Below, in pieces: positions 1 to 50,596 of a stretch of DNA of 50,596 nt; positions within the stretch are counted from its first letter, which is position 1; the number at the start of each line of letters is the position of its first letter. Made by a program: the position numbers and the translations under genes. The DNA is from Escherichia phage vB-EcoS-XT34. The notes under the pieces are model-generated. The model had not been told where the DNA came from, did not search any database, and saw only the letters and a list, made by a program, of their open reading frames with translations. The stretch lies in the sequence record OR767160. One strand, 5' to 3'.

Positions 1-110
1 TTGCAGCTATTGCAATGATTCACTTCACTATTGCACAGATAGCAATATTGCATCTATTGCAATGATGTTTTCGATTGTTGCGAATTGAGCAATGATTCAT
101 TGATGGGGGG
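1..110 (+). repeat. cluster of short direct repeats (ATTGCA / GCAATGAT) at the left end
   Basis: ATTGCA at about 9, 30, 46 and 56; GCAATGAT at about 12, 59 and 98. Confidence 0.6.
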
Positions 111-250
111 AATGATGGGGTGAGATCTGATCCCCTGATCGCCTGGTAGGATTTTCCCGCCACACGCTTCTAGCGCATACGCGTTATAAAAGTTACGCCG
201 TGTAGATGAAGAAGCCCACCGTAGGAATCGTGTACGCTTATCACGCAGAA

Positions 251-350
251 TTACGCCATGGTTACATTAAAATATCCTTATATAATAACCATTTATCTAT
301 ATTATTATTATTAATATATATATATGTAGATAATGTAGATAGTGGATATG
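251..350 (+). repeat. AT-rich element shared with 30586-30670
   Basis: TTACGCCATGGTTACATTAAAATATC followed by (TTA)n and (TA)n tracts; preceded by TTACGC-type short repeats. Confidence 0.7.
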
Positions 351-545
351 TGATATTGCGATTGTTTTCTATGATATTTTCCTACACCTGTAGGAATATG
401 ACGACATTGTAGGAATAAAAGGGCATGTAGGGGCCCATTTGCTAAAAATCCTTATCTACAAACTATACGCAGACTTTACATTGAGCTATATCTGGGGCGA
501 GAGGTCGCAAAACGTAACTAAGTCGAACATTTGCATCAATAACAC

Positions 546-574
546 TTGATAACATGTAACCACGCTGGTAGTAT
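546..574 (+). promoter_or_regulatory. candidate sigma70 early promoter (TTGATA-17-TAGTAT)
   Basis: -35 TTGATA at 546-551, 17-nt spacer, -10 TAGTAT at 569-574 preceded by TGg; sits upstream of the first + strand gene at 617. Confidence 0.45.
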
Positions 575-616
575 TGCACCCATCTTAACGAAGACCACCA
601 ATCAGGAGTAATATCT

Positions 617-1138
617 ATGTCAAATCATAATCAACACGTAAGCCTGGGCGATGTCGTCCGCTACATGGCGGAGCAGGCTCTTAAGGCCGACGACCGAACT
701 TTCCATGTCCCAATCCATCTAATAGCTCGCCAGGTTTACGGCCTCACATCTAGTGATATAGGAGGCATAAGTCGTGAGGATCTGGATGTAGGTGGCAAGT
801 ACAGTATGGCAAAGCTGAAGCCGTCATATGTCGCCAATACGGTAGCCAGGATGCCAGAGATACAGGCGGCAAACGTTCGTGCAAAATTTTCAATTAAGGA
901 TGGTGATTTCGGTGATGACGTCGAGGTTCGGTGTGCTTATCTGTCTTTGGTTGATGGCGCAATCCAGACAGGAAAGCGAGTGAAGGCAAACTGCCAGATT
1001 GCAGAGAAGGCTGTGAGCGACTTTAAGGTCAAAATACTCAAGCTGATGCCATCCGTGACTAACTTTGAGGGCGATGAGATTACAGGAGCCATCAAGGCAA
1101 TCAAAATGTACCAGGAAATGATTAGGGAGACGAAATAA
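617..1138 (+). CDS. hypothetical early protein
   Basis: 173-aa ORF, first gene of the rightward early block, stop overlaps the next start (ATGA-type coupling). Confidence 0.5.
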   Translation: MSNHNQHVSLGDVVRYMAEQALKADDRTFHVPIHLIARQVYGLTSSDIGGISREDLDVGGKYSMAKLKPSYVANTVARMPEIQAANVRAKFSIKDGDFGDDVEVRCAYLSLVDGAIQTGKRVKANCQIAEKAVSDFKVKILKLMPSVTNFEGDEITGAIKAIKMYQEMIRETK

Positions 1139-1701
1139 TGGGGATGTTTGATTTTAACGAAGAGAAGCTGACAGATGAGCAGATTATGAAGATTGCTACG
1201 GAAGATGGGCTTCCACCACTACGAGTTGCAATCAATGCTAACGGATACCGACAGTCACAAAAGTACTGGTGCGAATTAGAAGTTATGCGTCGCGCAAACC
1301 TAAATCGTGAACAATGCGTCGTGGTTGAAAAGATCTGGAAGCAAGCGATAAATGGAAAAGGCGTTGTGGGAGTTCGCTCAACATATGAGGCGATCAGAAA
1401 GGTCCAGCCGTTCGTCGAGCGTAATGGAGTAATGAATAACCTGATTGACAATATCCTACCATCACTACAGGACGCGGGAATCATTTGCCTTATTGGTGAC
1501 AAGATATATGCACACCCATACCTGGTGGGCATGTATGGGAGAGACATTCACAAGTGGTGCGACTCATGGAGATCGGTTGAGCGCAAATCTCATAGCAAAT
1601 TGCAGTCAAGCTCAGACATGATTCATGGCTATGATGCCGATGAGGTGGAGAAGGCCATCCAGTTCTACCGGAAAGCGAAATCTCTCCTGAACGGTGAATA
1701 G
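1138..1701 (+). CDS. hypothetical protein, mini-paralog of the 527-aa protein at 46425-48008
   Basis: N-terminus MFDFNEEKL..LPPLRVAINANGYRQSQ and central NGKGVVGVRSTYEA..CLIGDKIY match the N- and C-terminal ends of the 527-aa protein; stop TAG lies inside the box motif. Confidence 0.6.
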   Translation: MGMFDFNEEKLTDEQIMKIATEDGLPPLRVAINANGYRQSQKYWCELEVMRRANLNREQCVVVEKIWKQAINGKGVVGVRSTYEAIRKVQPFVERNGVMNNLIDNILPSLQDAGIICLIGDKIYAHPYLVGMYGRDIHKWCDSWRSVERKSHSKLQSSSDMIHGYDADEVEKAIQFYRKAKSLLNGE

Positions 1702-1741
1702 CACGAATTGCTAAACAACAAATCGGGTAGTCAGCTATGAT
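1699..1741 (+). promoter_or_regulatory. box element (TAGCACGAATTGCTAAA) plus -10-like TATGAT at 22 nt
   Basis: palindromic box overlapping the stop codon, fixed spacing to a -10-like hexamer, then CA-rich leader and GAGGA before the next ATG. Confidence 0.5.
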
Positions 1742-1765
1742 TACCCTATCAACAACGGAGAGGAA

Positions 1766-1978
1766 ATGATTATGGAAACTGTACGCATTGACGATGTTCA
1801 CTTTGACCAAGCAGAGGTCAGAGTAACGATGGGAACCGTTCGCGGTCACGTTATCAGTCTTGACTTCGATCCTGACGACTACGGAGATTGTCAAACGCTG
1901 ATGCAATACTCACCTGACGCGGCCCGCAAGTTAGCGGCGGCGTTAATACTGGCGGCTGACGAGGCGGAGAAGCAATGA
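1766..1978 (+). CDS. hypothetical protein
   Basis: 70-aa ORF with GAGGA RBS, downstream of box element. Confidence 0.4.
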   Translation: MIMETVRIDDVHFDQAEVRVTMGTVRGHVISLDFDPDDYGDCQTLMQYSPDAARKLAAALILAADEAEKQ

Positions 1979-2126
1979 GTAGTCACCATAATGAGCACGT
2001 AATGCAGCTATACCGACATAATCTCAAGTCACTTGGTCGGTTGGGTAAGTAAAATAACGGGCCGTTGTATGCCCATTTAGAGGCACTACGTGAGCATGAA
2101 AATGGCTCACTGCATGGAGAATCAGA

Positions 2127-2345
2127 ATGAACAATGAAGAAATGATTAAGATCCGTATTATCAAGTCTCCGTATCAGGGCGTTGATAAAAGCAAGCTGCC
2201 AGTAGTGGCGATGGCCTGGAAATATGAAGAAGGTGATGCGGGTCCGATGTACATGGTTGACGCAGATTTCATTCCGGCGCTCAGCAAGAAAGGTATGCCA
2301 CCTGGCGACTGGCCCTTTGCAGAGGATGAGGTGGAAGTTTTATGA
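2127..2345 (+). CDS. hypothetical protein
   Basis: 72-aa ORF with RBS, co-oriented in early block. Confidence 0.4.
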   Translation: MNNEEMIKIRIIKSPYQGVDKSKLPVVAMAWKYEEGDAGPMYMVDADFIPALSKKGMPPGDWPFAEDEVEVL

Positions 2346-2458
2346 AATTCTATGACGTGATTAAACTGTTCATGCCACTGTTGATGCCACTGTTGATGCT
2401 TGGATTATCATTGGCTACCCTGTTCCTGGTGATTATTTTTCTGGTGTTTGTTAAATAG
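2342..2458 (+). CDS. small hydrophobic peptide (38 aa, candidate membrane protein)
   Basis: hand-translated MKFYDVIKLFMPLLMPLLMLGLSLATLFLVIIFLVFVK; ATGA overlap with upstream stop; contains a 12-bp tandem duplication; below the ORF track size cut-off. Confidence 0.3.
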   Translation: MKFYDVIKLFMPLLMPLLMLGLSLATLFLVIIFLVFVK

Positions 2459-2498
2459 CACGAATTGTTAAACCTTCCGCAAGGCCATTTGATATAGT
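2456..2498 (+). promoter_or_regulatory. box element (TAGCACGAATTGTTAAA) plus -10-like TATAGT at 22 nt
   Basis: same architecture as the other box elements. Confidence 0.5.
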
Positions 2499-2531
2499 GG
2501 CCTTATTGAAGCAAGCAACCAATCAGAGGAT

Positions 2532-2741
2532 TTGCAGATGTTTACTGAAAAAGAGTTTGAGCAGTTTTTCCTCCTGGTCAATATGTCAGGCAGCTCGGAC
2601 CAGATGGATCGCATAAACAGCCGTCTTGAGATGCCAAAGTTCATCGAAGCGGTAGGCCGCAAGACCTGCGATCGCATGTGGCACTTAATCGAGCATTACG
2701 GCGTAACACCAGCAACACTTAAATCGGAGCACATGAAATGA
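2532..2741 (+). CDS. hypothetical protein
   Basis: 69-aa ORF with RBS AGAGGA. Confidence 0.4.
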   Translation: MQMFTEKEFEQFFLLVNMSGSSDQMDRINSRLEMPKFIEAVGRKTCDRMWHLIEHYGVTPATLKSEHMK

Positions 2742-3118
2742 AAGTACGCTTACTTAACCCGTCAATCTACTCCCTCAAACCAAACCAGAAACTTAGCGAT
2801 TGGAGCAAGGTCGCCGATCCGGAAAGTTACCCCGTAGTGGTTGAGACTGATGATATCAGCCATGAACCTAAAATCATTCAGGATGCATTCAAGGATCGCG
2901 TTCTTGTCGGTGCTAGTGAGCTGGATCGTGTTTTTAACATGGGTGGAGGTTACAAACGAAGAAGCGACACGCAGCTCGGCTGGTGGAACAATCAGAATAA
3001 CTCAAGTCGCCCACATATCCCTAGTAACTCCTGGGAGCCAGTCGGCCCGTTCGACTACTGGAACAAATTAAAGGCATCACGCGAAGTTGGCGAAACTGTA
3101 GGTAAGGGTTACTTATGA
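2738..3118 (+). CDS. hypothetical protein
   Basis: 126-aa ORF, start overlaps the upstream stop. Confidence 0.45.
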   Translation: MKVRLLNPSIYSLKPNQKLSDWSKVADPESYPVVVETDDISHEPKIIQDAFKDRVLVGASELDRVFNMGGGYKRRSDTQLGWWNNQNNSSRPHIPSNSWEPVGPFDYWNKLKASREVGETVGKGYL

Positions 3119-3294
3119 TTATTTTATGCATCGTGCTTTACATCCTGGGCGCGCTTCCGGTTTATGCAATTGCAAAAGATGTTAGCAATAGTGACAACAA
3201 GTGGTACGACATGGTAATCGTTGCCGCTATCTGGCCCCTGATCGTTGCGTTCGGAATTGTTAAAGGCGTCTACCAAAAGTTGAAGGAGCAATAA
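3115..3294 (+). CDS. small hydrophobic protein (59 aa)
   Basis: hand-translated MIILCIVLYILGALPVYAIAKDVSNSDNKWYDMVIVAAIWPLIVAFGIVKGVYQKLKEQ; ATGA overlap with upstream stop; not in the ORF track. Confidence 0.35.
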   Translation: MIILCIVLYILGALPVYAIAKDVSNSDNKWYDMVIVAAIWPLIVAFGIVKGVYQKLKEQ

Positions 3295-3296
3295 TC

Positions 3297-3515
3297 ATGC
3301 AAGTCTACACTAACAGTAAAGGCATTGAATTTTGTGCGGTCGGCGATGTGGTCCTGCGCACTGGTGGCGGATACGGGATTATTAATATCTCAGGCATTAC
3401 GCAGGATCAGTTGGTAAAGGGTATCCAGGCTGGCATCTTTACCTATCACTCATCACTGACGGCTAAGCAGTATGTCACACTTGAAACTGCAATTCGCGCC
3501 GGATTCATCGAATAG
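3297..3515 (+). CDS. hypothetical protein
   Basis: 72-aa ORF, stop TAG is the first triplet of a box element. Confidence 0.4.
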   Translation: MQVYTNSKGIEFCAVGDVVLRTGGGYGIINISGITQDQLVKGIQAGIFTYHSSLTAKQYVTLETAIRAGFIE

Positions 3516-3556
3516 CACTTTTTTGTTAAAACTTGCTCGGAGACATTAGCTATAGT
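3513..3556 (+). promoter_or_regulatory. box element variant (TAGCAC-T6-TGTTAAA) plus -10-like TATAGT
   Basis: box with a 1-nt longer core, 22 nt to TATAGT. Confidence 0.45.
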
Positions 3557-3597
3557 GTCTCCTGTCAAGTGAACACAAACCAACTGAGGAATCACAT

Positions 3598-4353
3598 ATG
3601 AACAGCATCAACCGTTATATCCCTGTGTCAGTGCCAACCAGCGTCAATATTCACGGCGTCGGAATGCAATCCTGCGACGATGGAGCATGGGTATCCTACG
3701 CAATGCATAAAAAAGAAATCGAGTCCTTACAGGCACGTTTAAAGGCCTTAGAATCGACTCAAAAACATCAAATTTCTGCACCGTCGATTATCGCTGACCA
3801 TGTTGAGCAGGCAATCAAAGAGGCTGTAGGTAAGCTGGTGCACGAAGTATGTGAGAAATTGCTCAAGGATTTGCCTAAGTACAATGGCGATCCGTGTCAC
3901 AGCACTGTCGATGCATTCGTGAATGAGCTTGCGGCTGGCCCAGGGAAAACCGTTAAGGATGACACTTGCAGCGTCGAAGATGAATTGACGAAGAACGGAA
4001 AGTTCAATTTCGGGACTAATTTTGGTGAAGGTAAGTCGCTTACAATGTCAGTAGGCGAATGCGAGTCAGCGAATGATCGCAAGGTGGCTGTTTGCTACCA
4101 TGTTAACGGAAATATGTTTATCAACGGTTGCGAGTATGAGTATGAAGCTGATGAATGTGAGCCAGGGTGTGAGCCGAGCATTATTCATATCGTACAAGAT
4201 GCATTCGTCTCTGATTTAAAAGGAGATTATCGCTGGAATGCCAGGAAGATTGGTAAGAGGATTGGTGATATTATTGAGGACAAGGCAATTCTTAACGATA
4301 CATATGCGATCATGAGTCAAGATGGCGTAGTTGCTAAATTCTACATTAAATAG
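3598..4353 (+). CDS. hypothetical protein, Cys-rich C-terminal half
   Basis: 251-aa ORF, N-terminal predicted coiled coil, several Cys pairs near the C-terminus. Confidence 0.5.
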   Translation: MNSINRYIPVSVPTSVNIHGVGMQSCDDGAWVSYAMHKKEIESLQARLKALESTQKHQISAPSIIADHVEQAIKEAVGKLVHEVCEKLLKDLPKYNGDPCHSTVDAFVNELAAGPGKTVKDDTCSVEDELTKNGKFNFGTNFGEGKSLTMSVGECESANDRKVAVCYHVNGNMFINGCEYEYEADECEPGCEPSIIHIVQDAFVSDLKGDYRWNARKIGKRIGDIIEDKAILNDTYAIMSQDGVVAKFYIK

Positions 4354-4393
4354 CACGATTTGTTAAAAGGGGATTCATCCTGACTGGTATAAT
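4351..4393 (+). promoter_or_regulatory. box element (TAGCACGATTTGTTAAA) plus TGgTATAAT
   Basis: box overlapping stop, 22 nt to an extended -10-like TGgTATAAT. Confidence 0.5.
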
Positions 4394-4424
4394 CCCCACA
4401 TCAACCACACGGAAGGAAGTCAAA

Positions 4425-5042
4425 ATGAATCAGCTTTACACTATGATTAAGCATCACCTTCAAACGGAAGCGGTAAACAAGAAAGTTTACATATTTGATT
4501 TCGATGGTACTCTGTCGGACAAAACGCACCGCCTGCACAAGCTACCGACCAAGGATTTGCACCTCACTGAGTCATGGCTTGAATTTAACTCTCTGAGCAA
4601 GTTCGATACGCCATTCCAGGAAACGATTGACGTAATGAATGGCCTGTTCGCTTCCGGCGCTTTCATCATCGTGCTTACTGGTCGATCTGATGCAGTGGTT
4701 GAGGAATCAACGCAATGGCTTCATGATGCTGGCGCTAAATACAACGTTCTTGTCATGCGCCAGGCTGATGATAACCGCAAGGATACGATCATCAAGGAAG
4801 AGTTTTTACGATACATTGGATTGCACCGCATCACCGCAGCGTGGGATGATAGTTCGAATGTTATTGCGCACTTCCGAAGCCTGGGCATCACAACCTATCA
4901 GGTGTGTGACTATGGCGACAACGCGCACTCCGGCCTTAAGTCTCACGGCGTAGAGAAAGTTTGCGAGCACGAATTTAGCGATCCGCTACCTCCGCATGGT
5001 GTTCGCCAGTGCAAAAAATGCAATCTCGTAAGCGGTAAATAA
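4425..5042 (+). CDS. HAD-superfamily phosphatase (candidate nucleotidase or polynucleotide 3-phosphatase) with C-terminal Cys cluster
   Basis: motif I FDFDGTLSD near the N-terminus; C-terminal C..C..C..CKKC suggests a zinc ribbon. Confidence 0.55.
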   Translation: MNQLYTMIKHHLQTEAVNKKVYIFDFDGTLSDKTHRLHKLPTKDLHLTESWLEFNSLSKFDTPFQETIDVMNGLFASGAFIIVLTGRSDAVVEESTQWLHDAGAKYNVLVMRQADDNRKDTIIKEEFLRYIGLHRITAAWDDSSNVIAHFRSLGITTYQVCDYGDNAHSGLKSHGVEKVCEHEFSDPLPPHGVRQCKKCNLVSGK

Positions 5043-5091
5043 AACTAAACTTAACGGGCGCACATTGCGCCCACTACTCAGGAATATCAAA

Positions 5092-5712
5092 ATGTCAAAG
5101 ATTATCATTCTCAACGGACCTGCTGGCGTAGGTAAAGACACAATCGGCAATGCACTGGCAGCAGATTACAATTGCATCCCGACCAGCTTCAAGCGTCCGA
5201 TGTTTGAGATTGCCGCATCCATCCTTGGTGCCAGGGCTTTCTCAAAGTTCATCACGGCTTATGATGACCGAGATCAGAAAGAGATGCCTCAGAGCTTCCT
5301 TGGTGGCAAGACATGCCGAGAGTTCATGATCTGGATTAGCGAGTCGGTGGTCAAGCCGCTATTTGGCAACCAGCAATTCGGAAAGCTGATGAGCGAACAT
5401 ATCCAGCTGTGCGATGAAGGATTCTGTTTTGTTTGCACTGATGGCGGTTTTCCTGATGAGGTTATCCGCCTGGTGGAAGATGGTCACGATGTTACCCTTG
5501 TCCGCCTGTTCATGGATGGCAAGACTTTCGCGGGAGATAGCCGTGATTACATCCGCATCAAGGAATCGCACTTCCCTGATTACAAGAAATATAACGAGCA
5601 TGATGTGCATCTGGTAAATGGTGATGTTGATGATGGCGTCCTTAAAGTAGTTCGCGCTTGCTTGGTTAGTCCTTCAATGGATGATGATTGGGCAGACGAT
5701 ATTCCTTGGTAA
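5092..5712 (+). CDS. P-loop kinase, dNMP kinase-like
   Basis: MSKIIILNGPAGVGKDTIG resembles the GxxGxGKDT loop of phage deoxynucleoside monophosphate kinases; start chosen at the ATG with an AGGAA RBS rather than the track start at 5065. Confidence 0.55.
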   Translation: MSKIIILNGPAGVGKDTIGNALAADYNCIPTSFKRPMFEIAASILGARAFSKFITAYDDRDQKEMPQSFLGGKTCREFMIWISESVVKPLFGNQQFGKLMSEHIQLCDEGFCFVCTDGGFPDEVIRLVEDGHDVTLVRLFMDGKTFAGDSRDYIRIKESHFPDYKKYNEHDVHLVNGDVDDGVLKVVRACLVSPSMDDDWADDIPW

Positions 5713-5713
5713 A

Positions 5714-5756
5714 TAGCACGAATTGCTAAACCCGCTCCGGCGGGTTTTGTTATAGT
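5714..5756 (+). promoter_or_regulatory. box element (TAGCACGAATTGCTAAA) plus -10-like TATAGT
   Basis: canonical box, spacer contains the GC hairpin cccgc-tccg-gcggg, 22 nt to TATAGT. Confidence 0.5.
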
Positions 5757-5785
5757 TAGTTCACACCAAACGAGAGGAAAGCAAA

Positions 5786-5944
5786 ATGATTACTATCAAC
5801 CTGTCAGACAAGCAAGCTGTCATCCTTAAGCAACTACTGGCGACTCAGACTATGCAGTGCTCAGCCGATGAGTTCTCAGAGATGGTTAAAGAGGTTCGCA
5901 CTCAGATCAACAATCAACAATTTGACGAAAACGAAGGGGAATAA
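5786..5944 (+). CDS. small hypothetical protein (52 aa)
   Basis: hand-translated ORF with AGAGGAAA RBS, fills the gap between flanking genes. Confidence 0.3.
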   Translation: MITINLSDKQAVILKQLLATQTMQCSADEFSEMVKEVRTQINNQQFDENEGE

Positions 5945-5946
5945 CC

Positions 5947-6345
5947 ATGAAATTACGTTGCACAAAGATTAATCCATGCGCATCAGAATGGTTTAAGAAA
6001 GACTTTCAGGTTGGCAAGGTGTATGAGGCAGAGCGCAGTAGTGATATCTACACAGGCACAGTAGATGTTATTGGTGGTAGTGAAGGGATTGTTTGGTGCA
6101 TTATACAGAAAGGAAGCAAATTCAACCTAAGCATCGGAAGTGGACCTGCTGTCACGTTCGAGATGGTAAAGGGTACGCGTCGCATGGTTGTAACTGAAAA
6201 GCGTGTAACTGACCTGCGGTTTGATAAGCGACGAGTTCGCCGCCTTTGCCGACAGTACGGTAAGCGACGATTCACCAAACCTGAAATTTTCAGCTTTAAA
6301 ATATGGTTGGAGTTGAAAAAGATTGCACGAAATTACCAGCGATAG
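5947..6345 (+). CDS. hypothetical protein, basic C-terminus
   Basis: 132-aa ORF; N-terminus MKLRCTK..VGKVYEAE resembles the leftward ORF at 49333-49575. Confidence 0.45.
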   Translation: MKLRCTKINPCASEWFKKDFQVGKVYEAERSSDIYTGTVDVIGGSEGIVWCIIQKGSKFNLSIGSGPAVTFEMVKGTRRMVVTEKRVTDLRFDKRRVRRLCRQYGKRRFTKPEIFSFKIWLELKKIARNYQR

Positions 6346-6385
6346 CACTTTTTGTTAAAACTCATAATCGGGGTGGCTGTATAGT
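6343..6385 (+). promoter_or_regulatory. box element (TAGCAC-TTT-TTGTTAAAA) plus TATAGT and CATCGAAACGA leader
   Basis: box overlapping stop, 22 nt to TATAGT, leader CCCATCGAAACGAACGAGGA. Confidence 0.5.
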
Positions 6386-6415
6386 TACCCCATCGAAACG
6401 AACGAGGAATCAGAA

Positions 6416-6628
6416 ATGAAAATTGAAATTATCGACGTTGACTATATCACTGATGACGACGCTCTTACTCTGGAAGATTGCGGCTTTAAAGTCGGCGACG
6501 TAATCGAAGTGTCAGGTAAATACAAGGACGGCGACCTTTCAATCCAAGCTATCCGTGAAACAGAGTTCGTGCATGTTGGCAACGAAATCAGCATTAGCGA
6601 AAATGAATATAAGGTGATCGAAGAATGA
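6416..6628 (+). CDS. hypothetical protein
   Basis: 70-aa acidic ORF with strong RBS. Confidence 0.4.
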   Translation: MKIEIIDVDYITDDDALTLEDCGFKVGDVIEVSGKYKDGDLSIQAIRETEFVHVGNEISISENEYKVIEE

Positions 6629-6951
6629 TTTACATTCACACTTACGGAGTTGGCAAGTTCGGTAAAGAGATTCGCCGGACCGTTCACGAAACTAAGGAAT
6701 CAGCCGAAGCTGCACAGAAAGTTCTCGGCGGTGAGTTCAAGGCTTACCGCGAAGCAGAAGACTCGGTTGAATGCTGGCAGATTGAGCACATGAGAAATGT
6801 GCTGGAAAGCGAAGTGTCAGAACTTATCGACAACATGACATGTCACGGCCCTGGCGGACCATGGGAAGAACCAGGCTCACCGGAATGGGATTGCGCCAAG
6901 GTTGACACAATGAACAAGATCAGCGAAATCATTGATGAGGTTTACGAATAA
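6625..6951 (+). CDS. hypothetical protein
   Basis: 108-aa ORF overlapping the upstream stop. Confidence 0.45.
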   Translation: MIYIHTYGVGKFGKEIRRTVHETKESAEAAQKVLGGEFKAYREAEDSVECWQIEHMRNVLESEVSELIDNMTCHGPGGPWEEPGSPEWDCAKVDTMNKISEIIDEVYE

Positions 6952-7190
6952 TGTTTGGATTAACCGATCCGCAGATGAACGCAGTAAAGGCCAAGGCCAA
7001 GCAATTAAACGCAGCGTATGCCACCCTTAGCAAGAAAGATCGCAAAGATGATAAGATGGTTGCCTCAATTATTACCAAGCACCATGAGGCCGTAGCGACC
7101 ATTATATCGCGCTCTCGTTTTATTTGGATTGCTGGATACATAGAGGGTAGATGCGGAAGGCGGGATGATGGAGAATGTATTTATGATTGA
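6951..7190 (+). CDS. hypothetical protein
   Basis: 79-aa ORF; its 3-prime end overlaps the HNH gene start, so boundaries are uncertain. Confidence 0.3.
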   Translation: MFGLTDPQMNAVKAKAKQLNAAYATLSKKDRKDDKMVASIITKHHEAVATIISRSRFIWIAGYIEGRCGRRDDGECIYD

Positions 7191-7683
7191 TATAAATGAT
7201 TACCTTTCATATGATGAGTCAAGCGGCGACCTAATATGGGCATTTAAATTAAGCAGAAAGGTAGTTGTCGGATCGGTAGCTGGATGCAAGTGCAAAAGAG
7301 ATGGTTATATAAAGGTTAGGTTTGAAAATAGGCTTTACTTGGCTCATAGGATTATATGGGAGTCTGTAATGGGGAGAATACCAGAAGGGATGCAGATTGA
7401 TCATATAAACCACAATAGGTCAGATAACAGGGTGGAAAATTTAAGGCTTGTTACGCATATCGAAAACGGCATGAATCAATCAAGGAGCGTTAGAAACAAA
7501 AGCGGTGTAACTGGAGTGTCATGGCAGAGCAGGGATAAGAAGTGGAAGGCGGTAATTTCAAAGGATAGAAAGGCAATCAGTCTTGGGTATTTCAATAACT
7601 TCGATGATGCGGTGGCTGCTAGGCTTAGTGCTGAAATTGAATTTGGTTACCATGTAAACCATGGAAGAAAATTAAAGGTGTAA
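7165..7683 (+). CDS. HNH homing endonuclease with AP2-like DNA-binding domain (copy 1)
   Basis: HRIIWE..IDHINHNRSDNRVENLRLVT motif plus C-terminal AARLSAEIEFGYHVNHG; paralogous to five other copies. Confidence 0.75.
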   Translation: MMENVFMIDINDYLSYDESSGDLIWAFKLSRKVVVGSVAGCKCKRDGYIKVRFENRLYLAHRIIWESVMGRIPEGMQIDHINHNRSDNRVENLRLVTHIENGMNQSRSVRNKSGVTGVSWQSRDKKWKAVISKDRKAISLGYFNNFDDAVAARLSAEIEFGYHVNHGRKLKV

Positions 7684-7688
7684 AATCT

Positions 7689-7880
7689 ATGAGTAAGATC
7701 AAGAAGGGTGACGTGATCAAGTGTATCGGCGCGCGCGGTTATGAGTTCTTTACTGGCTGCGAGTACACAGTGGAAAAAGTTGATTCCCAGGGATTCGTTT
7801 ACGTATACAGTGACGAGGGGAACAAGGTAGCGATTGACTACCCTGTTTGCCCTACATATGGAACTTTTAAAAAAAGTTGA
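7689..7880 (+). CDS. hypothetical protein
   Basis: 63-aa ORF. Confidence 0.4.
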   Translation: MSKIKKGDVIKCIGARGYEFFTGCEYTVEKVDSQGFVYVYSDEGNKVAIDYPVCPTYGTFKKS

Positions 7881-7909
7881 TTGACAGCAATCTCACTGAC
7901 TGGTATCTT
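7881..7909 (+). promoter_or_regulatory. candidate sigma70 promoter (TTGACA-17-TATCTT)
   Basis: consensus -35 TTGACA at 7881-7886, 17-nt spacer, TGgTATCTT; followed by about 160 nt of hairpin-rich non-coding sequence. Confidence 0.45.
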
Positions 7910-8069
7910 TAATCTCGTAAACAGAAGAGGCCACCAAGTGGCAACGAGCGGTTCGTAAGCCGCAAATTGAAATAGCGCATCGCAAAAAGCAAAGTGTAAG
8001 TCGCAATACAATCGAGGCATTGTGAAAGCCTTCCGGACTCCGTAACCGGACCTAACAACGAGGTTTGAT

Positions 8070-8255
8070 ATGTTTGAGGTCAAGCTAACTATTTTGCTAA
8101 TGGGTCGCACATGCGCATCTTGTAAGCAAAACTTTGAAACAAAGGTTGAGGCCAGCAGCGCCGAAGAAGCCGTTTCAAAGGTGAAGAAAATGAGCGGAGT
8201 CGATACAACGACTCATAAATTTTTAGTTAATTATGTAAGGGGTATTTCATGCTGA
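8070..8255 (+). CDS. hypothetical protein
   Basis: 61-aa ORF with CASC motif. Confidence 0.35.
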   Translation: MFEVKLTILLMGRTCASCKQNFETKVEASSAEEAVSKVKKMSGVDTTTHKFLVNYVRGISC

Positions 8256-8470
8256 CGTTTATTTATGGTTTTATTTTCGCTTTCGTCCTGATCATTTCGT
8301 TATCTTGCTCATTGGTAGCCAAGCTAATTAAGCGAGGTCAGTTCGCTCAAGCTCGATACGATGAGAAGAAAAAGCAGTGGCGCGTATCCGGCAATTTTAT
8401 CTCTGTGTTCAACGAGATTAACGACATTCGATCGGGGCGGAAGCCTGGGGCCATCAAATACGTTGACTGA
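8249..8470 (+). CDS. hypothetical membrane-anchored protein
   Basis: 73-aa ORF with hydrophobic N-terminal segment. Confidence 0.4.
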   Translation: MLTFIYGFIFAFVLIISLSCSLVAKLIKRGQFAQARYDEKKKQWRVSGNFISVFNEINDIRSGRKPGAIKYVD

Positions 8471-8477
8471 TTCATTT

Positions 8478-8505
8478 AAGCATCCTTCGGGGTGCTTTTT
8501 TTATG
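8478..8505 (+). terminator. rho-independent terminator
   Basis: hairpin aagcatcc-ttcg-gggtgctt followed by a T tract. Confidence 0.6.
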
Positions 8506-8523
8506 CCTGCAATCTGGTATAAT
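8495..8523 (+). promoter_or_regulatory. candidate promoter with extended -10 (TGgTATAAT)
   Basis: TATAAT at 8518-8523 with TG at -15/-14, weak -35; immediately upstream of the packaging and head genes. Confidence 0.45.
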
Positions 8524-8552
8524 TCATTCCTATTCAACAAGGGGAAACAACT

Positions 8553-9071
8553 ATGAAAGACGAAAACTTCACCAGTCACGCAAACGAGAAGGTTCGAATC
8601 GGTAACTTCAAAGAGCTATACAATAAAAAGTATGGTGACATTGCCAACCTGAACCATCGTCACCCAATGACGCCTGAGACTGTATTCAACCTTGCGGTTA
8701 AATATTTCTCATGGGCCGAGGACCAGGCAATCAAGGCCATTGAAACGGCGAGCTTCCAGGGCTTTGTCACTGAGAACCTAGTGCACAAGCCGCGAGTGTT
8801 CACGCTCAACGGCTTCCAGCTTTATTGCGGCGTTACCTCCGGTGCGATCCAAAGCTGGCGCGCGTCGCCTGGATTCTCTGAGGTAATGGAGTTCATAGAC
8901 TCAGTAATTATTGAACAGAAATATCAGTTAGCTGCGTCCAACCTTATCAACGCCGGATTCGTAGGCAAAGACATTGGTATCAACAAGGCGGCAGAAGTTA
9001 ACGTGAGCAATGTTGTGAATGACAAGCAAACCATAGAGGATGCCGTGAAAAGCGTACTGGATAAGATTTGA
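8553..9071 (+). CDS. terminase small subunit (candidate)
   Basis: 172-aa ORF directly upstream of the large terminase gene; assignment by position and size only. Confidence 0.45.
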   Translation: MKDENFTSHANEKVRIGNFKELYNKKYGDIANLNHRHPMTPETVFNLAVKYFSWAEDQAIKAIETASFQGFVTENLVHKPRVFTLNGFQLYCGVTSGAIQSWRASPGFSEVMEFIDSVIIEQKYQLAASNLINAGFVGKDIGINKAAEVNVSNVVNDKQTIEDAVKSVLDKI

Positions 9072-9130
9072 TAAAATCTGACTATGTGGATAAAATAACC
9101 CCTAACAATTAATGTTTAGGGGTTTTTGCT

Positions 9131-10720
9131 ATGTCTAACAAGATATTGATTTGGGAAGATCTGACACCAAAGGAAAAGGCGGTAATAAAGGTGATGAGCG
9201 AAAGGTCGTTTAGTGACTTTATGCGCATATGGTTCGCGCTGATACAGGCTCAGAAGTTTAGATCTAACTGGCACTTCAACTACCTTTGCTGGAAGGTTGA
9301 GCAGATAATCAACGGTGAGATACAAAACATCATATTCAACATCACTCCAGGCTCCGGTAAGACTGAGATATTCTCTATACACATGCCAGTTTATTGCATG
9401 TTCAGAAGCGAGAAGATAAGGAACCTGAACCTATCGTTCTCTGATAGTTTGGTGAAGGATAACGGGATCAGGACTCGTGAAATTATAGGATCGGATGAGT
9501 TTCAGGAGCTGTGGCCATGCAAACTAGCCAAGGCGTCTGGTGGTGATATTACCGCTCTAAACCAAAAGGAAAAGGCATGGCTAACTCTAACCTCTCGCGC
9601 GATCGGTGGTCAGGTAACTGGTAAGCGTGGCGGTTATATGGATGATGGCTTCACCGGAATGCTGACGCTTGATGACCCTGAGAAGCCGAAAGACCTATAC
9701 TCAGCAGTAAAGAGAAAGGCTGGTCATACGCTGTTAAAGAACACCGTTCGATCGCGAAGAATGAATGACAAGACACCATGCGTTGTTGTCCAGCAGCGGC
9801 TACACGTAAACGATGCGACTTGGTTCCTGATGAATGGCGGTATGGGTGGGATGAAGTTTGAACAGGTAATCATTCCGGCGCTGGTAACTGAGGAATATAG
9901 AGACACGCTTCCTGACTGGTTGAAAGAGGAATTTGACAGAGACGTGCTATCGTCCCCATCGGTAATGATTGACGGTGTTGAGCACTTCTCTTTCTGGCCT
10001 GCGAAGGAAAGCGCAGAAAGCCTACTGGCGTTGCGCGAAGCTGACCTGTACACATTTGAGTCTCAGTATCAGCAGAAGCCAATCGCGCTTGGCGGTAACG
10101 CGTTTAAGTCGGACTGGTTCCAGTATTACGGCGACGGCGAAAAAGCCAACATGCCAAAACCGGATCGCTTCGAATACCTTTTTACCACTGCGGATACTGC
10201 GCAGAAGGCCGAGGAAATTCACGACTACAGCGTCTTTGTTTTGTGGGGCAAGTATAAGGATCGCGTATATTTCATCGACGGCATTCGCGGTAAGTGGGAA
10301 GCGCCGGAACTTGAAAAGATGGCCCTTAAGTTTTATGGCAACTGCTTCAAATGGGCGAAGGATAACAAGACTTCACTGCGCAAGGTTTACATTGAAGACA
10401 AGGCGAGCGGTACTGGCCTGATCCAGTCAATCAACAAGAAACTACCGATTGACATTACGCCAGTTCAGCGAAATACGGATAAGGTAACTCGCGCAATGGA
10501 CGCGGCGCCAATCATGAAAGCGGGGCGCTGTGTTTTTCCCGAGTCTCACGAAATGTTAAGTGACATGGAGGTTGAGTTGGTTTCATTCACGTTTGATGAT
10601 TCATCTCCTCACGATGACATTTGCGATAACGTCTTTGATGCTGTAAACTTTGAGATGAACATGTTGGATGATCCAGTATCTAGAATGAAGCGTTTAGCCG
10701 GATTAAGTAAGGGGATGTAA
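9131..10720 (+). CDS. terL: terminase large subunit
   Basis: 529 aa, N-terminal ATPase with Walker A TPGSGKT, C-terminal acidic nuclease-like region, followed by portal gene. Confidence 0.85.
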   Translation: MSNKILIWEDLTPKEKAVIKVMSERSFSDFMRIWFALIQAQKFRSNWHFNYLCWKVEQIINGEIQNIIFNITPGSGKTEIFSIHMPVYCMFRSEKIRNLNLSFSDSLVKDNGIRTREIIGSDEFQELWPCKLAKASGGDITALNQKEKAWLTLTSRAIGGQVTGKRGGYMDDGFTGMLTLDDPEKPKDLYSAVKRKAGHTLLKNTVRSRRMNDKTPCVVVQQRLHVNDATWFLMNGGMGGMKFEQVIIPALVTEEYRDTLPDWLKEEFDRDVLSSPSVMIDGVEHFSFWPAKESAESLLALREADLYTFESQYQQKPIALGGNAFKSDWFQYYGDGEKANMPKPDRFEYLFTTADTAQKAEEIHDYSVFVLWGKYKDRVYFIDGIRGKWEAPELEKMALKFYGNCFKWAKDNKTSLRKVYIEDKASGTGLIQSINKKLPIDITPVQRNTDKVTRAMDAAPIMKAGRCVFPESHEMLSDMEVELVSFTFDDSSPHDDICDNVFDAVNFEMNMLDDPVSRMKRLAGLSKGM

Positions 10721-10794
10721 CGCAGGGCTCAAGAAGTGAAATATATGACATTGCCAAAGGTTATCTAACATATGACGGAACTCATGTTAGATGG

Positions 10795-11244
10795 ATGATT
10801 AAGGTTAAGAAAAGTAAATTCTACCCAGGTGATATAGCTGGAACCATTGATGCTGATGGTTATGTGAGGATAACGATAGGTGGAGTGTCTATTCTTGCTC
10901 ATAGGTTTGCGTGGGAATTCGATAATGGAGACATACCAGAGGGAATGCAGATAGACCACAAAAATCACGTAAGGAACGATAATAGGAGGGAGAATCTAAG
11001 GGTTGTTACCCATAAGGATAACGGTAGGAACACGAAAAGATCTGTCAGAAATAGGAGTGGATGTGTAGGTGTTTATTGGTATGAGTCAAGGTCTAAGTGG
11101 TGGGCTTTCATTGGAAACTCAGGAAAGGGAGAGAGGAAATCACTAGGCTACTTCTCTGATTGGTTTGACGCGGTTTGCGCCAGGAAATCAGCCGAGCTCA
11201 GGCTTGGATACCATGAAAACCATGGTAAGATAGACATCAAATAA
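10795..11244 (+). CDS. HNH homing endonuclease with AP2-like domain (copy 2)
   Basis: HRFAWEF..IDHKNHVRNDNRRENLRVVT and WFDAVCARKSAELRLGYHENHG; inserted between terminase and portal genes. Confidence 0.75.
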   Translation: MIKVKKSKFYPGDIAGTIDADGYVRITIGGVSILAHRFAWEFDNGDIPEGMQIDHKNHVRNDNRRENLRVVTHKDNGRNTKRSVRNRSGCVGVYWYESRSKWWAFIGNSGKGERKSLGYFSDWFDAVCARKSAELRLGYHENHGKIDIK

Positions 11245-11251
11245 TGTATAA

Positions 11252-11279
11252 TGGCTAGGCTAACAACCTAGCCTTTTTT
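11252..11279 (+). terminator. rho-independent terminator
   Basis: hairpin ggctagg-ctaacaa-cctagcc followed by TTTTTT. Confidence 0.5.
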
Positions 11280-11295
11280 ATTGGGAGAAAAACAG

Positions 11296-12558
11296 ATGAG
11301 TAAAAAAAGCGTTAAGACCGACTCTTACAACAAGACGTTTAAGGGTGAAGGTACGGCAGGCGGCGCGCTTGCATCGCTGTATGATCAGATGTACGTGACG
11401 CAGTTTTACATTGATGATCCTATGGCTAAAAAAATTGTCGATGTGATTCCAGAAGAGATGGTCTTCCCTGGATTCGGCCTGGACGGGGTGAAGGATGAGA
11501 AGGCGTTCAAATCTTTGTGGGATGGCATGAAGCTTAACAAGCAGATTGTCGAGGCGTTCTCATGGGAGCGGCTTTATGGTGGTTCCGCTATCGTTGCCGT
11601 CGTCCGTGACAACCGACTCCTGACATCACCAATCAAGGAAGGTGCGCAGCTTGAATCAATCCGAGTGTACGAGAAAGAGCAGATCCGCATCAAGGACCGC
11701 GAGAAGAACGCACGCAACCCTCGCTATGGTATGCCGAAGATTTACACCATTAACCCTGGCGGCAGCGTACCGGAATACGACGTACACTACACGCGAATCT
11801 ATGTTAACGGCGGCGAGCGCGTACCTAACTCACTTCGCGAGCAGAATAACGATTGGGGCGCATCGGTGCTGAGTAAGGGCTTGATTGACGCCATCCTTGA
11901 CTACAACTACTGTGAAGAGCTGGCTACTCAGCTATTGCGCCGTAAGCAGCAAGGCGTATGGAAAGCTAAAGGTCTGGCGGATTTGTGCGACGATGACGAA
12001 GGGCGTTACGCGGCTCGACTGCGATTAGCTCAGGTTGATGACAATAGCGGCGTAGGCCGGACGATTGGCATTGATGCCACCGACGAAGAATACGACGTCC
12101 TTAACTCAGACATTGGCGGCGTTGATGCTTTCCTGGATAAGAAGATGGACCGCATCGTCAACTACTCGCAGATTCATGAGATAATCCTCAAGAATAAGAA
12201 CGTAGGCGGCGTGTCAGCGAGCCAGAACACAGCGCTTGAGACTTTCTACAAGATGATTGACCGCAAGCGTAACGAGTATTACAGGCCGCTTCTGGAATGG
12301 CTGGTTCCTATGATTATCCAGGAAGAGGAATGGTCAGTCCGCTTTGAGCCGTTATCAATGCCAAGCGAGAAAGAGCAGTCCGAGACGTTGAAGAATAACG
12401 TTGAGTCGCTTTCGAAGCTGTTGGCTGAGCAGGTCATTGACCGTGACGAAGCGCGTGATACACTTGAGGCAATCGCAGACTTTATCAAGATTCAAGGCCC
12501 AGCGCCGGAGATTGAAGAGATCGAGCCAACTAACCCGCAGGTGAACAACGAGGAATAA
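11296..12558 (+). CDS. portal protein
   Basis: about 420 aa, between terminase and head morphogenesis genes; start set at the ATG at 11296 (track uses an upstream TTG). Confidence 0.75.
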   Translation: MSKKSVKTDSYNKTFKGEGTAGGALASLYDQMYVTQFYIDDPMAKKIVDVIPEEMVFPGFGLDGVKDEKAFKSLWDGMKLNKQIVEAFSWERLYGGSAIVAVVRDNRLLTSPIKEGAQLESIRVYEKEQIRIKDREKNARNPRYGMPKIYTINPGGSVPEYDVHYTRIYVNGGERVPNSLREQNNDWGASVLSKGLIDAILDYNYCEELATQLLRRKQQGVWKAKGLADLCDDDEGRYAARLRLAQVDDNSGVGRTIGIDATDEEYDVLNSDIGGVDAFLDKKMDRIVNYSQIHEIILKNKNVGGVSASQNTALETFYKMIDRKRNEYYRPLLEWLVPMIIQEEEWSVRFEPLSMPSEKEQSETLKNNVESLSKLLAEQVIDRDEARDTLEAIADFIKIQGPAPEIEEIEPTNPQVNNEE

Positions 12559-12560
12559 TC

Positions 12561-13334
12561 ATGAAGGTTAACGGCATTGTAAATCAATGGAGTTACCCCG
12601 AAGCAAGCGAGCGGCAGCTTAGCCGCTCATTGTCAAACTTCGCAGGCGAGATGGCAAAGAAGGCCAGAACGCTTACTGGCGGGATGAGATTTGACGCTTC
12701 GGGCGAAGAAATCAATGACGCAGAAAGTGAGCTAGAGGAATATGCAGCCGGACTGATCGCGGCGATCGTTGCTACACTTCCTGCGATGGCCCTAACTATC
12801 TATAAGTTCAACTCAAAGCAATTTCTCAACGTGGCAAAGAAAGCAGGTGGCGGAAAGAATCAATCTGTAATATTGCTTGGTGCGCTTGGGGCAAACGCCA
12901 ATGAGTCGTGGTATAGAGAGAAGTCATCTCAATGGCGCGGTTCGGCTGAGGCGAGTATTCTAAAGTTAGCGAGAGACATTATCTCTGACTGGTCGCAAAA
13001 CCTTCGCGTCGAAAACGTGCGCAATAAAACCAGTCAGCAGATAGATGAAGTTTTAAAGCAGCGCTACAAGGTGTATACTGGCTGGACCGTGAATCGCTCA
13101 CGTGGAATTGTGTCCACCTGGAACAGCGTACTGATGCGCCAGCGCCTGGATGATGCTGGAGTAACTCACTATTTCTGGCATGGTAAACTGGATGAGCGCG
13201 AGCGATTGCAGCACGTTAAATGGGAGGGTAAGCGCATTGAGATCTCAAGTGATCATCCGTTCCCTGGCGAGCCTTACGGTTGCCGTTGTTGGGCAATTCC
13301 TGATTTTACAACATCAAACGGGGAAGTATCATGA
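12561..13334 (+). CDS. head morphogenesis or minor capsid protein (Mu F / SPP1 gp7-like)
   Basis: 257-aa ORF immediately after portal, translationally coupled. Confidence 0.6.
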   Translation: MKVNGIVNQWSYPEASERQLSRSLSNFAGEMAKKARTLTGGMRFDASGEEINDAESELEEYAAGLIAAIVATLPAMALTIYKFNSKQFLNVAKKAGGGKNQSVILLGALGANANESWYREKSSQWRGSAEASILKLARDIISDWSQNLRVENVRNKTSQQIDEVLKQRYKVYTGWTVNRSRGIVSTWNSVLMRQRLDDAGVTHYFWHGKLDERERLQHVKWEGKRIEISSDHPFPGEPYGCRCWAIPDFTTSNGEVS

Positions 13335-13388
13335 TTAATGAGGAAAATTGGGATGTTTAAATTAACTGGATTTGGAGAGGGTTAGTAT

Positions 13389-14504
13389 ATGAAAGCTAAG
13401 CAAAGGTTTGATTACCTGTTATTTAAGGCGATAAAGGATGAGAATGGATTTATTTTTGATGTCCCAGTAGTTGCAAGGGTTGGCTTACAGGAGTATACGT
13501 TAGCAGATGGCTCAACCCAGAGGGAGTTCAGGCCAGAAAGTGAGGTTTTTGATATAGACTCACTGACTAGTTACAGAGGGAAGCCAATAACACTTGGGCA
13601 CGTAACGGTAACTCCAGATAACGCAAAAGATGTTGTTGTGGGTAATTGTTCTGGAGAGGCTTTTGCTGATAGAGGTGAGGGCAAGGTAATGTGCCCGATC
13701 ACCATAATGGACTCCGATGCAATTGCTGCTGCTGAGAGCGGCAGGGCTAGAGAGTTGTCAGTAGGATACACAGTTATTGAGATTCACAGGGAAGGTTGGG
13801 GTTCAAATGCATCTGGTGAATATATTTTCAAAGACGACGTTGGGCCTGATATTAGCATCCCAGATGACTGGGTAGAGTTTGACGTTCTACAGACAAAAAT
13901 TAGGGTTAATCACGTCGCACTTGTTAGCAAGGGTCGAGCTGGTGTTGCCAGATTAAATCTTGACGGCTCAGAAGAAATTAAATATGATGAGCATGTTCAA
14001 TTAACCAATGAGGAAAGTAACATGACCGTAAAAATCAAAATTGATTCCGCAGAAGTGGAAGTGTCCAAAGACGTAGCTGACCACATCGGCAAACTGCAAA
14101 CCGCAGCAGAGCAAGCTGGCGCTAAAGTCGATGGCCTGCAAGCTGAGCGTGATGCGCTGAAAGCAAAGGTTGACGGCATTCCGGCTCAGATCGAGGCGGC
14201 TCTGGCGGAAGCAAAGGAGAAAGCTGACGCGCTGGGCGCTGTTATCGCATTAGCTTCCGGAATGGGTATCAAGTGCGACGGCCTGGACGAGAAAGCTATT
14301 AAGCTGGCAGTCATTGAAGAAGTTCTCGGCATTGACGCGAAAGAAAAATCCGACGCATACATCAATCAGTCTTATGAAATCGCACGCGATTCTGATAAGA
14401 TGGCTGCTCAACGCATTAAAGTGCACGGCGACAAAGCTGATGGCGCTCAAGGCGGCAAAGATGATGACGCGATTCCTGATCCACAGGCGCGCTTCCGTAA
14501 GTAA
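13389..14504 (+). CDS. capsid scaffolding protein, possibly with an N-terminal prohead protease domain
   Basis: 371 aa; C-terminal Ala/Lys/Glu-rich predicted coiled coil typical of scaffolds; position equivalent to lambda C/Nu3. Confidence 0.5.
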   Translation: MKAKQRFDYLLFKAIKDENGFIFDVPVVARVGLQEYTLADGSTQREFRPESEVFDIDSLTSYRGKPITLGHVTVTPDNAKDVVVGNCSGEAFADRGEGKVMCPITIMDSDAIAAAESGRARELSVGYTVIEIHREGWGSNASGEYIFKDDVGPDISIPDDWVEFDVLQTKIRVNHVALVSKGRAGVARLNLDGSEEIKYDEHVQLTNEESNMTVKIKIDSAEVEVSKDVADHIGKLQTAAEQAGAKVDGLQAERDALKAKVDGIPAQIEAALAEAKEKADALGAVIALASGMGIKCDGLDEKAIKLAVIEEVLGIDAKEKSDAYINQSYEIARDSDKMAAQRIKVHGDKADGAQGGKDDDAIPDPQARFRK

Positions 14505-14557
14505 TAAAATGGCGGTCGAAAGGCCGCTTAATCTCTAAGTGAAAAAGGAAAAATATC

Positions 14558-15070
14558 ATGGCACTAATCAAAGCTTCTTATACGGTCAACCGTTCAAAGG
14601 CATATGCTGGTCAGCTGGCTGACACTTCTCTTTACAATGTCGACGGTGCTTGCGCTGCGGCTAAAGAAATTAAGGTTGGCGTTGTTGTTGCTCTTGACCC
14701 TACCGGAAAGGTTGTTGATGGTCACAAAGTCGTAACCGACACAATCTCGGCAGAAGCACCGAATCTGGTCGGCGTCGCCATCATGTCGCACGCATACTCT
14801 CCCGAAGGGGTTTATGATGAAGGCTCAGCAATCAACGTACTGACCAACGGTCGCGCATGGGTACTATGTGCTAAAGACCTGCCGGAAGTTAACAAGGAGT
14901 TTAACAAGCAGGTTTTCCTGACAACCTCAGGCACTGTGGCGGCAACTGGTATTGGCACCGCGTACACCACTACTGGCGAATGGTTGAAGACTGACGATGA
15001 GAACTTCGACATTATCAAAATCCAGGTTACTCAAGCTCAATTCCAGCTTCCGGCAAGTCCGGCAGCTTAA
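14558..15070 (+). CDS. candidate head decoration protein
   Basis: 170-aa ORF directly upstream of the major capsid gene (lambda D-E-like order), followed by a strong terminator. Confidence 0.4.
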   Translation: MALIKASYTVNRSKAYAGQLADTSLYNVDGACAAAKEIKVGVVVALDPTGKVVDGHKVVTDTISAEAPNLVGVAIMSHAYSPEGVYDEGSAINVLTNGRAWVLCAKDLPEVNKEFNKQVFLTTSGTVAATGIGTAYTTTGEWLKTDDENFDIIKIQVTQAQFQLPASPAA

Positions 15071-15087
15071 TAGCTGAACCACAATAT

Positions 15088-15110
15088 GGAGCCGAAAGGC
15101 TCCTTTTTTA
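15088..15110 (+). terminator. rho-independent terminator
   Basis: ggagcc-gaaa-ggctcc then TTTTTT; the same 16-nt hairpin recurs at 45887. Confidence 0.7.
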
Positions 15111-15148
15111 TTGCCATGAATAGCTCAAGCGCTTAACACAAAAAGCTG

Positions 15149-15176
15149 TTGACCGTTTAACAAAAAATGCTATTAT
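15149..15176 (+). promoter_or_regulatory. candidate strong promoter for the major capsid gene (TTGACC-16-TGcTATTAT)
   Basis: -35 TTGACC at 15149-15154, extended -10 TGcTATTAT ending at 15176. Confidence 0.5.
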
Positions 15177-15223
15177 AGACTAGTGAACTTAATCACGTCT
15201 TTCTAAACCAAAAGGAACAAATT

Positions 15224-16183
15224 ATGACTATGAAACTCGACTCTTTCGAACAGAACATGATCACTACTGGTATGCGCCAGCTTGGCGTTAGCGGCAACAA
15301 GGCCGACCAGCTTGGCATCTGGACCGTTAAACAGATGACTCAGTTGCTTAAGCGTCAGTATGAAGCGGCTTACCCTGAAACTTCCGCTCTGGCCCTGTTC
15401 CCTGTCACTACTGAGATTAGCCCGACCGCTAACCTGTTCGAATATCTCAAGTTTGACGGCGTGACCATGGCGAAGATTATCGCTGACTACACCGACGACC
15501 TGCCGACTGTTGACGCTACTCACAGCCTGGAATCTGGTCGAGTTCACCGCCTCGGTAACGCGTGGCTGATTTCTATCGACGAGATCAAAACTGGTGAAGC
15601 GCTGGGTTCAAGTTTGTCAGATCGTAAAGCGACTCTGGCGCGTGAAGGTCACGAAACACTTGTTAACCAGTTGGTTTTCAAAGGCTCCAAGCCTCACAAA
15701 ATCATCTCTGTTTTCGACCATCCGAACATCACCCGTGTGACTTCTGTTGCTGGCGCGTGGGGCGATGCAGAGAAAGCAAGCGAAGAACTGACCGACCTGA
15801 TCGAGAAGATGGAAACCCTGACCAATGGTCAGCACAAGATCACCGACATCGTTATCCCGCCGTCTCAGCGTAAATTGCTCGCTAAGCGTATGCCGGAAAC
15901 CACGATGAGTTATCTGGACTGGTTCAAGTCTCAGAACGGTGGCATCACCATCTCTTCCATCTCCGAACTGGAAGACATCGACGGCGCAGGCACTAAAGCT
16001 GTACTGGCGTATGAGAAAGACCCGATGAACATGAGCATCGAGATTCCTGAGCCTTTCAACATGCTGCCGATGCAGGCGAAGGATTTGCACTTTAAAGTCC
16101 CGTGCACCTCCAAGACCACTGGTCTGATCGTATATCGTCCGCTGACGATTATCATGCTGGTTGGCCTGAAAGCTACCGCGTAA
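15224..16183 (+). CDS. major capsid protein
   Basis: 319 aa, own promoter and terminator, position after scaffold and decoration genes. Confidence 0.75.
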   Translation: MTMKLDSFEQNMITTGMRQLGVSGNKADQLGIWTVKQMTQLLKRQYEAAYPETSALALFPVTTEISPTANLFEYLKFDGVTMAKIIADYTDDLPTVDATHSLESGRVHRLGNAWLISIDEIKTGEALGSSLSDRKATLAREGHETLVNQLVFKGSKPHKIISVFDHPNITRVTSVAGAWGDAEKASEELTDLIEKMETLTNGQHKITDIVIPPSQRKLLAKRMPETTMSYLDWFKSQNGGITISSISELEDIDGAGTKAVLAYEKDPMNMSIEIPEPFNMLPMQAKDLHFKVPCTSKTTGLIVYRPLTIIMLVGLKATA

Positions 16184-16185
16184 TA

Positions 16186-16218
16186 CTGAGCCTCTGATTA
16201 ACGTCAGGGGCTTTTTTT
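16186..16218 (+). terminator. rho-independent terminator
   Basis: hairpin cctctga..tcagggg followed by CTTTTTTTG. Confidence 0.6.
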
Positions 16219-16219
16219 G

Positions 16220-16248
16220 TTGACATGCAACATTAAAACAATTACATT
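16220..16248 (+). promoter_or_regulatory. candidate sigma70 promoter (TTGACA-17-TACATT)
   Basis: consensus -35 TTGACA directly after the terminator T tract, 17-nt spacer. Confidence 0.45.
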
Positions 16249-16295
16249 GAACACCTAGGCAATACACTCGTTAAACTAATCAAAAGGAAATAAAC

Positions 16296-16568
16296 ATGGC
16301 TAAGAAAAACGTCATTAAGAACATCGGCGCTTGTCTGGTTCGTATCGAAAAGCAAGATTTGAAACCTGATGACACTCTGGAGGTAACAGAGGAGCAAATC
16401 AAATCCCAGGCGTTTAAATACCTATTCTTACGCAAGAACATTGAATTTGACGATGATCCGAAGCGCACGCGTGAGTACATCGCTGAAATCAAAAAGGCCG
16501 CGAAGGTTAAGCCGGAAAAAGAATTGAAAGATATTGAAGATCTTGAAACTGGCAAGGAATACAAATAA
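16296..16568 (+). CDS. hypothetical Lys/Glu-rich protein
   Basis: 90-aa ORF with own promoter and terminator inside the head module. Confidence 0.4.
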   Translation: MAKKNVIKNIGACLVRIEKQDLKPDDTLEVTEEQIKSQAFKYLFLRKNIEFDDDPKRTREYIAEIKKAAKVKPEKELKDIEDLETGKEYK

Positions 16569-16573
16569 CCTAT

Positions 16574-16600
16574 AGGGGCGCTGATGCGTCCCTTTTTTTT
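16574..16600 (+). terminator. rho-independent terminator
   Basis: ggggcgc-tgat-gcgtccc followed by TTTTTTTT. Confidence 0.6.
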
Positions 16601-16617
16601 AACATGAGGAAGCTACT

Positions 16618-17031
16618 ATGAATGAAGATCAGACTAAGGCGTTCGAATTTATGTGCCAGCTGGCCCCAGCATTACGAAAGGTTGATAGCGTCACCTTCCT
16701 AGCTTGGATGATGCTGGCTGAGTCATTCGTGTGCAATAATAAATTCGGTGCTGACTATTACAAAGCACTGGCCCTGTACACCATGCACTTGATGTTTTTG
16801 GATGGTGCAATGAAGGGAGAGAATGAAAGTCTGGAGAACTACTCACGGCGAGTAACGTCATTCTCCCTGAGCGGTGAATTTTCGACTGGCTACGGATCTG
16901 TAACTCAGAACACTGATGGTCGTCAGATTACACAAACCCCATGGGGCAAAATGTACGACGTTATCAACAAGAAGAAAGGCGGCGGCTTCGGCCTTATCTC
17001 TGGTATTCGGGCGCGGGGGTGTGTGCGATGA
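16618..17031 (+). CDS. head-tail connector protein (candidate)
   Basis: 137-aa ORF between capsid and tail genes. Confidence 0.4.
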   Translation: MNEDQTKAFEFMCQLAPALRKVDSVTFLAWMMLAESFVCNNKFGADYYKALALYTMHLMFLDGAMKGENESLENYSRRVTSFSLSGEFSTGYGSVTQNTDGRQITQTPWGKMYDVINKKKGGGFGLISGIRARGCVR

Positions 17032-17408
17032 TTGATTATAACGAAGTCCAAAGGCTTACCGATCAGGGGATTAATGCCTTCTCTGGAAACGATGAGGTCG
17101 GATTCGACATCATCATCTCTGGTGGCGGCGTCCAAATGGTTGACGGTGAAGAGGTGAAAGTACCGGAGGTTCTCGGCAAAGTTTTCGGCGCTGTACGAGC
17201 GATCAGCTATCACATGATTGATGGCGAATCTATCAGGCTGGGAGACAAGCGCGCATTCTTCTCTAACGTCACACCGATTGAGAACGGGATGATTATCATC
17301 CTTGAGGGCCAGCACTGGCGAGTCGTTGACAATCGACCAGTTAACCCGACTCAATCTCACGTTATCGCATACCGTCCGATCTTGCGTAAGGTAGCGGCGC
17401 ATGGCTAA
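17028..17408 (+). CDS. head-tail adaptor or head closure protein (candidate)
   Basis: internal ATG at 17028 overlapping the upstream stop; 127 aa. Confidence 0.4.
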   Translation: MIDYNEVQRLTDQGINAFSGNDEVGFDIIISGGGVQMVDGEEVKVPEVLGKVFGAVRAISYHMIDGESIRLGDKRAFFSNVTPIENGMIIILEGQHWRVVDNRPVNPTQSHVIAYRPILRKVAAHG

Positions 17409-17844
17409 CTATATCGTTAGGAAATTCCAGGGCGATATAGAGAAGTGGATTAAGCAGGTAAAATCAGGCCTTGATGACGTTATTCGTGAGTTCGTCAAGG
17501 CTGTACACGCCGATTTAGTTAAAGGCTCTCCAGTCGATACAGGACGATTTAGAGCTAACTGGCAGATAACCTATAACCACATCCCAATGTACGCGCTGAA
17601 TGAGTATGACAAATCCGGTAACGCTACCATTGCAGCAGGCATACGAACAGCTAACGCATTGCCGTTAGGTCGTGGCGGCGCGGTAACTACCATCTATTTT
17701 TCTAACATGCTGATCTATGCAAATGCTCTGGAGTACGGACATTCACAGCAAGCTCCAGCTGGTGTGCTTGGTCTAGTGGCTATCCGGTTGAGATCTTACA
17801 TGGCAGAAGCAATTATTGAATCAAGGAATAAAAATGGTTTATGA
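17401..17844 (+). CDS. neck or tail completion protein (HK97 gp10-like)
   Basis: 147 aa with DTGRFRANW motif. Confidence 0.5.
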   Translation: MANYIVRKFQGDIEKWIKQVKSGLDDVIREFVKAVHADLVKGSPVDTGRFRANWQITYNHIPMYALNEYDKSGNATIAAGIRTANALPLGRGGAVTTIYFSNMLIYANALEYGHSQQAPAGVLGLVAIRLRSYMAEAIIESRNKNGL

Positions 17845-17910
17845 CGATTATGACCTGGCGGTCGCGGCGCGCAAGGCGCTTATGGTGAGTTTGGTAGTCG
17901 ATTCCCGATC

Positions 17911-18234
17911 ATGTGTGAGAACGTGTCATTCACCGAGCCTGATGATGGCTCTACGTGGTTGAAGTTTGATTACATTCCGGCAGAGAAGACGTATAAGTCT
18001 CTGAGCCGGAAGTGTATCAGGATCCGTGGACTCGTACAGATTGGCATCGTGTTCTCTCCTGATACTGGCATGGACGACGCGCGCAAGCTCGCAAAAGAAA
18101 TTGCTAATTTCTTCGAAGATGGTAAAATCCTTTCTGTAGGTTTTATTTTTGAAGGCGCGAGCCAAAAGCCCGTGCAGAAATCCCAAAGAGGCTGGTTAAT
18201 TCCAATCCGCTTCACAGTACAATACGACGAATAA
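17911..18234 (+). CDS. tail terminator protein (candidate)
   Basis: 107-aa ORF immediately upstream of the major tail gene. Confidence 0.4.
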   Translation: MCENVSFTEPDDGSTWLKFDYIPAEKTYKSLSRKCIRIRGLVQIGIVFSPDTGMDDARKLAKEIANFFEDGKILSVGFIFEGASQKPVQKSQRGWLIPIRFTVQYDE

Positions 18235-18247
18235 AGGAGCATTAACT

Positions 18248-18919
18248 ATGGCACTTCCTAACGGTTCCCAAGTCTTTATTGAGCAGACCCGAGCAGCCAC
18301 CGAAATCGAAGCAACCGCAGTGAGTAACGCGGAAAATCCGGTGGCGACTGTTGCGTCAACCACTGGCATTGTGAAAGGCGATTACGTCCTGGTGATGGAA
18401 AGCGTATGGGCTGCATTTAAAAACCGCGTAATGCGCGTAAAAGAAGTGGTTAGCGACACATCAATCACGCTTGAAGGCGACAAGAACACTTCCACGGCTG
18501 ACCTTAACAAGTTCCCCGCTGGCGGCGCCTCCACCTTCGTTAAGATCGAAAGCTGGATTGAGATTCCATGCGTGAGCGACATCGCAAAATCTGGTGGCGA
18601 GCAGCAGTTCTATACCAAGCAGTGTCTTTCAGATGACCGTGAAAAGCAGATCCCGACCTTTAAATCTGCGACGTCCATCGCGTATACGTTCGACTTCGAC
18701 TACTCCAACCCAATCACGCAGCTTCTGATTGGTTACGACGAAGACGGCAAGACGCGCGCTATGCGAATGTTTGTACCGAAGGCAAGCTATCCGATCCGCA
18801 CCTTCTCTGGCACGCCATCTTTCGATGACATCCCTAACACGGTGATGAACGAAGATGAAACGACCGTCCTGACCATCTCGCTTGATGGCAAATACACGCA
18901 CATGAAAGAATCTGAGTAA
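18248..18919 (+). CDS. major tail tube protein
   Basis: 223 aa, followed by terminator and then the G/GT chaperone and tape measure genes (lambda V-G-T-H order). Confidence 0.6.
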   Translation: MALPNGSQVFIEQTRAATEIEATAVSNAENPVATVASTTGIVKGDYVLVMESVWAAFKNRVMRVKEVVSDTSITLEGDKNTSTADLNKFPAGGASTFVKIESWIEIPCVSDIAKSGGEQQFYTKQCLSDDREKQIPTFKSATSIAYTFDFDYSNPITQLLIGYDEDGKTRAMRMFVPKASYPIRTFSGTPSFDDIPNTVMNEDETTVLTISLDGKYTHMKESE

Positions 18920-18922
18920 TGC

Positions 18923-18948
18923 AAGGGGGCTATTGCCCCCTTTTTCTA
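18923..18948 (+). terminator. rho-independent terminator
   Basis: gggggc-tatt-gccccc followed by TTTTT. Confidence 0.65.
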
Positions 18949-18991
18949 TTTGTGATTTAATATCATCAATTCAAACAAAGAGGAAAACACC

Positions 18992-19309
18992 ATGAGCTTT
19001 AAAGTAACCCTATCTGAACGCCTGCCAGACTTCCCGCTTCCGGTTAAATTCGTATTGCCGAACGGCGTTGAAGCTTCGTTTTCATTCACTGTCAAGGCGC
19101 TAACGTCATCCGAACTTAACGCCACGCTGAAAAATGCAGAAAAACAGACTGGCGCTCAGTTTGTAAAATCCCTGGCTAGCGGGTGGGAACTTGAGGACGA
19201 GTTCAATGATGAAAACATCAATAAGCTTGTTGATAGTTACCCTGCCGTTGTTGGTGGCCTGATCTCAACCTACACTCAAGCGCTGGCTGGCTACCGAGTA
19301 AAAAACTAA
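18992..19309 (+). CDS. tail assembly chaperone (lambda G-like)
   Basis: 105-aa acidic ORF directly upstream of the tape measure gene, ending at a slippery heptamer. Confidence 0.6.
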   Translation: MSFKVTLSERLPDFPLPVKFVLPNGVEASFSFTVKALTSSELNATLKNAEKQTGAQFVKSLASGWELEDEFNDENINKLVDSYPAVVGGLISTYTQALAGYRVKN

Positions 19310-19620
19310 AACGGGCGGTCGAGCTATTATTCAGGCGAGCGCCCACCGACGCAGAACTTGAGGCATACGGATTAACCCGTGAGGACTACGACAACGAAGA
19401 TCCAGAGATATTGCAGTTCGATGAGGAAACGTACCAGTCATGGGAAGTATTCACCGCGATGCAAACGCAATGGAGATCTGCCGGAGCCGGAGCCTACGGG
19501 CTTGATTATAATGTCTTGCCTATGCTATTTCGAATCTATAAAATAGATTGTGAAGAAATGGCCTTAAATGATGTGCGTGTGATGGAAGCGGAAGCGCTTA
19601 AGCAGATGCACAAAAAATAA
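18992..19620 (+). CDS. tail assembly chaperone frameshift fusion product (lambda GT-like)
   Basis: G ORF plus the -1 frame extension ending at 19620; the track ORF 19411-19620 is the tail of this frame. Confidence 0.5.
19300..19306 (+). other. -1 programmed ribosomal frameshift slippery site A_AAA_AAC
   Basis: heptamer in correct register with the G frame two codons before its stop; the -1 frame stays open to 19620. Confidence 0.6.
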
Positions 19621-19643
19621 TAGCGCCTACGGGCGCTTTTTTC
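19621..19643 (+). terminator. hairpin plus T tract between chaperone and tape measure genes
   Basis: agcgcc-tacg-ggcgct followed by TTTTTT. Confidence 0.5.
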
Positions 19644-19656
19644 GTATGGGGGTTTT

Positions 19657-22566
19657 ATGACAGATAAATTTGCAGGGCTATCGCTTGGGGTTGACATATC
19701 CCAGGTTGATGCGGCGGTTAAATCTCTGGATGACTTATCCAGGGCGAACAACACAGCCGGAAAGAGCTTTGACAATTTCATTGATGCTGAGCAAGTAGCA
19801 AAGCAGAAGATGAAAGAGTTCAACAACGAGGTTAAGCGCCAGAAGAAAGAATTTGCCGACGTAGAGAAAGCCATTGATCCTACAATCGGAAAAATGCGCC
19901 AGTTGCAGAAGGCGAGCGTTGACCTGGATAACCTCTGGAGTAAAGGCCTAGTTCCAGACGCCGAGTTCTTCAATCTGTCAAGCATGATTGAAACTCAGAT
20001 CAATGCGCTTAACCGATCCAAGATGGCGCTTACCGAAGAAGGCCGTGCGGCTATGGCTAACTCAAAAGCCAAAGAGGCGGCAACAAAGGACGCTGACAGG
20101 TTCCTTAAATCACTGCAAGAACAAGCTAACGCTGCGACAATGACCAAGACTGAGCTTCTCGAATTGAAGGCGGCACAGCTTGGCGTATCGACTCAGGCCG
20201 CACCTTTAATTGCAGCGATGAACAAGCAGACTGTAGCGACAAATGCGGCTGGCCTTTCCGCTGGCGAGTACAAGAACGCGCTGCGCATCTTGCCAATGCA
20301 GATCACTGACGTTGTTACCTCCCTTGCTTCCGGTATGCCTGTATGGCTGGTTGCAATCCAGCAGGGCGGGCAGATCAAGGATTCGTTCGGCGGTGTTGGG
20401 AATACGTTTAAAGTTTTGCTTTCTTACCTTAATCCGGTAACGGTTGGTATGGGCGCTATGGGTATCGCACTTGCTGGCCTTGCTAAAGCTGGTTACGACT
20501 CCTACCGATCCATCACTGACATGAAAAATGCCTTGATTGAGACTGGCGGATTTGCAGCAGCGAGTGCGGCAGACCTTGACCAGATCGCAATCAAGATTGC
20601 GGATACTGGTAACGCGACTATCGGAACCGTCCGCGACATCGCTACTGAGCTTGCTAAGAGTGGGAAATATACTCAGGAACAAATCAGGAATATCACCCGC
20701 GCTACCGCTGAATGGTCAGCCGCTACAGGCCGAGCATCAAGCGATATTATTAAGGATTTCGACAAGATTGCAGATGATCCGGTAAAAGGTCTGGCTAAAC
20801 TTAATGAGCAGTACAACTTCCTTGAGAAAGGTCAGTTAACCTACATTAACGGCATCATCAAAACGAAGGGCGAAACCGAAGCTGTGACAGCGGCGACTAA
20901 ACTGTTTGCCGACACCATGGAAGAACGAATGAGCAAGATTGCAGATACTGCAAGCCCACTTGAAAAGATGTGGACTGACATTAAGAAATGGTCATCCGAT
21001 GCCTGGGGTTGGGTTGGCGATCATACGCTTGGTGCTCTAAACCTCATCATTGACGTGGTTAGCGGCACGGTGATTCAGGTAAAAATGATTCTCGCTAAAG
21101 GTGACGAATACATTTCTAACTTTATCGCATCGGCAATCAAGGCAACGCAGAGCCTGCCAGGTATGAGCGATTTCGGTAAGGACATTCTCGCAGAGCAAGA
21201 ATCAATTGTTAAAAACTCAAAAGAAACATACGACGGATTAGCAAGGGATCTTGATTCAATCAATGCGCGGGTTGAAAAGGGCGAGATGGGATACGTTGAT
21301 GCACTTAAGACTCGGCGCGACCTGCAAAAGCAATACAGCAAAGAAACAAAAGATGCTGTAGAGAAGGAAGCGAAAGCCATTGAGGAACAGAACAGGAAGA
21401 AGGCAAAGAGCACGAAGGGGGACATCACAAAAGGTGCGACCGAGCAGCTTGATAAAGAACTGTATGTTCTCAAGGCACAGCTTAAAGTTTTGGAAGATCA
21501 TAAGTCGATTAACGACAAGATCTCAAGCCAGCGTCGGGCGCTGTGGGCGACTGAGGCTCAAATCTCAATCCTACAGGACGCGCAAAGCAAGCGTAAACTG
21601 ACCAACGAGGAAAGGGCATTGCTCGCCAGTCAGCAAAAGGTGCTTTCGTTAGCGAAGGAGAAAGCTGAGCTTGGCGATCAGATTGTTAAGCAGGAGCAGA
21701 TCAATAAACTGAATGACGACTCAATGAAGTTTATCATGCAGATTGACGCAGCGAGTAAAAGCCTTAACGCAACGCGCGCAATGGGTACTATTGAGGCAGA
21801 GCGACAGATTCAGCTTGAGAAGATCCGAGCGGAGTACATGGCGAAGGGAGGCGGTCAGGATGATGAGGCTCTCAAGGAAATGATTGACAAGCAGAACGAG
21901 TATTACGCCAACGAGGATGAGAAGCGTGGAGACTGGCTTGCTGGGGCGCAAAAAGCATTTTCTGACTACGGCGAAAGCGCAATGGATATGTACGGAAACG
22001 TAGAAAACATCGCAAGCAACGCCCTGAATGGTTTAACAGACATGATGACCGAGTTCTTGATGACGGGCCAGGCCAACTTTGCAGACTTTGCAAAAAGCAT
22101 TATCAGCCAGATCATTAAGATGATCACGCAGATGGTAATCTTTAACTCACTGTCAGGGATGGGCGTCGGCAGCGGTAAGGGGTTCTCCTTCGCTAATTCA
22201 GGTTGGTTCGCCACTGGCGGCTACACCGGAGATGGCGGTAAGTACGAGCCAGCAGGAACGGTTCATAAGGGTGAGTTTGTCATGACCAAGGAAGCTACCA
22301 AGAGAATTGGCGTCGATAACCTTTATCGAATGATGCGCGGTTATGCGAATGGCGGCGTGGTTGGTGGAACTTCAAGCGGTGGCGGCGGTAGTGCAATCAT
22401 GGCTGGCGGCGTGACAATCGGAAGTATCCCTGTTAGCATCAATAACGGTAGCGATCCGAAGGGCATGGAGCAGGGCGTGAAAATGATTTTCAAGCAAATG
22501 ATTCAGGAATCATGTTCCCAGGGTGGCGAAGTTTACAATTACATCAACGGAAAAGCAGGAGCGTAA
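19657..22566 (+). CDS. tail tape measure protein
   Basis: 969 aa, long predicted coiled-coil regions, Gly-rich C-terminal part, position after G/GT. Confidence 0.85.
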
Positions 22567-22616
22567 TAAATGGCCCTAGACGTGTTCAAGTGGTGCGTAC
22601 AGGTTCAGGATGGTGG

Positions 22617-22715
22617 NNNNNNNNNNNNNNNNNNNNNNNNNNNNNNNNNNNNNNNNNNNNNNNNNNNNNNNNNNNNNNNNNNNNNNNNNNNNNNNNNNNN
22701 NNNNNNNNNNNNNNN
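22617..22715. other. run of 99 N flanked by an exact 128-bp direct duplication (assembly join)
   Basis: 22489-22616 is identical to 22716-22843. Confidence 0.9.
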
Positions 22716-22796
22716 TTCAAGCAAATGATTCAGGAATCATGTTCCCAGGGTGGCGAAGTTTACAATTACATCAACGGAAAAGCAGGAGCGTAATAA

Positions 22797-23144
22797 ATGG
22801 CCCTAGACGTGTTCAAGTGGTGCGTACAGGTTCAGGATGGTGGCGGTGTAATGACCGTCACTAATAATGACAGGCAGGTGCAGTTTGGCAATGGATTCCG
22901 CCAGGTTGCATCGTCTGGCTATAACACTGAGCGACGAGAGTACGCAATCAGTTACGTTGGCAAGGACTGGAAAGAAGTGCGCGAGTTTTTGCGATCGCAT
23001 AGACTGAAAGCCTTTGCCTTTACCCCACCGGAGGACAAGATCGGCGTCTTCCTATTGAAGCCGGACACGCTGAATACTCAGCCAATCGGTCGTGGTCTTC
23101 TTGTTGTAAAATGCACCATTGTAGAAGCCTTCACAGCGGTGTAG
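22797..23144 (+). CDS. minor tail protein (lambda M-like)
   Basis: 115-aa ORF immediately after the tape measure gene; a duplicate start at 22570 lies in the pre-gap copy. Confidence 0.55.
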   Translation: MALDVFKWCVQVQDGGGVMTVTNNDRQVQFGNGFRQVASSGYNTERREYAISYVGKDWKEVREFLRSHRLKAFAFTPPEDKIGVFLLKPDTLNTQPIGRGLLVVKCTIVEAFTAV

Positions 23145-23148
23145 AATA

Positions 23149-23173
23149 AAGCCTCCTAACGGGGGCTTTTTTA
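23149..23173 (+). terminator. rho-independent terminator
   Basis: aagcctcc-taac-gggggctt followed by TTTTTT. Confidence 0.55.
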
Positions 23174-23187
23174 TTGGAGGTAATCCC

Positions 23188-23934
23188 ATGACACCTAAGT
23201 TTGAAAACGTATTGCAGGGGCTATTCCCTGGTGAGATCATGACGCTAATTGACGTTGACGGAACTAAGTTCGGCGCGCAGGTCTACAGATTCCACAACGA
23301 GAACATCCAGTTTACGCCTGAAGAGATTCTCGCAGCGACACAACCAGGCGGGAGCCTTAAGCCAAAAACAATCACCTTTCAGGGAAATGAATATGGCGCT
23401 CGTCCTTTCGGCATATCAGGCATTGACCTAAACGGTAACGGAAAGGCAGGGAAGCCACAGTTAACCCTATCGAACCTTGACAGTCGCGTATCGGCCCTTA
23501 TTCGTTCCTACAACGGCATGATGCAGGCCAAGGTGACTATCTGGATAACCTCACGAGAAATGCTCGGCAGCGACGGCAACGTTTCACCTGGTGATTTCAG
23601 GAAATACGTTTACTACGTTGAGCGACCGAACTTTGTTGATCAGAACGTTGCGCGATTTGACCTTACCTCACCATACGACATGGACGGAATCATGATTCCA
23701 CCGCGAGTTACTCAGAGTGTTTGCTTTTGGGCGCAACGTGGATGGTATCGAAGCGGACGCGGTTGCGGTTACAACGGAAGCAGGATGTTTGACAAAGACA
23801 ACAATCCAGTAACTGATCCATCTCAGGACGTTTGCGCTGGAACTGTAACGGCCTGCAAGTTGAGATTCGGGGCTGAAAACGAATTGGACTTTGGCGCCTG
23901 TGCTACCGCATCACTACAGAGAAAAAATCAGTAA
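23188..23934 (+). CDS. minor tail protein (lambda L-like)
   Basis: 248 aa with a C-terminal cluster of four Cys residues, as in lambda gpL. Confidence 0.65.
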   Translation: MTPKFENVLQGLFPGEIMTLIDVDGTKFGAQVYRFHNENIQFTPEEILAATQPGGSLKPKTITFQGNEYGARPFGISGIDLNGNGKAGKPQLTLSNLDSRVSALIRSYNGMMQAKVTIWITSREMLGSDGNVSPGDFRKYVYYVERPNFVDQNVARFDLTSPYDMDGIMIPPRVTQSVCFWAQRGWYRSGRGCGYNGSRMFDKDNNPVTDPSQDVCAGTVTACKLRFGAENELDFGACATASLQRKNQ

Positions 23935-23993
23935 TTGACATTACATCGAAATCATGCCAGCATTAAATCAAATGGATACTGTAGGATACCAAA

Positions 23994-24479
23994 ATGATTA
24001 ACTGGCATGATTACTTTAAGTACGATAACGGGGTTCTGATTAACATAAAGAGCAGGAATGGGGCTAAGTATATGCAGCAAGCGGGGAGGAAAAATAAATC
24101 ATCAGGCTACATTGAGGTGATGGTTAATTATAAGCGGTATCAGGCGCATAGGACTGTGTGGGAAATGAATCATGGTAAAATTCCAGAAGGAATGGAAATA
24201 GATCACATAAATGGGATTCGTGATGACAACAGAATTGATAACCTGAGGCTTGTCACAAGCAGAACAAACGACACAAACAGGGCTAAAAGCAAGGCCAACA
24301 CAAGCGGTGTCGTTGGTGTTTGCTGGGATAAAAGAAAAGGTTTATGGTTGGTTAGGATTTACGACAACAAGAAACCAGTTTTCGTTGGTTACTTTCGTGA
24401 ATGGTTTGATGCTGTATGCGCGAGAAAGTCATCGGAAAGGACTTATAATTATCATGAGAATCACGGGAGAGCGAAATGA
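23994..24479 (+). CDS. HNH homing endonuclease with AP2-like domain (copy 3)
   Basis: HRTVWEM..IDHINGIRDDNRIDNLRLVT and WFDAVCARKSSERTYNYHENHG; inserted between the L-like and K-like tail genes. Confidence 0.75.
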   Translation: MINWHDYFKYDNGVLINIKSRNGAKYMQQAGRKNKSSGYIEVMVNYKRYQAHRTVWEMNHGKIPEGMEIDHINGIRDDNRIDNLRLVTSRTNDTNRAKSKANTSGVVGVCWDKRKGLWLVRIYDNKKPVFVGYFREWFDAVCARKSSERTYNYHENHGRAK

Positions 24480-25201
24480 TTAATGGCAAAATTAAGATGG
24501 CAATCTTCGAACATGCGAAATCAGTATACCCCAATGAATGTTGCGGGGTGGTTACTCAGAAAGGCCGAGTGCAAAAATACTGGCCTATTGACAACGTTCA
24601 CTCAGAGCCGGAAAAAGGTTTTCAGCTTCATTCTGTACAGTACGCCTGCATTGAGGATGACGCAGACCTAACCACGATCGCTATCGTTCATAGTCACACT
24701 GGAGACGGGGCGACCACTTTACCAAGCGCTCACGACCTGTGCGTATTGAATGAGATGGAATTGCCATGGGTGATTGTAAGTCTGCCAGAAGGTGACATGA
24801 GAATCGTTCATCCAGAAGCCATGCCTCTGATTGGTCGCCCCTGGTCGCTTGGCTCATTCGATTGCTGGGGCTTGGTGATGGCGTGGCACAAAGAGCAAGG
24901 CGTAATCCTGAATGACTTCCGAAAGCCTTACGAATGGTGGAAGCCTGAGCATGGAGAGAATCTATACCAGGACAACTACATCAAAGAGGGATTCGTTGAA
25001 ACAGGGAAAGATCCTGAACCTGGTGATATGATCATCATGAAGTTACAAGCTGATGTATGGAACCATGCTGGGATTTACCTTGGCAATAATCAACTCCTGC
25101 ATCACGAATTTGGCAAGCTGTCAAAGACAGACATCTATTCAGGATGGTTCCAGGAGCACACGGTAATGGTTTGTAGGCATAAGGAGTTAGAGAAATGTTA
25201 A
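24476..25201 (+). CDS. tail assembly protein (lambda K-like, JAB/MPN plus NlpC/P60)
   Basis: HSHTGDGATTLPSAHD metalloprotease-like motif and DCWGLV Cys motif. Confidence 0.7.
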   Translation: MINGKIKMAIFEHAKSVYPNECCGVVTQKGRVQKYWPIDNVHSEPEKGFQLHSVQYACIEDDADLTTIAIVHSHTGDGATTLPSAHDLCVLNEMELPWVIVSLPEGDMRIVHPEAMPLIGRPWSLGSFDCWGLVMAWHKEQGVILNDFRKPYEWWKPEHGENLYQDNYIKEGFVETGKDPEPGDMIIMKLQADVWNHAGIYLGNNQLLHHEFGKLSKTDIYSGWFQEHTVMVCRHKELEKC

Positions 25202-25788
25202 AAACGATCAAGCTATCCGGCTCGTTGGGCCGTCGATTCGGTGTTTTCCATAAGTTCGATGTTGACTCATACCCCGAAGCAATTCGGGCGCTATCCTCCC
25301 AGGTGGAAGGGTTCAAGGAGTTCATGCAGAGTGAGATCGGCTCACGTATGCACTTCGCCGTATTCGTTGACGGAAAGAATGTAGGCCAGCATGACGAGTC
25401 GGCGTTCGTTTGCGCTAAAGAGGTTCGCATTATCCCGATCCCTACTGGTTCAAAGAACGGCGGGATGTTCCAGATTGTTGTCGGCGCTGTAATGATGGTG
25501 GCAGCATTCTACACTGGCGGCGCATCTCTTGCTCTAATGGGTACATTCGCAACGTCAGCATTTATGATGGGCGGCGCAATGGTGCTAGGTGGGGTAATGC
25601 AGATGATTTCACCACAGCAAGGCGGCTCAAAGATGGAGGTTCAAAGCAGCAAGAACAAACCATCATACGCCTTCGGCGGCGCAGTAAACACGACAGCAGC
25701 AGGAAACCCGATCCCCGTGCCATACGGGTATCGAACAGTTGGCGGAGCAACGTTCTCAGCCTACAGCGTTGCGGAAGATATGGCCTAA
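25195..25788 (+). CDS. tail assembly protein (lambda I-like)
   Basis: 197 aa, C-terminal hydrophobic Gly/Ala-rich segment, between K-like and J-like genes. Confidence 0.6.
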   Translation: MLKTIKLSGSLGRRFGVFHKFDVDSYPEAIRALSSQVEGFKEFMQSEIGSRMHFAVFVDGKNVGQHDESAFVCAKEVRIIPIPTGSKNGGMFQIVVGAVMMVAAFYTGGASLALMGTFATSAFMMGGAMVLGGVMQMISPQQGGSKMEVQSSKNKPSYAFGGAVNTTAAGNPIPVPYGYRTVGGATFSAYSVAEDMA

Positions 25789-25791
25789 GTT

Positions 25792-25817
25792 AAACCCGCC
25801 TTGCGCGGGTTTTTTTG
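25792..25817 (+). terminator. rho-independent terminator
   Basis: aaacccgc-cttg-cgcgggttt followed by TTTTTTT. Confidence 0.65.
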
Positions 25818-25829
25818 TGCCTGTATAAT
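25801..25829 (+). promoter_or_regulatory. candidate promoter (TTGCGC-17-TATAAT) overlapping the terminator
   Basis: consensus -10 TATAAT at 25824-25829 upstream of the J-like gene. Confidence 0.4.
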
Positions 25830-25864
25830 GAAACTTCGATAAATCGCACGAAAGGCTAAACATC

Positions 25865-28800
25865 ATGATTAAAAATAATGTAGTGACGGGCCGAAAGGGT
25901 GGCAGCAGCAAGCCGCATACCCCACAGGAGATGGAAGATAACCTGATCTCAATCAACAAGATTAAGGTTTTGCTCGCCGTTAGTGATGGCGAGGTTGATG
26001 ATAATTTCTCATTAAAGGACTTGTATCTTAATGATGTTCCTGTAATTGCACCTTCCGGAGAGGTTAACTATGAAGGCGTAAAAGCTGAGTTCCGCCCAGG
26101 TACGCAGACACAGGATTACATCAAAGGCTTCAACGACACGGCGGCTGAGTTCACTGTTGGTCGTGAATTGAAAACAACGACTCCTTACGTGATCTCGGTA
26201 ACGAATAAGCAGCTATCAGCAGTCCGCGTAAAAATCCTGATGCCTCGCGGCGTTACCACGAAAGAAAACGGCGACATGGTTGGCGTGGTCGTGAAGTGGG
26301 CCGTAGATATGGCGGTTGATGGAGGGAGCTACCAGGAGGTTTTATCTGACGTCATCGATGGTAAGACGATTAGCGGATATGACAAGACAAAGCGTATTGA
26401 CTTGCCGTCGTTTAATAGCCAAGTCCTGCTTCGGGTTCGTCGTGTTACTCCTGATTCGAATAATGCAAGAGTTGTTGATGCGATCAGCATTCAGTCATAT
26501 GCGGAAGTTATTGACGCTAAATTCCGTTATCCTCTGACTGGTCTTGTTTACGTTGAGTTTAACAGCGAGCTGTTCCAGCAGATCCCAAGAATTAGCACGA
26601 AAAAGAAATGGAAGCTCATCAACGTTCCGAGCAACTATAATCCAGATCTTCGCGAGTATAACGGCACGTGGGATGGTAGCTTTAAAAAAGCATGGTCAAA
26701 TAATCCGGCGTGGGTGCTTTATGATTTGATCACCAATCAGCGCTACGGACTCGACCAACGGGAATTGGGGATTGCAGTTGATAAGTGGTCACTATATGAC
26801 GCTGGTCAATACTGCGACCAGAAAGTGCCAGACGGTCACGGCGGAACAGAACCTCGCTATCTTTGCGATGTGGTTATTCAATCTCAGGTTGAAGCGTACA
26901 ATCTGGTGCGAGATATTTGCTCAATATTCAGAGGGATGAGCTTCTGGAACGGCGAGAGCCTTTCAATTGTCATCGACAGACCTAGAGAGGCGTCGTATAT
27001 TTTCACTAACGATAACGTCGTTGATGGCTCATTTGCCTATACGTTCGCAAGTGAAAAAAGCATGTACACAACCTGCAACGTCACGTTCGACGACGAGCAG
27101 AACATGTACAGCCAGGACATTGAAGGGGTATTCGACCTTAACGCCTCATTACGCTTCGGTCATAATCCGACAAGCATCACGGCGATCGGGTGTACTCGAC
27201 GCAGTGAAGCGAATCGACGGGGCCGTTGGGTTCTCAAAACAAACCTTCGCAGCACGACGGTGAGTTTTGCTACTGGCCTTGAGGGTATGATTCCGATGAT
27301 TGGCGACGTGGTAGCAATCGCTGATAACTTCTGGTCAAGTAACCTGACGCTTTCGTTATCAGGTCGTGTGATGGAAGTGTCAGGCCTGCAAGTGTTCACA
27401 CACTTTAAGGTCGATGCGCGCGCTGGTGATTTCATTATCGTGAACAAGGCTGACGGAAATCCGGTGCGCCGGACGATTTCAAAAGTTTCTGCGGACGGGA
27501 AAACCATTGAGCTTAACGTTGGATTCGGTTTTGATGTTCAACCCAACACAGTGTTCGCAATCGACCGCACTGATGTGGCCTTGCAGCAATACGTTGTAAC
27601 CGGAATAACGAAGGGCGACGGAGACGATGAGTTCACGTACAGCATTACGGCAGTTGAATACGATCCGAACAAATACGACGAGATTGACTACGGCGTAAAT
27701 ATTGATGACCGACCAACCAGTATTGTAGATCCTGACAACATGCAGCCACCTAAAAACATTGTCGTTTCATCATACTCTAGAATTGTGCAGGGAATGAGCG
27801 TAGAAACAATGGTGGTAGGATGGGATAAAGTTCAGTACGCAAGCAAGTACGATGTGCAGTGGCGAAAGGATAACGGCAACTGGATGAACGTGCCGCGCAC
27901 AGCAAGCTCAGAGGTTGAAGTGGAAGGTATTTATGCGGGTAATTATCACGTACGCGTAAGGAGTATCTCAAGCGGTGGAAACACGTCTCCATGGTCTGAA
28001 GTTGTCAGCGTCGGATTGACGGGTAAGATTGGGAAGCCAGATAAACCAACAGTCATAACTGCATCTGACGACCAGGTGTTTGGGATACGGGTTAAATGGG
28101 GATTCCCTGAAGGCTCTGGAGATACCGCGTACACTGAGTTGCAGCAGATACCAGATAATGGAGCCGGAGGTCACACAGGCGAGGAGAATGCAAGCCTGTT
28201 AACAATGATACCATACCCTCAGTACGAGTACTGGCACTCTACACTACCGGCAGGATATGTGAACTGGTACAGGGCAAGATTGGTAGACAGGATTGGTAAC
28301 GCCTCTGACTGGTCTGACATTGTTCGCGGAATGGCAAGCGATGACGTTGAGTCAATAATTGGAGAAATAAAGGTTGATATCGAGAATTCCGAGGGGTTTA
28401 AGTACCTACAGCAGAACGCCATTGAGTCAAACGGAGCTATTCAGGCGCAGGCGGAATCAATTCTTGAAAACGCACTTGCAAACGACACTGACGTGCGACG
28501 AATGACCAAGGAAAACGGCAAGCGTAAGGCTGAATACGTTAAGGCGGTGAATCTTATTGCTGATGAAACTCAGGCTCGCGTAGAGGCTCTCACGCAGCTT
28601 AAAGCACAGATTGATGATGAGGTTGTAGCTTCCATAACTGAAGTTCAGACGGCACTAGCCACCGAAACGGAAGCTAGGACTACTGCCGACACTGCTTTAA
28701 GCGCTCAGATTGGCGACACGCAGGCCGCACTGAATGAAAAACTTGACTCATGGGTAGATGCAGAATCAGCTGGCGCTCAGTACGGCGTTAAATTGGGCCT

Positions 28801-29230
28801 CAAATACAATGGGGTTGAATATAGCGCAGGGATGAGCATGGAACTTGTTGGCACTGGTGGGAATGTTCGCAGTCAATTCATTTTTGACGCAAACAGATTC
28901 GCGATCAGTAACGGTATTGGCTCTGGTTCCGGTCAGTGGCAGCTCCCCTTCGTTGTAGAGAACGGAAACGTAATCATCCAAAGCGCGGTAATTGGCGATG
29001 GATCAATCAGCAACGCGAAGATTGGTAACTTCATTCAGTCCAATAACTACGTAGCTGGAAGTACGGGATGGAGGATTGATAAGTCTGGTAACGCTGAGAT
29101 TCGAGGTAAACTGTACGCCAGCAGTGGTGAATTCGCCTTCAACGGAACAAACAATACGGTACAGATTAACGGAAACGGAATCACTGTTAACTTACCAGGA
29201 GGAGGAAGAATTGTTGTGGGTACGTTCTAA
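25865..29230 (+). CDS. central tail fiber / host specificity protein (lambda J-like)
   Basis: 1121 aa, last and largest gene of the tail module. Confidence 0.8.
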   Translation: MIKNNVVTGRKGGSSKPHTPQEMEDNLISINKIKVLLAVSDGEVDDNFSLKDLYLNDVPVIAPSGEVNYEGVKAEFRPGTQTQDYIKGFNDTAAEFTVGRELKTTTPYVISVTNKQLSAVRVKILMPRGVTTKENGDMVGVVVKWAVDMAVDGGSYQEVLSDVIDGKTISGYDKTKRIDLPSFNSQVLLRVRRVTPDSNNARVVDAISIQSYAEVIDAKFRYPLTGLVYVEFNSELFQQIPRISTKKKWKLINVPSNYNPDLREYNGTWDGSFKKAWSNNPAWVLYDLITNQRYGLDQRELGIAVDKWSLYDAGQYCDQKVPDGHGGTEPRYLCDVVIQSQVEAYNLVRDICSIFRGMSFWNGESLSIVIDRPREASYIFTNDNVVDGSFAYTFASEKSMYTTCNVTFDDEQNMYSQDIEGVFDLNASLRFGHNPTSITAIGCTRRSEANRRGRWVLKTNLRSTTVSFATGLEGMIPMIGDVVAIADNFWSSNLTLSLSGRVMEVSGLQVFTHFKVDARAGDFIIVNKADGNPVRRTISKVSADGKTIELNVGFGFDVQPNTVFAIDRTDVALQQYVVTGITKGDGDDEFTYSITAVEYDPNKYDEIDYGVNIDDRPTSIVDPDNMQPPKNIVVSSYSRIVQGMSVETMVVGWDKVQYASKYDVQWRKDNGNWMNVPRTASSEVEVEGIYAGNYHVRVRSISSGGNTSPWSEVVSVGLTGKIGKPDKPTVITASDDQVFGIRVKWGFPEGSGDTAYTELQQIPDNGAGGHTGEENASLLTMIPYPQYEYWHSTLPAGYVNWYRARLVDRIGNASDWSDIVRGMASDDVESIIGEIKVDIENSEGFKYLQQNAIESNGAIQAQAESILENALANDTDVRRMTKENGKRKAEYVKAVNLIADETQARVEALTQLKAQIDDEVVASITEVQTALATETEARTTADTALSAQIGDTQAALNEKLDSWVDAESAGAQYGVKLGLKYNGVEYSAGMSMELVGTGGNVRSQFIFDANRFAISNGIGSGSGQWQLPFVVENGNVIIQSAVIGDGSISNAKIGNFIQSNNYVAGSTGWRIDKSGNAEIRGKLYASSGEFAFNGTNNTVQINGNGITVNLPGGGRIVVGTF

Positions 29231-29233
29231 AAC

Positions 29234-29256
29234 AAAAGCCCCGAAAGGGGCTTTAT
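29234..29256. terminator. bidirectional terminator between convergent genes
   Basis: aaaagcccc-gaaa-ggggcttt with A and T tracts on both sides. Confidence 0.6.
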
Positions 29257-29258
29257 CT

Positions 29259-30203
29259 TTAATACATATCTGGGAGGTAAGGTAGTGGCGTTGATATTGT
29301 TACGTCAGGTCTGTTTCCGATCTCATATCTTACAATCCTCGATCCAGTTCCTGAGCGAACATAACCATTGCTCATCACGACTCCCTTGTTCCTTAACTCC
29401 TTGTAAGCCCGTATTGCTCTTGTGTTAAATCCACACCTGAGTATTGGGAAGTAAGATTCACCAATGTATTGATTGCTACCTGATAGGTTTATGAATCCAG
29501 AAACAACCAATGGCCTCGTAACGGTTGATAATGTGCAAACACCATTTGAGTTAAATATGTTCAGTCCAGGACCAGGGGTTGGAGCGACCATCTGGAAGAT
29601 AATCAAATCCATAGTGACACTTCCTGGTGTATCACCAGTATCTTCAGTGTTTATGTTTGTACATATCAGCTGGTTACTACCATTGTATTCAACTGATACA
29701 CCTGAGTTATTCCACTTTCCAAATGGTATCCCATAAATTGGAAGGGTGTATGTATTGGTGAAAGATATCCTCTGAGCAAACTTGCATACCAATAGCCTAT
29801 CAGTAGTGGTTATCGAAGTAAAATCAGTACTATTCGCAACATAAATACCCTGTCCCGTAGATGCTCTTAGTACCTCAATAACAGTACCAGAAAATTGAGT
29901 TATACGGTCAGAATATCCATTCTCATATCCAATCGATATTGTTCCGCTTGATGCTGTTGACGAGAATCCATTTATGTAATAAATCTCAACCCCTCTATCA
30001 AGTTCGAATGAGTATGCACCATTGTTAGGGATTAGGAACCTTGAAGCTCCTTCATTACCCTGAATTGAAAAATTTTTGCTAAATCCACCACTGGATACGT
30101 TGAAATTTCCAGCGAAATTCAATGCCCGCATCCCTGCGGTTATTGTCATTGGCTTTCTTCCGTCATTGAGGTCTATATAAATACCTTGAGCCATTAATTC
30201 CAC
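29259..30203 (-). CDS. candidate receptor-binding or tail-tip accessory protein
   Basis: 314-aa Gly/Ser/Thr/Asn-rich ORF co-transcribed downstream of a lipoprotein gene and convergent with the J-like gene. Confidence 0.4.
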
Positions 30204-30424
30204 TCCTTAGAACCATAATCACGAACAGAGCCACTGGAACCTTTAATACCATCGTAGCGAATGTCAATTTCACCAGCCGCAACAACTACGCCATCTTTCC
30301 ATTTAGATACGCACACGCCGCTTGAGGACGTTGCACACCACCCATCAGGGCGAGGGCCAGAAGAACAACCAACTGTCATGATCAATGCTGCTGCGATGAT
30401 TGCCGATTTGATTAAGTTAGTCAT
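30194..30424 (-). CDS. small lipoprotein, candidate superinfection-exclusion protein (Cor/Llp-like)
   Basis: 76 aa, signal peptide with lipobox LIMTVGC-S, driven by a box-type element. Confidence 0.55.
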
Positions 30425-30464
30425 TTTGTTTTCCTTAGTAAGTATTTTTCGTTTCGATGAAGTA

Positions 30465-30508
30465 ACTATACATGCAACTATCGTCGGAGTCTTTAACTAT
30501 TCGTGCTA
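30465..30508 (-). promoter_or_regulatory. box element variant (TAGCACGAATAGTTAAA) plus TATAGT and TTCATCGAAACGA leader, leftward
   Basis: read on the minus strand upstream of the lipoprotein gene; spacing and leader match the + strand boxes. Confidence 0.45.
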
Positions 30509-30585
30509 TTGTATACACGTAACCAATGTAACTCGATGTATACAATCCCATCCGCGAGAAATGATATACGCACTGTTACGCCAAT

Positions 30586-30670
30586 TTACGCAATGGTTAC
30601 ATTAAAATATCTATATATATCAACCTTTTACTCTTATTATTATTATTATATATATTAATGTGTATATCAT
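30586..30670 (+). repeat. AT-rich element shared with 251-350
   Basis: 26-nt core TTACGCAATGGTTACATTAAAATATC, one mismatch to the copy at 251-276, followed by TATATAT and (TTA)n tracts. Confidence 0.7.
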
Positions 30671-30880
30671 GTAACTACTTCTATAGAGTGTTCCGCTTAT
30701 AAATTTCTAATATGTACATTTATACAGTATTTAATCACAAGCATACCAATGCACCCTCCGCCAGAAGCGATATACACTATATACACGCTATTTACATCTA
30801 GCTATAGCTGGGCAGGATAGCCATTTTATGTAACTAGCTCCAATGTATACACATGATTACAGATACATGCACGTAACCTA

Positions 30881-30908
30881 TTGACTAATGCAACAAGTCG
30901 CGTATAGT
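30881..30908 (+). promoter_or_regulatory. candidate sigma70 promoter for the recombination module (TTGACT-16-TATAGT)
   Basis: -35 TTGACT at 30881-30886, -10 TATAGT at 30903-30908, then CATCAACAACGAACGAGGA leader and ATG at 30942. Confidence 0.5.
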
Positions 30909-30941
30909 TACCAGCATCAACAACGAACGAGGATTAAATAG

Positions 30942-31982
30942 ATGACCAAGCCACCGTTTCAATACTTCACGTCAGAAGAAATGAGCAACGACTTTTACCA
31001 CAGCAAAGATGAGTGGACATCAGAGTATGTATCAGGCTCATCACTCAGTAAGATCCATAGCACTTGTCCGGCAGCCTGGAAGTTTGAAATGAACTCGACG
31101 ACTAAGGCACTGGTCTTCGGTACGCAGTCGCATACCAACTTTGAGAGCAAAGCACTGTTTGAGCGTCAGTATCGCCGCGCACCGAAAGAAAGCGAGATTG
31201 AAAACGTGATCACTAGTCAGGCAGCATTGGCAACGAAATTAAAATCATTTGGCCTGACTGGTACAAGCGGTAAGCAATATCCAGAACTGATCAAGATGAT
31301 GGTTGATTGCGGCGAAGACCTCAACGTCATGTGGCTGATTGATATGATCGCACAATGTCAGGCGTGGGCCGATGGCGTGGAACTGGTTAAGGCGGAAGAC
31401 TACGACGCTTGCGTAAGTATGCGCCAAGTTCTTGAAATGATTCCTGAACATAACTCTTGCATGAACAGCGAGACGGCATTCCGTGAGTATTCTTTGTTCG
31501 GCGTAATCTGTGGCGTTAAAGTCAAGGTGCGACTTGACCATGTTGACATCATTAATGATCCAGAAGCCATCCGGCGCATGGGTTACGATCCTGAGATTCA
31601 CCCTGAAATCGTCGTCATCACTGATTACAAAACGACAATGAGCGCCAACCCGACCGAGTTCCCGCGCATGGCGTTCAACCTTGGATATTACCTCAAGATG
31701 GCATTGCAGCGTGACCTGTTCGTTAAATGCTTTGAGGAAACGCGACCTGTGGTTGTGCGCTTGCTGGCCCAGGAGAAGAAAGAACCTTACTTGCCTATGG
31801 CGTACCGCATGAGTAGCGATCAGCTTAAGATTGGTCGTGCGCAGTACATGAGCGTTATTCATACTTTCTCAATGTGCGAAGCGAATGACGTATGGCCTTC
31901 ATACAGCAACGGCGAACCAGAGATTGAGCTTGAGACTCCTGACTGGATTATGAAACAGTTCAAGCACATTCTGGAATCGTAG
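30942..31982 (+). CDS. recombination exonuclease (PD-(D/E)XK, RecB/lambda Exo-like)
   Basis: 346 aa, ITDYKTT motif; adjacent to Erf and SSB genes. Confidence 0.55.
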   Translation: MTKPPFQYFTSEEMSNDFYHSKDEWTSEYVSGSSLSKIHSTCPAAWKFEMNSTTKALVFGTQSHTNFESKALFERQYRRAPKESEIENVITSQAALATKLKSFGLTGTSGKQYPELIKMMVDCGEDLNVMWLIDMIAQCQAWADGVELVKAEDYDACVSMRQVLEMIPEHNSCMNSETAFREYSLFGVICGVKVKVRLDHVDIINDPEAIRRMGYDPEIHPEIVVITDYKTTMSANPTEFPRMAFNLGYYLKMALQRDLFVKCFEETRPVVVRLLAQEKKEPYLPMAYRMSSDQLKIGRAQYMSVIHTFSMCEANDVWPSYSNGEPEIELETPDWIMKQFKHILES

Positions 31983-32021
31983 CACTTTTTGCTAAACACG
32001 AACGCGGTGATTTGCTATAAT
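31980..32021 (+). promoter_or_regulatory. box element (TAGCAC-TTT-TTGCTAAA) plus TGcTATAAT
   Basis: box overlapping the exonuclease stop, 21 nt to an extended -10-like hexamer. Confidence 0.5.
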
Positions 32022-32058
32022 CACCGTAAATCAAACAAAGTAAACAAAGGTATATATA

Positions 32059-32715
32059 ATGCGTACATCAGAGAAATTTTCGAATGTTTCAGCCGCTCTA
32101 ATTGCAGCCAAAAAGCAGTTTGCCATCGCAAAAAAATCAGGCTTCAATGCTCACCTGAAAAGCCATTACTCAAACCTGACGGACGTTCTGGATGCGGTTG
32201 AGCCAGCACTAAAAGAGCATGACCTTATGGTTATCCAGTCAAATCTTGACACGTCAACAGAGAAGGTAATGCACATTGAGACACTCATCCTTCACAGCTC
32301 CGGCGAGTGGCTTGCGTTCCAGTACAATATGCCGATCGAGAAGATTAGCGCCCAGGCTTACGGCTCAACAACCTCATACGGTCGCCGTTACGCATTGTGC
32401 GCGGCGCTTGGAATCACTCAGAGCGATGACGACGCTGAAATCGCGAAGCGCACGGCAGCGGACTACAAAAAACTGATCGCCAACTGTGAAAAACTGGAAG
32501 ACCTCCAGGTGATCTATAAGAGCGCGAAAGGTTCGCTTGGCGCGGCGGAATGGAAGATTGCAGAAGACCACTTGCAGAAGCGCAAGGCTGAACTGAGTAT
32601 CGGTAACGCTCGCGGTTTCCAGCCAGCGAAAAAGGCAGATACTCAAAAGGTTGAAGGCAAGGTTGCAAATGCACCTTCCGAACCAGTACAATCTGAATCC
32701 ATCGAACAATTCTAA
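32059..32715 (+). CDS. erf: single-strand annealing protein, Erf family
   Basis: 218 aa with Erf-like N-terminal region, between exonuclease and SSB genes. Confidence 0.6.
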   Translation: MRTSEKFSNVSAALIAAKKQFAIAKKSGFNAHLKSHYSNLTDVLDAVEPALKEHDLMVIQSNLDTSTEKVMHIETLILHSSGEWLAFQYNMPIEKISAQAYGSTTSYGRRYALCAALGITQSDDDAEIAKRTAADYKKLIANCEKLEDLQVIYKSAKGSLGAAEWKIAEDHLQKRKAELSIGNARGFQPAKKADTQKVEGKVANAPSEPVQSESIEQF

Positions 32716-32753
32716 TTAACGGGGCTTCGGCCCCATCCAACAAGGAAAATAAA

Positions 32754-33200
32754 ATGCCACACGTAATCACTGGTCAGATCCGTAAAGCACCATTCACCAA
32801 AGAAGGCAGCAACAATAACGGGCGTTGGAAAATGTACGCCGTCGAACTTTCAGAGCGAATGAAGATTCGAAATCAAAATGGAGAGGATGAGGCTGTTTAC
32901 AGCAACTACCGCGCCACGTTCTTCGCAAAAGAAAACGTTATGCAGTGGTATGATGAAGCGTTCCAGGAAGGTAAGGTTGTATCAATTTCTGCCGACACAC
33001 TTCACTTAGCATCGCGCCAGGGAAATGACGGTACTGTGTATGTGACCGCCGAAATGATCCGTCCTCAGTTGCAATTCAGCCAGCGTGAGCCAGCGCAGCA
33101 GAGCCAAGGCCAGCAGCAGCAACGCCAGCAGCCTCAGCAGCAACAACTCCAGCAACAACCGCAGCAGCAAAACCAGTTCGATGATGACATCCCGTTCTGA
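32754..33200 (+). CDS. ssb: single-stranded DNA-binding protein
   Basis: 148 aa, Gln/Pro-rich linker and acidic C-terminal tail ending DDDIPF. Confidence 0.8.
   Translation: MPHVITGQIRKAPFTKEGSNNNGRWKMYAVELSERMKIRNQNGEDEAVYSNYRATFFAKENVMQWYDEAFQEGKVVSISADTLHLASRQGNDGTVYVTAEMIRPQLQFSQREPAQQSQGQQQQRQQPQQQQLQQQPQQQNQFDDDIPF
33092..33175 (+). repeat. CAG/CAA-rich low-complexity repeat encoding the SSB poly-Gln linker
   Basis: repeated cagcag/cagcaa units. Confidence 0.6.
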
Positions 33201-33210
33201 TATAAAAGAT

Positions 33211-33234
33211 AAAGCCCCTTTAGGGGCTTTTTTA
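33211..33234. terminator. bidirectional terminator between SSB and tailspike genes
   Basis: aaagcccc-ttta-ggggcttt with flanking A and T tracts. Confidence 0.6.
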
Positions 33235-35517
33235 TTAACCAATAACTGACATTCTTGAGTTGGCAAATGTATAAGCATCAGTTTTGTTAGGGAACTGAGC
33301 CAGGAAGTAATCACTAATCCTTACAACACCACCATTAGTTGACTGGAAACGAAGCCTTGCCGTTCCTGAAATAGATGCCTGGCCAACTCCATATGTATGA
33401 ATCCAGTTACCATTAGGCTTGGTATAAATCTCTCCAATAAGGATTGAATCAGCAACTGCAGCTGAAACATCCCCACTAACAACTTTAAGACTACAACCCC
33501 ATACAACCTGGTAATACTGAGCAATGTTGGCAGTTGGAACATCTAAATACAGAGTGTATCCTGCAGGAATCGATAGCTGAGCGCAGCTGTCACTAAGAAC
33601 GCCATCAGCAACAGCTGTTGCATCAACAGTTCCCGTGCCCAAAAATCGCCACGGACCAGCGTCAGAGAACGTCTTGGCATGTAAAACGCCGCCAACAGAT
33701 GACCTTCTAATCCTGCCCTTAATATCTGTAGCTCTTACACTTGCGCTCAATCCTTGACTTAGTGGGAATGAGTTATCAGCTATAGACTCAACAAGTATGT
33801 CACCACCTACGTAACCGCCGATTATCAAATCTCTGGCTATTAACCTGCTACCAGCGTCAATACTAATATCGTAAACACCTGATGCATTATCAATTCGACA
33901 GTTTTTAGTTAGAAGGGTTGAGCCTTTTAACTCAATGTTGTTTAAGTAGCAATTTTCAGCAACAACCATTGGCATATTCTCTAATTTTAGCTGTCTTGGT
34001 TTCTGCGATACGCCATCAACAATAACAGCCTGTTCAGTCGCAACTCCCTCAAGCCATACGTTTGAAATTGTTGGAGTAACAGTGGGTGTAACACCATTAC
34101 CTTTAAAGTAAATCCCACCGCCAGGGCAAGCCTCAAATGTACAATCCCTTATAGATACCCCATCAACCCCACTACCCTGCAAAGACCCACCAAGTGTTGA
34201 GCCATCAATGTAAATACCGTAAGTGTGAATGCCAGCAAAGTGGCAGTCCCTCCATGTATCACTACCAGTGTGCATTGCAACGTCCGATCTTGCTATGTGT
34301 CCATAGTTACACTCAAGGTAACTACAATGTTGGTAAGTGTTACCAATGTTTCCCTTTGGTTTCCTTAAGCCTATATCAAGGCTATCGAACGCAATATGAT
34401 CAAAGTTCCATCTGCCATCAGTATTAGACTGACCGAAAGTTATGCCGATGCCATCCCTTGTACCAATCTCACCTTGAATAAGGAAGTTTGAGGCGTGACG
34501 ATACTGCCACAACCTTGATGACTCAGTAAGAGTAAAGCTTGCCTGGTTGGGTCCTGGGTTGAACCTTGCTCCGTAACCTACACCAATGAGGTTAGCACTC
34601 CCAGAATAATACTCACCAGTGTAAATACCACTGGTGATAAGCATGTCGTTACGCTCTTCAGTTGAGTTTATCGCAGTCTGAAAGTCGGCGTAGTTACCAG
34701 ACCTGTTAATATCATTAATGTTCTGAGTTAGAGTCCTCTCACCAATCCTTACATTGTCACCACCAGATGAAGATAAAAGCTGATCCCTTAATGAGTTATC
34801 GCCAACGGCAACCCATGCGCCTGGAGCTACACCACCAGTTGATTCTGGAGTTGAATTTTCTGGTATTGTCTTTGGTAATGGGCCATTCCACAAATAAGAT
34901 GAAACATCATTACCATTAAAATAAAAAACCTGCTGAGTTTTTGATTCAATTGTCCCGCCACCATCAAATGATAACACAAGAGCGCCAGAAACTGAGTTTG
35001 CAGCGTTCTGAGCTACTCCGGCAAAATAAGAAGAACTATTTGCCTGCTCTGTAGCTATATCTTTATCAGATGAAACCTGGATGGCATCAGCAGCAACCTG
35101 CGCAGCATCAGTGACAACTTGCTGATACTGAGTGTTTACCTGATTTACTTCTTCCTTGAACTTAACACCATCAAACTGATTGAATGCATCAACTGCCTCA
35201 GCAACCTCAGTTTCACGAGATTGGTAGTAACGCAATGTTTCAGCCACATCCTGAGCCAACCCCTGGACGGTAATACCATCGTGAGCAAGAATTGAGTATT
35301 GAGTTCCGGTTGGTGCGGTAAATCCTTTGTCGTTAAAAACTCGAATTTCTGTATCGCTGATAATTTCAGCAATCGTAACAATGCTTGCTGGCGTGGTATT
35401 GAAAATCATTGTTGCTCCAACGCGAATTAGCGTTAGTGGTTGACGCCAGGTAGTCCCAACGCCGTTAACTGTACCATCTGCCGCTAAAGAGGCAGTTCCT
35501 GCATCATAAATAGCCAT
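33235..35517 (-). CDS. tail fiber / tailspike with probable beta-helix domain (candidate depolymerase)
   Basis: 760 aa, Gly/Ser/Thr/Asn-rich repetitive composition with interspersed Cys motifs such as CTFEACPGGGIYFKGNG. Confidence 0.55.
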   Translation of the reverse strand: MAIYDAGTASLAADGTVNGVGTTWRQPLTLIRVGATMIFNTTPASIVTIAEIISDTEIRVFNDKGFTAPTGTQYSILAHDGITVQGLAQDVAETLRYYQSRETEVAEAVDAFNQFDGVKFKEEVNQVNTQYQQVVTDAAQVAADAIQVSSDKDIATEQANSSSYFAGVAQNAANSVSGALVLSFDGGGTIESKTQQVFYFNGNDVSSYLWNGPLPKTIPENSTPESTGGVAPGAWVAVGDNSLRDQLLSSSGGDNVRIGERTLTQNINDINRSGNYADFQTAINSTEERNDMLITSGIYTGEYYSGSANLIGVGYGARFNPGPNQASFTLTESSRLWQYRHASNFLIQGEIGTRDGIGITFGQSNTDGRWNFDHIAFDSLDIGLRKPKGNIGNTYQHCSYLECNYGHIARSDVAMHTGSDTWRDCHFAGIHTYGIYIDGSTLGGSLQGSGVDGVSIRDCTFEACPGGGIYFKGNGVTPTVTPTISNVWLEGVATEQAVIVDGVSQKPRQLKLENMPMVVAENCYLNNIELKGSTLLTKNCRIDNASGVYDISIDAGSRLIARDLIIGGYVGGDILVESIADNSFPLSQGLSASVRATDIKGRIRRSSVGGVLHAKTFSDAGPWRFLGTGTVDATAVADGVLSDSCAQLSIPAGYTLYLDVPTANIAQYYQVVWGCSLKVVSGDVSAAVADSILIGEIYTKPNGNWIHTYGVGQASISGTARLRFQSTNGGVVRISDYFLAQFPNKTDAYTFANSRMSVIG

Positions 35518-35542
35518 AATTGTAAATCCTTAATTTAGTTAA

Positions 35543-35557
35543 TAGCACGATTTGCTA
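35543..35557 (+). promoter_or_regulatory. orphan box element (TAGCACGATTTGCTA) between tailspike and primase genes
   Basis: palindromic box with no correctly spaced -10 in either orientation. Confidence 0.35.
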
Positions 35558-35583
35558 ATCGCAGTATACCATCTTTCAGGAAT

Positions 35584-35606
35584 AAAAAAACCCGCCGAAG
35601 CGGGTA
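35584..35606 (-). terminator. rho-independent terminator (leftward) after primase
   Basis: minus-strand cccgc-ttcg-gcggg followed by TTTTTTT. Confidence 0.6.
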
Positions 35607-35610
35607 ATTG

Positions 35611-36552
35611 TTATGAATACTTATCTATCAGATCCTGCGGCGTATATAGCTTTCGCTCAAGTCCCATCTTGAAATTTCCACTGTTCGGCACGACAACTTT
35701 TAAATCCCTCTCGTCAGCCATGTAAAGCGTTCGCAAATCATCCGCTGTACACGCTACTCTCAACTCCCGATCGCCATGATAGCGATAAGCAACAATCTCA
35801 AGGTTCTCAGGGGAGAAAGTCACCCACACTTCCTGACTGGTCGCCATCTTCACACGATAACCATCAATCAGATCGCTTGTCATATATATAGCTGCATCAG
35901 CCTCGCCACTCCCCAGCTTAACCACTGAGCCGCGAGAATAATCACGCGCAAGGAAAGTGTATTCGCCATTATCATAAGCAAACATGACGTTACACATATC
36001 CTCATCAATTCCGTCATGGTGGACCATGTAGCACGGTAGTGCGTGTATTAGCTCCTCAGTGCCATTCTGACGCACTTTTACGCCAACATCATACGAATCC
36101 TCAGTTAGGCACTCATACACGCTTAAATCGGTGCTCTCGCGCTTTTCTGTGCGCTCCATTACAGCCACGCACGACTCATGATCCGCCATCTTGCCAAGGC
36201 CTTTCTCCGGTACGCGTGATACCCTGCGGTAAGCCTTCGACTTATAATCCTGTGGCACTTTGCCAAGGAATCGACCGAGAATATTAATCACTTCACTGTA
36301 AGGCTCACCAGTCAGCTTCATCATCCAGCCAACACCGGAGTCGTTACCGCACTGGTTACAGATTGCTCCACCGTCACCAGGGGAGTTAATGTTATCAGTC
36401 CAGCGGAAGCGATCAGATCCTCCACAGTGAGGGCACATCTGGTGCTTCTTATTGAACACGATGGACTGCAAACCACAAATTGACTGTAAGGCTTCTCGCC
36501 ATAACCCCTTCATATATGGCAGAACTTCTTCTTTCTGATACACCTCATTCAC
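35611..36552 (-). CDS. DNA primase (zinc-binding plus Toprim-like)
   Basis: 313 aa with CPHCGG..CNQCG zinc-ribbon motif near the N-terminus. Confidence 0.55.
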   Translation of the reverse strand: MNEVYQKEEVLPYMKGLWREALQSICGLQSIVFNKKHQMCPHCGGSDRFRWTDNINSPGDGGAICNQCGNDSGVGWMMKLTGEPYSEVINILGRFLGKVPQDYKSKAYRRVSRVPEKGLGKMADHESCVAVMERTEKRESTDLSVYECLTEDSYDVGVKVRQNGTEELIHALPCYMVHHDGIDEDMCNVMFAYDNGEYTFLARDYSRGSVVKLGSGEADAAIYMTSDLIDGYRVKMATSQEVWVTFSPENLEIVAYRYHGDRELRVACTADDLRTLYMADERDLKVVVPNSGNFKMGLERKLYTPQDLIDKYS

Positions 36553-36562
36553 TTTGATTGCT

Positions 36563-36600
36563 CCAATAAAAAAGGTTGCACCAATTATGGCACAACCTTG
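36563..36600 (-). terminator. candidate terminator (leftward)
   Basis: minus-strand aaggttg..caacctt stem with large loop followed by TTTTTTT. Confidence 0.4.
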
Positions 36601-36604
36601 ATTG

Positions 36605-37078
36605 TTATTCTTTAGCTTTCCGTGCTGCTTCGTTTGCTGCTTTAATTTTTCGCCATGATCGACATTCAGGCTTAGTGGCTAACTCAGCCTCAGTTACTAC
36701 GCGCAGCATGTGACGCTTTTTGCAACGCAGCGTCAGCGGCTTACCGTTCCCATCGAATTGCAGATCCGGTCGGCAGAATGTAGCGCGGAAGCCTTCGCCA
36801 GTTCGCTTATATCGGTTGTGCGCCAGTTGAGCACCGCGCGCCGACATCATGCCGCGTTTAAACCACTCTTCGACCGCCTGGCGAGTAACTTTTAATTGCT
36901 TCGCCATGTTCGCCTTGCTGCCGTAGAACTCAAATACAATATCAAGTCGCGCCCTTAATCCGGCCTTTACTTCATCCTTGAGAACATAGTAACCTGACGG
37001 TCGCTTACGCTGCTTCTTATCTTCCGTGCGGATAGTTCCGTTGTTACCGTTAAGAGTACGCTTATCAGTTGCATTCAT
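36605..37078 (-). CDS. helix-turn-helix DNA-binding protein (candidate transcriptional regulator)
   Basis: 157-aa basic protein with HTH-like segment MAKQLKVTRQAVEEWFKRG; a box element lies in its own upstream region. Confidence 0.5.
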   Translation of the reverse strand: MNATDKRTLNGNNGTIRTEDKKQRKRPSGYYVLKDEVKAGLRARLDIVFEFYGSKANMAKQLKVTRQAVEEWFKRGMMSARGAQLAHNRYKRTGEGFRATFCRPDLQFDGNGKPLTLRCKKRHMLRVVTEAELATKPECRSWRKIKAANEAARKAKE

Positions 37079-37091
37079 TTTATCACCTCAA

Positions 37092-37133
37092 TAGCATTTT
37101 TTGTTAAAAGTCATTACGATTTGATGGTAGTAT
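37092..37133 (+). promoter_or_regulatory. box element variant (TAGCA-TTTTT-TGTTAAAA) plus TGgTAGTAT, in a divergent region
   Basis: 21 nt to a -10-like TAGTAT upstream of the helicase gene; the same palindrome is 11-25 nt upstream of the divergent HTH gene start. Confidence 0.45.
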
Positions 37134-37179
37134 TGTACCAAATTAAACGCTACAAGACAATTTTTATAGGAATTTAGAT

Positions 37180-39174
37180 ATGTTGCCTATCGAGAAGCTA
37201 GTTGCAAACTTCGATAAAGAAAGAATTAAACAGATTCAGAAGGATTACCAGTTTGGAGAGATAACCCCTTACGAATTCCAGTGTGTTACATTTGATGCAA
37301 TCGGAAAGGCCATTGGGAAGTATGAAAGCCCATTCATAGCAGACCTGTCGGTTTCTGCTGGTAAAACTATCATTCTCGCCATGATCGGTAAGAGAATGGA
37401 ACAGTTAGGGCTTCCTTATATGGTGCTATCTCGCCAGTCTGAGATTGTGAGCCAGGACAGCGAAGAGCTTCGCAATTTTGGCATTCGTAATAGCGTCTAT
37501 TGCGCTGGCCTTAACGTTAAATCAGTTTATTACCCAACCATAGTTGCTAGCGAAGGAACTGCGGCTAACGGCTTATTTAAGGGGCTTGGTGACTATGTTC
37601 CTGCCGTTATAGCTATAGATGAGTGCCATATGGTCGATCACATGGATATCGTTGAAGCCGAGGAGAACGAAGAAACATTTGAGCAAATGAGCACAAAGAA
37701 AGGCGAGATGGTTTTTAAGGATGGCGTAAACACAGGATTGCTTGGCACTGGTCGTGCGCAGTACACGCTAATCATTACTGAAATGAAACGACGTTGTCGT
37801 GAGAAGTATGGTCGCGAGCTTCGTATCTTTGGGCTAACTGGCAGCCCGTATCGCAACAATGATCACATAGTGGTTAGCAATCCAAATATCCGTGGATTCT
37901 GGCGCAAAACAGTGATCCAGGTCCCAACCAATTACCTTGTTGATTTGGGATTCGTTGTTCCAACTGTTTACGGAGAGGTTGGTGATTTGGGTTACGACCT
38001 TGCGGAGTTTGCTCCGGATGGCAGCGATGGTGTGAAAGACTTCAGCAAGAAAGAGATGGATGCAATGGCTGCAAAGATTCACGAAAACCAATCAATGACT
38101 CAAAAGATTATGGGTTTTCTTGTAAAAATTCTAGAGACTCGTAACGCCGCATTGGTCACCTGCGCCGGAAAACTCCATTGTGATGAGGCCGCTGCGGCAT
38201 TGCCGGATGGATACCCTTACGCCATTATCACCGATTCTACCGGAGAGAGGAAGCGCAGAGAGATTCTTGCAGATTGCCAGACTGGAAAGTACAAGATTAT
38301 CTTTCAGATTGGATGTCTAACCACGGGCGTAAACCAACCGCTGTGGGATACTAGCGTCATACTACGCAAGATTGGCAGTCTAACCTTAATGATTCAGCTT
38401 CTTGGTCGTGGCATGCGAAAACTAAAAAAGGCGCACATAGATGCTGGGTTCAAGAAGGAGGACCACTTGGTATTAGACTTTGCCGGAGCGCTTGATGACA
38501 TGGCAGAGCTTTACTTTGACCCAATAATTGAGGAGATTCAGGCTGAGAAGTTTAAATCCTCAAGAAAAGGTGGTGATGAGGCTCGCCAGTGTCCGAAATG
38601 TGGATATGAGAATTCGCCATTTGCTAGACGCTGTAGCAATAAGATTAATGGCGTTAGATGCGATCACTTTTTCCAGTTCACAACATGTGATGATATTACC
38701 GACCAACAAACAAAGGCGGTAATCAAGAAAGGTTGTGGAACTAAAAATGACATAGCAGCAAAAGTTTGTCGCGAATGCGGGGAAATGCTTAAAGACCCAA
38801 ACGCTAACCTGACTGGAAAGATGTATCGTCGCGGAGACTATTTGCGTGTTTATGACTTCCAGGTTGGATTGAGCAAAAATCAAACTGGCATTGTAGTTAA
38901 GTACAATATCATGGCCCACAACGGAGAAAGATTTAACGCTTGGGAGTTCTTTAATCCAGAATCTGACCATCGAGTTTGTAGTGTGCTATGGAAAAACTTT
39001 TGCCTTTCTCATATTGAGAATCGCACAGAGGCAGCACGAATTGGCAAACTTCGTAACGCAAAAATGATTATGATGAACGCAGATAAATTCCGAGCTCCTG
39101 TGCAGGTGACGCATCGTCGAAATGCAAAAGGTAAGGATATAATTGCCGTGAAAAATTTTGGAGAGTTAAAATGA
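37180..39174 (+). CDS. superfamily 2 DNA helicase
   Basis: 664 aa, Walker A SAGKT, DECH box (IAIDECHMV), C-terminal Cys cluster. Confidence 0.75.
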   Translation: MLPIEKLVANFDKERIKQIQKDYQFGEITPYEFQCVTFDAIGKAIGKYESPFIADLSVSAGKTIILAMIGKRMEQLGLPYMVLSRQSEIVSQDSEELRNFGIRNSVYCAGLNVKSVYYPTIVASEGTAANGLFKGLGDYVPAVIAIDECHMVDHMDIVEAEENEETFEQMSTKKGEMVFKDGVNTGLLGTGRAQYTLIITEMKRRCREKYGRELRIFGLTGSPYRNNDHIVVSNPNIRGFWRKTVIQVPTNYLVDLGFVVPTVYGEVGDLGYDLAEFAPDGSDGVKDFSKKEMDAMAAKIHENQSMTQKIMGFLVKILETRNAALVTCAGKLHCDEAAAALPDGYPYAIITDSTGERKRREILADCQTGKYKIIFQIGCLTTGVNQPLWDTSVILRKIGSLTLMIQLLGRGMRKLKKAHIDAGFKKEDHLVLDFAGALDDMAELYFDPIIEEIQAEKFKSSRKGGDEARQCPKCGYENSPFARRCSNKINGVRCDHFFQFTTCDDITDQQTKAVIKKGCGTKNDIAAKVCRECGEMLKDPNANLTGKMYRRGDYLRVYDFQVGLSKNQTGIVVKYNIMAHNGERFNAWEFFNPESDHRVCSVLWKNFCLSHIENRTEAARIGKLRNAKMIMMNADKFRAPVQVTHRRNAKGKDIIAVKNFGELK

Positions 39175-39653
39175 ATTGGAATGATGTTTTCGAGTACGTA
39201 GAAGGAAAGATTTTCTGGAAGGATAGTGGGAAAGGTAGGAAGTCTGGTGCTGAATTTGGTTGCATATGCAATACGTGGGGTTATGTTATTGGCACCCTTA
39301 GAGGAAGGACTGTTAGGGCCAATCGTTTAATATGGGAGATGCATAATGGGCCAATACCAAACGGAATGCAAATTGACCACATCAATCACATTAGGCATGA
39401 TAATAGAATTGAGAACTTGAGGCTTGTTAGTAATCAGGAAAACAGCAAAAACAACTCAATGCGAAAGAATAATACTTCTGGAGTTACAGGTGTTTGCTGG
39501 AATAAACAAAAAGGAAAGTGGATGGCTAAAATAAAAGTTGATTACAAAACCATAAATCTTGGTTTGTATTCAGACATTGAAAAGGCCGTGGAAGCAAGAA
39601 AGCAAGCTGAGGAATTATACGGTTTTCATGAAAATCACGGGGTTAATTTATGA
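39171..39653 (+). CDS. HNH homing endonuclease with AP2-like domain (copy 4)
   Basis: NRLIWEM..IDHINHIRHDNRIENLRLVS and EARKQAEELYGFHENHG. Confidence 0.75.
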   Translation: MNWNDVFEYVEGKIFWKDSGKGRKSGAEFGCICNTWGYVIGTLRGRTVRANRLIWEMHNGPIPNGMQIDHINHIRHDNRIENLRLVSNQENSKNNSMRKNNTSGVTGVCWNKQKGKWMAKIKVDYKTINLGLYSDIEKAVEARKQAEELYGFHENHGVNL

Positions 39654-40069
39654 AAATTACAGATAAAGTTGATTACATTGAGTTTTACCCGGGCCCGGTT
39701 AAGTCATGCCATAAAGAGGATGACGAACAAATCTTTTGCTCTGACTGGGTTAAGTACAACTACCCAGAGATGGTATTTTTCCACACCGTGAATGAGGGTA
39801 AGAAAACCATTGGACAAGCAAGAAAAGACCAGGCAAAGGGTTTGCTCAAGGGTGTGTCAGACTGTATTTTTTTGATACCTGAATCCGTGAGAGGGAGGCA
39901 TCCATTTGGCGCAATAGAGCTAAAGAGGGCTGGAAAAACACAAGCCAGTCCAGTCAGTGCCGAACAGAAGTCCTTCCTTAAAAGCGTAAGAGAATCAGGA
40001 GGTTTTGCGGCTGTGGCATACGGACGTGAAGGTTTTCTTGCGGCATTTAAAGAGATGATTTCAAAATAG
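39650..40069 (+). CDS. VRR-NUC domain nuclease
   Basis: 139 aa, PD-(D/E)XK-like core with D..ELK motif (DCIFLIP..GAIELKRAG). Confidence 0.6.
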   Translation: MKITDKVDYIEFYPGPVKSCHKEDDEQIFCSDWVKYNYPEMVFFHTVNEGKKTIGQARKDQAKGLLKGVSDCIFLIPESVRGRHPFGAIELKRAGKTQASPVSAEQKSFLKSVRESGGFAAVAYGREGFLAAFKEMISK

Positions 40070-40109
40070 CACGAATTGCTAAAGACGAATCTCAAGGATG
40101 AGATACTAT
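40067..40109 (+). promoter_or_regulatory. box element (TAGCACGAATTGCTAAA) plus -10-like TACTAT
   Basis: box overlapping the VRR-NUC stop, 22 nt to TACTAT, CA-rich leader. Confidence 0.45.
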
Positions 40110-40139
40110 TACCACATCAAAACGAAATGAGTAAAAGAT

Positions 40140-40643
40140 ATGAAATGGAGAAATCGAATACAATATAAAGATGGTTCACTTTACTGGCTTGAGGCGAAAG
40201 ATAAAAGCAAATCATTCAATCATCGACTTTCTGGAAAGAAAATAGGAACGGTTATGAAGGATGGTTACATGAGATTCAGGTTTAATGATAAAGCATACTC
40301 ATGCAGCAGGGTGACGTGGGAGTACTTTAATGGAGAAATTCCTATCGGAATGGAGATTGATCATATAAACCATATAAGAGATGATAACAGAATTGAAAAT
40401 TTAAGATTGGTATCAAGATCTGATAATCAAAAAAATCTAAGTATATCAAAAAACAACAAATCAGGAGTAACTGGCGTCACATACCATAAACCTTCTGGTT
40501 TATGGTCCGCCAGAATAAACTCTGGAGGAAGAAGGTTTGAGCTTGGCTACTACAAAACCATAGAAGAAGCAAGGTTGGCAAGAATTGATGCTCAAAATGA
40601 ATTTGGTTTTCATGATAATCATGGAAAGAAAATAAAAAATTAA
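40140..40643 (+). CDS. HNH homing endonuclease with AP2-like domain (copy 5)
   Basis: SRVTWEY..IDHINHIRDDNRIENLRLVS and EARLARIDAQNEFGFHDNHG. Confidence 0.75.
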   Translation: MKWRNRIQYKDGSLYWLEAKDKSKSFNHRLSGKKIGTVMKDGYMRFRFNDKAYSCSRVTWEYFNGEIPIGMEIDHINHIRDDNRIENLRLVSRSDNQKNLSISKNNKSGVTGVTYHKPSGLWSARINSGGRRFELGYYKTIEEARLARIDAQNEFGFHDNHGKKIKN

Positions 40644-40658
40644 GCGAGGTTAAATAAG

Positions 40659-41387
40659 ATGATCGACTCAAACGACAAAGATACTCATGACGCATTCGTT
40701 AGCTTCGAGCAGATCGAGTGTGAAAACTTTGTTACCAATGCGCTTGTTCCTGGTAACGGTCATTATCAGTCGGTTAAGCCGGACACCTTCTATCAGGTAA
40801 CTGGGAAACGATACGCCGGAAGCAAGACGCCTGACGCAGTTCGTGACCTATGGGCCACTGACAGAGAAGTGATCTCATGGATGGAGTCGCGTTATGGGAA
40901 GTATGACATTGACGCCGCCGCCAGCGCTAACAATGCTATTTGCGAAAAGTTCTACAGCGAACAAGTGAACTGCCTCAAAATCTGGTGGGGTAGCAATAAG
41001 CACATCTGGATGAATCCTCCGTACTCACATCCAGATCCTTTCGTGAAGAAGGCGATTGAGCAGATGGAGCACGGGAACCAGATTGACATGCTCTTGCCTG
41101 GCGATAACTCGACGGCGTGGTTCGCTGAGGCACGACGCAATGCGGCTGAGATCATCTGGATTGAGGCAGAGATAACAGAAATTGACCAGCAGGAATACTG
41201 CCGAACCGGAAGGCTGGCATTCATATCAGGCCTGACCGGAAAGCCTGTAGATGGGAATAATAAGGGATCTGTCATCTTCATTATGAGAAAGCTGAAAGAA
41301 GGTGAGGCGCAGAAAACGACATACGTCTCAGTTAGTGATATTTGCCCTGGCGTTAGCCGTAAAAAACCACGTAAGCGGAGTGTTTAA
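40659..41387 (+). CDS. dam: DNA N6-adenine methyltransferase (phage Dam-type)
   Basis: 242 aa with catalytic NPPY motif (WMNPPYS). Confidence 0.7.
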   Translation: MIDSNDKDTHDAFVSFEQIECENFVTNALVPGNGHYQSVKPDTFYQVTGKRYAGSKTPDAVRDLWATDREVISWMESRYGKYDIDAAASANNAICEKFYSEQVNCLKIWWGSNKHIWMNPPYSHPDPFVKKAIEQMEHGNQIDMLLPGDNSTAWFAEARRNAAEIIWIEAEITEIDQQEYCRTGRLAFISGLTGKPVDGNNKGSVIFIMRKLKEGEAQKTTYVSVSDICPGVSRKKPRKRSV

Positions 41388-41388
41388 G

Positions 41389-41619
41389 ATGAATAAGAAA
41401 GTTAATTTAAATGAAGATGGTCAGTTCCTTTTATTCCGTGCACTTGTTTGCCAAAATCTCTCAGATCTTGGGTTTAAGGGTGACGCCTGGGTATTCTCTG
41501 AATCACTTGATATGTCATTTGATTGCATAAAGGATGAGGAATATCGCTACTGGAAAGACTTAATAAAAAATGATGCCTCTGACTATAAGCGAGATTGCCC
41601 AGAAGATTTCGCAGAATAG
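41389..41619 (+). CDS. hypothetical protein
   Basis: 76 aa from the internal ATG with RBS; stop TAG begins a box element. Confidence 0.4.
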   Translation: MNKKVNLNEDGQFLLFRALVCQNLSDLGFKGDAWVFSESLDMSFDCIKDEEYRYWKDLIKNDASDYKRDCPEDFAE

Positions 41620-41659
41620 CACGAATTGCTAAACATACCCGCCACCGCGCGGGTATACT
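41617..41659 (+). promoter_or_regulatory. box element (TAGCACGAATTGCTAAA) plus -10-like TATACT
   Basis: spacer of 22 nt containing GC hairpin cccgc-caccgc-gcggg. Confidence 0.5.
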
Positions 41660-41689
41660 TCTTTCATACCAACGAGACGAGGAATCATC

Positions 41690-41923
41690 ATGAAGAAGCA
41701 ACCTTTTAGCACTTACAACCAGCAGGCATACCATAAAAATATTTTACTGCCGCACCTGCTTCGCCTGGCTAATGAGTGTGCAAGTGAAGCTCTGGCGCTT
41801 GGTAAGGATGGCGGGCTTGATGAAGTGATCGCGGTGACATATCTCAAAGGCGCTTATGGTCACTTGCCTATCGCAGATTATCAAGCTATGTCATGGAGAT
41901 TTGACATTTATGGTAACTGTTGA
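41690..41923 (+). CDS. hypothetical protein
   Basis: 77-aa ORF with RBS. Confidence 0.4.
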   Translation: MKKQPFSTYNQQAYHKNILLPHLLRLANECASEALALGKDGGLDEVIAVTYLKGAYGHLPIADYQAMSWRFDIYGNC

Positions 41924-42155
41924 GGTAGGCCGTCAGGCTGTTTGGAATCACTGCAAGGAGGCAGGAATAAGTGATGATATTGCTCTTATAGCAAAGTATT
42001 TCGATATTAAAGATATATGCGTCATTTTCAACGGAAAGATGACGTATATACACGAAAGGCCACGTAAGCTGATCAGGGTTCCGGCAAATCCGGTGAAGAT
42101 TGACTACAAGGCCTGCATTCAAGCAACGAAAGACGCAGCGAGAAGATATAAATGA
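41910..42155 (+). CDS. hypothetical protein
   Basis: 81 aa from the internal ATG overlapping the upstream gene end. Confidence 0.35.
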   Translation: MVTVEVGRQAVWNHCKEAGISDDIALIAKYFDIKDICVIFNGKMTYIHERPRKLIRVPANPVKIDYKACIQATKDAARRYK

Positions 42156-42403
42156 ACTTACCTGGCCTTGATTTTGACGCTGACAAATATCCGACTTGCA
42201 GCAACAACGATGAGACGTTCGCGATCATCCCTTTTGCTGACTGGTTGCCTTCGGACTTCGAAGATGTGCCATGTTCGCGCGGTGGCGGCTATCGCCTGAT
42301 GTATTTTAGCCCTTCAACTGGTATGATGGTTCCCAGCGAATCAGAGAATGCAGGAGAGGCGGTTGAGCCAAATACTTTAACAACATGGTTGAAAAAGATT
42401 TGA
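42152..42403 (+). CDS. hypothetical acidic protein
   Basis: 83-aa ORF, ATGA overlap with upstream stop. Confidence 0.4.
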   Translation: MNLPGLDFDADKYPTCSNNDETFAIIPFADWLPSDFEDVPCSRGGGYRLMYFSPSTGMMVPSESENAGEAVEPNTLTTWLKKI

Positions 42404-42557
42404 TGCGCTGCTTAATTCCAGTATTATTACCGCCGCTAATTGGTTTTATTATCATCTACCTACTAACACGATAAGGATTTACAAAAATGGCTATTCAGAA
42501 GATTAGTGACGAACAATTCATTGCTGAGCGCGAAGCTGGTAAAACACTCCGCCAGAT

Positions 42558-42656
42558 NNNNNNNNNNNNNNNNNNNNNNNNNNNNNNNNNNNNNNNNNNN
42601 NNNNNNNNNNNNNNNNNNNNNNNNNNNNNNNNNNNNNNNNNNNNNNNNNNNNNNNN
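42558..42656. other. run of 99 N flanked by an exact 128-bp direct duplication (assembly join)
   Basis: 42430-42557 is identical to 42657-42784. Confidence 0.9.
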
Positions 42657-42713
42657 CCGCCGCTAATTGGTTTTATTATCATCTACCTACTAACACGATA
42701 AGGATTTACAAAA

Positions 42714-43856
42714 ATGGCTATTCAGAAGATTAGTGACGAACAATTCATTGCTGAGCGCGAAGCTGGTAAAACACTCCGCCAGATTGCCCAGGAATACGGG
42801 ATGAACATTCGAACTGTTGAGCAGCGCTCAAGCCGCCTGGCAAAGCGCGGTGAGTTCCACGGGAATAAACACGTAAGCGTACACGTGCCAGAGGGCTTTC
42901 AGGTTAAAGGCACGTCAACCATGATTCGCGCTGACGGTTCCGAGGTCGTGCGCTGGGTTAAGACCGATCAGGACAAGGAGAAATTAGCCGCCATGATGGA
43001 TGCTGCTATTGAAGCATTCTGTGACGAACTCCCGCGCGCAGCTCCTCAGCCTATTCTTGGCGAGCCTCACTATGATGAGAATCTCCTGGCCCTGTATCCA
43101 GTTTTCGATCTCCACATCGGAGCAATGGCCCACAAGCATGAATGCGGCGAGAATTACAGCACCGACATCTCTGAGAAAGTTCTCAAGAACTTCTTTGATT
43201 ACTCGGTTGGTGTATCTCCTAAAGCAAAGAAAGCCGTATTGCTAATCGGCGGTGACTTCCTTCACTCAGACGGCCTGGACGCTGTAACGCCTGCAAGCGG
43301 TCACGTACTGGATCAGGATAGTCGATACGCCAAGCTAGTTCACGTTGCAATCCGTTCCGTACGCCGCGCGGTGGCGCTAATGCTGGATAAGCACGAAGAG
43401 GTCGAAATCCAGATCATTGAAGGTAACCATGACCAGGCTGGCATGATTTGGTTGCGTGCAGCAATGGCGGCATACTTTGAAGATGAGGCGCGCGTAACGG
43501 TTGATACGTCTCCTATGATTCTTCACCGTACAAAGTGGGGCAAAACATTGCTTGGATACACTCATGGTCACACCATGAAGAAAGCTGATACTCGACTGGC
43601 GGCAATGGCGACTGACTTCCGCGAAGAGTTCGGTACGAGCAAGTATATTTACACGCATAGTGGCCATTGGCACCATCAGACGATCACGGAAGGAACTTTG
43701 GGGATTGATGAGGTTCACGGTCAGCTTGGCGCGAAAGATGCATATGCGGCGCGCGGCGGTTGGCGCTCATATCGCCAGGCGGCGGTAATTGTCTACTCCA
43801 AGGAGTTCGGCGAAGTCGGTCGCTTCGTTTACCGTCCTGAAATGAGCGACATCTGA
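42714..43856 (+). CDS. HTH-containing calcineurin-like metallophosphoesterase
   Basis: N-terminal HTH-like LRQIAQEYGMNIRTVEQR; phosphoesterase motifs DLHIG, GGDFLHSD, GNHDQ; a duplicate start at 42487 lies in the pre-gap copy. Confidence 0.55.
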   Translation: MAIQKISDEQFIAEREAGKTLRQIAQEYGMNIRTVEQRSSRLAKRGEFHGNKHVSVHVPEGFQVKGTSTMIRADGSEVVRWVKTDQDKEKLAAMMDAAIEAFCDELPRAAPQPILGEPHYDENLLALYPVFDLHIGAMAHKHECGENYSTDISEKVLKNFFDYSVGVSPKAKKAVLLIGGDFLHSDGLDAVTPASGHVLDQDSRYAKLVHVAIRSVRRAVALMLDKHEEVEIQIIEGNHDQAGMIWLRAAMAAYFEDEARVTVDTSPMILHRTKWGKTLLGYTHGHTMKKADTRLAAMATDFREEFGTSKYIYTHSGHWHHQTITEGTLGIDEVHGQLGAKDAYAARGGWRSYRQAAVIVYSKEFGEVGRFVYRPEMSDI

Positions 43857-43900
43857 TAGCACGAATTGCCTAACACTATAGCGCCGGAAGGCGCTATATT
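43857..43900 (+). promoter_or_regulatory. box element variant (TAGCACGAATTGCCTAA) plus -10-like TATATT
   Basis: TGA-TAG double stop; spacing about 23 nt. Confidence 0.4.
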
Positions 43901-43927
43901 CATATCTCAATCACAGAGGATTCAATC

Positions 43928-44101
43928 ATGGTTAAATTATTTTGCGTTAAGAACACATCTAAAACCCTGCCTTTCACTGTTAACAATCCGTACATCGCCG
44001 AGTACCAGGGAGACGGGAGCTACAAGATTTACGGCGACGATATGACGTGGATTTTTGCGCCAATTGATGGTGCTCTGGTTGAATTTATTATCGCTGACTA
44101 G
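43928..44101 (+). CDS. small hypothetical protein (57 aa)
   Basis: hand-translated ORF with AGAGGA RBS, followed by a terminator; not in the ORF track. Confidence 0.3.
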   Translation: MVKLFCVKNTSKTLPFTVNNPYIAEYQGDGSYKIYGDDMTWIFAPIDGALVEFIIAD

Positions 44102-44127
44102 CTCAGCAAAAACATAACGTTACGAAC

Positions 44128-44153
44128 GGGGAGCCTTTAGGCCCCTTTTTTTG
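44128..44153 (+). terminator. rho-independent terminator
   Basis: gggagcc-ttta-ggcccc followed by TTTTTTTT. Confidence 0.55.
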
Positions 44154-44220
44154 TGCTTCTTTTTAATACCGTGCTAATGTATTATGTTTTTTACTAACTG
44201 AGATATTGACAATCACATAA

Positions 44221-44448
44221 ATGGTGGATCACATGAGGGAAGTAATTAACGCTGCTACAGCATCAACTGGCGGAGCTGCAGTGACTGGAGCAGCGACTGG
44301 TCAAATGACCATAGCAATAATCAGCCTTATCGCTCTGATCATTTTTGGAGCTTGGGGGGCTTACTGGAAGTTTAAGGATAGCCAGGCCATTAGGCGCGCT
44401 CTTGAATCAGGAGACTTAAAAACAGCAATCAAGATAAGGAGTAAGTAA
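44221..44448 (+). CDS. holin (candidate pinholin)
   Basis: 75 aa, Gly/Ala-rich hydrophobic segments and charged C-terminus, directly upstream of the endolysin gene. Confidence 0.55.
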   Translation: MVDHMREVINAATASTGGAAVTGAATGQMTIAIISLIALIIFGAWGAYWKFKDSQAIRRALESGDLKTAIKIRSK

Positions 44449-44949
44449 ATGAAGCAGAAGCTTGTAATTAGTGCGGCGACGGCTGCAGCAATATACATTG
44501 CAGCACCGATCATTGAGCTTGTAGAAGGCGTGGAGAACAAGCCATACATGGACATTGCTGGAGTGCCTACGGTCTGCGCTGGAGTTACTGGCTCCGATGT
44601 GATATGGGGCAAGAGCTACAGTAACAGGGAGTGCCGGAACTTGCTGGAGAAGCACATTCAGATTCATGGCAAGCATGTGCAGAATGCAGTCACCTACCCT
44701 ATATCCCCAAAGACAAGGGCGGCGCTAATCAGTTTTAGCTACAACGTTGGCGGATACGCCATGAGGAAGTCTACATCTGTAAGGCTAATTAACCAGGGTA
44801 AGGTTGAGCAGGGTTGTAAGGCTCTAGGTATGTGGACAAAAGCAAGAGTAAATGGGAGGCTTGTTACAGTAAAGGGTTTAGTAAACCGAAGGAATGAAGA
44901 GATTAAGCTATGCATTGAGGGTGAGATGGAAATGAAAAGGGGCAATTAA
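44449..44949 (+). CDS. endolysin, lysozyme-like with N-terminal signal-anchor-release (SAR)-type domain
   Basis: 166 aa; weakly hydrophobic Ala/Gly-rich N-terminus followed by E..D..T catalytic spacing (IELVEGVENKPYMDIAGVPTVC). Confidence 0.7.
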   Translation: MKQKLVISAATAAAIYIAAPIIELVEGVENKPYMDIAGVPTVCAGVTGSDVIWGKSYSNRECRNLLEKHIQIHGKHVQNAVTYPISPKTRAALISFSYNVGGYAMRKSTSVRLINQGKVEQGCKALGMWTKARVNGRLVTVKGLVNRRNEEIKLCIEGEMEMKRGN

Positions 44950-45476
44950 GCCCCGTGATTTTCGTGAAAGCCTAGCTCCATCTCTGCGGCTTTTCTAGCT
45001 AAGACTGCATCATCGAATGAGTCTCCGTAGTAAAGCCGCTTATTCTTGCCATTAATTTTTATCTGAGAGAACCATTTACCCCTTGCTGAGTCCCAGCACA
45101 CACCAACGACTCCGGATGTATTTAAAGAAGACATTGGCATGTTCATTTCCTGATCAGACCTTGATGCCAGTCTTAGGTTTTCAATTCTATTATCATCCTT
45201 AATGTGGTTTATATGATCGATCTCTATACCATCAGGTATCTGGCCTTTGTGCATTTCCCATATAATCCTATGCACCTTCCTGTACCTGTTGTTAAATCTA
45301 ACCAATAGGTATCCATGTTTATCTGGAGTTCCAACCATTTTTCCGGCATTTCTTGAGTTGTACTGATTGCTCATGTCATCACGACGCTTCCTCCATAAAT
45401 TATTTCCGTCATAATGAAAGTATTTTGACCAGTTCATGTATACTATCCTCTCTAGTTTCATTTCATCAACAATCAT
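44946..45476 (-). CDS. HNH homing endonuclease with AP2-like domain (copy 6)
   Basis: HRIIWEM..IDHINHIKDDNRIENLRLAS and FDDAVLARKAAEMELGFHENHG; on the opposite strand, between endolysin and spanin genes. Confidence 0.75.
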   Translation of the reverse strand: MIVDEMKLERIVYMNWSKYFHYDGNNLWRKRRDDMSNQYNSRNAGKMVGTPDKHGYLLVRFNNRYRKVHRIIWEMHKGQIPDGIEIDHINHIKDDNRIENLRLASRSDQEMNMPMSSLNTSGVVGVCWDSARGKWFSQIKINGKNKRLYYGDSFDDAVLARKAAEMELGFHENHGA

Positions 45477-45493
45477 ATCAAAGGTGGTAATTT

Positions 45494-45883
45494 ATGTTTT
45501 TGCAAAAAATGCTATTATGCTCTGTAATTCTGCTTTCAGGTTGTTCGGCGACATCTGCGCTGACTGGTTTAATTGGCAGCAAGCCAGAAATCAGTGCGCA
45601 GGCTGGGGCTGAGAACGTGAAGCAAACGGTAGGTGTTACAGGAAAGGTGGATAAGTCAAACGACAACGACACCACTATCAAAGATTCAAAGGTAGGAAAG
45701 GTTGATACGTCAAACGGGAAATCTGTCAGCACATCAAGCATCAAGGCTGACACTATCGTTGCTGATAAGATTGAAATAAGGAATGATGAAGGAGGTGGAA
45801 GGATTGCGTTTGGACTTGCTTTAATTCTAATTAGCCTATTGCTTTTCTCATTTACAATATGGACTACTTTTCGCAAAAAATAA
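45494..45883 (+). CDS. unimolecular spanin (u-spanin) candidate
   Basis: N-terminal lipoprotein signal with lipobox LLSGC-S and a single C-terminal transmembrane helix, as in the phage T1 u-spanin. Confidence 0.55.
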   Translation: MFLQKMLLCSVILLSGCSATSALTGLIGSKPEISAQAGAENVKQTVGVTGKVDKSNDNDTTIKDSKVGKVDTSNGKSVSTSSIKADTIVADKIEIRNDEGGGRIAFGLALILISLLLFSFTIWTTFRKK

Positions 45884-45886
45884 AAG

Positions 45887-45910
45887 GAGCCGAAAGGCTC
45901 CCTTTTTTTA
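45887..45910 (+). terminator. rho-independent terminator
   Basis: ggagcc-gaaa-ggctcc followed by CTTTTTTT; same hairpin as at 15088. Confidence 0.7.
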
Positions 45911-46046
45911 CCCAAATCTTTGCACCAGTAGCAACAATTCACCTTCATTATTGCATAGAGTATGCTCATCACGTCGTCCGGCACGCATTGATGAATTTAG
46001 CATTGACAGCAGCGCTTGATTAAGCCCGTCCTCACTAATCCCATTC

Positions 46047-46421
46047 TCAGAACTGCATCTGATTATCGCGTCGATTACGACCTGGCTCTCCAAATAACTC
46101 TCCATCGCTCATCTTCTCTATGTTCATCATCTCCCATGTGTAGCGATCGTTCTCACCGCCATAGCACTTGAAATGAAATTCAAATGGCCTTTTTTGCGCG
46201 CCTTTGGACCAGTACCAGTTGTTCACGCCGTCAAGGTATCCTTCTCCCATGCATCTTGCAATAAACTCCTTTGATGATGACGATGCGAAATAGCGAGGCG
46301 TAACTCCAGCAGCCTTAGCCAGTCGCTCACACTCCCTGTGCTTGTATATGAAAACCGCCAGGTGCTGACGGTTGAATTTTTCATAGCCTTCGCAAAAACG
46401 GTACAGATCCAGAAGAAACAT
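46047..46421 (-). CDS. hypothetical protein
   Basis: 124-aa ORF co-oriented with the leftward block; overlaps the alternative 45908-46105 ORF, which I rank lower. Confidence 0.4.
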   Translation of the reverse strand: MFLLDLYRFCEGYEKFNRQHLAVFIYKHRECERLAKAAGVTPRYFASSSSKEFIARCMGEGYLDGVNNWYWSKGAQKRPFEFHFKCYGGENDRYTWEMMNIEKMSDGELFGEPGRNRRDNQMQF

Positions 46422-46424
46422 AAT

Positions 46425-48008
46425 TTACCCCAGCAGTCGCGGATTAATGTAAATCTTATCACCAATCAGGCACGTATAGTTCTTCTCATCCAGCATAGGG
46501 ATCAGGTGATCTTTGATGCGAGTCATTACGCCACTTTGCCCTTCAAAGGGCTTAACCTTACGAGCCGCTTCATATAGTGATCGGACACCTACAACGCCTT
46601 TCCCGTTCTTACCTTGCTTGATCAGAATGTCGATCAGCTTATTCATCTCCGCATGGTCGCCAGCATGACCAGCAGCGTTTGCAGATGACAGATAAGTCTT
46701 ACTCAGTTCCTGGAACATAATTACCGCTTCCTGCATTGTGTCAAGCTCAATCTCTCTGGACTTCTGCGGACTCCCGCCATTGGGATTAAACCAGTTACGC
46801 ACAGTGTGAAGAACAGCCGCGATCCTGATAGCCTGCTTATCGAACTTACCCAGCGCGCCGCGAAGCATTGTGTGTGAATACTTCCCGCCGTCCGCAAGGT
46901 GAGGTTCCATATCCTGACGCGCACGGTTGAGATATTTCATCGCCGATGTGCTCACTGTCAGATTGACTTTGTGTTCGCTCATGATCTCATGGACCAGACG
47001 GAAGTAGTCCGCCTTGAGTCCGCCATCAATCGGCTCGTATGTTGATTCGCCTTTTTCGTCAACGAATACACGCTCGCCAAGGAATGACTTCTCACGCACA
47101 AGCAAGAAACGTTCTGACACACCGATACCACGCGCACCAGCATTCATGATCGCGTTGATTGTTTCATCCTGTGCAATTACAGAGATGCAACCCATCGCAA
47201 TAAAGCTCATGTTATTGTCTGCGTTTGCACGCGCGATAGATACGTTTCCAGCATCCCATGCTTTCAGCACAAGCTCGCTGTTCGTTTTCTTTGAGCCGTC
47301 ACCATAGGTCATGCCTAAAAGTGAGTTCACGCTCGTTGCTTCATCCGAGATCACAGAGAAATTACCCTGGCGGTTGTTGATTCGTGCAAGACCTTCCGGC
47401 GTGGTGTCGGATACGGGGAATACGATGTCACAAAGGCGTTCCAGTTTTTCTTCCAGTTCTTCTTTTTCCTCAAACAGCGCCGCCATGTCAGATGGTGATT
47501 TCTCCTGCTTCATCTCCTTGGATAGAGCGGAAAGCTTAGCCATAATCTTCTTGCGGTCGCGCTTTCGGATCTCGTTGAGTCGTTCAGTCTCTGCGATCAT
47601 CGGGGCCAGCGAAAGTGAGTTAATGGCTGATTTACCTGTCGATGGTGGCTGACTGGTTACGACGTACAGCGCGGTAGGCTGTTGTGTTCCGTGATACTCA
47701 ACCGTAAATCGGCCCAGCATGGCGGCTGATATGCATCCGAGGAAATGCATGTAAGCGGACGACTCGGGGAACTGAACTGAACGAGCGGCATTGCTTGACA
47801 GCTTACCAACGACATCATAATCGTTACCAAGTGAGATAACCGGATATTTGTCACCGCCTGAGTCAATTTCTGTTGGGGCTTTCCAGAACGACTGGCTCTG
47901 CCTGTACCCATTCGCATTAATGGCAACGCGCAAAGGCGGCAGGTTGTCGGCAGCGGCTACAGCCATTACCTGATCGATTGACAATTTATCTTCGTTGAAA
48001 TCAAACAT
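46425..48008 (-). CDS. large P-loop-like protein of unknown function (candidate NTPase)
   Basis: 527 aa, deviant Walker A PPSTGKS and Walker B-like VISDE; N- and C-terminal segments shared with the 187-aa protein at 1138-1701. Confidence 0.6.
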   Translation of the reverse strand: MFDFNEDKLSIDQVMAVAAADNLPPLRVAINANGYRQSQSFWKAPTEIDSGGDKYPVISLGNDYDVVGKLSSNAARSVQFPESSAYMHFLGCISAAMLGRFTVEYHGTQQPTALYVVTSQPPSTGKSAINSLSLAPMIAETERLNEIRKRDRKKIMAKLSALSKEMKQEKSPSDMAALFEEKEELEEKLERLCDIVFPVSDTTPEGLARINNRQGNFSVISDEATSVNSLLGMTYGDGSKKTNSELVLKAWDAGNVSIARANADNNMSFIAMGCISVIAQDETINAIMNAGARGIGVSERFLLVREKSFLGERVFVDEKGESTYEPIDGGLKADYFRLVHEIMSEHKVNLTVSTSAMKYLNRARQDMEPHLADGGKYSHTMLRGALGKFDKQAIRIAAVLHTVRNWFNPNGGSPQKSREIELDTMQEAVIMFQELSKTYLSSANAAGHAGDHAEMNKLIDILIKQGKNGKGVVGVRSLYEAARKVKPFEGQSGVMTRIKDHLIPMLDEKNYTCLIGDKIYINPRLLG

Positions 48009-48079
48009 TAAAATAACTCCTTAGTTGGTGCGCTAATGTTAACGCACCTATGGTAAAACCGCTCGCCAGAAAATGCTAC

Positions 48080-48433
48080 TTATTTATACGCCGCCTCAAA
48101 TCGGTAGGTTCCGCATAACGTTTCGAATCCGACGTCATCCGAGCGGTACAACTGCCACGCATGACCCTCGTTATCAAAAATATAGCCAGCGTTGCTTCCC
48201 AATCCAGCATGGAGAGAAACCTGGTAGCGCTTGCCTTCGGTGAAGTCTTTTTTGACGGAAGATTTGTGATTCACCTTGGTAACGTAAAGGGTTTTAGTCT
48301 TGATGTAACGGCCTTTGATATCCAGGTTGACCCACTTTCCATTGATCTTGACCTGTTCAAATCCATTCTTGCTGACGCGAGCTTTCAGTAGGCGATTGTC
48401 GGAGGTAACGAAGTTTTTAGTGGTGATTGTCAT
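48080..48433 (-). CDS. hypothetical protein
   Basis: 117-aa ORF downstream of a leftward box element with RBS. Confidence 0.45.
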   Translation of the reverse strand: MTITTKNFVTSDNRLLKARVSKNGFEQVKINGKWVNLDIKGRYIKTKTLYVTKVNHKSSVKKDFTEGKRYQVSLHAGLGSNAGYIFDNEGHAWQLYRSDDVGFETLCGTYRFEAAYK

Positions 48434-48469
48434 TTTGTTTGCCTTTTTGTGTTTCGTTTCGATGAGATC

Positions 48470-48512
48470 AATATACAGGAAAAGCCCCGAAGGGCTTTAG
48501 CAATTAGTGCTA
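48470..48512 (-). promoter_or_regulatory. box element (TAGCACTAATTGCTAAA) plus TATATT and CTCATCGAAACGA leader, leftward
   Basis: minus-strand box TAG is the stop codon of the methyltransferase-like gene; 22-nt spacer with hairpin agccc-ttcg-gggct. Confidence 0.5.
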
Positions 48513-49178
48513 TTTGTTGCTTTCATATAGTGCGCGAGCAAAACCTTCCGGTGTTAATGAGCGTAGCACCTTTGTCTTTGCAGACTTTCCGCCGCAGTAT
48601 TTCCAGGCCCAAAAGAATCCAATGCTCTCAACTGGTTTTTTAATCGGCTCAACAAATCCATTTCCACACCAAATACAAGTCTTTTTGTTGTAGGCATTGC
48701 GAGTGGGCATCCTTGGGTGATAAACCTCATCGTGATCAATGTAACCGCCATAATCGCAAGGGTGGAAATAGAAGTCCGGTTTACGCCATAGAGTTGACAG
48801 TTTGCCTACAGGATTCTCAACCATCCATGGGGCATTAAAGTGATTGCCGACTTCCTCGACGAGCTTCGCATTAGCCAGGGCATACGCCAGTTCATCCTCA
48901 CTGCGCTCATGCTGTGATCCAGACTGAGAGAACAGCGTGCAATCAGGGAATCCGATAACCATCTGCGCCGGAGGCAGGCCGAGCAATTCACACTTGGTGA
49001 TGAAATCCTTGTCAATCCACATGTTGACGTAGTGAATGTTCTCATGCTTCATCTTGATGTGATATTCGCCATGATTGCCGGAGTCCGCGTTGAAGCAGTA
49101 GACGGTGTGACCATCTTCCGCCCATGGGAGGCCAGCGATACCAGAACCGTCAAAAAGACAATAAATTACCTTTTTCAT
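48510..49178 (-). CDS. compact C5-cytosine methyltransferase-like protein
   Basis: 222 aa with motif I-like LFDGSGIAG, motif IV-like GFPDCTLFSQSG and ENV-like MVENPVG; too short for a canonical target-recognition domain. Confidence 0.5.
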   Translation of the reverse strand: MKKVIYCLFDGSGIAGLPWAEDGHTVYCFNADSGNHGEYHIKMKHENIHYVNMWIDKDFITKCELLGLPPAQMVIGFPDCTLFSQSGSQHERSEDELAYALANAKLVEEVGNHFNAPWMVENPVGKLSTLWRKPDFYFHPCDYGGYIDHDEVYHPRMPTRNAYNKKTCIWCGNGFVEPIKKPVESIGFFWAWKYCGGKSAKTKVLRSLTPEGFARALYESNK

Positions 49179-49333
49179 TTCTTCTTTGCCTTCTCAATTG
49201 CTTTCTGTGTGATTTCGTAACTGCTTTGCAAGTCTTCAACCTGAGCTCTGGTGCTCCATGGATACCATCCTTGACCTGAGAGATTCGCGATCGTGTCGTT
49301 GTCGTAGTAGTTCAAATCGGATGGCTTTAGCAT
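49175..49333 (-). CDS. small hypothetical protein (52 aa)
   Basis: hand-translated MLKPSDLNYYDNDTIANLSGQGWYPWSTRAQVEDLQSSYEITQKAIEKAKKK, coupled at both ends (TAATG and ATGA overlaps). Confidence 0.3.
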   Translation of the reverse strand: MLKPSDLNYYDNDTIANLSGQGWYPWSTRAQVEDLQSSYEITQKAIEKAKKK

Positions 49334-49575
49334 TATTTCACCTTGTCAAAAGTTGCAATACCAGGGATAAACATTCCTACCTCCCAGCCTGCGATAGCAA
49401 TCCAGCCAGAATCGTGCTTGTGCGGTCGCTCAGCGCCATTAATAACCCATTCGTTCGGTATTGTCTTGCCGTTAATTATTAGCGCCTCAGCGTCGTATAC
49501 AGAGCCTTTTACGAATGGAGTAAGAACCTTCTTGTCTGTGCTGGTGATGCAGTTAGTGCAGCGAATTTTCATCAT
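49333..49575 (-). CDS. hypothetical protein
   Basis: 80 aa; N-terminus MKIRCTN..KGSVYDAEA resembles the protein at 5947-6345. Confidence 0.4.
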   Translation of the reverse strand: MMKIRCTNCITSTDKKVLTPFVKGSVYDAEALIINGKTIPNEWVINGAERPHKHDSGWIAIAGWEVGMFIPGIATFDKVK

Positions 49576-49581
49576 GATTCC

Positions 49582-49797
49582 TTAGAACGGTATTCCGTCG
49601 TCAAATTTTAAGCGGTAGTCGAAGTCATCCCCGATTCCGTCCACTGACTGGTTGCTTTCGCTTTCCAGATCCATATCCATGACGCCCAACGCGTCATCGA
49701 GTTCGATGCATCCGTAAGCAACCTTGAGCGCCCACACTTCATTTAGTCCGGCTTCAAGTGCCGCGCGGTGGCGGCTCCAGAAATTATCTTGATGCAC
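49582..49797 (-). CDS. hypothetical acidic protein
   Basis: 71-aa ORF in the leftward block. Confidence 0.4.
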   Translation of the reverse strand: MHQDNFWSRHRAALEAGLNEVWALKVAYGCIELDDALGVMDMDLESESNQSVDGIGDDFDYRLKFDDGIPF

Positions 49798-49799
49798 TG

Positions 49800-50024
49800 T
49801 TAGCTCCAGGAGTTGATGTAAAGTGAGTTATCGTTTAGCAGGTTTACCATCTCGGCGCGGGTAAGGCTGCGGATGATTGATCCTGGATGAGTGCCAACAA
49901 CGTAGCGGTTAAACTCTCGGCGCGTGATGGTGATTTGGCTTACGCCTGCGGCACGGTCCAGCTTGATGATTGCGCGGCCTTTTGCTTCGATGTGTGCTAC
50001 TACGTTCTGAGCTTTAACTGACAT
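49800..50024 (-). CDS. hypothetical protein
   Basis: 74-aa ORF with RBS AAAGAGGAAG, downstream of a leftward box element. Confidence 0.45.
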   Translation of the reverse strand: MSVKAQNVVAHIEAKGRAIIKLDRAAGVSQITITRREFNRYVVGTHPGSIIRSLTRAEMVNLLNDNSLYINSWS

Positions 50025-50061
50025 TTTTACTTCCTCTTTGTGTACTTCGTTTCGATGAAAT

Positions 50062-50104
50062 TATTATGCCTCAATCCGTGAGGCTTCGTTTAGCAATTCG
50101 TGCT
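50062..50104 (-). promoter_or_regulatory. box element (TAGCACGAATTGCTAAA) plus CATAAT and TTCATCGAAACGA leader, leftward
   Basis: minus-strand canonical box, hairpin gcctca-cgga-ttgaggc in the spacer; coordinates within about 2 nt. Confidence 0.5.
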
Positions 50105-50107
50105 ATT

Positions 50108-50305
50108 TCAGAATTTAACTTTCTCGACTACCTGGACCATCTCGTATCCAAGGCGGTAGCTGTCACCAAGGATTAATCGGCCCATGAACTGATCGTTAGT
50201 GAAGCTCTCCTTACCCATGGTCCGAAGCGATCCGTGATGGATGATAGTGTCACCAACCTTCACGTCGTTCTTGTGTTTCAAAACAATTTTGTTAGCCATT
50301 ATCAA
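50108..50305 (-). CDS. hypothetical protein
   Basis: 65-aa ORF; the ATG two codons inside the track TTG start is the likelier start. Confidence 0.4.
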   Translation of the reverse strand: MIMANKIVLKHKNDVKVGDTIIHHGSLRTMGKESFTNDQFMGRLILGDSYRLGYEMVQVVEKVKF

Positions 50306-50312
50306 GTTCTCC

Positions 50313-50495
50313 TTACATGTGTTTCAGGTAGAAAGCGATTTCACGGATGTTGTCTTCTGGATGAGCCTTCACGACTACCGCGAACATCTTCTCAACCAGT
50401 TCCTTGGCGCTCTCAGGGTTATAACCTTCCTGGACCAGAAGAGCAATAGTGTTTTCGATGGTAACTGGTGAGTTCTTGTTGATGCGCTTAGCCAT
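50313..50495 (-). CDS. hypothetical protein
   Basis: 60-aa ORF with RBS upstream, downstream of a leftward box element. Confidence 0.4.
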   Translation of the reverse strand: MAKRINKNSPVTIENTIALLVQEGYNPESAKELVEKMFAVVVKAHPEDNIREIAFYLKHM

Positions 50496-50531
50496 GATAA
50501 TTTCCTTTAGTGCGTGTCGTTTCGATGAGGT

Positions 50532-50576
50532 AATAATAGCGAATCACACCTGATCGGTCATTAGCAAAAAGTGCTA
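50532..50576 (-). promoter_or_regulatory. box element (TAGCAC-TTT-TTGCTAA) plus TATTAT and CTCATCGAAACGA leader, leftward
   Basis: minus-strand box near the right end of the window, same spacing and leader as the other leftward copies. Confidence 0.45.
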
Positions 50577-50596
50577 TTCGTTCGATTTATGGATTG

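Follow-up and report, generated by a model that had tools for sequence, protein, structure and literature searches.

The window analysed here, the whole 50,596-nucleotide record of Escherichia phage vB-EcoS-XT34 (OR767160), contains a gene that an earlier note had read as a fusion of a helix-turn-helix (HTH) domain to a calcineurin-like metallophosphoesterase (MPE), lying between a cluster of small genes and the lysis genes. The locus raises the question of what such a protein does: whether it is a nuclease, an enzyme that degrades a nucleotide signal, possibly as an anti-defence function, or a regulator. The ORF itself is exactly as the note had placed it, and the neighbourhood agrees with its description, with small ORFs upstream and a small ORF, holin, endolysin and spanin genes, in that order, downstream.

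42714..43856, plus strand: complete ORF of 380 amino acids and a stop codon; ortholog of coliphage T1 gp16 (ST16); PHROG 704
42700..42704, plus strand: Shine-Dalgarno sequence AAGGA, 9 nt 5′ of the ATG, read from the sequence

The ORF product matches the profile phrog_704, "DNA repair exonuclease", from end to end (E = 1.1e-152; residues 4–378 against profile positions 2–389 of 390). It is the ortholog, by sequence and by position, of T1 gp16 (ST16, YP_003929), with which it shares domain order, length and a location after dam and before the holin-endolysin-spanin genes. The DNA of the region is 92–93% identical to that of Escherichia phages P817, CJ19 and PH1062, of which PH1062 is assigned to Drexlerviridae, Nouzillyvirus; at the protein level, identity is 99.2% to a protein of phage vB_EcoM_50EP and roughly 60–77% to proteins of tunaviruses and other Drexlerviridae genera. 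TLS gp66 is an ortholog that differs in nothing of substance; the annotators of that phage, whose HHpred search matched it to PolD (6KNB), independently named it "proof-reading exonuclease". Judged by its sequence, the gene is an ordinary, already catalogued T1 gp16/PHROG 704 core gene of T1-like phages, and GenBank already labels genes of this type as phosphoesterase or exonuclease. A literature search for experimental characterisation of T1 gp16 or the PHROG 704 family yielded annotation-level mentions only.

The start of the gene lies beside an assembly feature that bears on how the region is read.

42558..42656, no strand: scaffold gap of 99 N, with identical 128-bp flanks at 42430–42557 and 42657–42784

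The 128-bp repeat contains the leader and the first 71 nt of the ORF. When one copy and the Ns are removed, the sequence aligns without gaps to phage PH1062 over 1374 nt at 92.2% identity, indicating that the duplication is an assembly join; we therefore discount the partial ORF copy at 42487–42557 as biology. A second gap of 99 N, at 22617–22715, carries the same signature, with 128 bp (22489–22616) repeated after it. Both gaps are scaffold joins of overlapping contig ends.

The architecture proposed in the earlier note was borne out by an alignment of 40 homologs (31–68% identity to the query), by Pfam searches with those relatives, and by an AlphaFold2 model built from the family alignment.

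42714..42863, plus strand: N-terminal HTH domain, residues 1–50, with helices at 8–16, 21–27 and 32–44 (AlphaFold2 model, HTH matches)
42882..43028, plus strand: β-hairpin and helix module, residues 57–105, with no family assignment (alignment and AlphaFold2 model)
43074..43853, plus strand: calcineurin-like MPE domain, residues 121–380

Searched alone against Pfam, the query gives a sub-threshold HTH_23 match (E = 0.02), a weak sigma70_r4 match and no Metallophos match, so the identity of the protein is settled by its family. Among the 40 relatives, nine match PF00149 and five match PF12850, and one (P0150) passes the PF00149 cut-off, with 25.1 bits against 21.5. Their N-termini match several HTH families, with E-values down to about 5e-6 and most matches below the Pfam cut-offs; one member has two HTHs, and the family profile gives GerE and HTH-repeat matches in the same region. 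All 40 share the same layout, with an N-terminal region of at least 48 residues, a middle module of 58–68 residues and an MPE domain of 255–276 residues. The model is confident (pLDDT 89.2, pTM 0.80) and places a β-hairpin at residues 62–86 and a helix at 88–105 after the three HTH helices, the second of which begins at residue 21 with the string LRQIAQEYGMNIRTVEQR quoted in the earlier note; the MPE fold is present, its sandwich beginning at about residue 121. The middle module has the consensus VKGxSTxYxxxGxxxxxWVK, in which G75 and W81 are nearly invariant. We conclude that the HTH and MPE architecture is confirmed for T1 gp16-type proteins.

One metagenomic member of the family, P0242 (538 aa), has an N-terminal extension of 213 residues whose first part, with the sequence DPKFIALVESIRREGCRDPIVVWVEEGIVVDGH in it, has the look of a ParB-type N-terminal domain; Pfam returned no match for this protein. 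Should the ParB-type reading hold, the family would have exchanged one DNA-binding module for another while keeping its MPE core.

The superfamily's five ordered motifs (DxH, GDxxD/H, GNH(D/E), H and GHxH) are all present, as DLH (132–134), GGDFLH (179–184), GNHD (237–240), THGH (283–286) and GHWH (317–320).

43104..43121, plus strand: motif I, FDLHIG (D132 and H134, both invariant in 40 of 40)
43248..43271, plus strand: motif II, GGDFLHSD (D181 and H184, invariant in 40 of 40)
43287..43325, plus strand: family-specific insert TPASGHVLDQDSR, residues 192–204, between motifs II and III (alignment)
43422..43436, plus strand: motif III, GNHDQ (N238 and H239, invariant in 40 of 40)
43560..43571, plus strand: motif IV, THGH, residues 283–286 (H284 and H286; alignment of 40)
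43659..43676, plus strand: motif V, SGHWHH, from residue 316 (H318 and H320; alignment of 40)

The three catalytic strings already noted, DLHIG (residue 132), GGDFLHSD (179) and GNHDQ (237), follow the HTH string in that order, and THGH (283) and SGHWHH (316) are additional to them. Loss of metal-binding residues would have counted against the phosphoesterase assignment, and the alignment reveals no such loss, the residues being invariant or nearly so: in motif IV, H284 is invariant and H286 is His in 34 homologs and Asp in six, while in motif V, H320 is invariant and H318 is His in 37 and Asp in three. The insert TPASGHVLDQDSR, in which T192 is invariant and D200 and R204 are nearly so, is probably a substrate-binding loop.

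This conservation bears on the proposal that the protein is a transcription factor. On that view, late or lysis genes would be under the control of the HTH, which resembles the sigma-70 region 4, LuxR and Fis domains, and sensing or oligomerisation would fall to the MPE domain. Consistent with such a role, sigma70_r4, GerE and HTH_8 matches occur in the query or its relatives, and the lysis cassette lies directly 3′ of the gene in Drexlerviridae, as do the terminase genes just 3′ of it in Dhillonvirus. However, catalytic residues that are invariant or nearly so among 40 homologs indicate selection for catalysis, whereas the sequence of the N-terminal domain is poorly conserved across the family, even though the domain is retained. 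Moreover, a Campylobacter phage relative of 318 residues is without the N-terminal domain, and the phage regulator Pir, which is Orf23 and hence another gene than gp16, already accounts for the T1 holin and dam promoters. We consider a role as a transcription factor highly improbable, and the regulator option raised in the earlier note is disfavoured by the selection on the catalytic residues and the divergence of the N-terminus.

If the protein is an enzyme, its closest structural relatives should indicate the kind of substrate. The best structural neighbour is the 3′-5′ exonuclease subunit DP1 of PolD (a figure of 16.2, with 209 residues aligned), followed by Mre11 (14.5), SbcD (14.4) and MJ0936 (13.8), then by LpxH (13.4), the class III cyclic-nucleotide phosphodiesterase Rv0805 (12.3) and GpdQ (12.0), with PPP Ser/Thr phosphatases at about 8–9. 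Foldseek against the PDB gave generic MPE matches only, at low TM-scores, and a search of PDB sequences with the query alone gave none; the family profile found faint HTH and MPE matches in the PDB, with "Nuclease MPE", SbcD and Mre11 at E-values of 0.4–0.9. PdeM (TIGR04123) was the only curated NCBIfam MPE model to be matched repeatedly, by 11 of the 40 relatives at E ≤ 0.05 (best E = 2e-5), all far below the cut-off; the query itself scores 18.3 bits against an equivalog cut-off of 150. The name that the TLS annotators gave to gp66 also points, weakly, to a nuclease. Given these neighbours and the weak, sub-cut-off sequence matches, the MPE domain thus forms a distinct subfamily without a solved close relative, and it leans toward the nuclease branch, with a modest margin over small-molecule phosphodiesterases.

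None of the named nuclease or phosphatase families takes in the protein. The structural comparison that the earlier note had called for does place Mre11 and SbcD nearby, but in both of these a capping domain follows the MPE core, whereas the T1 gp16-type protein has none, since in the model the protein stops with the MPE core at residue 380, and it carries an N-terminal HTH instead. No Rad50/SbcC ATPase gene was found near the gene here, in T1 or PH1062, or at the Jerseyvirus, Dhillonvirus, Vibrio, Campylobacter and Roseobacter phage loci, and the NCBIfam SbcD and Mre11 models were not matched; without a capping domain, a partner in the inspected lineages or a significant sequence match, we rejected membership of the Mre11/SbcD family. 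Archaeal PolD DP1 (PDB 5IHE, 6KNB), a proofreading exonuclease, is 12% identical in sequence, works inside the DP1-DP2 polymerase and has an OB-fold and no HTH, whereas our protein has an HTH and a hairpin before its MPE domain. No DNA polymerase or DP2 is annotated in T1 or PH1062 or was seen in the examined part of the window, and the model has no OB fold; membership of the DP1 family was rejected on these grounds. PdeM (PDB 6NVO), a ligase-associated DNA damage response endonuclease, has an identical motif II, LGDFLH, and similar spacing around GNHD. Unlike our protein, it is about 210 residues long, has no HTH and is encoded in bacteria beside genes for an Lhr helicase and a ligase; an Lhr-type helicase and ATP-dependent ligase neighbourhood is absent from the window, with a ligase adjoining only a distant homolog, in Campylobacter phage CP39. 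The low score and the missing neighbourhood led us to reject membership of this family too. PdeM is reportedly, from work of the Shuman laboratory, a Mn-dependent, stand-alone enzyme with single-stranded DNA as its substrate. Lastly, a phosphatase of the NinI or lambda PPP Ser/Thr type, also suggested for comparison, can be set aside: the PPP motifs GDxVDRG and GNHE are not present, and PP1 and the lambda phosphatase are not the closest folds.

Taken with the HTH, the nuclease-like fold neighbours favour the nuclease among the activities that the earlier note had offered for a "DNA-targeted phosphoesterase", and we think it probable that T1 gp16-type proteins are DNA nucleases. The DNA on which such a nuclease would act is a separate matter. 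It may be a stand-alone Mre11/DP1-like nuclease of phage DNA, acting on ends, flaps or stalled intermediates in recombination-dependent replication and concatemer formation, with a RecE-like exonuclease, Erf, SSB and a VRR-NUC resolvase as proposed partners; it is this idea that underlies the database labels "DNA repair exonuclease" and "proof-reading exonuclease". The structural and sequence data that point to an MPE of nuclease type serve it equally well, the gene lies in the replication and recombination half of the genome, an ATP-dependent DNA ligase gene adjoins it in CP39 and primase and topoisomerase genes adjoin it in Vibrio phage VAP7, and the weak similarity to PdeM recalls ligase-associated repair clusters. 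However, the inspected lineages have no Rad50/SbcC-like ATPase near the gene and the protein has no capping domain; proofreading in the style of PolD would be without a partner, since the annotations of T1 and PH1062 include no DNA polymerase; and these phages already have a RecE/Erf recombination system. We regard action on phage DNA as a real but somewhat doubtful alternative.

A profile search of 1.84 billion representatives recovered 5389 clusters at E ≤ 1e-3 and 1371 at E ≤ 1e-30, most of them of 370–420 residues with nearly full-length matches, and tblastn found relatives in 2056 of 50,697 phage records (about 4%). They occur in Drexlerviridae, Dhillonvirus, Guernseyvirinae (Jerseyvirus and Kagunavirus), the Ackermannviridae-like Vibrio phage VAP7, Campylobacter Fletchervirus, an N4-like roseophage, and Flavobacterium and Rhodobacter phages, under labels that include "hypothetical", "metallophosphoesterase", "sigma70_r4_2 domain-containing protein" and "HTH-type regulator/nuclease SbcD". 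A scan of 185,579 bacterial and archaeal species genomes yielded a single locus, on a phage-like contig in a MAG, and close relatives are therefore essentially not resident in bacterial genomes. Within Drexlerviridae, the module in which the gene follows dam and precedes the holin-endolysin-spanin genes has been reported in 508 of 522 phages (PMC13164509). Upstream, the order of helicase, VRR-NUC-like gene, Dam methylase and several small ORFs is found in the window, PH1062 and T1.

In five of the seven lineages inspected, the neighbours are genes of DNA or nucleotide metabolism: a PNK-type phosphatase and a dNMP kinase in Webervirus, thymidylate synthase and dCMP deaminase in phage R7L, and primase and topoisomerase in VAP7, among others. 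In Dhillonvirus the gene stands between the lysis and terminase genes, and in Jerseyvirus it is isolated within a stretch of tail genes. In Campylobacter phage CP39 (2654–4951), the distant homolog of 318 residues without an HTH is encoded immediately 3′ of an ATP-dependent DNA ligase gene, a pairing that recalls the bacterial ligase-associated arrangement of PdeM.

What lies directly 3′ of the gene differs among relatives: an ORF for a 57-residue SH3-like protein here, an HNH gene (ST15) first in T1, and the PNK and dNMP kinase genes in Webervirus. The 57-residue ORF (43928–44101, plus strand), between the phosphoesterase and holin genes, matches phrog_4788 (E = 3e-33), and its position matches that of the "standalone SH3 domain (DUF7244)", recently recognised as part of the lysis module and present in 188 of 522 Drexlerviridae phages (PMC13164509). 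Between the endolysin (44449–44949) and spanin (45494–45883) genes lies a gene for a 176-residue HNH endonuclease (44946–45476, minus strand), which has the appearance of a homing endonuclease inserted into the lysis cassette, since endolysin and spanin genes are contiguous in PH1062. Its product is 45% identical to that of a second HNH gene (40140–40643, plus strand; phrog_99, E = 5e-58), which is found between the VRR-NUC-like ORF (39650–40069) and the Dam methylase gene (40659–41387); PH1062 has a 273-nt hypothetical ORF in its place.

A PNK-type phosphatase and a P-loop kinase are encoded directly 3′ of the gene in many Drexlerviridae, an arrangement that would suit an end-healing phosphoesterase, with 2′,3′-cyclic phosphodiesterase or 3′-phosphatase activity or both, that works with the phage PNK/phosphatase to mend tRNA or DNA that defence nucleases of the host have cleaved. 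The MPE domain of Clostridium thermocellum Pnkp carries out end healing of this kind. However, the PNK gene is far away in the window and in T1, the conserved HTH suggests duplex DNA rather than tRNA as the ligand, the annotations of T1 and PH1062 list no RNA ligase, and the fold neighbours are nucleases and not enzymes like the lambda phosphatase. We consider end healing unlikely.

Anti-defence genes are typically variable accessory genes. The gene studied here is syntenic and near-universal in its family (508 of 522), which speaks against a phosphodiesterase for small molecules, whether for cAMP or for the cyclic (oligo)nucleotide signals of CBASS, Pycsar or type III CRISPR systems, and whether regulatory or anti-defence in purpose. 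A conserved DNA-binding domain is not obviously needed for a diffusible ligand, and the best fold matches are nucleases. PADLOC models gave no family match at E-values up to 1, and no publication on an HTH-bearing anti-defence enzyme of the MPE type was found in a literature search. Such an enzyme is quite unlikely to be what the gene encodes, and, for a syntenic, near-universal core gene with a DNA-binding domain and no PADLOC match, the degradation of defence signals that the earlier note had allowed for is unsupported. A more unconventional reading, and a very unlikely one in our view, is that the protein is a second-messenger phosphodiesterase tethered to DNA rather than a nuclease, such that loss of cAMP would lift cAMP-CRP repression of the T1 Pir, dam and recE promoters, or immune signals would be destroyed. 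If that were true, a near-universal core gene of the T1 family would be an eraser of host signals.

We return to the nuclease and to what it might cut. T1 and TLS degrade the host genome and reuse its nucleotides, and a 2024 re-annotation of TLS states that the gene products responsible have not been identified (PMC11447400). We tentatively propose, as a reading we hold at somewhat less than even confidence, that the protein is an HTH-tethered, stand-alone MPE DNA nuclease that breaks down the host chromosome for nucleotide salvage. The binuclear-metal site is intact, the N-terminus is of a DNA-binding type, the fold neighbours are nuclease-like, and the distribution and synteny of the family are as described above; that DNA is the substrate, and with what polarity and which metals it would be cut, we infer. 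In the proposed mechanism, the HTH, duplicated or extended in some relatives, would hold the enzyme on DNA, and the MPE domain would hydrolyse phosphodiester bonds by the standard two-metal mechanism, with D132, H134 and D181 as predicted ligands of metal 1, D181, N238, H284 and H318/H320 as predicted ligands of metal 2, and H239 stabilising the transition state. By analogy with the best structural neighbour, the activity would probably be that of a 3′-5′ exonuclease, a single-strand endonuclease or both, and the enzyme would act alone, without an ATPase of the Rad50/SbcC type. Nucleotides released from the host chromosome would be fed into salvage; in several lineages, the gene lies beside dNMP kinase or thymidylate-synthesis genes. 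The case for a role in host-DNA breakdown is circumstantial, and it is possible, though we hold this loosely, that the protein is the host-chromosome-degrading enzyme of T1, the classical "gene 2.5" function.

In T1, the dam promoter, upstream of gp16, is activated by Pir (PMC6737242). The gene closes the operon of helicase, VRR-NUC and Dam genes, and its stop codon is followed by a predicted RNA structure.

43877..43898, plus strand: GC-rich stem of 9 bp capped by a GGAA loop, 21 nt 3′ of the stop codon (−15.3 kcal/mol, z = −3.6)

This hairpin occupies the site of the rho-independent terminator annotated after gp16 in T1. Given its weak U-tract, it is probably a partial terminator or an RNA-stabilising hairpin. 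A scan for consensus promoters and terminators found no more sites than in shuffled sequence and did not call this hairpin.

A possible precedent for the proposed role is the T5 protein A1 (T5 record, 1706–3376, minus strand), which is annotated as involved in host DNA degradation. A1 is a pre-early protein needed for host DNA degradation and for second-step transfer. All five MPE motifs of T1 gp16-type proteins recur, in unchanged order, in its C-terminal half, in the string DIH ... HDxxDF (HDVHDF) ... SNHD-x3-S-x-WL ... HGH ... GHTH ... ITY. Comparison of A1 with the T1 gp16-type MPE domain by hhalign gave probabilities of 58–74% (E = 3e-5 at 74%), with 22–23 columns confidently aligned around motif III; only under relaxed settings did the motifs come into register, over 211 columns. 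Neither tblastn nor phmmer found cross-matches between A1 and the T1 gp16 family, and BLASTP and hhalign did not show homology beyond the superfamily level. Furthermore, the N-terminal half of A1, a protein of 556 residues in which no HTH was detected, is unrelated, and A1 is a pre-early gene whereas the T1 gp16-type gene is a middle gene. As far as sequence comparison can tell, A1 and T1 gp16 are separate families of one superfamily, and the parallel is a lead. The A1 family itself has relatives in 1133 phage records, including Vibrio, Caulobacter and Flavobacterium phages.

One observation on a relative stands apart. Gp38 of Pantoea phage AAS23, a homolog, was found by LC-MS/MS in purified virion preparations (PMC8004638). 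This hints at packaging of the protein or at contamination, and it fits none of the functional models.

As a sequence feature the T1 gp16-type protein is ordinary, and its main value is as a candidate link to the degradation of host DNA by T1. Relatives occur in about 4% of phage records, and the large family comprises more than 5000 clusters at 50% identity; its HTH-MPE protein is a concrete and easily tested candidate for host-DNA degradation in T1 and TLS. Destruction of the host chromosome by these phages limits generalised transduction. Confirmation would explain what one of the most common uncharacterised genes of virulent siphophages does, and it may help in engineering T1-like phages, for example by altering how readily they transduce host DNA.

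Follow-up and report, generated by a model that had tools for sequence, protein, structure and literature searches.

Phages related to T1 share a lysis architecture that has been described for the T1 family (PMC6139136, PMC11447400, PMC13164509). In a survey of 522 genomes, the holin–endolysin–spanin core of this module forms a stable, contiguous unit in 508, and a DUF7244/SH3-like protein has been proposed as an accessory part (PMC13164509). In the same survey, an HNH gene adjoins the SH3 gene in 25 of the 522 genomes, and an HNH gene between endolysin and spanin is not described (PMC13164509). T1 gp13-family holins, with two putative transmembrane (TM) segments (PMC11447400), have been proposed to be class II pinholins (PMC11447400, PMC6139136, PMC13164509), and T1 gp11 complements the lysis defect of lambda Rz/Rz1, a demonstration that holds for gp11 only (PMC6139136).

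Here, we analyzed the genome of Escherichia phage vB-EcoS-XT34 (sequence record OR767160; 50,596 nucleotides, all of which we refer to as the window), a T1-like Drexlerviridae phage whose name returned no match in a literature search. In this genome, positions 44221–45883 very probably represent a Drexlerviridae lysis cassette of the T1 type, interrupted by an inserted block that carries a free-standing HNH-AP2 homing endonuclease gene. The lysis cassette itself follows the published T1 architecture and is not new, nor is the phage, which is already in GenBank; the novelty is confined to the site of the insertion, between endolysin and spanin.

The lysis cassette of phage XT34

Four genes lie within 44221–45883 (holin, endolysin, antisense HNH and spanin), with open reading frames (ORFs) at the coordinates assigned in the preliminary description, and sequence comparison demonstrates their identities. 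Synteny with T1 genes 16–9 is complete. Directly 5′ of the lysis genes, a plus-strand gene (43928–44101) encodes a 57-aa DUF7244 (SH3-like) protein (PF23896, 5e-29) whose T1 counterpart by position is ST14. On the other side, a predicted bidirectional intrinsic terminator (45882–45905), supported by its fold, separates the lysis genes from convergent minus-strand genes (46047–48008), at the same position as the annotated terminator after T1 gene 11. No NCBIfam profile reached its cutoff with the holin, HNH or spanin protein, and a Pfam profile search matched no holin or spanin model.

The first gene (44233–44448, plus strand) encodes a T1-family holin of 71 aa (phrog_2877, 4e-37; 58% identity to T1 gp13). 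The preliminary description had taken it as a 75-aa protein fitting a pinholin; the ORF (44221–44448) and its membership of the T1 holin family stand, and the start moves to the conserved ATG at 44233, which is preceded by an SD-like GGTGGA and gives the 71 aa of T1 gp13. At the position of the ATG at 44221, five of eight close relatives have AAG or another non-ATG codon, the ATG being present in the other three (p111, L021 and T1). Orthologues on related contigs match PF27028 (Phage_T1_holin), a family separate from that of the phage 21 pinholin. The endolysin ATG (44449) comes straight after the holin stop codon (TAA, 44446–44448), so the holin gene sits immediately upstream of a SAR endolysin.

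The label of pinholin is a proposal from the literature, and no experiment on a T1-family holin turned up in the literature searched. We consider it rather unlikely that the protein is instead a canonical large-hole holin with one TM domain, the SAR domain of its partner then leaving the holin as a timing device only. Such a holin would agree with residues 30–49 (numbered on the 75-aa ORF), a strong TM domain and the sole segment that passes a typical hydropathy threshold, with the T1 GenBank record, which describes the holin as having a ‘single transmembrane domain’, and with a BLASTP comparison in which the phage 21 S68 pinholin showed no similarity to it (E 3.1, using an approximate S21 query). 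However, the T1-family holin is assigned to the pinholins in three papers on the basis of its pairing with a SAR endolysin and its two putative TM segments (PMC6139136, PMC11447400, PMC13164509), and residues 9–29, an Ala/Gly/Thr-rich stretch, resemble the weakly hydrophobic TM domain 1 of a pinholin. By hydropathy this stretch is too weak for a TM call (mean Kyte-Doolittle value ~0.5).

The second gene (44449–44949, plus strand) encodes a 166-aa SAR-type endolysin, a GH24/T4-lysozyme-like muramidase (PF00959 Phage_lysozyme, 2e-33; 43% identity to T1 gp12) with the catalytic triad E26-x8-D35-x5-T41. Its N-terminus reads MKQK followed by LVISAATAAAIYIAAPII, with hydrophobic residues 5–22 containing seven alanines in 18 residues (Kyte-Doolittle value 1.85). 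The segment has no cysteine, which argues for regulation of the R21 type over the disulfide caging of P1 Lyz. The closest solved structures are the phage 21 SAR endolysin (3hde/3hdf) and E. coli RrrD (4zpu), and the alignments to both (1.8e-25 for R21 3hde and 3.4e-26 for RrrD 4zpu) begin at residue 11, inside the hydrophobic segment. The earlier assignment to the SAR class from a weakly hydrophobic, Ala-rich N-terminus thus agrees with the position of residues 5–22, the R21/RrrD alignments and the homology to T1 gp12. By homology with these proteins, the endolysin would be exported through Sec, tethered to the membrane and released when the membrane is depolarized.

The last gene of the cassette (45494–45883, plus strand), syntenic with T1 gp11, encodes 129 aa that match phrog_1804 ‘Rz-like spanin’ (4e-46) and T1 gp11 (44% identity, E 3e-28). 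The N-terminus, MFLQKMLLCSVILLSGC, carries an LSGC lipobox at residues 14–17, with signal peptide and lipobox at 45494–45544 and the Cys17 codon at 45542–45544. The residue at +2 after the lipidated cysteine is Ser18 and not Asp, which fits sorting to the outer membrane, Asp at +2 being the Lol-avoidance signal. A hydrophobic helix at residues ~104–122 (about 45803–45859; Kyte-Doolittle peak 2.64) lies near the C-terminus and is followed by a basic FRKK; the periplasmic part has no cysteine. An AlphaFold2 model built on a 29-sequence alignment has low confidence (pLDDT 58.6, pTM 0.24) and no usable periplasmic fold: helices are predicted at residues 2–15 and 20–27 (pLDDT below 50) and at 101–128 (pLDDT 76–90), and in this low-pLDDT model residues 16–100 are unstructured, with no beta structure. 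The same LSGC lipobox is present in wild-type T1 gp11, where it has been functionally tested (PMC6139136). The preliminary description had read the protein as a T1-type unimolecular spanin with a lipobox and a single C-terminal TM helix, and each of these elements is borne out by the match to gp11 and phrog_1804, by Cys17 with Ser at +2, and by the hydropathy peak. We conclude that the product is supported as a u-spanin of the T1 gp11 family, its function being assigned by homology.

From the T1 and phage 21 systems, lysis would proceed in the order holin, endolysin, spanin. The small T1 gp13-family holin would depolarize the inner membrane, as suggested by homology with T1 and phage 21; depolarization would release the R21-type endolysin, Sec-exported and kept inactive by its N-terminal signal-anchor; the released enzyme would degrade the peptidoglycan; and the spanin so freed, anchored by the Cys17 lipid in the outer membrane and by its C-terminal helix in the inner membrane, would disrupt the outer membrane.

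The HNH gene and the inserted block

The HNH gene (44946–45437, minus strand) encodes a 163-aa protein of the HNH-AP2 type (phrog_99, 4e-59). Its HNH_3 match (6e-21; motif EIDHINHIKDDNRIENL) covers positions 1–45 of the 46 in the profile, and 3′ of it lies an AP2 match (2.9e-05) that at 24.7 bits stays below the Pfam cutoff of 33.3 bits. The gene, its strand and its position hold as given before; the start of the 176-aa ORF (44946–45476) does not, and almost certainly has to be moved to the ATG at 45437. Each of the ten alleles taken from this site, including that of the window, reads 163 aa from this start, a Shine-Dalgarno (SD) sequence (GAGAGGA or AGGAG) precedes that ATG in every allele, and in other alleles a 5-nt indel breaks the frame of the extension upstream of it. 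The XT34 genome encodes six HNH-AP2 paralogues, one here and five at unrelated sites. The termini MNWS.YF.YDG and FHENHGA were considered as specific to this site and rejected, as they are family-wide and common to the five other paralogues. We read 44946–45437 as a free-standing homing endonuclease gene at a new site, whose product would be an endonuclease with a target at this site.

The overlap of the HNH gene with the endolysin stop codon, noted previously, amounts to 4 nt shared between the two coding ranges (44946–44949): the HNH stop occupies 44946–44948 on the minus strand and the endolysin stop 44947–44949 on the plus strand. Both convergent stops lie in the loop of a hairpin, GGGGC-AATTAA-GCCCC (44939–44954), whose stem is kept in all alleles. 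On either strand the hairpin looks like a terminator, the T-run being better on the minus (HNH) strand, and its RNA folds have energies of −20.6 kcal/mol on the plus strand (z −4.2) and −12.5 kcal/mol on the minus strand (z −2.5). A terminator-like form on the plus strand as well counts against expression of the spanin from upstream, and transcription of the spanin across the antisense gene by read-through is an assumption. A promoter scan returned five sites against 5.9 expected by chance, none of them in the HNH–spanin spacer, and candidates picked manually were weak (TTGCAA-17-TTTGAT, minus strand), none being accepted for HNH or spanin.

Comparison with HNH-free relatives demonstrates the boundaries of the insertion. 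In phages p111, GaoY1-9D, ETEP102 and BEK1-1, the 3′ end of the endolysin gene overlaps the spanin start by 25 nt. Homology of the window to p111, GaoY1-9D and BEK1-1 ends after ...AAGYTATG and restarts at the LSGC codons; between these points, a block of 620 nt (44913–45532), common to all occupied contigs, replaces the 36 nt (spanin codons 2–13) of the HNH-free alleles. The block comprises an endolysin tail, the convergent-stop hairpin, the HNH gene, an SD site and a spanin signal peptide. The tail (IEGEMEMKRGN*, 44913–44949, plus strand) stands where HNH-free alleles end in LSGLQR*, so that endolysins are 166 aa on all occupied contigs and 161 aa in HNH-free relatives. Since these 166-aa ORFs are intact on all occupied contigs, a C-terminus longer by five residues is presumably tolerated. 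The divergent spacer (45438–45493) holds the HNH SD (GAGAGGA, minus strand) and the spanin SD (AAAGGTGG), and is conserved across alleles. Alignment with unoccupied alleles, whose spanin ATG falls at the position matching 44910, further reveals that a remnant of the former overlapping spanin start, ATG CAT TGA (44910–44918, plus strand), survives in the +2 frame of the endolysin gene.

These features suggest that an HNH-AP2 gene was inserted antisense into the 25-nt endolysin/spanin overlap within a block that would supply the needs of both neighbors, namely 11 C-terminal codons and a stop for the endolysin, and, for the spanin, a new SD and ATG together with the codons of a signal peptide; the hairpin in the block would end the HNH transcript. 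The preliminary description had not noticed the insertion into a normally 25-nt gene overlap, nor the replacement gene ends.

Each LSGCSA codon of the window differs from that of p111 at the third position. We considered and rejected immunity of the occupied allele by synonymous recoding of the lipobox: lipobox codons mix between occupied and unoccupied types (seen in L009 vs. BEK1-1, L015 and L021), and this free mixing in other contigs places the resumption of homology at codon 14.

Distribution, transfer and decay of the block

The 620-nt block recurs at precisely this site in about 20 contigs from metagenomes (L004–L011, L014 and L017–L025), and the HNH gene is absent from the site in p111, GaoY1-9D, ETEP102, BEK1-1 and T1; this comparison demonstrates both site specificity and a presence/absence polymorphism. 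None of the 50,697 phage records of INPHARED contains the block. The occupied alleles are of four diverged types, all of 163 aa and on different phage backbones, with pN of 0.08–0.32 vs. pS of 0.63–0.83, which at the level of sequence comparison shows purifying selection on the HNH gene. Two further contigs (L015 and L016) carry an internal deletion of ~413 nt that leaves both HNH gene ends, demonstrating a deletion remnant, and contigs with HNH deleted keep intact lysis genes.

Comparison also demonstrates that the flanks are mosaic. Contigs L014 and L009 are 98–100% identical over endolysin, HNH and spacer and 96% over the signal-peptide codons, vs. 53% over the remaining spanin, which in L014 is like that of p111 (98%) and in L009 like that of BEK1-1 (89%). 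Identity of the window to p111 is 96–98% through the holin, about 80% in the endolysin and 87–95% across most of the spanin; against occupied contigs of type A the window is 97–100% identical over most of the endolysin, HNH and signal peptide, with dips to 83–95% at the endolysin 3′ end. The contrast between the block and the sequence downstream is consistent with co-conversion of flanks and transfer between backbones, and is not proof of homing. The block may thus spread among related phages by gene conversion, usually along with the adjacent endolysin gene, and may decay by internal deletion, the un-overlapped gene arrangement staying behind. Against the homing reading, generalized mosaic recombination is rampant in these phages and could suffice to give the flanking breakpoints.

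The polarity of the change deserves separate consideration, as the un-overlapped layout (166-aa endolysin, spacer and MFLQK-type spanin) could be older and native, the HNH gene having landed in an existing spacer without bringing gene ends. Free-standing endonucleases usually land in intergenic spacers, and the T1 endolysin and spanin genes (43093–43581 and 43581–43982) abut without the 25-nt overlap. Spanin signal peptides are also hypervariable, with at least eight types among the top 120 spanin clusters, so that a distinct one need not derive from HNH. We nevertheless regard this history as quite improbable. Its only HNH-free examples, L015 and L016, have a spacer built from both HNH gene ends, so that they derive from occupied alleles by deletion and do not represent empty sites. 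The signal peptide of the occupied type (MFLQKMLLCSVI...), found in 33 of the 120 top spanin clusters, is accompanied by HNH or an HNH remnant in every context examined; the occupied-type spanin 5′ sequence had no match in IMG/VR viral contigs, none in GTDB genomes and a single match in JGI metagenomes, which is L014 and also HNH-occupied; these searches thus yielded no empty site flanked by occupied-type sequence. Finally, the old spanin SD and ATG persist as a two-codon fossil within the endolysin gene (44910–44918). Insertion of the block into an overlap is the history that we prefer.

Selection on the HNH gene could also mean that it has been domesticated for a role in the lysis program, where its antisense transcript or the hairpin might tune the expression or timing of endolysin and spanin. 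The gene is always antisense, its stop shares a hairpin loop with that of the endolysin, and a 62-nt block that takes in the spanin start and both SDs is invariant among HNH alleles whose synonymous sites are saturated. Purifying selection is, however, also expected for an actively homing endonuclease. In addition, close relatives whose lysis genes are otherwise the same differ in whether they carry it, the lysis genes remain intact where HNH has been deleted, and five further paralogues sit at unrelated sites in the genome. We hold domestication to be very improbable, and retain the view of an inserted homing endonuclease.

Within that view, we tentatively raise the possibility that the cassette moves as a composite unit adapted for invading a dual-coding overlap, with portable ends (endolysin tail and terminator hairpin on one side, SD and lipoprotein signal peptide on the other). 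The target of such a unit would be the endolysin/spanin overlap, which is under strong constraint, in T1-like phages that lack the HNH gene. Its invasion would un-overlap the genes irreversibly, as suggested by the new architecture that stays after decay of the endonuclease in L015 and L016. If so, the 62-nt block would have a function at the nucleotide level, for example as an HNH promoter/operator or an immunity determinant.

Implications and relation to known systems

The locus appears to be a natural case in which a selfish endonuclease gene has entered the coding overlap of two lysis genes and killed neither, both surviving by parts that the insertion would have supplied (a new C-terminus for the endolysin, and a ribosome-binding site and signal peptide for the spanin). 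The insertion also demonstrates exchangeability of the u-spanin signal peptide. Empty sites, four diverged occupied alleles and a decayed remnant make up a ready comparative series from T1-like phages in which to study co-conversion and the homing cycle. For annotation, an antisense gene displaces the spanin by 545 nt from the endolysin, and a pipeline built around contiguous lysis genes could overlook it.

Among known systems, T1 shares the order exonuclease, DUF7244, holin, endolysin, spanin, terminator and convergent genes, with gp13, gp12 and gp11 homologous at 58%, 43% and 44% and an identical LSGC lipobox. In contrast to XT34, the lysis genes of T1 abut with no gene between endolysin and spanin, and its local HNH gene (ST15) precedes the cassette and shares the strand of the lysis genes, whereas that of XT34 is antisense and between endolysin and spanin. 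With R21 and RrrD, the endolysin shares the GH24 fold, the E-D-T triad and a weakly hydrophobic N-terminal segment without cysteine; similarity is moderate (E about 1e-25) and identity modest, and the XT34 protein differs in its 11-residue tail, apparently created by the HNH cassette.

The HNH_3 plus AP2 family of the XT34 gene is common in T1-, T5- and T7-like phages, and in other Drexlerviridae the same HNH family is repositioned between T1-like genomes (PMC13164509). The HNH genes surveyed there lie upstream of the holin, between exonuclease and SH3 (PMC13164509), whereas the XT34 gene lies between endolysin and spanin. A further parallel is with the free-standing seg and mob homing endonuclease genes of T-even phages, which spread by intronless homing: an endonuclease gene between conserved genes, present or absent among relatives, with flanking DNA co-inherited as a tract, endonuclease alleles swapped at one site, an associated terminator hairpin and degenerate copies (PMC2988022, PMC2790892). 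The T4 examples, however, occupy true intergenic regions, whereas the XT34 HNH gene sits in what was probably a coding overlap and carries replacement ends for both of the genes that it separates.

Lysis genes and their genomic setting

The preliminary description had read 44221-45883 as a T1-type lysis cassette split by an antisense HNH gene, and all four open reading frames were found at the positions it gave; the observation is confirmed and its interpretation supported. From 42714 to 48008 the genome carries a DNA-repair exonuclease, a DUF7244 small protein, holin, endolysin, spanin, a bidirectional terminator and two convergent minus-strand genes, the same order as T1 genes 16 to 9. The nearest phage-collection records (ESCO41, 50EP, GaoY1-9D, P817 and p111) belong to the Drexlerviridae genus Nouzillyvirus and its allies, with DNA identities of 86-91% and none reaching 80% query coverage; the XT34 genome itself is absent from the INPHARED copy searched, and a literature search on the phage name found no paper naming vB-EcoS-XT34. 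The DUF7244 protein (57 aa, 43928-44101, plus strand), encoded just upstream of the holin, is of a family that has been recognised as an SH3 domain standing alone; 188 of 522 Drexlerviridae have it, and a role as accessory lysis-module component is proposed for it (PMC13164509, 2026). A perfect TTGACA hexamer lies at 44208-44213, upstream of the holin start by 20 nt; it is retained by every close relative aligned, though not by T1, and no -10 element to go with it was found at usable spacing.

The 166-aa endolysin (44449-44949, plus strand) matches Phage_lysozyme (PF00959, 2e-33), and its assignment to the SAR type is supported. After MKQK comes an 18-residue Ala-rich hydrophobic stretch, the N-terminal segment is free of cysteine, and the triad reads E26-x8-D35-x5-T41. 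Among solved structures the nearest are RrrD (4zpu, 3.4e-26) and the SAR endolysin of phage 21 (3hde/3hdf, ~1e-25), with the alignment starting at residue 11, within the N-terminal hydrophobic segment; T1 gp12 is a predicted SAR endolysin (PMC11447400).

For the preceding 75-aa protein, described as fitting a pinholin, membership of a holin family is upheld by matches to phrog_2877 'holin' (4e-37) and T1 gp13 (58% identity), while the pinholin label stays a proposal and the start codon has been moved. Position 44221 is non-ATG in five of eight close relatives checked and ATG in p111, T1 and the related contig L021, whereas ATG 44233 and its upstream Shine-Dalgarno (SD) sequence are conserved; we therefore place the start at 44233, giving a 71-aa holin (44233-44448, plus strand) like that of T1. 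Hydropathy indicates only one clear transmembrane segment, and the T1 record annotates its holin 'single transmembrane domain'; the T1 and TLS holins have been proposed as class II pinholins with two putative transmembrane segments (PMC11447400). Between the window's holin and the pinholin of phage 21 there is no similarity.

The 129-aa spanin (45494-45883, plus strand) matches phrog_1804 (4e-46) and T1 gp11 (44% identity, E 3e-28), and its features support the proposed u-spanin: the lipobox reads LSGC (Cys17) and is followed by Ser at +2, the periplasmic part lacks cysteine, and a single C-terminal helix at ~104-122 precedes FRKK. Kongari et al. take an N-terminal lipoylation signal together with a transmembrane domain at the C-terminus as the definition of u-spanins, give LSGC as the lipobox of wild-type gp11, and report that gp11 family members share their cassettes with a pinholin and with a SAR endolysin (PMC6139136). 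In a low-confidence AF2 model the only helices are those at 2-15 and 101-128 and, at low confidence, one at 20-27. On every HNH-occupied contig covering the whole gene the ORF is intact and preceded by a strong SD, and the periplasmic residues are nearly invariant, which lends indirect support to spanin function. The C-terminal transmembrane segment (45781-45883) is a separate mosaic module: here p111 keeps 93-94%, and contigs that match the window at 98-100% as far as the HNH gene and the 5' half of the spanin fall to 50-65%.

The antisense HNH gene and the block that carries it

The minus-strand ORF between endolysin and spanin encodes a full HNH_3 domain (6e-21) with an AP2 match under Pfam's cutoff, and, as described, it overlaps the endolysin stop, the two genes sharing 4 nt at their convergent stop codons. 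We moved its start to ATG 45437 (gene 44946-45437) because the upstream extension (45438-45476) is broken in frame by a 5-nt indel in other alleles, while every allele has a good SD ahead of ATG 45437, and 10 of 10 alleles extracted at the site are exactly 163 aa when read from it. Four diverged types occur there, each of 163 aa, the fourth just 53% identical; pS is 0.63-0.83, with synonymous sites saturated, against a pN of 0.08-0.32, and the protein is therefore under purifying selection. Contig L009 (HNH at 3001-3492) has Gly for the Asp preceding the catalytic His (EIGHINH, where every other allele reads EIDHINH) and may hold an inactivated copy.

The insertion can be read against HNH-free relatives, whose 161-aa endolysin ends in ...EEIKLCLSGLQR* and whose spanin ATG lies within its last codons, a 25-nt overlap. 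Homology of the window to these alleles ends after ...AAG CTATG (44912) and restarts at the LSGC codons (~45533), so that 36 nt (spanin codons 2-13) are replaced by a 620-nt block (44913-45532). Leftmost in the block, the endolysin gains eleven codons (IEGEMEMKRGN) and a stop, and a 5-bp G+C hairpin (44939-44954) holds both convergent stop codons in its loop; it is terminator-like on both strands, with the better T-run on the HNH strand. After the antisense gene come a spacer of 56 nt, whose two strands carry the HNH SD and a strong spanin SD, AAAGGTGG, respectively, and then a new start for the spanin, whose signal peptide is now MFLQKMLLCSVIL instead of MFKWIAALVMCMA. The former spanin SD and ATG are kept within the endolysin as a two-codon fossil, ATG CAT TGA (44910-44918). 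No promoter for HNH or spanin stands out, and transcription of the spanin presumably depends on read-through that starts at the lysis promoter and crosses both the hairpin and the antisense gene.

A 62-nt stretch, AATCATATCAAAGGTGGTRATTTATGTTTTTGCAAAAAATGCTATTATGCTCTGTAATT, is identical bar one A/G position in all the contigs aligned, among which HNH types A, C and D (three of four) are represented; type B matches over the stretch compared. It takes in the SD, the start codon and the first 12 codons of the spanin (window region 45477-45532, and the corresponding block in contigs L004-L025). Its retention despite saturated synonymous divergence inside the HNH gene has two candidate explanations, an HNH promoter or operator on the opposite strand and the requirements of spanin translation initiation.

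Mosaic flanks and decay of the element

An HNH gene at this site is found in no record of a 50,697-phage collection. The closest HNH proteins in a large protein collection (95%, 73% and 69% identical) are all encoded antisense, with a 166-aa endolysin on one side and a 128/129-aa spanin on the other, and look-up of the MFLQK-type signal peptide, present in 33 of the top 120 spanin clusters, yielded further occupied contigs, including the fourth HNH type.

Two occupied contigs, L014 and L009, are 98-100% identical over endolysin, HNH and spacer and 96% over the signal-peptide codons, then 53% over the remaining spanin, where L014 matches p111 (98%) and L009 matches BEK1-1 (89%), a phage of a different subfamily. 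The window is 96-98% identical to p111 up to the holin end; across the endolysin the figure is ~80%, and over most of the spanin 87-95%. Against other type-A occupied contigs it is 97-100% identical over most of the endolysin, HNH and signal peptide, dropping to 83-95% at the endolysin 3' end. From these mosaic flanks, a ~1.05-kb block has therefore moved between backbones. Ordinary mosaic recombination is a possible source of the same flanks; a moved block with mosaic flanks is also what co-conversion produces in intronless homing (PMC2988022). The pattern fits homing co-conversion and is evidence for a mobile, site-specific element. The asymmetry of the tract (~450-500 nt left, ~60 nt right) leads us to guess at a putative target in the endolysin gene or the overlap.

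Contigs L015 and L016 record decay of the element. Their 166-aa endolysin and MFLQK spanin lie just 126 nt apart (L015 2375-2500; L016 520-645), and this spacer joins the last ~88 nt of the HNH gene to the HNH 5' UTR, a ~413-nt internal deletion. The endonuclease gene can be lost while the un-overlapped layout stays. Downstream of their spanin, both contigs have instead a different HNH, of 153 aa.

Relation to known lysis modules and HNH elements

Five further HNH-AP2 paralogues, all on the plus strand (7165-7683, 10795-11244, 23994-24479, 39171-39653 and 40140-40643), are 42-50% identical to the lysis-cassette HNH and share the EIDH/N..NRxENL motif and a GFHENHG C-terminus; homing-endonuclease genes make up ~5% of the XT34 genome. 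Some related contigs carry two or three extra HNH genes, placed directly downstream of the spanin or else upstream of DUF7244 (L023 1550-3039; L022 359-850), and the region around the lysis module appears to be a hotspot for such elements.

The lysis cassette itself is already known. The functional reading in the preliminary description was right and is textbook for the T1 family, since the literature gives the same architecture; a 2026 survey found the exonuclease-holin-endolysin-spanin core in 508 of 522 Drexlerviridae (PMC13164509). The same survey describes HNH genes as often repositioned in this family, and only upstream of the cassette. The antisense HNH gene represents a selfish element of a known kind at a new site, noteworthy in that it occupies a coding overlap and brings replacement ends for both endolysin and spanin.

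Follow-up and report, generated by a model that had tools for sequence, protein, structure and literature searches.

A DUF3987 AAA+ protein with an MCM-like fold as the likely replication-fork helicase of T1-like phages

The 527-residue product of a leftward gene of Escherichia phage vB-EcoS-XT34 is, in our judgement, most probably an MCM-like AAA+ helicase of the DUF3987 family that serves as the replication-fork helicase of this T1-like phage. The sequence analysed (record OR767160; 50,596 nucleotides, hereafter the window) is the complete genome of a T1-like siphophage of the Drexlerviridae, Nouzillyvirus-like. The last six and first six bases of the window form the contiguous GGATTGTTGCAG of relatives, which shows that the window begins at an arbitrary point of a circularly permuted sequence. 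The gene is of a known kind, already labelled 'DNA helicase' in close relatives, and the finding is real but ordinary.

The helicase gene and its setting

The ORF, which an earlier note made from the letters alone had described as a leftward gene for a 527-residue protein, was confirmed on the minus strand. It lies within a leftward-transcribed block that runs from about position 50560 to a bidirectional terminator, and its immediate surroundings are as follows.

48497..48513, minus strand: nearest upstream copy of the 17-nt intergenic repeat ATAGCACNNNTTGNTAA
48017..48022, minus strand: strong Shine-Dalgarno sequence AAGGAG, 8 nt 5' of the helicase ATG (direct sequence reading)
46425..48008, minus strand: helicase ORF, ATG start, 527 aa, stop codon included in the coordinates
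46047..46421, minus strand: gene for a 124-aa protein, coupled to the helicase gene (3 nt from the helicase stop codon to the ATG)
45882..45905, no strand assigned: bidirectional hairpin terminator, end of the leftward block

The window holds the 17-nt repeat 15 times, where 0.07 would be expected, always oriented along local transcription, and the same intergenic element has been described for phage TLS (PMC11447400). The copy at 48497-48513 is followed, in order, by a 117-aa gene, the helicase gene, the 124-aa gene, a 65-aa gene and the terminator, and probably marks the start of a transcription module comprising the 117-aa gene, the helicase gene and the 124-aa gene. The 124-aa protein belongs to PHROG 2794 and had no match in Pfam, NCBIfam, PADLOC or the PDB. 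In ESCO41, TLS and SH6, too, its gene directly follows that of the helicase, after 2-4 nt, and the protein is 94%, 69% and 56% identical in the three phages, respectively; the last two values are close to those for the helicase (71% in TLS and 56% in SH6). From this synteny, it is plausible that the 124-aa protein is an accessory subunit of the helicase.

The protein belongs to the DUF3987 family

The earlier note had been unable to assign the protein to a known family, a view that profile searches overturned. Residues 81-430 match positions 3-349 of the 364 in the Pfam DUF3987 model (PF13148; E 4.5e-39, 135.1 bits vs a cutoff of 27), and the whole protein matches PHROG 2373, 'DNA helicase', from end to end (E 2.3e-255). 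No NCBIfam model matched, and neither Pfam MCM (PF00493) nor MCM_OB did so even at E values up to 1. A search of the protein with PADLOC returned a single match, attributable to coiled-coil noise (E 0.0078), and lent no support to a defence-related role, which was discarded.

The gene is a core gene, carried by essentially all T1-like (Drexlerviridae) phages: tblastn located it in 925 phage records across the family, 898 of them with a coverage of at least 80%. At the DNA level it is 94-97% identical in the Escherichia phages p111, P818, 50EP, PH1062 and ESCO41 (genus Nouzillyvirus); the amino acid identity is 92% in Rtp ('rtp67 conserved protein'), 71% in TLS ('DNA helicase'), 56% in SH6 and 65% in Klebsiella weberviruses. 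Many of the matching records carry the annotation 'DNA helicase', others 'hypothetical protein'. A scan of 1.84 billion cluster representatives yielded 2159 relatives at E <= 0.001. In the homologue search, a second, profile-based round contributed only six new sequences.

Some longer relatives are fusions. One (P0165) carries a DnaG-type CHC2 zinc ribbon (E 1.6e-26) N-terminal to DUF3987, a second (P0228) a PriCT_2 domain (E 1.5e-18) and a third (P0186) the N-terminal domain of DnaB (E 2e-22). DUF3987 sits here where a replicative helicase domain is usually found. Phage DUF3987 proteins were linked to MCM by profile comparison and described as divergent SF6 helicases with a C-terminal wHTH domain, frequently fused or adjacent to AEP or DnaG primases, and were proposed to be replicative helicases (Kazlauskas et al., 2016; PMC4889955); a 2018 survey of AEP primases arrived at the same prediction from domain substitution (PMC5862659). 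[quoted passage not shown] For Drexlerviridae orthologues, our literature search found no biochemical or genetic work.

An AAA+ fold closest to MCM

An AlphaFold2 model of the protein, built on 37 homologues, has a mean pLDDT of 89.3 and a pTM of 0.87. When it was compared with the PDB using Foldseek, the top 50 matches were all chains of MCM2-7 or of archaeal MCM (best E 8.5e-6), and the AAA+ alpha/beta core and helical lid of the model can be superposed on MCM. Sequence searches of the PDB gave nothing meaningful (best E 0.12 with the single protein and 1.0 with the family profile), and only the fold comparison exposed the MCM relationship. A confident match to a non-NTPase fold, named in the earlier note as the outcome that would refute it, did not appear, and the reading of the protein as an NTPase thus stands, with an AAA+ ATPase fold that is closest to MCM. 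The protein is MCM-like in fold and lies outside the MCM family proper, since it has neither a Pfam MCM match nor an N-terminal OB/zinc domain.

The MCM chains were followed in the list of fold matches by RavA (11.4), BchI (10.6), the SCCmec helicase Cch (9.5), ComM (9.2), BrxL (8.8) and the SaPI5 primase-helicase (8.3). That the protein is a chaperone, an AAA+ protein like MoxR/RavA or Mg-chelatase that does not act on DNA, we regard as scarcely credible: scores of that type are clearly below those of MCM, and DNA is indicated by the winged helix, by the relatives that are fused to primase domains and by the family member characterised as a helicase. Separate matches of 62-100 residues were to the winged-helix domains of ORC2, Cdc6, Scc1, ScpA and Stn1.

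The earlier note had suggested a replication initiator or helicase loader; the NTPase and the link to replication are retained here, and the loader is not. An ATPase that recruits the host DnaB without itself unwinding DNA, in the manner of lambda P or DnaC, would agree with the combination of an AAA+ ATPase and a winged helix, as in the ORC/Cdc6 initiators, and with the use of the host polymerase by the phage; the best structural match of the protein was not the ATPase core of the initiator clade (ORC/Cdc6, DnaA, DnaC), and we consider such a role very unlikely.

Domain anatomy and conserved residues

The model and an alignment of 148 diverse family representatives, with no more than 50% mutual identity, define the following elements, from the N- to the C-terminus.

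47874..48008, minus strand: N-terminal three-helix module, aa 1-45 (model helices 11-21, 25-33 and 36-41)
47079..47768, minus strand: AAA+ ATPase core, aa 81-310
47628..47651, minus strand: Walker A variant QPPSTGKS, aa 120-127 (family form Q-P-x-x-x-G-K-[ST])
47433..47627, minus strand: charged antiparallel helical hairpin of about 65 residues, aa 128-192, an extension of the Walker A helix
47340..47360, minus strand: Walker B strand FSVISDE, aa 217-223 (model strand 217-221)
47193..47252, minus strand: beta-hairpin before the sensor-1 strand, aa 253-272 (strands 255-258 and 267-270, then 273-279)
47106..47174, minus strand: A-Q-D-E (aa 279-282) through S-E-R-F (aa 298-301)
46794..47024, minus strand: helical lid, aa 329-405 (helices 329-343, 354-371, 380-387 and 389-405)
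46428..46676, minus strand: C-terminal winged-helix domain, aa 445-527, canonical

The Walker A-like PPSTGKS noted earlier is part of the P-loop QPPSTGKS, which follows a strand at residues 115-119; Gln120 and Pro121 are each found in 142 of the 148 representatives, and Lys126 and Ser/Thr127 in 147. The helical hairpin that comes next (helices 126-168 and 172-191; pLDDT 87-96 in the model) has 14 Lys/Arg and 14 Asp/Glu among its 65 residues and is present in 133/148 relatives. In the near-invariant T203-P-E205, both the Thr and the Glu are kept in 146/148. A helix at residues 204-214 is all that DSSP assigns between strand 2 and Walker B, and a helix-2-insert beta-hairpin is not evident.

Of the VISDE proposed in the earlier note as a Walker B-like motif, the location holds, within FSVISDE, as does the glutamate (Glu223, 147/148), but position 222 is an Asp in only 62 of the 148, with Ala in 47 and Ser in 32. 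As Asp222 varies, the Walker B of the family is better written h-h-S-x-E, VISDE being the form of a subfamily as judged from the alignment. The canonical Walker B Asp is thus dispensable in the family, and the catalytic geometry may for this reason differ from that of textbook AAA+ proteins.

Arg260, on the beta-hairpin, is kept in 147/148 relatives; by its topology in the model this hairpin would be the pre-sensor-1 hairpin that contacts DNA. Gln280 (146/148) closes strand 273-279 and Arg300 (147/148) lies in S-E-R-F, after helix 281-292; their positions and conservation make them candidates for sensor 1 and the arginine finger, respectively, and we take S-E-R-F, with Arg300, to resemble the 'SRF' arginine-finger motif of MCM. 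In the lid, Lys388 is invariant (148/148) and Arg383 less conserved (110/148), and either, on the same grounds, is a candidate sensor 2. Thus, Lys126, Glu223, Arg260, Gln280, Arg300 and Lys388 are each kept in at least 146 of the 148 representatives, and motif residues retained over such a diverse set are not chance matches. The N-terminal module is present in 111/148 relatives and also heads a mini-paralogue encoded elsewhere in the genome (see below).

A predicted role at the replication fork

The following genes for replication and recombination were identified in the genome.

30942..31982: exonuclease VIII
32059..32715: Erf
32754..33200: SSB
35611..36552, minus strand: stand-alone Zn-ribbon primase, 313 aa, with no helicase domain
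37180..39174: SF2 helicase with zinc ribbons

A VRR-NUC nuclease, Dam and a metallophosphoesterase-type 'repair exonuclease' are also encoded. The primase matches PHROG 510, 'DNA primase', over profile positions 11-340 of 667, and the Pfam Zn_Ribbon_Prim model (E 1.9e-12); because only the first half of the PHROG 510 model is covered, some members of that family probably carry a helicase domain as well. The spread of the primase over phage groups parallels that of the DUF3987 protein, and the primase is the presumed partner of the helicase. None of the ORFs scanned was seen to encode a polymerase; T1 and TLS are described as having no DNA polymerase gene (PMC11447400).

We infer from these data both a helicase activity and a role at the fork. 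MCM and the characterised DUF3987 member suggest by analogy that the protein assembles into a ring, probably of six subunits, and the near-invariance of Arg300 is consistent with a trans-acting arginine finger in such a ring. ATP would be bound at the subunit interface, between the Q-P-x-x-x-G-K-S loop and Glu223 of one subunit and Arg300 of the next, and its hydrolysis would move the Arg260 hairpin along single-stranded DNA, so that the duplex is unwound. The partners at the fork would be the separate Zn-ribbon primase, the phage SSB and, because the phage itself lacks a gene for a polymerase, DNA polymerase III of the host. The ORC/Cdc6-like winged helix at the C-terminus and the N-terminal module are probably where DNA or partner proteins dock. 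Amber mutants in genes 1 and 2 of T1 are DNA-negative, a background statement that carries no weight in the present reading; our search of the literature on T1 replication genetics, on the T1 origin and on host dna-gene requirements found nothing usable.

Speaking against a role at the fork, the primase gene is 10 kb away, in another transcription unit, and it is the SF2 helicase gene that adjoins it. The protein could instead be a motor for recombination or repair, that is, a translocase for branch migration or fork remodelling like ComM, RuvB or MCM8/9, which would serve the recombination-dependent replication and the concatemer formation of T1-like phages. However, the gene belongs to the early leftward block and lies outside the recombination module (30.9-33.2 kb), and the fusion partners found in the family are primases and DnaB-N, with no recombination proteins among them. 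Moreover, the SF2 helicase, for which the best NCBIfam match, although far under the model cutoff, is to the repair helicase RadD, is the more natural repair helicase. A recombination motor is therefore an unlikely alternative, and the replicative helicase remains the preferred reading.

A paralogue and a candidate origin region

A tblastn search of the genome with its own helicase returned a match to an ORF of 187 codons on the plus strand, close to the start of the window.

1138..1701, plus strand: 'head-and-tail' paralogue, 187 aa, with the N-terminal module, the winged helix and a 55-aa tail, and no ATPase
1..100, no strand assigned: palindrome cluster, with ATTGCAAT at 9 and 56, GCAATATTGC at 42 and further ATTGCA half-sites
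262..345, no strand assigned: AT-rich tract with (ATT)n, GC 12.5% over 80 nt

Residues 3-44 of the paralogue are 71% identical to residues 1-42 of the helicase, and residues 40-131 are 45% identical to residues 436-527; the 55-residue C-terminal tail is conserved. The protein belongs to PHROG 7327 and has 272 homologues, with full-length copies in about 104 phage records. Over the shared N-terminal segment, the two genes agree at only some 62% of DNA positions and many of the differences are silent, from which it follows that the paralogue is old and under selection rather than the product of a recent conversion. It is the second gene of a rightward operon; this operon and the leftward block with the helicase gene are divergent, with about 700 nt of non-coding DNA between them.

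The first 100 nt or so are the most widely conserved part of this intergenic region. The palindromes ATTGCAAT and GCAATATTGC occur nowhere else in the window, and their cores are invariant in five phages of the Braunvirinae and Rogunavirinae (Sf12, DTL, Phleasolo, JulesPiccard and 12397I). The four relatives whose sequence reaches far enough have an equivalent AT-rich tract, with a GC content of 12-19%, equally far from the palindromes. The motif TATTGCAATGAT is not enriched across the window when two mismatches are allowed (10 matches, 7.6 expected); what is notable about the palindromes is only their clustering, their uniqueness and the conservation of the exact forms. We consider the cluster a candidate cis element bound by a protein, be it an origin, an operator or a pac site, and the tract at 262..345 a candidate unwinding element or promoter region.

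These elements bear on a refinement of the fork-helicase reading, in which the protein is an initiator as well as a helicase: the winged helix would read the origin, and the protein would melt it, load itself and then act as the fork helicase, with the SaPI Rep proteins and the viral E1 and large T antigen as model systems. The winged helix at the C-terminus is similar to those with which ORC/Cdc6 bind origins, the head of the operon carries the conserved palindromes together with an AT-rich tract, and none of the genes scanned was recognised as a separate initiator or loader. Small genes without an assigned function are still numerous, however, the coupled 124-aa gene among them, and any one could encode a loader; the palindromes lie about 2.6 kb from the helicase gene and may just as well be a pac site or an operator. 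In MCM and in kleisins, winged helices make contacts with proteins as well as with DNA. The SaPI Reps share the layout of the protein and have iterons that flank an AT-rich region (PMC9371898), but there are no repeats inside the helicase gene or directly beside it. A self-loading initiator-helicase is a possibility that we hold to be the less probable form of the helicase reading. A search for iterons, promoters and AT-rich tracts in and beside the gene returned only short two-copy repeats at chance level, and a SaPI-like origin directly downstream of the gene, where there are no iterons, was ruled out.

A more specific proposal, which we put forward as speculative and rather improbable as a whole, is that a self-loading helicase reads the palindromes at 1-100 by the (ATT)n tract, that this region is the T1-like origin, and that the paralogue controls loading. 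The paralogue, encoded across that region from the leftward block, would then compete for the same sites on the DNA or on partners, or act as an adaptor, with the coupled 124-aa protein as a possible additional accessory subunit.

Implications

The annotation of the gene changes from an unassigned P-loop protein to a DUF3987/MCM-like replicative helicase. In the re-annotation of TLS, the SF2 helicase beside the primase is the only one discussed as 'the helicase' (PMC11447400), and our results correct this habit of granting T1-like phages a single helicase, the SF2 RadD-like protein. The T1-like phages, which are very common coliphages, probably combine an AAA+ helicase of the archaeal/eukaryotic style with a Zn-ribbon primase of the bacterial style and with the host polymerase; this combination had been predicted in general terms before. 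The paralogue, the coupled 124-aa gene and the region with the palindromes and the AT-rich tract are leads to the T1-like origin and to helicase loading.

Comparison with known systems

The orthologues in ESCO41 (gp27), Rtp (Rtp67), TLS (gp71, 'yfiJ') and SH6 (gp70) are found at the corresponding place in the leftward block, with the same gene, for a protein of 124-135 aa, downstream; the ESCO41 helicase gene is 94% identical at the DNA level. They represent the same gene in closely related phages, with no substantive difference, and several are called 'DNA helicase'.

The 527-residue protein and AgaPH share the Pfam DUF3987 domain, the Walker A Lys and the Walker B Glu, a small C-terminal domain and an association with a primase. 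Unlike AgaPH, the phage protein has no PriCT domain and carries in its place the 45-residue three-helix N-terminal module; its primase is of the Zn-ribbon type (T7 gp4-like) and is encoded 10 kb away, whereas the primase gene of AgaPH is adjacent. In addition, the Walker A of the XT34 subfamily starts with Gln-Pro, and its Walker B Asp is variable.

The identity to archaeal and eukaryotic MCM (SF6) is only 10-18%, and the Pfam MCM model gave no match. In the place of the N-terminal OB-fold/zinc domain of MCM the phage protein has three short helices; the helix-2-insert hairpin of MCM is not seen in the model, which has instead the 65-residue helical hairpin after Walker A. AgaPH, the one DUF3987 helicase tested, moves 5'-3', opposite to MCM, and the MCM mechanism is thus not transferable wholesale. 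Lastly, SaPI Rep and SCCmec Cch (DUF927) belong to another Pfam family and have structural scores below those of MCM. The palindromes and AT-rich tract of XT34 resemble the origins of self-loading winged-helix helicases such as the SaPI Reps, but in the SaPIs the iterons lie directly downstream of rep, whereas the XT34 helicase gene has none beside it.

A paralogue of the helicase that lacks the motor

The helicase (the 527-aa DUF3987-family, MCM-like AAA+ protein, for which this activity is presumed) has a short paralogue, recognized by sequence comparison with it and encoded by the second gene of a rightward operon:

617-1138, + strand, DUF7174 protein (match E 6e-48), first gene of the rightward operon
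1138-1701, + strand, head-and-tail helicase paralogue, 187 aa

The start of the paralogue is 71% identical to the N-terminal 42 residues of the helicase, and this segment is joined straight to a winged helix with 45% identity to the C-terminal winged helix of the helicase; the ATPase domain is absent, and a conserved tail of 55 aa is added. The winged helix most closely resembles those of ORC/Cdc6. The protein belongs to PHROG 7327, and its homologues number 272, being full-length in about 104 phage records. In the related phage JulesPiccard, bas03_0064 has the same position as the DUF7174 gene, likewise directly 5′ of the mini-paralogue.

The divergent intergenic region

The paralogue-encoding operon diverges from the leftward block, the minus-strand genes that include the helicase gene, and the intergenic region between them holds two elements:

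1-100, palindrome cluster, adjoining 50496-50596 across the arbitrary window start
262-345, (ATT)n tract, 12.5% GC, about 260 nt from the palindrome cluster

The cluster comprises two copies of ATTGCAAT, one of GCAATATTGC and additional half-sites; these palindromes are found at no other position in the genome, and their cores are identical at every base in five phages from two subfamilies. This palindrome element is a candidate origin, operator cluster or pac site. Positions 121-150 contain three GATC sites.

The window contains 15 copies of the 17-nt element ATAGCACNNNTTGNTAA (0.07 expected), most of them in intergenic gaps and every one oriented with local transcription. Examples are:

1698, 2455, 4350, 5713, 6342, 35542, 40066 and 41616, + strand, ATAGCACNNNTTGNTAA
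48497, 50090 and 50561, - strand, ATAGCACNNNTTGNTAA

The 21-nt direct repeat of phage TLS is the same element (PMC11447400), which is a candidate promoter or enhancer.

A possible accessory gene and a second helicase

Two other genes are:

46047-46421, - strand, 124-aa protein, PHROG 2794
37180-39174, + strand, second helicase (SF2) with C-terminal zinc ribbons

Between the helicase stop codon and the start of the 124-aa gene there are 3 nt; the gene keeps this placement in ESCO41, TLS and SH6, and its product is 69% (TLS) and 56% (SH6) identical to its counterparts, close to the values for the helicase (71% and 56%). PHROG 2794 was its sole match, searches of Pfam, NCBIfam, PADLOC and PDB being otherwise blank; its possible roles are those of accessory subunit and loader. 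The SF2 protein is treated as the replicative helicase in the TLS literature (PMC11447400); our analysis makes that role doubtful. The nearest NCBIfam relative of the SF2 protein is RadD, a repair helicase (E 2e-50), with a score that falls far short of the cutoff for that model.

HNH genes and comparison with ESCO41

Homing-endonuclease-like genes of the HNH type (HNH_3 plus AP2) are dispersed across the genome:

39171-39653, + strand, HNH gene
40140-40643, + strand, HNH gene
44946-45476, - strand, HNH gene, flanked by the endolysin and spanin genes

ESCO41 has no HNH gene in the equivalent endolysin/spanin interval. An extra ESCO41 gene, gp26 (69 aa; 2555-2764 in the ESCO41 locus), separates the helicase gene from the 117-aa gene upstream of it, whereas the corresponding site in the window is merely a 71-nt gap (48009-48079), inside which lies a GGTGCG...CGCACC inverted repeat.

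Follow-up and report, generated by a model that had tools for sequence, protein, structure and literature searches.

The closest experimentally studied relative of the gene described here belongs to phage K42, whose genome is 95.4% identical to that of KarlJaspers (Bas06) (Wang et al., 10.1101/2023.08.16.553469, cited from the bioRxiv version; the published version is Cell Rep 2024 43:114857). All four K42 mutants that escaped retron Ec86 had a disrupted 711-bp dcm gene, and expression of this gene was toxic in the presence of the retron and not otherwise (Wang et al., 10.1101/2023.08.16.553469). By LC-MS, 5-methylcytosine (5mC) was found on the msDNA with wild-type K42 Dcm and none was found with a C82A/E128A/K175A/K176A mutant; furthermore, mutation of CCTGG in the msDNA stem abolished defence, a change in either C being sufficient. 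In the same work, superposition on DNMT3A pointed to K175 and K176 as stand-ins for the arginines of motif VIII (Wang et al., 10.1101/2023.08.16.553469).

The counterpart of the gene under study in the same genomic slot of KarlJaspers is the 711-bp bas06_0055, annotated as “Dcm-like C5 cytosine methyltransferase”; the two products share 45% identity over their full length (BLASTP, E 3e-69). The K42 residues C82, E128, K175 and K176 align with C80, E121, K165 and K166 of our protein. The gene belongs, therefore, to an already annotated and functionally studied family of compact phage Dcm-like proteins, common in Drexlerviridae and in several other phage groups, and is in that sense already known.

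The gene and its genomic setting

The window (the whole stretch of 50,596 nucleotides that was analysed) corresponds to a T1-like siphovirus of the Drexlerviridae, closest to the Nouzillyvirus phages ESCO41 and CJ19. The initial annotation had singled out a 222-aa frame with three motifs resembling those of cytosine-C5 methyltransferases. The list of open reading frames contains it at the same coordinates on the minus strand, with an ATG start, 222 codons and a TAG stop, and its translation carries LFDGSGIAG (residues 8-16), GFPDCTLFSQSG (76-87) and MVENPVG (119-125) in the order that had been described (Table 1).

Table 1. Position of the dcm-like gene, its motifs and the associated features in the window
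Feature	Position	Strand	Remarks
Compact Dcm-like DNA cytosine-C5 methyltransferase gene	48510..49178	-	222 aa; coordinates include the TAG stop, 48510-48512
Motif I, F9-D-G-S-G13, FxGxG SAM-binding loop after strand beta-1	49140..49154	-	Alignment and model
Motif IV, F77-P78-D79-C80-T81, catalytic nucleophile C80	48936..48950	-	TTC CCT GAT TGC ACG in DNA
Motif VI (ENV-type), E121-N122-P123-V124-G125	48804..48818	-	GAG AAT CCT GTA GGC in DNA
K165-K166-T167, strand beta-7, proposed substrate-binding basic pair	48678..48686	-	Conservation and alignment with K42 Dcm
Motif IX-like L205-R-S-L-T-P210, followed by C-terminal helix 211-221 (GFARALYESN)	48549..48566	-	Conservation and model
52-aa ORF upstream of dcm, phrog_4548 (function unknown)	49175..49333	-	phrog_4548, E 7.5e-25
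527-aa DNA helicase gene, synteny anchor	46425..48008	-	phrog_2373, E 2e-255; 71% identical to KarlJaspers bas06_0052
Hairpin AAAGCCC-UUCG-GGGCUUU with U-rich tail	48470..48498	-	Starts 12 nt after the dcm stop
Dam-type N6-adenine methyltransferase, second methyltransferase of the genome	40659..41387	+	PF05869 (Dam), E 2.1e-60

A leftward cluster of small ORFs without known function contains the gene, which lies immediately upstream of the helicase gene, and the order helicase, small ORFs, dcm is common to the window, ESCO41, KarlJaspers and PeterMerian. The TGA stop of the 52-aa ORF overlaps the ATG of dcm (ATGA at 49175-49178), and this overlap suggests that the two are coupled in translation. 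After the dcm stop, the predicted hairpin has a folding energy of -13.2 kcal/mol and a z-score of -2.2, which gives it modest support, and it was not called by a simple terminator scan; it is tentatively taken as the probable intrinsic terminator of the dcm transcript or as a structure that stabilises its 3′ end.

Two observations concern the helicase itself. With the KarlJaspers helicase as query, tblastn matches a peptide encoded at 1147-1530 of the window, on the plus strand, that resembles part of the helicase (31-47% identity, E 1e-10 to 3e-13), and the C-terminal part of the helicase (residues 439-526) has a match of its own, to phrog_7327, whose function is unknown. The 1147-1530 region may be a stand-alone copy of the C-terminal domain of the helicase.

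The gene had also been described as encoded alongside a separate Dam-type adenine methylase. Such a gene does exist and its product matches the Dam profile, but it is located 7.1 kb away and is not adjacent. This product is 70% identical to the “Dam-like N6-adenine methyltransferase” of KarlJaspers. Both phages thus encode a Dam-type methylase; GATC is over-represented in KarlJaspers (269 vs 183 expected, z +6.5) and not in the window (201 vs 215).

Within Nouzillyvirus the dcm slot (48434-49178 of the window) varies. It holds no gene in p111 (3434-3499 of the p111 segment), and in P818 it contains instead a 189-aa endonuclease VII/HNH-type gene (phrog_1035, E 7e-17; 3500-4069 of its segment). 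In T1, where tblastn detects no dcm, an HNH gene adjoins the helicase, and in several relatives an HNH gene stands beside dcm. The dcm-like gene is dispensable, and its slot has the look of a hot spot for homing endonucleases that also carries accessory cargo. Such a variable slot fits an accessory gene that brings both a benefit and a cost.

Family, fold and catalytic residues

The window protein matches phrog_757, “DNA methyltransferase”, from end to end (residues 1-222, E 2.9e-78, PHROGs). A word-indexed search recovered 934 homologs at E<=1e-3, an exhaustive search 833 clusters at 50% identity, and tblastn found matches in 1,490 phage records, which span several phage families and come mainly from phages of Escherichia, Klebsiella and Salmonella. 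The compact size is a character of the family and not the result of a truncation: the representatives have a median of 225 aa, just 6 of 150 being longer than 300 aa.

Some members of this wide distribution are worth recording separately. About 35 unannotated “Campylobacter phage” records of 47-50 kb (MG065636-MG065681) contain a 62%-identical homolog, as close as those of E. coli and Klebsiella T1-like phages, and the host label of these records looks doubtful. Among the BFVD hits to the predicted structure, the compact methyltransferase module is found as one domain of very large proteins of uncultured phages, namely A0A6J5SE15 (1,397 aa, “Helicase/UvrB N-terminal”, 27% identity, TM 0.69) and A0A6J5NPY6 (1,126 aa), and viral C5-methyltransferase-like proteins of ~210-250 aa also occur in Lactococcus phage P087, Tetraselmis virus 1 and Halobacterium phage phiH.

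Taken alone, the window protein has no match in Pfam, in NCBIfam or, by phmmer, among PDB sequences, and PF00145 does not match it even at E<=10. The family sits on the sequence fringe of canonical C5 methyltransferases, since only 9 of 40 close homologs reach PF00145, and they do so weakly (best E 3.1e-6). The links to this class come from PHROGs, from these weak homolog matches and from structure comparison. Indeed, an AlphaFold2 model built on 40 homologs (pLDDT 87.9, pTM 0.87) contains a complete seven-stranded Rossmann-like core within residues 4-172, and in a Foldseek comparison against the PDB the first 29 places are all taken by DNA cytosine-C5 methyltransferases (DNMT3A/B, M.HaeIII, the CP-933R prophage methyltransferase, DNMT1). 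The structure prediction that had been proposed as a check thus returns a class I Rossmann-like fold closest to C5 methyltransferases, and together with phrog_757 and an active homolog at 45% identity it supports the original reading of the protein as C5 methyltransferase-like.

The short length and the lack of room for a standard target-recognition domain (TRD), both pointed out from the sequence, are equally borne out: the protein is ~100 residues below M.HhaI and M.HaeIII, and some 80 residues separate ENPVG from RSLTP. In the model, ~65 residues (roughly 139-166 and 173-210) lie outside the core and would form the only possible recognition element; this would be why DNMT3, a small-TRD enzyme, is the best structural match.

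Among the motifs of canonical C5 methyltransferases (PF00145, EC 2.1.1.37), the FxGxG of motif I is present as F9-D-G11-S-G13, preceded in the model by a strand at residues 4-8, and motif VI retains E121 and N122 with Pro instead of Val in third position (ENPVG). In motif IV the invariant Cys is flanked by Asp and Thr in place of the Pro-Cys of PCQ. The initial annotation had described this as PDCT standing for PCQ; the alteration is real, although a better reading sets P-D-C-T against P-P-C-Q, the canonical segment (as in GGPPCQ), with the Pro before the Cys replaced and no residue inserted. Neither QxRxR (motif VIII) nor GN(A/S)V (motif X) is recognisable in the sequence of the window protein, and the same holds for a large TRD. 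The model further shows a low-confidence loop at residues 86-90, after motif IV (pLDDT <50), a strand at 167-172, and helices at 200-206 and 211-221. The protein would work like a C5 methyltransferase yet lacks several hallmarks of the class, namely Pro-Cys, motifs VIII and X, the TRD and a Pfam match above threshold.

That the motifs noticed at first sight are beyond chance is clear from their conservation, as they are invariant in a 40-sequence alignment and near-invariant among 237 sequences. In motif I, D10, G11, S12 and G13 are invariant in the smaller set; in the larger one, position 9 is F, Y or C, D10 is found in 201 and G13 in 203. Still among the 237, motif IV conserves C80 (235), P78 (228) and T81 (227), motif VI E121 (237), N122 (232) and P123 (236), and the basic pair K165 (234), K/R166 (198) and the adjoining T167 (233), while the motif IX-like segment and the following helix keep R206 (229), S207 (221), T209 (215), P210 (222), G212 (230), A216 (222) and N221 (204). 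The signature F-P-x-C-T / E-N-P / Y-x-K-K-T / R-S-x-T-P within a single domain of ~200-260 aa is found complete in the window protein. In turn, position 79 varies (D 100, P 91, S 20, E 14, V 10 in 237 sequences), with P in 84 of 116 representatives at 50% identity and D in 95 of 120 close relatives of the window protein. This distribution indicates that the family motif is F-P-x-C-T, with FPPCT and its classical Pro-Cys as the ancestral state and “PDCT” as the state of a subclade.

The gene is under strong purifying selection: dN/dS is lowest against ESCO41 (0.024, from 48 synonymous and 6 nonsynonymous changes), reaches 0.085 for Sd1 and rises to ~0.12 for more distant members (overall range 0.024-0.125).

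These data bear on what the protein could do other than methylate DNA cytosine. A catalytically dead derivative serving as a DNA- or SAM-binding decoy might be suspected from the altered Pro-Cys and Gln of motif IV, from the missing PF00145 match and from motifs VIII and X, where neither QxRxR nor GN(A/S)V is evident. Nevertheless, purifying selection rules out a decaying or inactive copy, the Cys, the Glu, the SAM-loop residues and the basic pair are near-invariant, and position 79, free to be P, D, S, E or V in an otherwise frozen motif, looks tolerated rather than decayed. Moreover, the homolog with C-T, ENP and KK is active and is inactivated when these residues are mutated (Wang et al., 10.1101/2023.08.16.553469). 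Thus, of the options raised by the initial annotation, the cytosine methylase is supported and the inactive derivative is rejected on its dN/dS and invariant residues; we give the decoy very little credence. A non-DNA substrate, for example free nucleotides or, in a Dnmt2-like reaction, a cytosine of tRNA or rRNA, appears only slightly less improbable. Fainter still is the prospect that cytosine C5 receives some other group instead of methyl, such as carboxymethyl from carboxy-SAM: the match behind that reading reflects the shared C5-methyltransferase fold, the product of the homolog is 5mC by LC-MS against a 5mC standard (Wang et al., 10.1101/2023.08.16.553469), and no gene for cofactor synthesis adjoins the ORF, whose neighbours are small unknown ORFs and the helicase.

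Site composition and target specificity

The counts of CCWGG and CCSGG were compared with expectations from dinucleotide shuffles or a first-order Markov model (Table 2). The excess of CCWGG in the window is host-like and the purge of CCSGG is phage-specific. The idea that an excess of CCWGG marks the phage enzyme was rejected as uninformative, given the similar ratios of the E. coli chromosome and of dcm-negative T1. Sites of the CCWGG type kept while CCSGG is purged are what would be expected if the former were covered by methylation while a CCNGG-type restriction selects against the rest, and the site statistics are, indirectly, compatible with methylation of the inner C of CCWGG.

Table 2. 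Observed and expected counts of CCWGG and CCSGG
Sequence	dcm-like gene	CCWGG obs/exp	CCSGG obs/exp
Window	Present	122/65	3/48 (z -6.1)
KarlJaspers	Present	125/46	2/34
E. coli K-12, 50-kb segment	Host dcm	117/72 (O/E 1.63)	70/76
T1	Absent	83/52 (O/E 1.60)	65/45 (O/E 1.44)
T7	Absent	2/69	9/42
rV5, 50-kb segment	Present	106/81	33/44
dcm-positive Drexlerviridae loci, E. coli, helicase-anchored	Present		~14/243
dcm-negative relatives, helicase-anchored	Absent		64/119 (O/E 0.54)

The purge of CCSGG is not a general correlate of the gene, a possibility that was also rejected, as it is missing from rV5-like and from Webervirus-like dcm-positive loci; in the latter, with a homolog of ~60% identity, CCSGG has an O/E of 1.1-1.5. 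Because of these cases, the link between the purge and the gene is indirect and conditional on the lineage or the host. Decay of methylated CCSGG by deamination is not supported either, the CTSGG and CCSAG products being depleted and not enriched. Separately, GGWCC is under-represented in the window, in KarlJaspers and in the host (O/E 0.3-0.5).

The CCWGG specificity of phage Dcm was assumed by analogy with host Dcm (Wang et al., 10.1101/2023.08.16.553469), and our literature search found no paper that maps the specificity of phage Dcm-like enzymes directly. In the BASEL study, no simple link emerged between Dcm-like genes and restriction resistance. MG1655, the host used by Wang et al., carries dcm (30899-32317 of the E. 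coli segment), and with an empty vector this strain showed little 5mC on msDNA and no triggering of the retron (Wang et al., 10.1101/2023.08.16.553469). Since this dcm-positive host does not trigger the retron, some difference in target, access or level must separate the phage enzyme from host Dcm, and an identical specificity of the two fits poorly.

An active C5 methyltransferase with a specificity unlike that of host Dcm is the most likely of the alternatives, although we regard it as possible rather than probable. It could be relaxed (CCNGG), act on the outer cytosine, or prefer hairpin or single-stranded DNA. The family bears no sequence relation to the target-recognition domain of E. coli Dcm, no mapped specificity was found in the literature, and the phage enzyme triggers retron Ec86, which MG1655 host Dcm does not; the “toxicity of Dcm itself” mentioned by Wang et al. 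(10.1101/2023.08.16.553469) points in the same direction. Yet triggering is lost when either C of CCTGG in the msDNA is mutated, which is consistent with recognition of CCWGG, and T7, which has no methylase, purged CCWGG as well as CCSGG, as fits a protection limited to CCWGG. The near-total loss of CCSGG in several dcm-positive lineages, set against the milder depletion of dcm-negative relatives and the excess in T1 (Table 2), would favour the different specificity, and it could reflect type IV restriction of methylated CCSGG. McrA targets Y-5mC-G-R, which C-5mC-G-G would fit. This loss is not general, however, as the Webervirus-like loci and rV5 indicate. A related proposal, that the compact enzyme, given its ~65 residues of recognition element, reads its site in another way, as a DNMT3-like dimer, with relaxed CCNGG recognition, on the outer cytosine or with a preference for hairpins, seems to us rather doubtful. 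If true, it would explain why the phage enzyme and not host Dcm triggers retron Ec86, and it could connect the enzyme with the disappearance of nearly all CCSGG sites from dcm-positive E. coli Drexlerviridae.

Proposed role and comparison with known systems

We consider it very probable that the gene encodes an active, SAM-dependent, compact Dcm-like C5 methyltransferase, likely of CCWGG type, that protects against EcoRII-type restriction at the cost of exposure to retron Ec86. A point against this account is that the assayed enzyme has FPPCT, and in the window protein Asp replaces the Pro of Pro-Cys; we infer the activity of the PDCT form. According to this proposal, nearly the whole protein would be the seven-stranded catalytic domain. 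FDGSG would bind SAM, C80 would attack C6 of a flipped-out cytosine, E121 would protonate its N3, and K165 and K166 on strand 7 would replace the arginines of motif VIII. The loop of residues 86-90 may be the mobile catalytic loop, and the ~65-residue target-recognition element would be inserted between strands 6 and 7 and ahead of the motif IX-like RSLTP. Expression would come from the leftward cluster of small genes, probably with translation coupled to that of the 52-aa ORF. The DNA of the phage, and incidentally that of the host, would most likely be methylated at CCWGG-type sites, which would protect the former against EcoRII-type restriction on hosts without Dcm. The same activity would methylate the msDNA stem of retron Ec86 (Eco1) and lead to abortive infection.

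The gene is, in summary, a routine member of a widespread and annotated family of phage methyltransferases with one experimentally studied member. A phage that carries it is predicted to have 5mC-modified DNA and to be sensed by retron Ec86/Eco1, and it possibly resists EcoRII-type restriction. These three properties bear on the choice of hosts for propagation or phage therapy. Retron Ec86/Eco1 is present in E. coli BL21. For this family, an hmmsearch of PDB sequences with the 40-sequence profile found no solved structure.

Compared with known systems, the protein stands at different distances. The catalytic domain of DNMT3A/DNMT3B, with 13-19% sequence identity, has ~280 aa, works on CpG as a DNMT3L-assisted tetramer and retains canonical PC, ENV and RxR motifs, and even its recognition element is larger than that of the phage protein. 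M.HhaI (327 aa) and M.HaeIII (330 aa), of the PF00145 family, exceed it by their ~100 additional residues and their large TRD; unlike these canonical type II enzymes, the window protein has P-D-C-T and E-N-P motifs and falls below Pfam detection. E. coli Dcm (472 aa, CCWGG, with Vsr as partner) is more than twice as long, and the phage gene comes without a vsr partner. Both enzymes would share the same chemistry and possibly, following Wang et al., the same target, but orthology was rejected: when compared by hhalign, the family profile and E. coli K-12 Dcm align over just 23 columns around motif IV, at a probability of 1.5%.

Among phages the likeness is much closer. K42/KarlJaspers Dcm shares with the window protein the family, the architecture (236 vs 222 aa), the slot by the 527-aa helicase and the Drexlerviridae background; it differs in motif IV (FPPCT vs FPDCT) and by three small indels, one of them in the segment between beta-7 and motif IX (173-190 of the window protein). 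In PeterMerian (Bas05), bas05_0050 occupies the same slot and is 62% identical, with the same GFPDCT motif and, in its gene model, a 20-residue N-terminal extension; it is known by annotation only, as “Dcm-like C5 cytosine methyltransferase”. Closest of all is ESCO41 gp24, also known by annotation only (“DNA methyltransferase”), which lies in the same slot and is 97.7% identical to the window protein.
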